Part shown: in pieces, positions 1 through 37,469 of the stretch
Layout: each line of letters opens with the position of its first letter
Position numbering within the stretch: position 1 is the first letter of the stretch
Assembly (NCBI GenBank): GCA_054600435.1
Contig: BAAIJX010000051.1
Span: 124,001-161,469 of the forward strand
Source: Neophaeotheca triangularis
Taxonomy: Eukaryota
Length of the DNA: 37,469 nucleotides
Direction: 5' to 3'
Program-made: the position numbers and the translations under genes
Notes under the pieces: generated by a model
What the model was told of the DNA's origin: nothing
Seen by the model: only the letters and a program-made list of their open reading frames with translations
Databases searched by the model: none

Positions 1-452
1 TCCTCTCGATCTTGCCCTCTCCGAAGAGAGTGATTGGCTCGCCGCGCTTGCGCAGCTCGAGCTTGACGTCGTTGTCGGCTGTAGGAATGTGCATCTGACG
101 CATGCGCTTATTGCGATCGAGCGCCTCGGCGGCAGCCATCCTCTGCGCATCGTACTGCGCCGGGTTTTGCTCTTGGAACGTGTAAGTGAAGTGAACTTTC
201 TCCACCTCTGGGGGAGGAGAGTCCTTACCCAGATCATGCATAGACACTCCCTCCTCGTCCTACGGTCATCAAGGTTAGTATGCTGTTGCGCCATGCCTCT
301 CACGCCGCTTTCTTCTCCAGCCTCACGCGACGGCTCTTCTTCTGCTGCGCAATCTGTGTGAGGAGCCGCCTGAGCATGAGGTACGGTGGGTACTGGCTTA
401 CCTTGCTATTGCCTTCCTCCACGTACGCCTGCCGAGACGGATGGATTGCCAT
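1..452 (-). CDS. PRP4: U4/U6 snRNP protein Prp4, 5' part (runs off the window start)
   Basis: ATG at 452 gives MAIHPSRQAYVEEGNSK. GTAAGC donor at 401; TACTAAC branch and TAG acceptor at 260. The next exon reads ...HIPTADNDVKLELRKRGEPITLFGEGKIER, matching the PRP4/SFM motif (PTDD..V...LR..GEPITLFGE). Confidence 0.85.
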
Positions 453-1233
453 TGTTGTGGTTGTGCTGGCGGTAGTCTCGGTGTGGTGGTGGTGAGGTTC
501 GTTGTCGCAAAAGTTGAAGATTCCGGAACGCGGGTCGTGTTCCAACATCGAAGATGAGCTAAGCATGCATCGCGCTAGTGACTAGCGTAAAGTGAGCTTT
601 AATCGATAAGCGAGCAGATATCTCTTGGCGCTACATATCTCGTTCCCTGGGGGCTACCCTCAAAAGGTGCAGCGGTACGGATACCAATCAGTGTCTTTTC
701 TCCTAACGACTGAGCTGCACATCTCATCGAATATATCTGCCAAGAGCACGTTTGCGTGTGGATTTGTGCCTGGTAATATCGCCCCCCCGGCTAGTATAAC
801 GTAGATACAATGAGGACTATGGTCTAAAGGCAGGCAGATAGATTGACCATGATCGGGGCTTGCGCTCCATGTTGTCAAGTTTGGTCAGCTAGAGTATCAC
901 TAAAAAGGCGAGTTGCTGCTTGCTGTCTAGCTTGCATTGGGTCAAATTGAATTTTCCACCCAATCGATGAAGCGGCAGCAAGCTGTACGCAGCGACCGAA
1001 GGAATATTCAATGACCTCCTCGGCCGAGGTCTGGAGGCCGGAAGTCAACAGCAAGCCAGGCTGCCCGCTAAGAGCCACGGCTCTATGTTTTCTTCGGCCA
1101 CAGTGGAAGAAGGCATTCGAACCTTGAGCAGAAGCCCGGATAAGGTTCTGCTGCAACCCACGTGGTGAGGATGCAGCATACTTCTTAAAAGCCTGATGGC
1201 AAACGTATTCGATTGGAACCTCATACGATCTGT

Positions 1234-2353
1234 CTAATCGAAATAAGAAGAGTATGCGTTCAGAGCAGGTTGACCTCCCAGATGCACATACAATACATTG
1301 CTGCCCTTTGCAATCGTCCCCTCTTTGATCAGCTGAACCATACCGGCCATACTCTTTCCCTCGTACACAGGATCCGTGATGAGAGCATCAGTCTGCGCCG
1401 CGAGCTTCATAGCCTCGATAGTGCTGGGTCCTGGAATACCGTAGATACCCTCATGGAACCGCTCGTCGAGAATGATAGCGTCGTCGGGGATCTGGAGCTC
1501 GGGATCCAGGAGGTTGGCAGTCCGGCGCGCAATTCTCGCCACTTGATCTTTCGTCTCCGCAGGCTTGCCGGAAGCGTCGATGCCGATAACTTTCCTGCCC
1601 TTGCCCTCGGCCACTGCTCCCGTCAGGAGACCGGCATGCGACGATCCCGTGACGCTGCAGACGATGAGCGTGTCGAAGTAAATGCCCATCTGCTTCTCCT
1701 GTTCGGCCAATTCGACGACAAAGTTTGTGAAACCCAAGCCGCCGAGTTCGTGATCAGAAGCGCCCGCTGGGACGTAGTAGGGCTTGCCGCCTTTTTCGAC
1801 GACACTATCCATAGCTTCCTTGGTGGCGGTTTTGTGGCCGATGTGGAAGCCCTCCTGGTTGAGGCGGACATCGCCACCCATTATGCGCGACAAGAGGATG
1901 TTGCCGGTCTTTTCATAGAGTGGGGGATCAATTGGTACCCATTTTTCCTGAACCGTGACCGCTTTAAGACCACTGGCGGTAGCGACTGCGGTCACGGCTC
2001 TTGTGTGGTTGCTCTGGACGCCGCCAACGGACACGAGGGTGTCGCAGCTCTGAGCCAGTGCGTCGGCAACCAGGTACTCGAGTTTGCGGACCTTGTTGCC
2101 GCCGTAAGCCAGCCCACTGTTTGTTCGTTAGGGGTTATCGCTCTGTGAATCACACTTTACGGTGGCCATGTTCGCTCAAGGTCACCTACCTGTTGCAGTC
2201 ATCTCGTTTTGCGTAAATCTTGACTCCTCCATCAGGCGAAACAGTCTTGCTGAGACGAGGAAGCTCCTGTATCGGCGAGGGACCGAAAAGGAAGCTTTGT
2301 CTCGGGATGCTCTTCAGCTTCTCGATATAAGCGGGGCTTGTTGTTGTTGCCAT
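1234..2353 (-). CDS. acdS: 1-aminocyclopropane-1-carboxylate (ACC) deaminase, about 348 aa, 1 intron (2189-2117)
   Basis: Spliced product has [30 protein letters not shown] (PLP lysine), [28 protein letters not shown] and [12 protein letters not shown]. The Glu in YEGKS and the Leu in HLGG are the residues that distinguish true ACC deaminases from D-cysteine desulfhydrases. Confidence 0.95.
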
Positions 2354-2792
2354 TGCGAACGTAATTACTTTCAGCTGCAGTCTTTCTTCCAGGAAATGAT
2401 ATCTAAATAGGCTATGTCCACTGTGAGAAACAAGTTGCACTTTCTATAGATGTCGAGGTCCCTCCTATGTCGGAGGTTGTCCGTGACTCGCGGGCAAAGG
2501 CAGCATTCGTCTATCTCTGGACCCCGCAGGACTAGTCGAATAGTCTCACGCCATGCGTTCTTCTCGTGGAGATATACGTATCGGAGTACTACTAGCACTA
2601 TCGCATTGTCGCAGCTCTCTGTCGTTTAGATATCTTTGTCATTACGTACAAAGTTGCCAGGGCTTCGACAGACAGTTGTCCATATACATCCCCGCAATCG
2701 CCGCCTTGGTGAACGTTTGCCGACGAACTACAGAGAGAGCATCTATAGCCAAGAAGTCACAAGACCGACTCTCGACCATCATCACCCGCTTC

Positions 2793-4671
2793 TCACATTG
2801 AGTACCTGAACCTCGGGTTTTCGAAGTCCGTCAAGTCTTGAATCGCATCGCTCTCGGCTTCCTCGCCCAGCTCCCCGGTCCTTGCCCTCTGCTCTCCGGC
2901 TTCACCATCACGCTTCTTGTTGCGGTAGGTTAAAAGAGCACGCAGCACGAAACTAAGAACGACCTGCCCAATGGCACATGCCAGACACACGGATGCGCCG
3001 GTGGAATAGGTCGGAGCCTCTTCTGCCAGCCAAGCGTGAGGGCCGATGATATTGCCTTTGGAGTGTCGTTGTCAGTAAATGGAACGGCCCCCTGTGGATA
3101 CATAAGCGACTCACCAGCGCAATAACCAAGGAACACAAACGCCGTCGCCGTCACACGCTTAGTGTATCCGCCGACGTTGGTGGCAGGCAGCTGAAGCGCA
3201 AGTACCAAGCTTGCAACGTATGATGCGACGATGTAGTAAGCCAGCAGCATTCCGTTCCCGGCGGCGTCGTAGTCCATTTTCCAGAGCATCGAGAGGCCGA
3301 TGATGGTTGGACATAGGTACAAAGCCATGACATAGGTGCGGATGTTGTGGAAGCGACTGGCAAGGAATGGACCGGAGAAAACGAAGACGACTTGGAAAGC
3401 GCCTTGCGGGATGCCGTAGAGCGTTGTTAGAAGGGAGTCGTCGTTTGCAATACCCTTAACGACAAGCTTGCCAAAGTTGGCAATGCCTCCGTTCTGTAGT
3501 GGCCGATGGAGTAAGCTTGGGTTGCTCTGCGGTGAAATGGTTTTACAGTAAGATTACTTACGACAGTCTCGTTGAGTAGAGTAAACCAAAAAAGAAGCCA
3601 AATTTGGGGATCGGTCAACGCCTCTTTGATCTGATACCATTTGATCTTCGGGTTGTAGACGCCTGTCTGATTTTGCCTCGACCGCGCAATCAAGCGAGCC
3701 TTCTCGTCGTGGTTAAACTGCTTCGCAGACATGATGTTGTTCGGAAGGCGGAGGAGGAGTAGGATACCCCAGCAAACAGTGCAGCCACCGCAGATGATGT
3801 ATATGGCCCTCCACACGGCCAACCCTTTCGAAAACCCTACCTAATACCGTGTCAGCGACGTCAACGCAGCAGTGCTCATGTAGTGCTTACGCAATAGAAG
3901 AGAATTCCCCCGACACTGGACCCTACGCCGTTGAAGCAGTAGAACAGGCCTGCGCGAGCCGGCTGCTCTCGACGGGTGTAAAACTGTCCGACAATCATCA
4001 TGAATGTCGGTGTGACCAAAGACTCGCAGCAGCCCAGGAGGAAACGTGTGATCGCTAACCCCATGAAGTTGTGGCATGCGGCGGTTATTAGCATAATGCA
4101 TCCCCACGCGATGACAAATATGGAGATCACTCGACCGGTGGGAAAATGCTGCGCAAGGTAGGAAGCCGGCCATTCGAAGAAAAGGTAGCCTTCATTGCGG
4201 AATTAACATTAGCTCTGATCGCTTGACATGACAAAGGAAGCTTGACAAACCAAAATAGAAGATGCTAGCAAGCCATGAGTACTCGTATGATGTCGTGCCA
4301 GTCGTTTCAAAGAGGTCAAATACGGCTGAATAAGACAACGCCTGCCTGCTGTTAGACAACAATGAATACCACCAACTACCAAGCCTGCCTACCTGCTTAT
4401 CGATGTACTGGAGCATATAAGTACCACAAAGCAACGGCATCAATGTCCAGTCGACACGTCGACGGAGCTTCTTCATCGCTAGCTCGTCCTGTAACGCCTC
4501 ATTGAGGTAGGCGTGCGAGAAGCCATGTTCTTGTAAGAATTGCTCTGCTTTGTCGGTGCTCTTGATCTCGCCCGTTTTGATGTCCTCCGGGATCTCTTCG
4601 ACTGAAACGTGTTTCTTGTCATCGCTGATTGAGTGACGAGGTTTGTCAGTCATATCGATAGACTGAGACAT
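2793..4671 (-). CDS. MFS transporter, Dal5/allantoate permease (ACS) family, about 529 aa, 6 exons (4671-4393, 4341-4251, 4189-3891, 3840-3562, 3493-3115, 3055-2793)
   Basis: Motifs RRVDWTLMP..TYMLQYIDKQALSYSAVF, YSWLASIFYFGY..EWP, RFLLG..E, FYTRREQP.R, WYQIKEALTDPQIW, NVGGYTKR, GNIIGP and C-terminal DLTDFENPRFRY. All introns are GT..AG and the exons join in frame. Confidence 0.92.
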
Positions 4672-4891
4672 GGTAGTCGATTGTGTTGTCAATGCAGAGG
4701 GACCTTAAGCTGCAACCGAACGAGGTGTACGAGAACGGAGGTATCGGTTTGCCTAGTAGACTCCCCATCGACCTATATATCTTCGAGCTTCCATTCTGTT
4801 GGATGACGATCTCGCCAAGTACCAGTCAGGGACCAGGGTTCCCTCAGCCTGGCAACGCATGCCAGGAGCGTGTCGCTGTCGTTGATTCCCG

Positions 4892-5154
4892 TTATCATCC
4901 TACCCAGGAAGCTGAGCTTTTCGGCATACCACGGTGGGGTCGACGGTGCCGGCAAATGCAGCTCGTATCAATACACTGTGGATACCTCCAGCCATAGACG
5001 TTGATAGTGAAAGCCTCCCCACACGAAGCAATGGAGAAGCGATCCGCTTTCATGCTTGAACTCCACCTTGTTCCCAGCCCTATCTTCCCCGATGATGAGC
5101 CGGTCCAGGGTGTCGGTATATGTATCTGATAAGGTAATGTACACTGGTAGATAG
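4892..5154. promoter_or_regulatory. Cluster of HGATAR (GATA factor, AreA/NIT2-type) sites in the divergent permease/esterase promoter
   Basis: TTATCA 4892, TGATAG 5002, CTATCT 5080, TGATAA 5127 and AGATAG 5149, i.e. five sites in about 260 bp. The regulatory role is inferred. Confidence 0.4.
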
Positions 5155-5423
5155 TAGAGTGTTGGTATCGAGGGAGTTCTTGCTACGACCTGCGAGAACG
5201 GAGCTGGCATCCCCGATATCATACACGTTCGAACGGAGTCTGATACGGCCGACGGCGCGACGGCGCGAGCCCAAGCTTGCATTTTGCCAACTGTCCAGAG
5301 ATGAGATACTAGTCGTTGGTGTCGGTTGGAGTTTCTAATTCTTGCTGATTGTTGCAATCTCACCCTCATCTATTGCATCTAGCATCTCCTCAGGTATCTT
5401 TCGAAGAGCTTCAGCATTCCAGC

Positions 5424-7058
5424 ATGGCCACGAATCAACCAACCGTGGTGTTGAAACAAGGAACCTACAAAGGAAAGCTTGACCAAAACCCAGACTACCC
5501 AGTCCCCATCGAAGCCTGGCTCGGCATCCGCTACGCTCAAGCGCCTCTGGGCGAGCTTCGATTCGCGCGTCCCAAACCACTCCCGGCCAGCAACGACACC
5601 CTTGCCGCCACAGAGTTTGGATACCGCTGTCCGGGCAAGCAACTGCTAGCGGTAACCAACCTGCCAGAACCCAGCGAAGATTGCTTGACCGTCAATGTCT
5701 TCAGACAGCAGGACTCCGGGAATGCGAAGCCGTTGCCGGTGATGGTGTATCTGCACGGCGGAGCTTTCAATCGCGGTACCGCTGCCATGCACAACACCGG
5801 CGGCATGGTGGCGCATTCGGCCGAGCCCTTCATCGGCGTCAGCTTCAACTACCGCCTCGGCGCGTTGGGGTTCTTGAACTCACAGCTCACCGCCAAGGAA
5901 GGAGTGTTGAATCTCGGATTGCACGATCAACGGCTGTTGATGGAATGGGTTCAGGAGAACATTGCGGCCTTTGGCGGCGACGCTGATAATGTTACTTTGG
6001 TTGGCCTTAGCGCTGGAGCTCATTCGATCGCGCATCATATCATGAACGTCAATGAGAAAAGGGAGCTTTTCCACAAAGCTGTCATTGAGTCTGGCGCCTC
6101 GACTTCGCGAGCCGTGCATCCCTTTGACAGCAAACTGCACGAAGCGCAATTCCAGGAGTTTCTGCAAGCCGCTGGATGCCCGGAGGGTATTCACGGAAGA
6201 GAAATCATGATGTTCCTGAGGCAACTTCCAACCGAGATCGTGCAAGCCGCGCAAACAAAAGTCTTCAATGCCTACAATCCCTCCATCAGATGGGCCTGGC
6301 AACCCGTCATAGATGGCGAGATTATAAGTCGACGTCCTATTGATGCCTGGAAGTCCGGCGACTGGCATAAAGTCCCCATCATAACGGGTTTCAACCACAA
6401 CGAAGGCAGCATGTACGTCCCAAAGACCATGTCGCAAAGCACAGACTTCCGGGACTTCTTCGCCACCCTCCTACCACAGCTAACTCCAGCCGATCTCGAG
6501 ACCCTCGACACACTCTACCCGGACCCGGCGAAAGATGCAAATTCTTCCTATGTAGAAAGACGTGATTCGAGCTTCGGCCTGGGTCCGCAGTACAAGCGCG
6601 TCGAAGCCGCTTACGGCCAATACGCGTACGTGGCGCCGGTGCGGCAAACCGCCCAGCTGGCTAGCAAAGGCCAAGGACCGCCAGTCTATCTGTACCACTG
6701 GGCTTTGCAAAGCTCAATCGCCAACGGCGCCAATCATGGAGACCAAATGTGGTATGAAGGAATGGATAAGACGTTAAGGAAGGTTTCCCCTACGCACGAG
6801 CAAGTGGCGAGATATTTCCACGACTATGTCTGCAGCTTTATCGTCGCTGGGGACCCTAATGCGGTCAAAGGGGCTTCGAGCCACCGACCTGAATGGAATG
6901 CTTTCCGAGATGGTAGCAAGACCATGGTATTTGGAGAGGGCAACGACGAGCGTATTGGAGGGAGCAAAACCGGAGTTGTGGCAGAGTGTCGAGAAGACTC
7001 GTGGGCTAGAAGAGAAGTCGATTTCTGGTGGGAGAGAAGCGAGCATACTGAAGTTTGA
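5424..7058 (+). CDS. Type-B carboxylesterase/lipase family serine hydrolase, about 544 aa, intronless, no signal peptide
   Basis: First ATG is at 5424 (the ORF-track start at 5349 is TTG). Motifs WLGIRYA..P.G.LRF, SEDCLTVNVFR, oxyanion HGGAF, NYRLGALGF, NIAAFGGD..NVTL, nucleophile GLSAG, acid NHNEG and His in GANHGD. Confidence 0.93.
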   Translation: MATNQPTVVLKQGTYKGKLDQNPDYPVPIEAWLGIRYAQAPLGELRFARPKPLPASNDTLAATEFGYRCPGKQLLAVTNLPEPSEDCLTVNVFRQQDSGNAKPLPVMVYLHGGAFNRGTAAMHNTGGMVAHSAEPFIGVSFNYRLGALGFLNSQLTAKEGVLNLGLHDQRLLMEWVQENIAAFGGDADNVTLVGLSAGAHSIAHHIMNVNEKRELFHKAVIESGASTSRAVHPFDSKLHEAQFQEFLQAAGCPEGIHGREIMMFLRQLPTEIVQAAQTKVFNAYNPSIRWAWQPVIDGEIISRRPIDAWKSGDWHKVPIITGFNHNEGSMYVPKTMSQSTDFRDFFATLLPQLTPADLETLDTLYPDPAKDANSSYVERRDSSFGLGPQYKRVEAAYGQYAYVAPVRQTAQLASKGQGPPVYLYHWALQSSIANGANHGDQMWYEGMDKTLRKVSPTHEQVARYFHDYVCSFIVAGDPNAVKGASSHRPEWNAFRDGSKTMVFGEGNDERIGGSKTGVVAECREDSWARREVDFWWERSEHTEV

Positions 7059-7124
7059 GTGTATCTCATAGCAATGCACTCGGAAATCATACCGTTCTCA
7101 GCCTTTGGCGCTCGAGCGCTTGTG

Positions 7125-9923
7125 TTAGAACACCCCATCCTCACCAATATTGAACACGCCGTTCTTTTTCCTTTCGACCGCCCAGCGCTCACACCACGCC
7201 TTCATCTTCTCCCTCGTCTTCGCATTGCCAACATTTACCGTTGGTATGATCTTCTCAATCCTCAAAGCGCAGCAAAACATCGTCAACTCTCTGAAACTCG
7301 AGTGTTCTGAATATGGCACCCCAAAGCAGCTGGCGCGGCTCGTACTTCCCCTCTGCGGCACCAAGTCCTTCATGCTATAATTGCTCCTCCAATTATCAGA
7401 ATAGAGCACAGTTTGCACAGTCGGCGAGTCAGTGAACCGCGAGGTGGGAGGTCTATAATTCCAGCCGCTTGGTCTGAAACCAACGGCGCGCGTGAAATGT
7501 GGAAAGTAGTCCTTGAGATAGTCGTCAAGCGTCTCGGCGCGGATCTCGAACAGCGGTGTCATGTGTACTTGCGCCTCACGGGGGTCCCTCGTGAGGAGAG
7601 CGTTGAGCTCAGGGTCCTCGAGCGCTGCGCAGATTCGCTGTTTGGCTGCTGGGGCGTAGATCTTGGACTTGAGTGCTTTTGCGATTCCAAGACATATGCG
7701 CTCCTTGCCGATACTGTACGTCCCTACAACGACTAGGAGGCGTCCGCGGCTGTTCTTGGTGTTTGTAGAAGATAGTATCTGCTGGCTGGCTTTTGGCGCG
7801 CGCTCGATCTTCATGCCGTCTGGGTCGACGTTCGGTTCGACTTCTTCTTGAATCTCTGGGTTTGATTCTTTGCGAACAAACTTAGCCATACCCTCGCCTG
7901 CACGTTGACGTTTCATTTGTTCCCAGCCGTCGCTTTCGTCGGGTGCGACCTTGTTCAAGCTTACACACATATCGCTACAAGCAGTGATGACGGCTTCTTG
8001 GCTCGGAAAAGCGTATTTTGGGTTCAGGTAAGTGGTGTCGAGATAGCAAACATCAATCTTTTGTTCGCGCTGCTTTCCAGTGATACTGTCCTGGACGTCA
8101 GGAATGAGCAAGGGATGCTGAATGTGTGCTTTACAGGCTCTAAAATCGCCACAATGTAAGACCCGCTGTAAACGAGGTTCCCCGTTCGACTTCTTGCCCA
8201 CGATCTTCTCGAATAGATAGAGAGACGACCCGGGGCAGTGATTGGCGGATATCATGGTAACTTTGACCCCTTTGGTGCCGGGCACTTCTACTGTTTCCTC
8301 GAAGTCGAGGCCAATAACCCACTTTGGATCTACGCGTAGTTGCTGGCGAACGAGATTGGCGGTGACACGCGAACAGTATATTGGACCATGGCACCAGGTG
8401 CTTGTCAGACCGACATAGTGATCCGAATGGAAGTGGCTTAAGAAGTATGCCTGACACCCAGCAACAGCACCGTATCGGAAAGCATCCACGCAGATGAATA
8501 GACCAGGCAGGATTTTGTAGAAAGGACACATTCGCTGATATGCGGGCTTGCCTCGGGCGGCGTGCTCAGAAGCTGCGGCAGACGCCCATGCGGCGTCCTC
8601 GGCGTGGCCGGACATCAACTGGCTGAAGGCGGATCCTCCATTGGTCGAATTAGGTTGGCTTAGTGTGAAAGGGTTTTCTTGACCAGGTTTGGGTGGCCGA
8701 ACGGGTCGTTTGAATTTCGTCGCTGGGCCGGGGCTTTCTTGCTTAAGCTGTTCTTGCTTGACTTCTCGTCTATCCGTACCGGATACAGCTGTTGAATTAT
8801 CGGCCTTGGGCAGAGGTGTTGGATTTCCGTCTAGGCAATTGTTGACATGGATAGCTGCGTCCTGCTCGCCAATTCCGCTAAGACTGACGCTGCACAGGGG
8901 GCAGGTGGTGCCTTCCGTGCCTGTATCTGCTGGACCGGGATGAGGCTGATCCAGTCCCTCGGCAGGTACATTGTCATAGTCGTCCTCGTCATCCTCCCCT
9001 TCCATCCTTGCCTGCTCTTCCATGTACCGTCTTTCCATGAACTCGTCTCCTCCCTCGAACAGGTCCTCGTCGAAATCTTCTATTCCTTCAAAGTCCTTGA
9101 ATTCGTCAATACCCGGACCATAGCTTGTCTCGTCCTTGATCAGCGGAGGACGTTGGGGGGAACCAGACCTTGATTGAGGAGCTATTGGCTTTGTGGTCGC
9201 CATTTCCGCGTTTTCGGGATGCGTGGGAAGAGTAAAGGCTTCACCCTCAGGAAGGGAAACGGTAGATTCCTGCTTTACAGCAATGACATCAGGGTCTTCC
9301 CTTTCCTCATCATATGAGTCCTGCTCCGGCTCGCTCTCAGAGTCGTCCAGAAACGGGCCCGACTGTCTTGAGATCAAGTCAGGTTTCGACGGAGTTTCTG
9401 CGTTAGACTGCGATGCAGCTTGTCCATCCGCTTCATCCAGAGAGCCTGCGCTAATCCTTCTTCTCTTGTTGGAGCCTCCAGCTTCGTTGAAACGGGTCTC
9501 TCCTTGCGTGTGTACATTGTTCATCTCTGGCTCGTCTTCTCCATTCCGGTCGCCCTGACTGCTCTGCCGCTCCCTCGACGCCCGCCCACTATCCGCAACG
9601 AACAAGCTGGAACCATCTGCCTCACTTTCCGACTTCTTAAAGAAACTCAGAATGCTACTGTTCGGCTTGCCCTTCTCTTTCCCTTTGGCACTTCCTGCAG
9701 GCTTTTTCGCGCTTCCGCTCGGGCCCTGTCGCCCAATAGTAGGAAGAGGGGTCTCTTTTCCGAGTTTCGATTTTGTGGCAGCCATCTTTGGGGGTGGAAC
9801 GACCGGTGGCACTGCGAGAGAAAAGGGCGTTTTTGGAGGTCCGCCTGGTGGCGAAGGCGGCCTACCTACAGATGGTACTGCGTGCTCGCCGCTGTCGTTA
9901 TTTTCACGAGGCTTGCGAAACAT
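7125..9923 (-). CDS. PSO2: DNA interstrand cross-link repair nuclease SNM1/PSO2 (metallo-beta-lactamase + beta-CASP, UBZ finger)
   Basis: CPFYK, VDAFRYG, FLSHFHSDHY, ANHCPGS, LHCGDFRA, YLDTTYL, GTYSIGKE and VPYSEHSS; UBZ-like CPLC...HVNNCLD. 932-aa intronless ORF. Confidence 0.95.
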   Translation of the reverse strand: MFRKPRENNDSGEHAVPSVGRPPSPPGGPPKTPFSLAVPPVVPPPKMAATKSKLGKETPLPTIGRQGPSGSAKKPAGSAKGKEKGKPNSSILSFFKKSESEADGSSLFVADSGRASRERQSSQGDRNGEDEPEMNNVHTQGETRFNEAGGSNKRRRISAGSLDEADGQAASQSNAETPSKPDLISRQSGPFLDDSESEPEQDSYDEEREDPDVIAVKQESTVSLPEGEAFTLPTHPENAEMATTKPIAPQSRSGSPQRPPLIKDETSYGPGIDEFKDFEGIEDFDEDLFEGGDEFMERRYMEEQARMEGEDDEDDYDNVPAEGLDQPHPGPADTGTEGTTCPLCSVSLSGIGEQDAAIHVNNCLDGNPTPLPKADNSTAVSGTDRREVKQEQLKQESPGPATKFKRPVRPPKPGQENPFTLSQPNSTNGGSAFSQLMSGHAEDAAWASAAASEHAARGKPAYQRMCPFYKILPGLFICVDAFRYGAVAGCQAYFLSHFHSDHYVGLTSTWCHGPIYCSRVTANLVRQQLRVDPKWVIGLDFEETVEVPGTKGVKVTMISANHCPGSSLYLFEKIVGKKSNGEPRLQRVLHCGDFRACKAHIQHPLLIPDVQDSITGKQREQKIDVCYLDTTYLNPKYAFPSQEAVITACSDMCVSLNKVAPDESDGWEQMKRQRAGEGMAKFVRKESNPEIQEEVEPNVDPDGMKIERAPKASQQILSSTNTKNSRGRLLVVVGTYSIGKERICLGIAKALKSKIYAPAAKQRICAALEDPELNALLTRDPREAQVHMTPLFEIRAETLDDYLKDYFPHFTRAVGFRPSGWNYRPPTSRFTDSPTVQTVLYSDNWRSNYSMKDLVPQRGSTSRASCFGVPYSEHSSFRELTMFCCALRIEKIIPTVNVGNAKTREKMKAWCERWAVERKKNGVFNIGEDGVF

Positions 9924-10037
9924 GTCACGGATGTAAGGTCCATGCTAAGCGTGCAGATGGGGCATTGTTGTCGGATCGTTGTCAACCGTTCAAAGGCGAT
10001 CTCAGGTAGGTAGTACCTATACGTGCATTCAATGTAA

Positions 10038-10051
10038 ACGCGAAAACGCGA
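10038..10051. promoter_or_regulatory. Tandem MCB/SCB-like elements (ACGCGAAAACGCGA) upstream of PSO2
   Basis: Two ACGCG cores and a CGCGAAA about 115 bp upstream of the PSO2 ATG, typical of MBF-regulated DNA repair genes in ascomycetes. Confidence 0.5.
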
Positions 10052-11114
10052 CTTCCCGTGACGTCGTTGGATGATTCTAGCTTTCTATTCGCGGAAATCG
10101 TACAGCGCTAGCCTATGGCTGGTCGTACACACATGTCCGTTGAGAACGCGGCCAAGCGGCTTCGTTGACAACACAGTCACGGGCGTCCATATTCCTTATT
10201 CCTCGCTTCAAACAGATGAGGAGCAAAATGGCCGGGCTCTCCCCCGTCGATAAGGGAAGTTTTTCAAGGTTCAGCTACAATACTCTTCTTGCGGATTTCC
10301 TCACAGGCGGGCTGCATAACAATTTGCTGCTCTCCCCATCAACGAAGTGTCCATTAGCTAGCGCGGGTTCTTGGCACGCCGCAACCACCGCATCGACGTG
10401 CCCAGGTGGTGGTGATCAGCCCGTGTACCAAGACCAATAGGCGACTGCGCTTCAGCCCCTCTGTCTCTACAAACACTCAACAACACCTTCTGTATCCCTG
10501 CCACTCTCGGTCTAGGACAGCATAGCGTTCTGCAGATTCATCGACATTTGACACCTTCCCGGCCTCTGCCCAGCTTTTTCTCCGCTTTGCCATGGCTCGC
10601 GATGTCTTTGGTGGGGTCCTTATCAGGAAGGTCTCCATGTTCTGTTAGTCAAAGCGGCACTCAGTCATCGGCTAGAGAACACCCTTATCCTTCAGTCAAG
10701 GTGGCAGGCAGCCATCAGGGTAGGCGATCAAACGAGTGTGTTTGCGGCAGGCTTAAAGAGAGCGTTGCAAAAGGAGCAGTCTGTAGACTCCTGCGCAGGC
10801 CGTGTCAGCGGAAACGGGTATGGCATTGAATAACGGCACCGGTAAACAAACGCTACGCCTGTAGCGCAAGCATAGGAGAGCTGTCAAGACAGGATCGAAA
10901 TAAGCGAGCTACTCTTCCTGCTCCTCTGCCTTCCGGTCACCGCGAGTGCCAACACCATTGAAGAGTGGTTGGTGGCTACAGCAGCGTTCTTGGCAGGAAA
11001 GGTAGGTGGTTGGAAAATGGACTATGAGCTACTCGGGCTGCTTTGAACATATAAAGGCCTCAAGGTCGATCCCATTGAAGAAGATGGCCTCAAGCAAAGC
11101 CAACAGCAGCCACA

Positions 11115-12804
11115 ATGCACTCTCAGGCCCTCGCCCTTGCGTTCATCCTCCCTCTCATTTACGCTCAGAGTGGCGGCCCCCAATTCCAGAATGGCTACGC
11201 CGACCGGCAGCTTCCTCTTGAGCAGGATAGCGATCTCGTTTCGGCCAACTTTCCCGACGTAGAAGGCATTGAGCTCTTGTCACCCGCTTTTCTGAACCCA
11301 GAGAACGTGCCTGAGGGGTTTTCCAATGGCACGAGCACAGCAACGCCCCTGCTGACACAAGGTGAGCACGCGGCTCCTTAATTAGCTAATCCGTTGGCAG
11401 ACTGCTGACTGATGATCAGATACCTTCTTGCGAACGCTTGCAGGGCGTAATGACTGGCTCACTTACTATCAGGGAGATTTCACCTCTGAAGAGGCTCGAG
11501 CTATCCCCTATCTGTATCTGACCAACGATGCAAAGCCGAGCGACGCTTCTCATAAAATCCGCATCTTCCTCCAGGGGCATATCCACGGCAACGAACCTGC
11601 GGGTGAGGAGGGCATTCTCGCACTCCTCGGCAAGATGGACGCTAACGCTACATACGCGCAATCAATCCTCGAAGCAGTCGACATCATGATTGTACCGCGG
11701 AACAACCCTGACGGCGTCGCTTACTTCCAAAGGCAACTCGCTAGTGGCTTTGACCCCAACCGCGACTGGGTTATTCTCGGGAGGCAGCCGACACGCGATA
11801 TCAAGTCGTTGTACTCCAGCTTCTCCCCTCACATCTTCGTCGACTGCCACGAATACACCGCGAGCACTCTCCTAGGTCCCGACAGTGACCTTTTGAAGTC
11901 GGAAGACGGGCAGATCTTGGGCATGACCAACCTCAACATCCATCAGGATATTCTCGAGTTGCAGAACGGTCTCTTCCTCGAGGCCATGGCAGAGTCGCTC
12001 GAGAGTCGCAACTTGCGGACCGGTTCCTACTACACCGCTGCGGCAGGCGAGGAACTCTATCTGACGCAGCCTGACTCCAACAGCCAGTACGCTGGTAGCG
12101 CCGCCGGGCTTTACCAAACCGTTTCCCTACTCACCGAGACCCGCGGCATCCGTCTTGGGGACCAGCATTTCCAGCGCCGCACCGCAAGCACCCTTTTCTT
12201 GCTGGAGGGCATCATCCAGACCGCTGTCAACAACGCCCAAGATGTCTACGAGATCATCGAAGGGGCGCGCGCAGACTTTATCGCCAATGATAACCCTGTC
12301 GTCGTCACCGATTCCCGCCGCGAGGAGAATGTGACTTGGGAGTTCATCGACGCCAACACCGGCGACCTCGTCACCCGCGACGCCGTCTTCCTCAACAACA
12401 CCCCACCAGACGCAAATATCACACGCGCCCGCCCGGAAGCCTACGTCTTCTCCCGCGCGTGGGCCGACGTCGCCGAGCGTCTCCGCATTTCCGGCGTTCA
12501 CGTCGAGACCCTCGACGCCGACTTCACCGGCATCGTGGAGGCTCTCACCATCGACGCGGCAACTTTGGCAGATGCGAGATTTGAGGGCGTTGCGCAATTG
12601 TCTGTCACGGCGACAACCGCTAACCGAAGGGAAGTCAGCATTCCTGCTGGAGGCTTCTGGGTCTCGACCAGGCAGCTCAACGCCGCATTCGCGATGGTGT
12701 TGTTGGAACCGGAGAATATTTCTTCGGCCGCGACTTATAACATCGTCCCAGTCGACGAAGAGGACGAGTGGCCTATCTTCAGGGTGATGAAGGAGGATTG
12801 TTGA
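11115..12804 (+). CDS. Secreted zinc carboxypeptidase, family M14, about 543 aa, 1 intron (11362-11419)
   Basis: Signal peptide MHSQALALAFILPLIYAQ. GTGAGC..GCTGAC..CAG intron joins in frame. Motifs HGNE (Zn ligands), NPDG, DPNRD, DCHE and catalytic ETRG. TATAAA about 65 bp upstream. Confidence 0.92.
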
Positions 12805-13258
12805 TGACTTTCACGGGGGACAGTAATTCAATGTTTATTCTGCCTTTACATGAACTCACTTCTTGAGGAGAGGCTATGCGTATCTTGATGTCAGTTCTAT
12901 GAGAACTTCACATTTCCGAATATTTTCATGGGAGACGGTCGTGGATAGTCTCAAACAGTCCCTGGGGCTGGAATCGGTAGGCGCCTCAAGCTCGTTTCGC
13001 GGTACCCCCACTTTTTCACGTGACGATCTGTTCGAGCTCTCCACTTGGCAGTTAGAGCAGCCCAGCGGCCGAGGGAATGGAAAGACTCGGGAGCGATTAC
13101 AAACACGTCCGGAGCTTTGTAACGACATCACATCTACAGCGGCATTTAACTGCCATTAGTATTTCCAATACAAAGCTAAGTATCTGTGCCATTTCTAGTA
13201 GCCTCTTGTCCTTTCTGCAGTACACGCATCGCAGCTATAAAAGCGACGAGCCGAGTCC

Positions 13259-14404
13259 ATGAAGTGGTTTCTCGCCATCTTAATCGCAGTAGTTGGAATC
13301 TGCTCATCACTCTACCGCCAGCAAGAAACAGCAATCTCATACGCCCATTACATGCGCAACCTACTACGCCCCTCGACACTATCAAATCTCACCAAAACGA
13401 ACCCACTCACTGCTACGCAGTCTCTTTCCGCAATGTCGCCCTCCAAATCCTTCGTCGGCCTCCCAGTCATCCCCCCAGAGGACCCCTCCCTTAACGCCCC
13501 CAACCCCGCCCCACGCGCCATAAACACAACCTTCGAAGCCCTTGAGCAAGGCGAAGGCGCCGGTGCAACTGTCCGCCGCAGCATCGGCGTCCCCAAACTC
13601 CGCAACTTCACGCCCTTCCTCATGCTCGACCACTTCACTGTCGCGCCGGGCGCGGGCTTCCCAGACCACCCCCACCGCGGTCAAGAAACCATCACCTACG
13701 TGCTCAGCGGCGCCATCGACCACGAAGACTTCGCTGGCAACAAGGGCACTATGGAGGCGGGGGGCTTGCAATTCATGACCGCCGGCAAGGGTATCGTGCA
13801 CGCCGAGATGCCCCACGATCACGGCGACGGCAGCAGCAATGTCGGCATACAGATGTGGGTAGACTTGCCCAACGAGCTCAAGGACTGCGAGCCCCGATAC
13901 CGAAATGTGCTAGCGGAGGAGATCCCCGTCGCGCAAGTGGACAGCGGCAAAGTGACGGTGAAGGTCATTTCCGGCCGCTCCCACGGCGTCGACTCGCTGC
14001 AAGAGCTCGCTTACACGCCCGTCTGGCTACTGGACGTCTCCATCAACCCCGGCGGCAAGATCACGCAACCTCTGCCGGCGGGCTGGAACGCTTTCGCTTA
14101 CACCCTCAGCGGGACTACGACTTTCGATACCGGGGCGGAGATGCGGCAAGTGCAACAATACCACAACACAGTGTTTGAGCAAAAGGGCGACGCAGTCGTC
14201 ATGAGCGTGCCGGAGGACGGTGAAGCTGCGAGGCTTATTTTGGTGGCGGGACTGCCGCTGGATCAGAAGATTGTACAATATGGCCCTTTTGTTGTCACCG
14301 ATACGCAGCAGATTCGCCAGGCTATGTTTGATTATCAGACTTTTTCGAATGGGTTTGAGAGGGCTAGAGGGTGGGAGAGTGAGATTGGGAAGGTTATGGG
14401 TTAG
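13259..14404 (+). CDS. Pirin family protein (bicupin, iron-binding); true start uncertain (13259, 13352 or 13433)
   Basis: EGAGATVRRSIG, PFLMLDH, GFPDHPHRGQETITY, HEDFAGNKG, QFMTAGKGIVHAEMP, QMWVDLP and QYGPFV. Confidence 0.95.
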   Translation: MKWFLAILIAVVGICSSLYRQQETAISYAHYMRNLLRPSTLSNLTKTNPLTATQSLSAMSPSKSFVGLPVIPPEDPSLNAPNPAPRAINTTFEALEQGEGAGATVRRSIGVPKLRNFTPFLMLDHFTVAPGAGFPDHPHRGQETITYVLSGAIDHEDFAGNKGTMEAGGLQFMTAGKGIVHAEMPHDHGDGSSNVGIQMWVDLPNELKDCEPRYRNVLAEEIPVAQVDSGKVTVKVISGRSHGVDSLQELAYTPVWLLDVSINPGGKITQPLPAGWNAFAYTLSGTTTFDTGAEMRQVQQYHNTVFEQKGDAVVMSVPEDGEAARLILVAGLPLDQKIVQYGPFVVTDTQQIRQAMFDYQTFSNGFERARGWESEIGKVMG

Positions 14405-16050
14405 AAGGTCGGTGGCTTGAGTGATTTGATTGCGATATTGCTGTTAGTTTAGCGTGGCGTTTTGTAGGGTGGTACGGACTTCTATGGAATTTTTGCTGAT
14501 CTACTACCGACGCTATCTTCCCGGCGGACGGCGGCCATTCATGGGGACTTCTTGTAAGCAAGATCCATTTGCTCCGATCGTTTCAGTTACGTACGTAGCA
14601 GCCAGCTGGTGGCCTCACCAGAACGCAACACGGCCCAAAGAATGAGCGGAACGAGCTTCCCCTCGTCCCGGAGACGCCTTGGCCAAACTATTTTGCCGTC
14701 ACCTAGCCGCCGCGAGATGGTACCAAGAATCTCTTCTATCCCAGAGTCGCCGCCCTTGACGCCAGCGCCGACCACTTATCCTTGGTCAACAGGCGCGTGG
14801 CTTCGACGTCTTGGACGAGATGGCCCGCCATATGAGCATGGTTGTGACCATGGCGAATGGCCGTCACTGGTCCCTTGTTCTGGGTTCTGCCGCTTGCCTG
14901 GATGGGGTACGGTGTCTTTGATGCTTTGGCAACCAGTGGCGACTTAGGATGCCACGTGTTAATCAGAGCAGCAGTCATGGCTACGTATCCACTTCATGGT
15001 AATCTGGCGGCCGGGTCCTTCAAGACCAATAAACGACTATGATCTGACCGCGCGGAGAAGGCCCCGTATGACGAGGCAGCGCAGGCAGAGACCGCATGCA
15101 CTTGCCTTGAGGAGCCCCAGTCCAGCCGCCACCGGGAACGAGCAGACTTGCCGCGAGAGCCTTGTACAGAGCTGGTTGAGATCCGACAAACGCTCCTCGG
15201 CGCTGCTTCCGCCAGAGTTTCATCATCGCTGAAGGGGTTAGGCAGACGGAGCAAGAGGTCGAGGTGCGTGCCAGCTTGGGGATCCATCGCCTATTCCTGA
15301 CTGTGCGGCCGCCCTGCTGGGGTCGGTGCGGAAACCCTTGAGTCTGTTCGGCGGAAAAGTACGTCCGATGGGACTCGGCGTAGATTGCCCACAGAGAAAA
15401 CGATCAGACGGACTGCGTTTGCTAGAACAGGAGTATAGAAGCAGCTCATACCTGGCGGCAACGGAACTTCTGAACCATGGAGTGAAAAGTCTTTACTGAC
15501 ATACTCTACGCTGGTTGCTCTAAGACGCTACACTGATTCTTTTCAGAGAAAGAAGGGTCTATTGCGTGACTGTTTGGGAGCTCTCGCGGTTGCGCTGGGG
15601 AAGACTGGGTCATGGTGAGGGGTGCGCTGAACACATCGCTCGGGGCACAGCACTGCGGCTTAGGTTTCGGAGGCGAGTGGAGGCCGCGCTACGAACATTC
15701 CATTGGGGCGACTGTGAGGGAACGTGTTCTGCAGACCGAGGCGGCGTATGTGTTCAACCGAGAGCGCCGGGATTCTTTCGAAGGAGACTTGATGTCTGGC
15801 CGTCGGCGGAATATGTCATCAGGTTGGCTGTTTGCGTTCAACAGCGAGACAATGTGAGATGACCTGGGGGATACAATGCGATGGCTTGATATCTGACCGC
15901 TGCGTTGACGCTTGTGAGCTAGAGATATGAGATGGCAATTTAAAGATGCGGTTTGTCTCGGTGTTGTCGTGTATCGTGGATGCAGGTATCAAAAACTGTT
16001 GCACTGTTCACGAAGAGGTGGCTCTAACCATTGATCTACTCTCTGCAACC

Positions 16051-17902
16051 TCAAGTAGTGAATCGATACTCCGGGTGCTTTTCACCCAACTCCATGACTT
16101 GCTCCTCAGGCATCCCTTCCAAAAAATAATCGCGCTCCCCTCGGTCTCGCTTCTTGTTCTCTCGCTTATAGTGAATCTCCAGCGTGATCATACCAACCAG
16201 CCCCAGCGCCAATAGACCAATAGTCGCACCATAACCCGGGTAGTAAGTCGGTGCGTACACATCCTCGAACATCCAAGGCGAGGCGACACCAGCCGCGTTC
16301 CCGATTGTGAGCTGCAGCCCGGACATGATGGCTCTCTTTCCATAGCGCGGGTTATTCACAGTCAACCAGGCAAGCTGGATGCCGCCGGCGGAGTATAGGC
16401 CCATGGCCACGAACATGCACCCAGCGTAGGACATCGCGACGCCTTGATTCGCGATGAGGAGGCAGTATCCGAATATGGAGACGGAAATCGAGACAATGGT
16501 GAAGTAGCCACGACGTTGGACCTTGTCGCTTAGCCGAGCGTTGCAGACGTAGACGATGGCGCCGGCGGAGTAGATGGGGACGGTCATTGCTTGCACCTCC
16601 GCTGCGGTCCATGTTCCCATACCGTTTATAACGGTAGGAAGGAACACCGAGAAAGAGTACAGCATGTTGTTGATGCAGTATTGGATGATCGCATACGCCC
16701 AAGTGGTCCAGTCTTTCAACCCATCGATGACGTCCGCTTTGACCAGATTATTGGCGTTGTGCGCATGTCCCAACTCCTTCAATCGCATCTTGACCATGTT
16801 TCGTTTGTCTTCTTCGCTCAAGAATTTGGCTGACTCTGGGCTATTCGGAAGTACGAAAGGGACAATCAGTCCGGTGACTACGGTGGGAATCCCGTTGATC
16901 AGGATGATCCAGCGCCAGGCGCGCCATCCGGCATATCCATCTATGTAACTGATGCCATAAGATACTAGACCGCCGGCAATGCCCGATGCAGCGGACGTGG
17001 CGAAGAAATAGGCGACCCTAACAGCAATTCTGCGCTTACCATAGAACATGGTTAGGTACAGGATTACGCCGGGGAACAGTCCCGCTGTGCTGTGTTAGCC
17101 GTTGACGTTGTGGTAGCTCGTCTCTAATGCCGTACCTTCGAAGAGTCCAAGGAGAAGACGACAGGCGACCATCGAGCCCAAGCTATCCACAAAAGCAGTA
17201 AAGGTAGCAACAATACCCCAAGCCAACACGAGACCGGCCAGGTAACGGGCTGGTTGCATCCGCTTGATGATCATGTTTGAAGGGGCTTCGAACAACTGAA
17301 CAAGATCTCGTTAGCATGTCTGATATTCAAGAATACTAGGGGCTGTCCAGTTCCAAAGCGACCCACGCAGTACGTAATGAACAGGACGGCCACAGCGATC
17401 CGATAGTCCTGCCCGTCGTCGCTCATGCCCAGGTCCTCTTCCAATCCAAACTAGATTTTGTCAGTCGAAGATTCCCGCGGAGAAGAAAGGACACGATACC
17501 AAACGACCGTTTCCGATGTTTACTTGGGTGCAATAGTCAGCCAGTGGTCCCGGCTCCCATGGATCGCTTCTGGGGCATATACGTACCTCGATCCATCATA
17601 TTCATCAAGTAAATCCAGACTTTCGTAGCCTGCGGTTAGCAAAGGAAATTCGCGGTGAAAAGGCCGAGGGAGCACTCACCAACCATGGGAATGATGCGAC
17701 GATCGAGCTTCGCAAGAATTTTCCTTTCGGTCGCCTCGTCTACTTCCAGGTCTTCGAATTCGTCCGCAGTCTTGGGCAGCGGCAGGTGAGCATTCGCCAT
17801 GTGCTCTGGATCATTGTTGATGTCGTCGCGAGATGAGTTCGATGTTCCGTCACCTTCAGGAGAGACCTTCTCCCGATGCTCGTCACGTTGCCCTTTCGGC
17901 AT
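16051..17902 (-). CDS. MFS transporter, allantoate/nicotinate (Dal5/Tna1-like) family, about 518 aa, 6 exons (17902-17680, 17619-17587, 17522-17500, 17450-17367, 17295-17136, 17084-16051)
   Basis: Spliced N-terminus reads KLDRRIIPMVVWIYLMNMMDRVNIGNGRLFGLEEDLG. Also FEAPSN, RLLLGLFEAGLFPG, WRWI..I.G, NNPRYGKRA and C-terminal ELGEKHPEYRFT. Confidence 0.92.
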
Positions 17903-19313
17903 AATGTGCGAAGCAATATTGCCTCCTAAAGTCATGTTCAAAACGCACCAAGGGGGAAGTCTGGGGGGGGGGGAAAGGGTGTTGACAATGGAGGAGTCGC
18001 GAACGGGCAGCGTTCCCAATGATGATATAGTCCGAGAACCCCGACGATGCGGGTACTCCAAAATCGCAAGCCAGACGTAAGATCGACGTTTGACAGGCGA
18101 GATTTATTGCATGGAGCTCCACTGACGAGTGTACAGCCATCAGCTTCGCTTTAGATCTCGGCGCCAACATTTTGTTGCGTGTCTGTTTGCGGGATAAGGG
18201 TCTTGGAGAAGACTGGGTACTAGTGATTGTACTACCTCCACCTGCCCTGCAAGTTGCTGGACGATGTTGGGCCCGGAGAGAAAATTCGCCAACTGGTTAC
18301 ACTTGCGATCTCGTAACACCTGCCTATCGTCTTGCAAATCGCAAGAGTTGGTCCAATCTCGTCTCTCGTCTCCATTCCGCTGGGAGTCGTCGATTGAACC
18401 GCCCTTTCTGCCGGGGTGAGTTCAGCTTCGACGAGATTGGAGAGCGCCAGTAGCAACGTTCAAAAGATACTTCGTTCGTGCGGCGTTGAGCCGCACATAT
18501 CTGGTAGATGCAACCCAAGCGCTTGGTTAGCACATGGCATCGAGTCTAGCGAGCCCGCTGGTCGAGGGTCAGAGCCATTTCAAGCCAGATTGTCGTCATA
18601 AAGCTCTAGGATGTCGAGATAAGGATACAGACCCCACGGATATCTGGCCGGACATAAGAAGCATGTTGTCCATGGCATTCCTTGGCCGATGAGGGGCACC
18701 ATGGGGCAGTTGGTCGCATGGAGATGCCGCTGCGAGTTTCTTCGAGCATCTTAGCTTTGCAGTACGCGTCTGCTCGCTCGCTTACAAGAGAAGTCTATGA
18801 TGACGGCGGCAGTGTTGATCAGGCGGTACACGGTCAGGATTCATCCAGAGTTCATCGGGCGAGTGTCGTCTAAACGACAAATTGCCGCCACACCTTCCTT
18901 GAAAAGTTTGGGAGAGATCTGCGCCAAGAATTACTCCACAGATCCAACGGTGCATGTGCACAGTGCACTGTCTGTGCACAATAATAATAATTCCCCTCCA
19001 TAAAGCGTAAGGTAGGTATCCACCTTATCTATGCCAGCAGTTGGACCGTCTCAACGGTAAAACGCTCCTACAGAACCTGGTTCCTCTGAACGGGTACACT
19101 GAGGCAGGAGCGTTACGAGGACATGCTCCAAGCTGGCGACAGCTTAAGCTGGACCTGTTGACGGAGGCCGTTCGACAACGAGTGCCACCTAACTAGTAGC
19201 TGCGGCACTCGAGACGCTACCTTCACTCTTCCACCATCGCATTATCCTCGCCCAGTCACCACCGTCAAAATTCGACCTTCACACAGACCATCAGATCCTC
19301 ACTCGCCATCCCC

Positions 19314-20024
19314 TCACCCCTCTACCTCCTTAACCCCCTCATCATCCGTAACCAACCTCGCTCGATTAAACTCTCCAGTCCTGGGCAAACTCACATGCAC
19401 ATCCGCCACCACCGCCATCTGCACCCTCACCTCCCCATCGCCCCTGACCCCCAAAACATGCCCACCCCTAGACCGTCCATCATCCACAAAATGTAAATGC
19501 TCCCCAGCAACCCCAAACCCCTGCCAATTCGCGGGCGTCCTAAACCCGACAATGGTACCTCTCAACCCGCCAAACTCATCCACGACCTGGTTCTTCCCGA
19601 GCTCACTAAGCGGTTGCCCGGGATACTCAGCGCCATGCACGGTCCTGCATTTCAACCACTCAAAAGCCCCCTCGATCCGATACGTCACGAACAGGTTCCT
19701 CGCCTGGCCTTGGGTGAAATCCTCCAAAACCGCGTCAATGTCCTCCTTACGCTCGAGTTTCACGCTCACGGTTTTCTCCGGTACGAACTGAGTGACTACG
19801 GCGAAAGGAATTTGGTCCGTGGGCTCGGCGATGCGGATGTGGCCGTGCGGTTGCAGTTGGTAGATTGTGTTGTCGAGCATTAGCAGCTCGCCGTTCATGT
19901 TGACGAAGGTGCCGAGCCCTTGGTTGCCCTTTTTGATGAGCTCGGAAGCTGGAATTCCTGAGCCGCTGACGCCGTCCATCAGGGCGTTGAGGAGCGAGTA
20001 TTGGAAAATGTGGTTTGGTTCCAT
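19314..20024 (-). CDS. Alpha-acetolactate decarboxylase (BudA/AlsD family), about 236 aa, intronless CDS
   Basis: IFQYSLLNALMDG, GLGTF..MNGEL, PFAVVT.F, GTIVGFRTP, and metal ligands in GEHLHF...GGH. First ATG is at 20024 (the ORF-track start is TTG). Confidence 0.92.
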   Translation of the reverse strand: MEPNHIFQYSLLNALMDGVSGSGIPASELIKKGNQGLGTFVNMNGELLMLDNTIYQLQPHGHIRIAEPTDQIPFAVVTQFVPEKTVSVKLERKEDIDAVLEDFTQGQARNLFVTYRIEGAFEWLKCRTVHGAEYPGQPLSELGKNQVVDEFGGLRGTIVGFRTPANWQGFGVAGEHLHFVDDGRSRGGHVLGVRGDGEVRVQMAVVADVHVSLPRTGEFNRARLVTDDEGVKEVEG

Positions 20025-20490
20025 GTTGGCGGTGGGCTGGACGTTGGGGAGAGCTTGTTGGAACAAGGATTGCCAGGAAAATGGGAAAGATTGCTATGCT
20101 TGGACGTTGCGCAGAGGATCGCAGCGAGTATCTGTCTGGTACTTACTTCTGCTCTTACATTGGGGAGGCACTGTGGCGTTATTGGAAGTTGAAAGTAAAA
20201 GACATGTGCAGTTCAAGTTGACTTCCGGTCAGTGCCGAGAAGCAGCTAAGCCCTAAGAGTCACTAGTCTAAGTACGCTTGACTTCACTTCACTCCACCGA
20301 ACGCCTTGTTAAGCTATCGCAAAGGGGTATCATGCTCCGTTCTTTTTTCCTTTTCTCCAAGTCCACAATTGACAAACGCCTCGCAAGCTATCAGCCGCCC
20401 TCATATGAAAATTCGCCCCTTGGCAAAAAGCAAGGCCCATAATTGTGCCTGCACCGTGTCCTTGCTCCGTGCGCGCCTCAAGCAAGTCAT

Positions 20491-22068
20491 TCAAAATTCA
20501 CTACTGTCCTGCGCGCTCCTCCTGAGCTTTCGATTGTAAATCTTGCGCTTTTCGTCGCCGCCCCAGAACAGCGCGGCAGCCTCTGGGTGCACAATGGCTC
20601 TTGGATCGTAGCGCGGGGAGTCGTCCGCGAAAGCCGCCCCAATGGCTTCAAGGTGACTGCCTATCTCGTCTGGCTTCTCGGGAAAGTAGCACAAGACGCC
20701 AGTCGAGCCCACGCGATGATGAAAGATCGGTGTCTCGATATGGACGCGTGGTTGGGCTTCGGGGAAAGTGGGAGGGATGGTAAGAGACATGTTGAAGACT
20801 CCACCGTCGAGGTTGGTAGATGTATTACCGAAGAGAGTGATGTGCCAGCGAAAAGGGTTCTTCTTTTCTTTGAGAGAGATGTCCAGCTTGAGCCCACTCT
20901 CAGTGGCGTTGTTGTCGTACTTGTACTTCAACTGATCAGCTTGGAAAAAGAATTGCGTTGCCAGCTGAGTGTCTTTCTCCACTTGCTGCTTGCCTTGATT
21001 GACCCAAGACTCGCTTTCCTCGTCGAGCTTCTTGCGAATGTTCTCGAAGCGTGCTCGAATGCTCTTGTAGTGAAAGCTGCCCTCCATACTATTAGGTGCA
21101 GTCTCAAACTCCATGCGTGCGAAAGGGGTGCCTTCGGGTTGTTCTTTCGCAGCTGCGTCAATAGCGGCGAGATACGAGTCGTAGTACCAAAGGAATCGAC
21201 GTTTCAGGAGGTCTGCGAATGGGTCCCAAAAACCTGGTTCTGTAGCAGAATATGTGTCCTGAGCGTTGGACTTGTAGATTTGGGAAGACGCCACCTTGGC
21301 TGCACCTGCCCCCTTACTGACTTTGGACTTGTGCGCGCCATTGCTAGTCGGAACGGCACCCATTGAGGTATTTTGCCCGGGAGGAGGAGGAGCTTTTGGA
21401 GAGCCGTCCCCTTCCATACCGCTCGAAGGGTCACCGTCTTCCAGAGAATCGTATTCCAGGTCACTATCTTCCGCTCCGGCACCGGCGTAAGCAGAAAAAG
21501 TCCTCTTGGAGCCCTTGGGAGTTGTGTCGTCGAGGTCGATGTGCAATAGCGCCTCCAGTCTCTGCAACACACTGATCCGCAGCGTCTCGTGTCTGATCTT
21601 CGCAACGTATGCCTTGGGTTTGTCCGTATTGGGATCCCCAATCTTGAAGTCCTCGAATCCAGGCTCATTCTCGTAAGGATTAGAGCTCATCAGACTTTGA
21701 ATGCTGAGCAACACGCTCTCCAACCCCTGCGCCGAGCTCCATTCCTCCCCTTTCTCGCCGCGCCAAGTGCCCAGGATGCTCAAACAGACCCTCCCTTCAG
21801 CGTAGATGTTGGGGTTGAAGCGACAGCGTCCGCCGTTGGTGGTGCGACATTTGACGGTGGGAGCTTTGTTGGGGTATTGGCGAGGGAAGTGGAAGTCGAA
21901 CTCGAAGAAACCATATTCGTAGGGTGTTTCGGGTGGGCCGATGATGAGAGCGCGCACTGAACGAACGTCGGAGTCATGGCAAGCAACTGCTAGGGAAAGG
22001 TCGCCGCCTTCTTGGATATGGCGGAGCTCTTTGGTAATACGCCGGATCGCACCCGACGTGTTTGCCAT
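20491..22068 (-). CDS. Ubiquitin-conjugating enzyme E2, UBE2Z-like, with a second C-terminal UBC-fold domain
   Basis: N-domain ALIIGPPETPYEYGFFEF..FP..YP...P, RFNPNIYAEGRVCLSILGTW, SVLLSIQSLM..PYENEPG. C-domain WHITLFG...LDGGVF...IPPTFP...PRV...TPIFHHRV...GVLCY. Confidence 0.9.
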   Translation of the reverse strand: MANTSGAIRRITKELRHIQEGGDLSLAVACHDSDVRSVRALIIGPPETPYEYGFFEFDFHFPRQYPNKAPTVKCRTTNGGRCRFNPNIYAEGRVCLSILGTWRGEKGEEWSSAQGLESVLLSIQSLMSSNPYENEPGFEDFKIGDPNTDKPKAYVAKIRHETLRISVLQRLEALLHIDLDDTTPKGSKRTFSAYAGAGAEDSDLEYDSLEDGDPSSGMEGDGSPKAPPPPGQNTSMGAVPTSNGAHKSKVSKGAGAAKVASSQIYKSNAQDTYSATEPGFWDPFADLLKRRFLWYYDSYLAAIDAAAKEQPEGTPFARMEFETAPNSMEGSFHYKSIRARFENIRKKLDEESESWVNQGKQQVEKDTQLATQFFFQADQLKYKYDNNATESGLKLDISLKEKKNPFRWHITLFGNTSTNLDGGVFNMSLTIPPTFPEAQPRVHIETPIFHHRVGSTGVLCYFPEKPDEIGSHLEAIGAAFADDSPRYDPRAIVHPEAAALFWGGDEKRKIYNRKLRRSAQDSSEF

Positions 22069-22609
22069 GCTGAGTCGCCAATAGTGGTGGTTTAATGCTG
22101 GTGTTGGGTCCAGAAGTTCCTCAGCAGATTATCAATGGTCGACTCTGGCTGGAAGAGCGTGCGTGAGTGTGTGTTTCACAAATGAATGGCATGCACAGCG
22201 GCCAGCAAACTGTGCGTGTGTGTTGTGACGTTCAAGTGAAAAGTGCAAGGATAGCTTGGCTAGATTTGGAGGTGAGGTCGAAGGTAAACAAGGAAGATGG
22301 TAGATGAGTGTAGGTAGGTGCAGTAGCTGGCAGAAAGTGACAGCCATTGGAAGTGACATTGAATCGCGCTCTTCGGCAATCGTTCTCTGCCTGTGCAGGG
22401 TCTAAGCTAGGTAGGCTAGCGCGTGGCCATAGCTCGACTGTAGTACTTAGTCGAAACACCCCGGGCCCGACCCGATGCCCGACCTGCAATGACAAAAGTC
22501 ATGGGAAAGACCGTGGACCATTGGATGTAATGTGTCGCGAGCAACCACCACAACGTACACAGACAACAAATTTTCCGAAAGGGTCGACGAAGAACTCCCC
22601 GCCGCCGCC

Positions 22610-23128
22610 ATGTAAGCACCGCTTCCGCTCCTTCTGGCCCCCTCCACCAATCCCAACTAACCACCCTCTCACAGGGTCGTCTTCGCCCTAATGATAATCA
22701 ACAAAGCCGGCGGCCTAACCTACAACCGCACCTTCGCACCCGGTCTCCAAAAACTCGATAGCAACGACTACCTAATCCTCGCGGGAACCTTCCACGGCAT
22801 CCACGCAATCTCGCGATCCATAAACCCCGCCCCGGAAGCCCCCTCGAACCCCTCCGCATCCTCCGACCCCACCCAACGCCGCCCCGCGACAACGGGCATC
22901 GAGAGTTTGGAAAGCAGCTTTTTTCGCTTGACTTGTTTCCAAACGGTTACCGGGGTCAAGTTTTTACTTTTTACGAGCCCGGAACAGCCGAATACCGAGG
23001 TTGTTGTTAAAAGGTGCTATGAGCTTTATGCGGATTTTGTCATGAAGAATCCCTTTTATAAGCTGGAGATGCCGGTCAGAGTTGAGAAGTTTGATCGGGC
23101 GTTGGCGGCGTATTTGGTCAGGCCTTGA
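22610..23128 (+). CDS. TRS23: TRAPP complex subunit Trs23 (sybindin), about 151 aa; ATG split by intron 22612-22674
   Basis: AT|GTAAGC...ACTAAC...CAG|G gives MVVFALMIINKAGGL. Also NDYLILAGTFHG, FQTVTGVKFLL and YADFVMKNPFY.LEMPVR. Confidence 0.93.
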
Positions 23129-23739
23129 AGGGGGTTGAAGGGTTGAAGGGTTGGACGTGAGCAGGGGGATGAGGCGAGAGAAAGGGGCTTGGGGGCAGGA
23201 GCCGCGTCGAGTGATACCCGGAGACAGCAGCAAGATTTGGTACGTGGAGGTTGTTGGAATGTTTTCGAGATGGCAATGCTTTTTGAGATACCCGCCGTTG
23301 TCAAGGATGCGAGATGCAAGACAAAAGTAAGCAACACGATGTTCCTTCAAGCGAGTGTATAGTCACTAACGGAATTAATAAGTTAAGAGGGGATATTGTA
23401 ACGAGCAAAGACAATTCATGAAGGCTATGATAAACGCAGCAAGTGGCTAAACTGAAGACTCGCCCATAATAACCAGCAAAATCGGGCAACAACCTAAGCT
23501 GGGATGATTCGAGTGCCATCATAGGACAATCCAATCTGCTCCATACTTATGGCATCACAGACGGTTCAAACGTGACCTTCCTCTTTGAAACGGGGTCTCG
23601 CCGCGTAGCAGACTGCCGCAACATTCCCAGTGTCTGCTTCTCTCGACGACCAACCAAAAATCTCCCGGCATCACGGCCCGTGTTCACGTCCTAAGCATGA
23701 CCTTTCCTTTTGACATCAACGTCAGCCTCCTCCTTCTCT

Positions 23740-24083
23740 TTAACAGCAGTCGTCGCAGCACTCGCAGCAGTCGAGACAGCAGCCGCAGCACGAGTCGCAC
23801 AAGTAGCAACAGCACAACGCGGCCAAACATCCAGTGAAGCAGCCGCGCTGCTTGCCGCCAGAGTCCTCCTGCGGCGGCGGTGCCTGCTGTTGAGGCGGGT
23901 ATTGCTGGTATTGCATCTGAGGAGGCGGGTATTGGCCGTAGCCTTGGGGAGGGTAGCCCTGAGGGGGTCTGTATGTTTGTGTCAGCGTGAGGCGCGAGAA
24001 CCGTGGTGAGAGCTGGGGATGGAAGCGTACCCGTAGGACTGAGGGGGGTATTGCGGCTCGCCGTAGTATCCTTGAGAGGCCAT
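23740..24083 (-). CDS. CYSTM-type small protein (Pro/Gln/Tyr-rich N-terminus, Cys-rich tail), 93 aa, intron 24030-23969
   Basis: Spliced product MASQGYYGEPQYPPQSYG|PPQGYPPQGYGQYPPPQMQYQQYPPQQQAPPPQEDSGGKQRGCFTGCLAALCCCYLCDSCCGCCLDCCECCDDCC*. GTACGC donor, GCTGAC branch, CAG acceptor. Not in the ORF track. A likely 5'UTR intron lies at about 24239-24167. Confidence 0.88.
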
Positions 24084-25064
24084 TATAATGGAGTCGTAGT
24101 GGTAGCTGGTCTTGCTGTTGCTATTCTTGGCTTGGGTTGTTTTTGTGGTACAGCTGACGGGTAAGGCTGGAGTAAAGTGATTAGCTTTAAGCGCTCCCTT
24201 CTTCAAGAGACGGATGGTAGGCGGGTGTTGCTTACTTACAGGCCGGCTATGTCTTCTGAAGGTGAAGTCGCTGGATATCTTCGCGAGGAGGCTAGTGAGG
24301 GAATGGTAGGTCGGTCGGTAGGTGAAGTCGTCGTAGATGAGAAGGAGATGTTATTGCAAGGATGGAGACGGCGGAGGATGGAAGGGAGAATGGGTTAGGG
24401 CGGGTCCCGAAGCGAAGAACCGCTGGCGCTAACCGCTCGTCCCGATGCTCGGCGTGCTGGGCGGAGCGCGCGGAATACGTGTCACAAGGCTGAGAGTTAT
24501 GCGCGCTCAAGACTGAAGGTGACTGTCTGTCTCAGGCTTGTTAGGTAGTAGTGGTGTCGTGTACCTTATCCTAACGGGTTTTGAGCGAGAAAAAGAGTTT
24601 GATATTGTGACGAATCTTTTACGGATGAGCATGTTTCTTATGAATGGCTTACGCCCCGAGCATTGCGTATACCTCCGCCCAGCCCTACATCACATCACAC
24701 AGCCACGAGCTGAGCCACTGAACCATAATGTTATCTATATCATCGTACCTATCAAGGGTTATGTTTCAGCTGTCTTCTGTCTGCACGTGAGCCGATCCTT
24801 CCGTCGCCGAGATCTTGGAGATGTTCGGATAAGTCTCGGCATTTGAAGCTCGACTTTCACTTCGCGAATCTCGGGCCGGGAGGTCAGGGAGAAGGCGGTA
24901 TACTGTATACTGTATGAAGTCGCCGGTTTTGATCAGAAACGTCCTTCAAGCCGTTTGCCCAAGCTTCAAGTGCAAACGGGTCAGCGAGCGGGAGCTTGAT
25001 GAGATGCTTGACTGCCAACTCTCATTACGAGCCAAGTTCGAGACATTTATTGAATCAGGTCGCC

Positions 25065-25322
25065 ATGGCAGGGTCTTTGTCTCGCTGTGAGACGGTACTG
25101 GGCTATGCTTTTATCCATCCTCACGTTGTCAAAAGACAGCGCCAGCTAATTGAACGGCAGTCCAACACGGGAGAAGAGCTCAAGAAACGGGCCAGATAGC
25201 ATGGGCTTAGCCATGTAAGCTCGGAACGCATGTCAAAGCTAGAGCCACCAATGTCTTTGCAAGCAAACAGCGAGACTCACTTTGAGCCGGGGGCTTTAAG
25301 GTACGCTGTTTATGGTCTATAA
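25065..25322 (+). pseudogene. Possible decayed gene fragment, weakly RNase III-like
   Basis: GCCATGG start; CETVLGYAF.HP resembles the N-terminus of fungal single RNase III-domain proteins; in-frame TAG in RAR*HGL. No catalytic signature is visible. Confidence 0.18.
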
Positions 25323-26250
25323 GGAATGCCATCACGGCAAGCCCAAGGTCTTCTACTCTCATAGATCGAAGCGGCGTCACCGCATCGTTGCGACGGACCC
25401 CTCGTCTCGCACTACCCTCACCAGAGACGCCTATCTCATCGTCTCGTGCGCCCGCCAAATCTCACCAAGGCTCCTTGATCATCACACCCAGAAGAATTAT
25501 GCCAAATCGCCGGCACACTGTATCTCGCACAACCGCCGATGAAACGCGTGCCTTGGCGATTCCACGGAAATTGTGTGCGCGGACGGTGTCAAGTTTTAGA
25601 ATGTTCTGCATTGGCTGGAGGAACACAATCATGGTCCAGGGGTCCACAAGGCTGTATTCCCGGCGAAGCTTGAAAGGTTGGGGCTGGGGTGAAGATATTT
25701 CATAGGATGGAGTGTTGGGGGATGGGGTTTTCTTTTTAGGAATGGAGCGATTGTGATTTGTGGGTGTAGTGGAGGCCGGGGTGATGTTTTCGCGACGAGG
25801 TACAAATTCGTGTAGGCGAAAGCAGTAGAAGAAAATGTGCCCTCGCCGAACTGAGGAGGGTACGGCGGCACGGCAATGCCTGATTGGTAGTAACGGTGCG
25901 ACTTACTTAGAGGTAGAAGTTCAAGGAACAGATGGGTTAGAACGCGCCATTTCGCAGGTTGCATCGATACGCCAAGCTCCGTGAGAATCTATCATAACAG
26001 TATAAAAGTCATCGCATCTCCCCCATTGAAGCTCGACGTAGTTCTAGTCCAGCTTGCCAGGCAGGCCGGGTACAGATGGGTGACTGTACTGCCATATGAA
26101 GCTGTTCAAACTGTGCCAATGCTCGGAGTTGGCGAAACTGAATTTGGTCGTCAGTAACAGTCCAGCTGCAATGTAAGCAGCATAGAAAGAGAAGAAAGCC
26201 AAAGGGTATATTCCAAAATGTGCATAGTCTGTACAGGTCGCTGGGTATAA

Positions 26251-27132
26251 TCATTTGTTATGCCACAAGAAATTCCGTGCAGAGTCCCACCGGTCTGCGT
26301 TATCGTATCTAGGAACGGGGGAACACTCGTCAGCCGCCATGTCAGTAGTATGGTATTCCAGCTCTTTCCATTGAAGCAAAGGAAGAGAGGAGAAAGGGGC
26401 GACAAAGGGAAAGCTTTCGACGTACATGTAAGTCATGCTGCTGCGCAAGCTCGGCTGCAGCATCTCCGGGTACCACCTGAACATCCACATAACGCTGGCC
26501 CACGACATTGCCGCAAACACTGGCCAGCTCTTTTCCCTCACAGCCGTCAGCTGCTGCTCGCTCAAGCCGAGAAAGCCGACTCCTCCGTGTCCGCCGTATG
26601 AGCCCCCAACCAGTGCATTGTCACCCGGAGGCTGCACGGCCAGCTTCGCTGCCGCCAACACCACTCTTGCAAAGACGTAGATGACAATCTGCTGATTGAC
26701 ACTACTCCCGGCCGCTGGACCGTGACCAAAGACCCAGTATCCACCGAACAACCCTGCAAGAAAAGTGTGAACACTCGACTCCTTGCCGCTATTGACGGAT
26801 TTCAGCGCGAGCAAGCTGCTCTTGTAGAGGAGGGCGAATTTGGCGAGGTTCGTGGCATGTTGCCGGGTGGCTTTGTAGATGAGGCGGATCTTCTCGCGCA
26901 CTGTGCCGCTGCGAAAGAGAAAGATCATGACCAGGGCGTGGGGTAAGCGCACTTTGGTGCCGTAGACGAGACCATTGCGGATGGCTTTGACGAGGACAAG
27001 GGGTTGGTGGTATTTGGGGTCGAGGATGATTTTCTCGGCTTCTCTCTGTGAGGTTATCAGGATTAGTTTCAAACAGATACTTAGTTTGGTTTGGTATGAA
27101 GGACTTACCTGAAGAGCCTCTAGCTTGTCCAT
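26251..27132 (-). CDS. PXMP4: Peroxisomal membrane protein 4 (PXMP4/PMP24, Tim17 family), about 233 aa, introns 27108-27046 and 26425-26309
   Basis: KAIRNGLVYGTKVRLPHALVMIFLFRSG, ATRQHA.NLAKFA..YK, SSVNQQIVIYVFARV, LQPSLRSSMTY and C-terminal LWHNK. Confidence 0.92.
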   Translation of the reverse strand: MDKLEALQVSPSYQTKLSICLKLILITSQREAEKIILDPKYHQPLVLVKAIRNGLVYGTKVRLPHALVMIFLFRSGTVREKIRLIYKATRQHATNLAKFALLYKSSLLALKSVNSGKESSVHTFLAGLFGGYWVFGHGPAAGSSVNQQIVIYVFARVVLAAAKLAVQPPGDNALVGGSYGGHGGVGFLGLSEQQLTAVREKSWPVFAAMSWASVMWMFRWYPEMLQPSLRSSMTYMYVESFPFVAPFSSLPLLQWKELEYHTTDMAADECSPVPRYDNADRWDSARNFLWHNK

Positions 27133-29087
27133 GTCGCCGTTTCTTGAGCCGGGCTAAGCTCGGGTATTGATTTATTTTACCGTAAGATGCTCCTCATGTG
27201 TCGTTTGCTGGCAGTAACAAGATGGTAGAGGGGATGAATAGAGGCGTGTATTCGCAAAGGGAAAAGGAGGGAGAAGGTCGAGGTACAATAGCAGTTGATG
27301 GTAGAGCACTTGCGGTTATTGTCTCGTGACAGAGCAGTAACCTCGGCCTTGATAAAGCGATAAGCAATAAGCGGTCTCGGCAACATGTGAAAGCTGGAGG
27401 TCAACCTCACCTAACCTCAATATCACTTCGACTTCCACCATAGAGACGATAATGTACTCTGAGCATTTGAAAACTTCTCGATGAACATAGTAATTGTGTG
27501 TAGATCGTGATGAAGTGTAGGCAAGATGTTCTGCTCCACCACACCACAAAACGTAGCAGAATGGATCAAGAGAAAGCAATCCTCGTCACCACCAGAATTC
27601 TTTCGCTTTTGGATGCGTTTCAACTCAAAGACATGTGGATATCTCAACTATAGCCTTGGAAAGATAACTCCATCGCATGGGATTTTGTATTTGGCTCAAG
27701 GACCATACGGCATGCTACATCACATCGAACGGTCCAAGTAAGAAAGATCACCCGTGGGAATCATGTAGAGGTACCGATTGCCGGCTATAGTCCATCGTTT
27801 CGTCGGCGTTACATTAGTTAACGAATCTTGATCCGAGAGGCCCGTCTTCATCGCGAACGAGAGGGAAAGTGTCCTCTCAGGGAGGAAAGGGCTGCTCGCC
27901 CTTTCGGACGGCTTCGTGGATGGGCTTGCCCAGTCACCGGAACGTAAGCTGGAGGGTGACGGGGCTGCGGACGCCCTTCATGAACACTACGCCGGGGGCG
28001 AGAAATCATCAGCTCACGACTAGCGGCGACTTTTCCCGCGCAATGCTAGATGGTCCTTGATCGCATAGTGTTCTCACGCAATGAGCCAAGACTCTCCATG
28101 CAGTCTGCGGAAGCCGCAGTGTAGACCAGTATTTAGGCTACCTACCATTGCTCAATTGCCTCCTTCAATCTTCCATGTCGATCCCAACTCTTTGCTTGAC
28201 TTTGCGTGCAAGCATCTATCTTAAACACAGCTGCATCATTGCAGCCAGATTTTTAAGGAGCACAGATCCGACAGCACTAACACGAAGGATATACCGCACA
28301 TGTCCACTGACATGGGTTTTCAGCCTTATGGATTTCCGTACTAATAAACCTACCCATGTGGATGTGTTCATAATATTAATAGATGCGAGTTAAGAACTTT
28401 GAGATCAGAAGTCTAAAGTTGTGATCACGAAGTGAAAACATTGAATCAAGATTAGCCACATATGCCGATCTATACAGTGCTCTCTTTACCAAATTGCCCG
28501 AGAAGAGTTCACCACTACGCTCTATACTTAGGACCAATACATCTCCTACGCTTGTTCGAGTCAGTTCGAGTCAGTTCGGCACGCTGAATGTTTTTTAGTC
28601 CTTGGCGCGGTACCTACAGACTCTACCATTTAAATGTTCAATCCCTATAATTCGTAAGACCGCTAGCTTCGTCGAGAGGATTGCATGTTGGGTAAGCATC
28701 TAACGGAGGGCGCAATTCGTCCTGTCACCATCCCATGAGCTCCCCTTGAGTCGCCTTTTGCAGCAATCGATGGGTCTTCCTTCCCTGCTGAGTGTGGCAT
28801 GGCGCAAAAGACTATCCTATTGTGTCTAGAAGAGACTGCCTTGCAAGCTTTGTGGTTTGGTAGGGCGCACGGTGTCCGTAAAACACCTTGGCCGCTCGGC
28901 CCATTATTTCGGGGAGTGCTGGACCTTCGGTGTTGCCGTGCATGGCCTCTAAATTGCTCCGAGTTAGTGTAGACGAGGCATTGAGATTGTTGTAGGAACG
29001 GATCAAACCTTCTGCTGAAGCTTTTCCGAGCGTCTTTAAGCTGCTGCTGCTTCTGTCAATGGGTGCCAGGGCTGTGTAAGATGTATT

Positions 29088-29948
29088 TCATGGTGGCTTT
29101 TCGTCAGCTGCACCACCAGTTTCGCCCTCTTCTTGCCTTCCTCCTTTAGAATCGTCCTGAAGCTGCGACTCAGCTTTATCGATTCGCTTGAGTAAGAACG
29201 CTAGAGTAGCATCACGGGCCTTTTCGAGCGCTCTTAGCTTGGCCAAAGGCATGCTACCATAATCCGGCGTCGGCGGCGCCACGATCGCAGCCCTACTCGA
29301 CTCCATTCCCTTACCAACCTCTTGATCCGGCTTGGCCTCAGCCAATTCTCCCAAAGCCTCCTCCCCACCCGCCAACTCCGCCAACGCCTTCCTAACCGCC
29401 TCCTCCTTCTCTTTGGCCAACTCTCTCAAAACCCTCACACTCTGATCCCTTTCCCCCAGCGCCTCGACCAACCTCTCCCTCTCCTCGGCCTCCTCCTTAG
29501 CCTTCTTCCGCCGCCTCTCCTCCCCCTCCGTCGCTTCCCGCCAAACCCCCACAACCTCCCGAACCACATTCTCTATATGCTCGAACCTCACAGGTCCCAG
29601 CATAGTGCCCCCAAACCACCGGGCCACCACTACAGAGCCCTCGACATTAAGAGCTTTGAGTGCGCCCTCTACTCGTCTGCCTGCCCATTTCTCCCCATCG
29701 TCGTCGGAATCGGTGATGTATTGTTTGCGGTTTGAGAGTGACTGCTGGTTGCTTTCGCGTCGGCTGCCGAGGATGCGGTGGTTGGCCGAAGCGATCTCTG
29801 GGAGCTTTTGGAGCTCTTTGCCTGGGAGCCCCGGGGAGAAGTAGGCGCGGAAAGTAGAGTCGCGATCGTCGAGGGCTGTGGAGCGGTAAATGTTGGTGTC
29901 TTTTTGCGGTTCTGGGGAGGGACTGCGTTTGCGCTTTGGCGCGGACAT
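29088..29948 (-). CDS. IMPACT/YigZ (UPF0029) domain protein with C-terminal coiled coil, no RWD domain
   Basis: DRDSTFRA, ANHRILG.R, SDDDGEKWAG and VVVARWFGGTMLGPVRF.HI. Confidence 0.88.
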   Translation of the reverse strand: MSAPKRKRSPSPEPQKDTNIYRSTALDDRDSTFRAYFSPGLPGKELQKLPEIASANHRILGSRRESNQQSLSNRKQYITDSDDDGEKWAGRRVEGALKALNVEGSVVVARWFGGTMLGPVRFEHIENVVREVVGVWREATEGEERRRKKAKEEAEERERLVEALGERDQSVRVLRELAKEKEEAVRKALAELAGGEEALGELAEAKPDQEVGKGMESSRAAIVAPPTPDYGSMPLAKLRALEKARDATLAFLLKRIDKAESQLQDDSKGGRQEEGETGGAADEKPP

Positions 29949-30348
29949 TGAGCTGAATTGAAAGTCTTTTCACAGACTGCTGCGTGTAGAGGTTTACATG
30001 CAACCTGCGACTGTTTTCGCCCGCGTGTTTGGGTTGCTTTCCCCGCTAGCGCGGGGTTCAACTTCACTCCACGCGCACAGACACGTGCACGGCCCCAGGA
30101 ATAGTTATACATCAATGAATCAGCAAGCTCGTCTCCTTTTCGGCCGAGAAACTACGTGATCTTTCTTGAAGCAAACTTTGTACATTTTACATATCTGCAA
30201 ACAAAAGTGGGTGGGTATCAAAAAAAAAAAAAAGGCTCAGTGTCTCGCCAGGCAGCAACGCAAAATGAGCAACCAAAACAGCAGAGCCGACCCTCGCTCA
30301 CAAAACAACAAGGCCAAGAAGAAAAGACGTAATCAAGGCGACCATTCT

Positions 30349-33300
30349 TCACTCCACCTCCCCCCCAACCAAAGCTCTATCAACCGCCCAAATCCACTCC
30401 CCCCGCTCCAGCCCATTTCGACAAGCAAACACCCAAGCCTTGTTAACCGCATACACGGCCCAAACTTCCAAGTTCAGATGCTCGCGCTGCAATAGCCGCG
30501 CGAGTTGCGGTTCGCTGTCGATCCGGCTGTTGGTGAGATTGATACCCATCTCCTCGTCGCCCGCGGAACTATAAATGTGCAAGCAGGGCGGGCGGAGCTC
30601 GACGTAGCGTTTGAGCCAGCGGCGGCCGTCGGCCGAAGGCGAAAGGAGCCAGCCGGCTTTGAGGAGGTGGGGGGATTTGGGCACAGGGTCGACGGTTGCG
30701 GCTAGAGGGGCGGATTCCAAGGGGTGGGGGTTGGAGGCCAGTTGAGGGTTGGTGCTGGTGTCTGAGGAAGTGTCGGCGCGAGTTTGGAGCGTTTTGGCTG
30801 CGTTGTAGCCGCTTTGCCAGATGGAGAGGTATTTTTGAAGTAGGGCTGTTTGGGTTTCGCTGTTCTCCGGGGCGGTGTCGTGGGTGCGTGGAGGGAGGAG
30901 CATGCTGTCGCTGAGTGAGCCCCGAGCGGCTTCGATCTCCGCAGTTCGGCGCTGTCGTTGCTTTAGGTCGAGGAAGTCGTGGATGAGGGAGACGCCGCGT
31001 GGCGCCCATCCTTGCAGCATCTCCTCGCCGCTTATGTATTTTCCAGTGGTGTCCATGCGCCATAAGTCGCCGGCGCGCTTTGCAGCGCATGGCTTGAGAC
31101 AGATGCTGAAGTTGTTGCTGCTGGCGTGCACAACGCGCTGGTTGTGCCACAGCTGGGAAAGAATGCTGTTCTGCGCGAACCAGGTCCGTGGTCGCATTTG
31201 CACCGCAATGTCAAATGTAAACGGCATTGGTTGTATCACCCTTGGTGAAGACACTTCGAATTTCAGCGTCAGGCGCACGCGGTGATTCTCCCTTGTCGGT
31301 CGGTCGAGCAGCATAGAGTTGTGCACGCTCGAATCCCATTGACCGACCATCTTGACATGCGTCGTCCCGTCTGGATCGTTGCGGATCACAGCAGGGGCAA
31401 CGAGTGTTAGTGACACGTCCGGCTGCGCGGCATCTGAATCTGATACTTTGCCACTTGAATCAAGGAGATGAACCTGACCAGCACGGAATCCAGTGACTTC
31501 ATGCCAAGGTAGGGCATCTCCGGAGCTGTGCGTGAGGCTTAGGGAGATTCGCCTCTGGATCCCTTGGTGTAGCTGATAGCTGCCATTATCGAGAGTCGAA
31601 GCTTGTACAACCTCAACAGGCTGATAAGCGCCCTCCTCGCCAATCTCCAAGACCTGTACGTGCGCGAAAACATCATGACGCTCTTCCACAAAGAATTCGT
31701 GCTCGGGTATTCGCGAACTATTCCGCAAAAGCTTAGGTCGTGCTCCAACCTCGCCAGCGGCAGAGTCTCGCATGTCGTCCCAACTAAGGAGTTTGTCGAG
31801 ATGCATTGTCGTCACCTTGGCAAACACCGACACTCTCAGGCTAGCTTCTTTCGGCGCGGAAAGGGGCAAACTCATACTGTGCACACTTTCAAAACGCACC
31901 GGCCCTTCCCCAAATTCACTGATGAGGCTCGTGGTCGTGGCACCACCTTCGCCGGAAATGCCGGGGATGAAGAGCTGCGCATGCACATTCGTGCCCTCAC
32001 GCTCGGCAAAGCCCTGCATCTCGTGCATCACGACGTTGAACTTCAACGTCTCCTTTGGCGCTTCTGCGGAGCTAGGCTCGAGACTCAAGTGGACGATACC
32101 GACTACACTGTTGGTGTAGGTGGAATAGACATCGAGCGTGAAGTCCTGCACCCTGCACTCGAACACCGCCGCGAGTGGTATATCAGCGTCACCCACACGT
32201 GTGTACTCAGGCATACAGCCGGCCTCTTCGAAGGGATTGTCTAGTCGAAAATGCTGCATGTATTCTGGTCGATCCAGGTATTGATGCATTTGCCGCATCG
32301 CACGTACTCTGGTGTGTAATTTTGAGAGCGACCAGAGGCGGATAACAGAGTGTCTGAAGTCGATGGCGCGAACGCCTAGGCAGGGCTTGAGAGCCTCTTC
32401 GAGATGTGGATCATTGCTCTCCTCGGCACTGATGCCGTTGAGAACGAGGTCGTATGAAGAGCCGAAGGTGTGGCCAAGGTCAACGATGATGAACTGAAAA
32501 ACGACCCCGGCGTCCATTTGCTGGCTCATGATCTGTGCCTCTTTCAGGGTGCTCGCGTTGCTGAGTATGGCCGCAGCGATTGAAATGTAGCGTTGCTTCC
32601 GCCAGTGCTCGACAACGTGCTTGGCAAGGAGAAGGTCCTGCTCGTTCAAACCTCCCTTTCCCTGGCTCGTCGAGGGCCTCTTGAATGGACGTTGCGGCGA
32701 GGCCGGAGCCTTGTACTGGGCGAGCTGTTTGTCGAACTCCGCCTTCTGCAAAGCGAGCTGCTTCTGCATCTCCTCCTTGGCTTGTCGCAGATCTTCCTCC
32801 ATGCGAGATCTCTCAGCTCGCATCTCGTCGATCTCCATGCTATCGCCTTCGGTACTTTGAAGCTTGCTCTGGTACTCTTCTTTCTGCTTGTCCAGCTGTG
32901 CTTGCATTTCCTCGCGGACCTGTTTGAGCCTGTCGTCTTCCTCGCTTAATTGTGGCGTCGAAGGTACAGTCAGTGCCGTGTCCAGCGAAAAGTTGTCGAG
33001 CGTTCCGTTCGACATGTAGTTCTCTCGTGCAGGATGTGAAGATATGGAGTCGGAATCGTCGTCTCCTCCGCCTATTGAATCGAATATCCGGCTTTCGGGC
33101 CTCGCTTTGCGCACTGCTCGGACCCGTTGCAGATCATCAAACAATACATCAAGCTCATCGTCTGTTAGACTGCTAATCTTTTGGTCAGACCCAAGCAGTG
33201 CACCAACGGCTTCGCGGCGCGCAAAGTTCCAATCGGTGTCGTGGCCGTTACTCCGCCAAGGAGCCGGGCTATCGGTTCCTGAGCCGCTGGTATCGTCGAC

Positions 33301-35302
33301 ATCCGAGAGAGCTCGGCTCACGGTCGACCCTGATCGATCATGTCCGGGACGGTAAGCGGGCGATGGAGATTCAAGCTGGTCTGCGGTGATGCTTTGCTTT
33401 AGAAGGCTGCCCTGTTCGGCACGCTCCTGTCGAGCTTCTTGAGGGTGGTTAAAGCGGAAGATGTGGAAGTCGCCGAGAATGACTCTGTAGCCGCTGCGCA
33501 AGCGTTTTGGCATTTCTATCTTCACGCCGTTGACCATCACTGCTGCGCCGTCTTTCGGTACGACTGTGACTATTCCGTCGACATTCTCGAAGGTGCAATG
33601 GTCATGCAAGATTTTAGAACCGTTTAGCCGAATGTCTACAGTTCCTTCGCTGGCGCCATCCGTGGCTGGGTTGTTTGTCTCAACGTTGCCTACGGTCGTC
33701 GTGCCAGGCTTGAGATTGTAGACCTAGACGGGTCAGTTGATGTTCAAGACGGTATCTACTCAGTACATGACCAGGTGTCAGACTTACGAGGCATTCAGCT
33801 AGCAGCGGATCGTCGGACAAGTTGACAAGATGCGGCATCTTCTTCGGCGTTGTAAGGCCAACGTTGCCCTTTTCGATTGAGATACCCAGTTCTTCAAGTG
33901 CCACTTCCCGCTCTTTATGAATCTTCTCCGTGTTGGTCAACTTTTCCTCCCATGTCTGATTAAGGTCTTTGTACAGCTTCTCTGACTGAGACAGCTGCTC
34001 CGTTATATCTGCCTTTGAGACCTTCTTAATCGTCCCGTCGGCCTGCGTAATGCTGACCATTTGTTTTTCAAGCGGTGTGTCAGGCGCATACTGTTCCCCG
34101 GCAATAGCGCCGGCGCCACCAGTTGCAAGCTTCGATCGCAGTTGAGCAAGTTCATCTTTGAGCTCTCTGATCATGCGAGCATTAGGATCCTCGTTCACAA
34201 CTGCATGGTTCTTGATGCGTTTAGCGCTGTCGGCGTATCGGAGTGTAGAGAGCGTTTCCTCGAAGTTGATATCCGCTGGTGAAATTGCTGCTATCATAGC
34301 TGTCAAGCTGTTGCCGCCGAGAGAATCCTTCAAAAGCCATGTCAGAACGGAATCTCTGTAGGGAACCTGGGCGCCCTTCGACTTCGTCTTGGCAGATGAC
34401 ATATCTGCAAGTGCAGCAATGACACGACCGAGGGTCGAAAGAGACCTGTTGATTTCGGCGCCTTCTTTCAAGCGTGCGCCTGTAGCACCAGTGGAAGTAG
34501 CTCGCTCGGAACCGGCCAGATCAACAAGACTAATCTTTGCAACCTTCTCGGCATCCATGTTGGTCTCAGCATCATGCTTCTTCTGAGTCAAGGTGAGCGT
34601 AAAGACGGCATGGGAACGGGAAGACGTCTCGTTCATGTTTGTTGCGGCGACCGTCCTAGCCTTGTTGCCCTCATCCATCAGATGCTCAATCTCTCCAAAC
34701 CCCCTCACAACCAGCTTAGCTAGGTCCTCGACGTACGGGCCCGTGGCAGGGTGCTCGCGAACTTTGAGATTGCCTTTGGTGCTCGGGTTGAGCAGATCGC
34801 GTACTCGCTCGTTGTATATCTCCAGATATGAAACCTCGACCGTACAAGCCATCGATGTGTCCTGCTGCAGCGTCTCTATTCGATTGAACATGTCCCTGCA
34901 AATACGAGGTATAACACCCTCCTCTTCGCCATAGCCCATCATGCTGTAACTCTTTCCCGACCCTGTCTGGCCATATGCAAAGATACAGTTGTTGTAGCCT
35001 TGAAAAGCATTGTCCAGCAGCGGTGTTCCCAAGTCCTCAAAGACGTCTTCCTGGCCAGCAAAGTGTCCATCTTGACGGTTAAAGGACCAGTACGACTTGT
35101 CGAATGCGAATGTCTTTGTTTCGCTCGCGGCTACCTTGAGAGCTTTGCTAGCTTTCGGATCAACAGCAACCGGGGTCAAGACCGTTTGGGCATCCTTCAT
35201 AGACACAATGCATTTTGCCTTGCGGTCTTTCTCGCGGTTGTTAAAGGGCCGGACTCGAACGACGACCTTGATATTGCCGCCTCCTCCGCTTGGAGCGGCC
35301 AT
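30349..35302 (-). CDS. Kinesin-3 motor (Unc104/KIF1/UncA type), about 1629 aa, intron 33787-33724
   Basis: NIKVVVRVRP, FDKSYWS, P-loop GQTGSGKS, SSRSH and LVDLAGSER. PHLVNLSDDPLLAECL|VYNLKPG leads into an FHA domain (ILGDFHIFRFNHP), then coiled coil and a C-terminal PH domain. Confidence 0.96.
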
Positions 35303-35820
35303 GATTGCGGGAGACTGGTGTTATCGCTCAGCCATTGACCTAGAATATATGCCGTCCAAGAAGAAGAGGAAAGAAGCTCGTATGGCGGTTGGCAATGATG
35401 GAGTTGAGCGCGTCGAGTCTCGCGACTGCTGATGTTCCACGTTCCCGTCGTCGGAGCCAGCTGCCGAAGCCACCGACGACGTTGGACCCCTGACGCTCTA
35501 GCCACATGGCAGGCGGCGGCACTGAAGAAGACGGGACTTCGACTCATCCATGCTATATCAATCTCTTCAACGTCAGGGAAAGGGGCTAGAGAGACCATTC
35601 CAAGGTTGAGGATAAAACCTTTCTAAAGCGGATATTTCGATTAGTGCTGGGCAACAGTACTGGTCCGCAACCCGGTTTGCCCTGCTATTCCAGCGACACT
35701 GGAGGCACAAGAGAATCCAGAAAACGCAAAATTCGTATCCCAACTGGCATCTCTAGAGACACAAGACCACTATTATTCCTCCTACCCGCGCATTCTACCA
35801 CACAGAGTGGCACAAAGTCA

Positions 35821-37259
35821 ATGGCCGACGAAATGTTCAGACCCCCAGTCAACCGGGCGATGCGGACGCTGGATCGTTCCTTCTTCCAGCGCAAGGTCCC
35901 CTTGAAAGCCGCCCGTGTCTTTGAGAACAAAAACATCTCAAAACTGAGGACGCAACTGGAGAAGAGCAAAGATGCGCTGCAGAAGGACAGACTGGGTAAT
36001 GTCGCCTCGGATCCTGACGCGGACTTGGCCAAGTCTGGCAGAAAATGCATCCTTCTGCGGCCTGAACAGGCAAAAGACGGTAGGCCATGCTATCTCTCCC
36101 ACGCCACTTTAATCGTCCCCCCCAAGCGTGCTGATAGAGGTAGGTAGGTAACGAGCATCCTCACTCTCCCATCGTCTCAGAACTGGCCCAACAACAAGCC
36201 ATCTCCGTAATCCCCTACGACCTCCACCTCGACTACTCCTACTGGACTTACCACGATATCATGTCGGCCATCCTCCCTGAAGACGATCAAGGCGAGATCC
36301 CCTCAGGCTTCTCGCAAGTCGGCCACGTCGCCCACCTCAACCTCCGCGACGAGTACCTCAAGTACAAAACCCTAATCGCCACCATCCTCATGGACAAGAA
36401 CCAGGGCGTGCGCACCGTCATCAACAAAATCGACGACGTAGGCGAGGAGAACGAATACCGTACTTTCAAGTACGAAGTGCTGGCCGGACCCGACGACCTG
36501 AACGTCACCATCAGCGAGGAAAACTGCACCTTCAAATTCGATTACAGCAAAGTCTACTGGAACAGTCGGCTCAACACCGAGCACCGGCGACTCGTCAACC
36601 TCTTCTCACCCGGTGAAGCCATCTGCGACGTCATGGCCGGCATAGGTCCCTTTGCCGTGCCGGCGGGCAAAAAGGGCTGCTTCGTCTGGGCCAACGACCT
36701 AAACCCCGCCAGCCACGCCAGCCTCAGCGACGCCATCAGCCGCAACAAAGTCGCCTCCCACGTACGGCCCTTCAACCTCGATGGCCGCGCCTTCATCCGC
36801 GACGCCACGGCCCAACTGCTCCAATCCCCTCCCGAGACCATCGACACCTACTCCAAACCCTCGCGCAAAGACGCCACCGCGCAACCCCACCTCCTCTCTT
36901 CCCTCACCCGCCCCACCCTCTTCACCCACTACGTCCTCAACCTCCCCGCCTCAGCCCTAACCTTCCTCCCCGCCTTCATCGGCCTCTACCCCACGAACCT
37001 GCGCTCCCTCGTGCCGCAGGACCACCCCCTCCCCACCATCCACGTCTACTGCTTCTCCACCAAATCCGAGACCAACGGCCCCGAGACCCTCAAAATCTGC
37101 TCCGAAATCAGCTCCCTGCTGAACCACGACATGCACCCCGGCCCGCTCTCCGAACCCAATGCCGTCCAAATCCACGACGTCCGCGACGTCGCGCCAAAGA
37201 AACGCATGTTCTGCGCCAGTTTCAGACTGCCCGCTGACGTCGCTTTTCGCGACGTGTGA
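35821..37259 (+). CDS. TRM5: tRNA (guanine37-N1)-methyltransferase Trm5, about 456 aa, intron 36080-36147
   Basis: MFRPPVNRAMR.LDRSFF, LDYSYW, IPSGFSQVGHVAHLNLR, FDYSKVYWNSRLNTEH, DVMAGIGPFAVPA, ANDLNP, NLPASA and VRDVAPKKRMFC.SF.LP. Confidence 0.95.
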
Positions 37260-37328
37260 GGCCTGAAACCGGCTTCGCCAATGAACCCGGATATACCCGG
37301 TCGGTGGGTGGGTGGAGAAGTGGGTGGA

Positions 37329-37362
37329 TGAGTGAATGAGTGAGTGAGTGAGTGAGTGAGTG
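37329..37362. repeat. (TGAG)n microsatellite
   Basis: tgagtgaatgagtgagtgagtgagtgagtgagtg downstream of TRM5. Confidence 0.9.
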
Positions 37363-37412
37363 CCAAGTAAGCATCGTGGCCAGTATCTCGAGGCGTGAAG
37401 CAGGGAAAAAAA

Positions 37413-37441
37413 GGGGGGGGGGGGGGGGGGGGGGGGGGGGG
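37413..37441. repeat. Poly-G tract (about 29 G)
   Basis: Homopolymer run read directly from the sequence. Confidence 0.9.
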
Positions 37442-37469
37442 TGAGCCGGGCATTGGGGTGGGGTGCGGG

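Follow-up and report, generated by a model that had tools for sequence, protein, structure and literature searches.

ACC deaminase (ACCD) is the textbook means by which microbes lower plant ethylene, but the pool is not made up of free ACC alone; plants form N-malonyl-ACC and N-malonyl-D-amino acids in related reactions. Fungal catabolic clusters that hold a permease together with enzymes include those for quinate and nicotinate and, in yeast, the DAL cluster. The Dal5/allantoate-permease group of anion:cation symporters comprises, among others, yeast Dal5, Tna1, Fen2 and Vht1. Type-B carboxylesterases are usually secretory or lumenal proteins with two conserved disulfides, acting mainly as esterases, with amide hydrolysis as a minority activity.

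Malonyl-ACC is the major ACC conjugate, and its hydrolase is described as unknown, with no gene assigned, in the available excerpt of the source (PMC4227472). Besides ACC, ACCD deaminates D-Cys, D-Ser and other D-amino acids, and the true enzyme is told from D-cysteine desulfhydrase by Lys51, Ser78, Tyr294/295, Glu295/296 and Leu322, according to the sections available of a published study (PMC4048297). In Saccharopolyspora erythraea and Streptomyces hygroscopicus, the same sections report, acdS shares an operon with genes for an MFS protein and an M20 peptidase; acdR-acdS and GntR-acdS are described there as further bacterial neighbourhoods (PMC4048297).

The present study concerns a stretch of 37,469 nucleotides from Neophaeotheca triangularis, hereafter the window, in which sequence and domain search place three genes within positions 1234-7058: a true-type ACCD, an MFS permease and a type-B carboxylesterase. 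The actinobacterial trio, as excerpted from its source, follows a logic like that proposed for the locus, in that a transporter and ACCD are joined by an enzyme that cleaves N-acyl or peptide bonds; the two differ in that the actinobacterial hydrolase is an M20 metallopeptidase, whereas that of the window is a serine carboxylesterase, and in the MFS subfamily (PMC4048297). It shares with the yeast DAL, quinate and nicotinate clusters the grouping of a permease with catabolic enzymes and a divergent promoter, but here the conserved core consists of two genes, with a varying third member (ACCD, D-amino-acid oxidase or none), and the window cluster includes no pathway-specific transcription factor or other regulator gene. 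No fungal cluster of this kind was found described in the open-access literature searched.

Gene content of the locus

An earlier note on this DNA had reported the trio between PRP4 and PSO2, with spacers of about 440 and 750 bp; domain search of the window located it there, and direct reading gave 439 and 752 bp (Table 1). The identities proposed for the three genes also hold, the permease being an MFS protein with relatives annotated as allantoate permease.

Table 1. Features of the locus, in window positions.
Feature	Position	Strand	Basis
PRP4 domain (flanking gene)	2-259	-	Domain search
ACC deaminase gene, two exons, 348 aa	1234..2353	-	PALP domain, solved relatives, signature residues
ACCD exon 1	2353..2190	-	Gene model
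ACCD intron, 73 nt, GT..AG	2117-2189	-	Gene model
ACCD exon 2, stop included	2116..1234	-	Gene model
Spacer, permease stop to ACCD ATG, 439 bp (ACCD promoter)	2354..2792	-	Direct reading
MFS permease gene, six exons, 529 aa	2793..4671	-	MFS_1 on exons, model match to P0241
Permease exons 1-6	4671..4393, 4341..4251, 4189..3891, 3840..3562, 3493..3115, 3055..2793	-	Gene model
Divergent promoter, permease/esterase, 752 bp	4672..5423	.	Direct reading
Type-B carboxylesterase gene, single exon, 544 aa, predicted cytosolic form	5424..7058	+	COesterase domain
DRMBL/metallo-beta-lactamase protein, PSO2/SNM1 type (flanking gene)	7125-9944	-	Domain search

The ACCD reading frame contains no internal stops and its product carries a PALP domain (PF00291, 105 bits). 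Its best solved relative is Pseudomonas ACCD (1rqx_A; E 9e-107, 360 bits), followed by the yeast enzyme of Cyberlindnera saturnus (1f2d_A; E 8e-89, 301 bits), while no D-cysteine desulfhydrase matched better than E 6e-52. Aligned to 1rqx_A, the window protein is identical at all five signature residues (Lys51, Ser78, Tyr294, Glu295 and Leu322, chain positions), including the Glu and Leu on which the claim of a true ACCD had been based. Identity reaches 89%, gap-free, with a Hortaea werneckii protein of 347 aa that is annotated as putative ACCD, and 82% with a Schizophyllum protein, against 61% with an actinobacterial ACCD and 49-54% with the ACCDs of two metagenome loci discussed below (L037 and L032). 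Judging by these identities, the window ACCD is a member of a bacterial-like fungal ACCD group. It shares the fold-type II PLP family and the five signature residues with AcdS (Pseudomonas 1rqx/1tyz; C. saturnus 1f2d), and differs in being a eukaryotic, intron-containing gene of the bacterial-like fungal group with a predicted activity.

The permease model equals database protein P0241 (523 aa) except for six N-terminal residues, as P0241 begins at the second Met. An MFS fold is indicated by MFS_1 matches on the exon translations and by PF07690 on P0241. Orthologs are 56-69% identical over the full length, and some of them carry the name allantoate permease in their source records; among solved structures the closest is DgoT (6e9n_A), a D-galactonate transporter and anion:cation symporter, at a weak E 1.2e-4. 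The ortholog names and this weak match suggest, indirectly, that the window permease may be anion:cation-symporter-like; its putative likeness to the Dal5/allantoate-permease group lies in the MFS_1 domain, the names of its orthologs and the match to DgoT.

The esterase is identical to database protein P0001 and consists of a full-length COesterase domain (PF00135; 321 bits, profile positions 2-491 of 515), with Aspergillus niger EstA (1ukc_A) as best solved relative (E 3.6e-57). The Ser of GLSAG, the Glu of NEGS and the His of HG, which we take to be the catalytic triad, and the HGGAF motif, with glycines that presumably form the oxyanion hole, are the same in all 12 orthologs of the alignment and line up with EstA. 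A crude hydropathy scan detected no hydrophobic segment in the N-terminus; the intact triad and missing signal peptide noted earlier are thus borne out. In the ortholog alignment, the fourth Cys of the two disulfides of the family is replaced by Phe in the window protein. Loss of this Cys coincides with the short form of the esterase in all seven aligned short orthologs, whereas the five anchored orthologs in the alignment all keep it and possess an N-terminal hydrophobic anchor. Since signal peptide and anchor are missing and one disulfide Cys is lost, the esterase is predicted to act in the cytosol and to be of a cytosolic type. The change from the membrane-anchored to the cytosolic form has occurred at least two times. 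The window protein therefore shares the whole-protein COesterase domain, the Ser-Glu-His triad and the HGGAF motif with fungal type-B carboxylesterases (A. niger EstA, 1ukc; CE10), but departs from the secretory or lumenal, two-disulfide character usual for these enzymes.

The short form was also considered as an annotation artefact in which a signal-peptide exon had been missed, and this was rejected: reading upstream from the ATG, the frame is closed after 25 codons, and the Cys loss follows the short form.

Conservation of the permease-esterase pair

Besides the window, esterase and permease orthologs lie on one contig in 12 named assemblies representing 11 species: H. werneckii (twice), Septoria linicola, Pseudocercospora eumusae, Dothistroma septosporum, Lecanosticta acicola, Aureobasidium subglaciale, Neodothiora populina, Venturia nashicola, Neoarthrinium moseri, Aspergillus avenaceus and Pleurostoma richardsiae. 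This co-location was read from contigs of identical size and from locus tags, a cruder measure than gene order; the tags are consecutive in two assemblies (N. populina 005677/005678 and N. moseri 013801/013802). Among 36 non-redundant metagenome loci, 11 have a permease ortholog (48-65% identity) adjoining the esterase; of the 12 loci with at least 3 kb of flank on both sides of the esterase, 8 do. The head-to-head arrangement of the window recurs in five of these loci (L001, L004, L018, L020 and L034). The pair spans Dothideomycetes, Eurotiomycetes, Sordariomycetes and one Leotiomycete-like locus, and its other neighbours in the metagenome loci are heterogeneous.

Permease company goes with the form of the esterase. 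Where the flank was usable, a permease lies next to 9/9 esterases of the cytosolic type, defined by loss of the fourth Cys and absence of an anchor, versus 2/9 of the anchored type (one-sided Fisher test, p = 0.0011, with loci counted as if unrelated). Quick trees of the two proteins are not cleanly congruent: in L034 and in the clade with D-amino-acid oxidase described below, the esterases group with Sordariomycete and Penicillium sequences and the permeases with those of Dothideomycetes, Exophiala and Paraphoma. On the gene neighbourhoods compared, permease and esterase make up a unit that is conserved across Pezizomycotina and very probably functional.

Linkage of ACCD and D-amino-acid oxidase to the pair

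Of the cluster proposed, the permease-esterase part is conserved, but the nearest relatives with a species name carry their ACCD ortholog on contigs other than that of the esterase. ACCD and esterase contigs measure 211,547 and 121,086 bp in Teratosphaeria nubilosa, 75,205 and 124,177 bp in P. eumusae, and 950,488 and 470,673 bp in L. acicola; in H. werneckii the ACCD clusters are on contigs of 195,380 and 299,305 bp, and the seven esterase clusters are all on contigs of at most 98,950 bp. ACCD is thus unlinked to the esterase in four named relatives (Hortaea, Teratosphaeria, Pseudocercospora and Lecanosticta). No metagenome locus displayed linkage to PRP4, PSO2 or the window-type ACCD. L001, a close relative of the window pair, has no ACCD, PRP4 or PSO2 in the 771 bp past the permease, and L004, with an esterase nearly identical to that of Penicillium citrinum, has the pair but lacks an ACCD over 10 kb in both directions. 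Both ACCD and D-amino-acid oxidase (DAAO) are absent from 6 of the 11 permease-bearing loci (L001, L004, L008, L018, L020 and L034). On this sampling of loci, ACCD is not part of the conserved permease-esterase unit, and there is no conserved trio.

ACCD homologs nevertheless recur beside esterase orthologs: the 36 loci, with 303,327 bp of flank between them, include 2 such cases against about 0.01-0.03 expected on the assumption that a genome of 30 Mb holds 1-3 ACCD copies, which corresponds to a Poisson probability of two or more of 5e-5 to 4.5e-4. In L032 the esterase is of the cytosolic type and the homolog begins 300 bp further downstream, and in L037 it lies 5.4 kb upstream and keeps the true-ACCD residues; gene order in both differs from that of the window. 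The L037 case is the weaker one, because its esterase is of the anchored type and no permease is nearby. As its ACCD is only 49% identical to that of the window, itself 61% identical to an actinobacterial one, the comparison points to a separate lineage and a separate recruitment.

Esterase and permease flank a DAAO gene, whose best solved match is 7ct4 (E 1.7e-96), in four non-redundant loci (L006, L010, L012 and L028). DAAO also follows the esterase in L015 and L024, where the contig ends before any permease, and a weak 36% trace of it is found between the two genes in L023/L005. All DAAO-bearing loci fall in one clade. By analogy, DAAO is a functional counterpart of ACCD, as it takes the amino group off non-L amino acids.

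Promoters and bacterial acdS neighbourhoods

The longest word shared by the ACCD promoter and the divergent promoter is 10 nt, a length equalled in 106 of 300 shuffles. HGATAR sites occur at 4.6 and 6.7 per kb in the two promoters versus 1.9 in the whole window, an excess that is not interpretable since the window is mostly coding and provides no fair control.

The bacterial survey covered the best 80 of at least 558 acdS matches, mostly from Streptomyces and other actinobacteria. Neither the fungal esterase nor the fungal permease gave a tblastn match in these 80 loci, and no type-B esterase was found near acdS in them. With a crude gene caller based on GC3, acdS was recovered in 68 of the 80; within these 68, a GntR regulator lies directly upstream of acdS in 29, and no M20 peptidase was detected among the scanned genes at most two positions from acdS, in a scan that left out several large ORFs and the Streptomyces duplicates.

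Discussion

We tentatively favour a module that takes up and hydrolyses an anionic conjugate, setting free ACC or a D-type amino acid for deamination by a third enzyme. The permease, as a carrier of anion:cation-symporter type, would import the conjugate, and the esterase, having lost its anchor and one disulfide, would hydrolyse it in the cytosol, yielding ACC or a related amino acid, D-type or achiral, which ACCD would convert into a 2-oxo acid and ammonia. The permease-esterase core is an old module of wide conservation, beside which ACCD came to lie in this fungus. We infer a single pathway for the three genes, and likewise the direction of transport and the identity of the substrate, for which N-malonyl-ACC and N-malonyl-D-amino acids are attractive, unproven candidates. 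An ACC conjugate such as malonyl-ACC as the specific substrate appears unlikely, as does the fuller proposal in which the cytosolic esterase is the hydrolase of N-malonyl-ACC and N-malonyl-D-amino acids, the permease their carrier, and ACCD and DAAO are swappable. That the fungus draws on the plant ACC pool, as the earlier note had proposed, we can only infer.

A functional tie of ACCD to the pair is conceivable without being the expectation. It is just as plausible that permease and esterase do form a genuine module but handle an unrelated anionic ester, such as a plant or microbial carboxylic-acid ester, with ACCD as a bystander placed by rearrangement. The permease-bearing loci that lack both ACCD and DAAO, the unlinked ACCD of the four named relatives, the absence of a common promoter motif above chance and the heterogeneity of the other neighbours all speak for this. 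It fits less well with the two loci in which ACCD of another lineage stands beside the esterase, far above expectation, and with the presence of DAAO between esterase and permease across one whole clade.

The module could instead serve self-metabolism or detoxification rather than scavenging: the permease would export or re-import a self-made or xenobiotic acid, the esterase would trim it, and ACCD or DAAO would guard against toxic D-type amino acids. Both enzymes remove D-type amino acids, for ACCD according to the available sections of its source (PMC4048297), and the excerpted text of another reports a Fusarium verticillioides ACCD gene induced by a benzoxazolinone xenobiotic (PMC10512309). 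However, no biosynthetic genes were found near the trio by domain search of the window and the neighbour survey, and the link between anchor loss and permease company suits import followed by cytosolic hydrolysis; we consider this explanation quite improbable. Least credible of all is an accidental co-location of three unrelated genes: fungal genomes are gene-dense and the flanking PRP4 and PSO2 are housekeeping genes, but the conservation of the pair from Dothideomycetes to Eurotiomycetes, Sordariomycetes and a Leotiomycete-like locus contradicts chance as far as the pair is concerned.

If conjugated ACC or D-amino acids are indeed handled by this module, the picture of fungi tapping or manipulating the ACC pool would become wider, and a widespread orphan family of fungal type-B carboxylesterases, together with its partner permeases, would gain a function. 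Should the malonyl proposal prove true, the locus would be the first case in which genes are known for a microbial route that feeds on the forms in which plants mainly store ACC and D-amino acids, and would supply a sequence for the malonyl-ACC hydrolase activity, which so far has no gene. Even without the ACC link, the repeated switch of the esterase from an anchored to a cytosolic form and the constant company of that form with a permease would offer a handle for finding the substrate of the pair.

Results

Gene content of the stretch

The earlier note's description of three genes at 1234-7058, namely an ACC deaminase (ACCD), an MFS permease and a type-B carboxylesterase, was borne out exactly by gene models, domains and solved relatives (see table). 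The permease gene lies upstream of the ACCD gene on the same strand, 439 bp apart, and shares a divergent promoter of 752 bp with the esterase gene. Among solved structures, the ACC deaminases of Pseudomonas (1rqx_A, E 9e-107) and Cyberlindnera saturnus (1f2d_A, E 8e-89) match the ACCD best, far ahead of D-cysteine desulfhydrases; the model also gives a gap-free alignment, at 89% identity, to a 347-aa protein of Hortaea werneckii. The true-ACCD signature claimed by the note also holds, since Lys51, Ser78, Tyr294, Glu295 and Leu322 of the Pseudomonas enzyme, which Nascimento et al. (PMC4048297) give as the criterion separating true ACC deaminases from related enzymes, are all identical in the alignment to 1rqx_A. 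The esterase, most similar among solved structures to Aspergillus niger EstA (E 3.6e-57), has no signal peptide, as claimed, and starts at the catalytic domain in an alignment of 12 orthologs.

The permease model equals a database protein named hypothetical protein of Neophaeotheca triangularis (P0241), except that the latter begins at the second Met. Both the permease and the esterase matched a database protein at 100%, on a 161,469-bp contig, whereas a search for homologs of ACCD exon 2 gave no such match (best 91%, H. werneckii); the deposited annotation may therefore lack the ACCD gene or carry another model of it. No tie to the three-gene stretch was found for the M14-like, pirin and second MFS genes. 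The alpha-acetolactate decarboxylase family, represented by a strong domain match further along, is mainly bacterial.

Genes of the cluster and other genes in the window
Feature	Position	Strand	Description
ACCD	exons 2353..2190 and 2116..1234	-	two exons; 348-aa PLP enzyme
MFS permease	4671..2793	-	six exons; 529 aa
Esterase	5424..7058	+	intron-less; 544-aa type-B carboxylesterase; PF00135, 321 bits
PRP4-domain gene			flanking, one side
PSO2/SNM1-type gene			flanking, other side
M14 carboxypeptidase-like protein	11416-12804	+	downstream of PSO2
Pirin	13241-14404	+	downstream of PSO2
MFS transporter, additional	16051-17094	-	downstream of PSO2
ORF, alpha-acetolactate decarboxylase domain	19314-20093	-	238 bits

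Conservation of the permease-esterase pair

Co-location in named genomes was read from homolog tables as a matching size of the longest contig bearing each protein cluster. By this measure, esterase and permease orthologs coincide in 12 named assemblies (11 species), the window excluded, and their locus tags are consecutive in Neodothiora populina and Neoarthrinium moseri. Scanning metagenome contigs with the esterase alignment yielded 46 loci (numbered with the prefix L), 36 of them non-redundant; a permease ortholog (48-65% identity) adjoins the esterase in 11 of these 36; among the 12 loci flanked on each side by 3 kb or more, it does so in 8. L001, L004, L018, L020 and L034 share the head-to-head arrangement seen in the window, while in L005/23, L006, L008, L010, L012 and L028 the permease lies downstream of the esterase and has the same orientation. 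Judged by their nearest named sequences, these loci cover Dothideomycetes, a Penicillium citrinum-like, an Exophiala-like and a Leotiomycete-like contig, and a clade with permeases nested with Paraphoma. Permease and esterase very probably form a functional unit. The anchored-type esterases of L020 and L022 are close (tree distance about 0.16) and differ in context, the former having a head-to-head permease and the latter none within 10 kb, which indicates that the pair can break quickly.

Two forms of the esterase

The 12 orthologs fall into two forms. In five (Septoria, Zasmidium, Neodothiora and two Aspergillus), the N-terminus is extended by a segment that includes a hydrophobic stretch, and both Cys of the second family disulfide ('..GC..' and '..CLR..' motifs) are retained. 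The other seven (the window esterase, its 80% relative, Teratosphaeria, Hortaea, Neoarthrinium, Penicillium citrinum and Fusarium solani) begin at the catalytic domain, the second Cys of that disulfide being replaced by Phe or Tyr. By its sequence, the window esterase is of this cytosolic form. Among metagenome loci, L018, L020 and L037 have the anchor and four Cys; in L001, L004, L006 and L034 both the anchor and the fourth Cys are missing. The first Cys of the disulfide is kept in the window's Dothideomycete clade and gone in the Penicillium/Sordariomycete-type clade, so the form has switched at least twice.

Inside the ortholog clade, 13 loci encode an esterase lacking the fourth Cys, and the permease is next door in nine (L001, L004, L023, L006, L008, L010, L012, L028, L034); the remaining four (L015, L017, L032, L036), in which no flank exceeds 2.8 kb, were excluded, giving 9/9. 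Anchored-type loci with at least 3 kb on one side have the permease in 2/9 (L018 and L020, as against L011, L016, L021, L022, L029, L037 and L042). The difference is significant in counts that ignore kinship (one-sided Fisher p = 0.0011; p = 0.012 when L026 and L040, outlying loci beyond the main clade without permease, join the Cys-lacking group), and the pattern fits import followed by intracellular hydrolysis.

PEX11 adjoins anchored-type esterases in five non-redundant loci (downstream in L011, L018, L021 and L022; upstream in L037, at 7924-8818) and no cytosolic-type esterase in any such locus. This neighbourhood may be old synteny or a hint to the working place of the anchored esterase.

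A D-amino-acid oxidase in the same slot

ACCD and D-amino-acid oxidase (DAAO) both convert non-L amino acids to a 2-oxo acid and ammonia. Within a single esterase clade with good support, a DAAO gene (PF01266; top solved match the fungal DAAO 7ct4, E 1.7e-96) directly follows the esterase tail-to-tail. It is head-to-head with the permease in L006, L010, L012 and L028; the contigs of L015 and L024 are too short to show whether a permease follows. A 36% DAAO trace lies between esterase and permease in L023/L005, and none was found there in L008. This recruitment counts as one evolutionary event, kept across copies only 70-79% identical.

Discussion

The trio proposed as a cluster in the earlier note survives in part: the pair is conserved, but ACCD lies outside the conserved unit, although its association recurs. 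The ACCD and esterase homolog tables have no longest-contig size in common; the two genes are on separate scaffolds in Teratosphaeria nubilosa, Pseudocercospora eumusae and Lecanosticta acicola, and the H. werneckii ACCD contigs (195,380 and 299,305 bp) are larger than any contig with an esterase ortholog. No ACCD was found in L001, where the pair is present, in the 771 bp beyond the permease, nor within 10 kb of the head-to-head pair in the P. citrinum-like L004. The L004 esterase is near-identical to that of P. citrinum (P0056; tree distance 0.02), whose ACCD is the reference enzyme in PMC4048297. The main rival explanation, that ACCD is a bystander beside a pair handling some other anionic ester, is accordingly a serious one, if still short of probable.

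Recurrence speaks on the other side. A tblastn search of the metagenome loci with the window ACCD found homologs in two. In L032, a cytosolic-type esterase is followed, about 300 bp after its stop, by an ACCD in the same orientation, which the contig end truncates; in L037, a complete ACCD with the true-ACCD residues is followed by a Zn2Cys6 transcription factor, PEX11 and then the esterase at 5.4 kb, a weaker case given the anchored form of this esterase and the lack of a nearby permease. Over 303,327 bp of non-redundant flank, the number of ACCD neighbours expected by chance is 0.01-0.03 if 1-3 ACCD genes are assumed per 30 Mb, against the 2 observed (Poisson P(>=2) = 5e-5 to 4.5e-4). ACCD-esterase neighbourhoods occur in three gene orders and three parts of the esterase tree. 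Both ACCDs are only 49-54% identical to that of the window, itself 61% identical to an actinobacterial and 82% to a Schizophyllum ACCD, so different ACCD lineages landed beside one esterase family; the split agrees with the two fungal ACCD groups described in PMC4048297. That ACCD works together with the pair is possible, though we hold it at somewhat below even.

The window ACCD clade is patchy, comprising Capnodiales/Mycosphaerellales-type Dothideomycetes (81-91% identity), Basidiomycota (Schizophyllum, Fistulina, Tremellales yeasts; 70-86%) and bacteria (about 62-64%), which fits the bacterial-origin fungal AcdS group of PMC4048297. In Fusarium verticillioides, the ACCD gene FVEG_06024 is close to PDX1 and PDX2 and induced by 2-benzoxazolinone; the published table has no carboxylesterase among the genes shown with it (PMC10512309).

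The uptake, de-acylation and deamination route for ACC conjugates put forward in the earlier note is partly supported, by the pair, the cytosolic esterase and the recurrent ACCD or DAAO; a conserved trio is not. We infer, as the simplest model to account for the pair, the move of the esterase to the cytosol and the interchangeable third gene, that the permease would take in an anionic conjugate, the esterase would cleave it, and the freed ACC or D-type amino acid would be deaminated by ACCD or DAAO. ACCD accepts D-Cys, D-Ser and other D-amino acids, according to PMC4048297. Plant N-malonyl conjugates are a chemically attractive candidate substrate class; no gene is assigned to the hydrolase of malonyl-ACC, the principal conjugate of ACC (PMC4227472). 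Malonyl-ACC itself, or a sibling conjugate, is nevertheless unlikely to be the specific substrate.

A bacterial parallel appears in PMC4048297, where an apparent operon of acdS with an MFS and an M20 peptidase gene is noted, without explanation, in two actinobacteria; it was not seen in the best 80 of at least 558 bacterial acdS matches. Three Acidimicrobiia-type loci (L050, L052, L054) carry a 2OG-Fe(II) oxygenase and an M90 metallopeptidase gene directly downstream of acdS, a neighbourhood of which no mention was found in the portions of the literature searched.

As the earlier note supposed, no description of such a fungal cluster was found in the open-access literature searched. The arrangement is a candidate new catabolic gene cluster of fungi, in which two genes form a conserved core and the third member varies.
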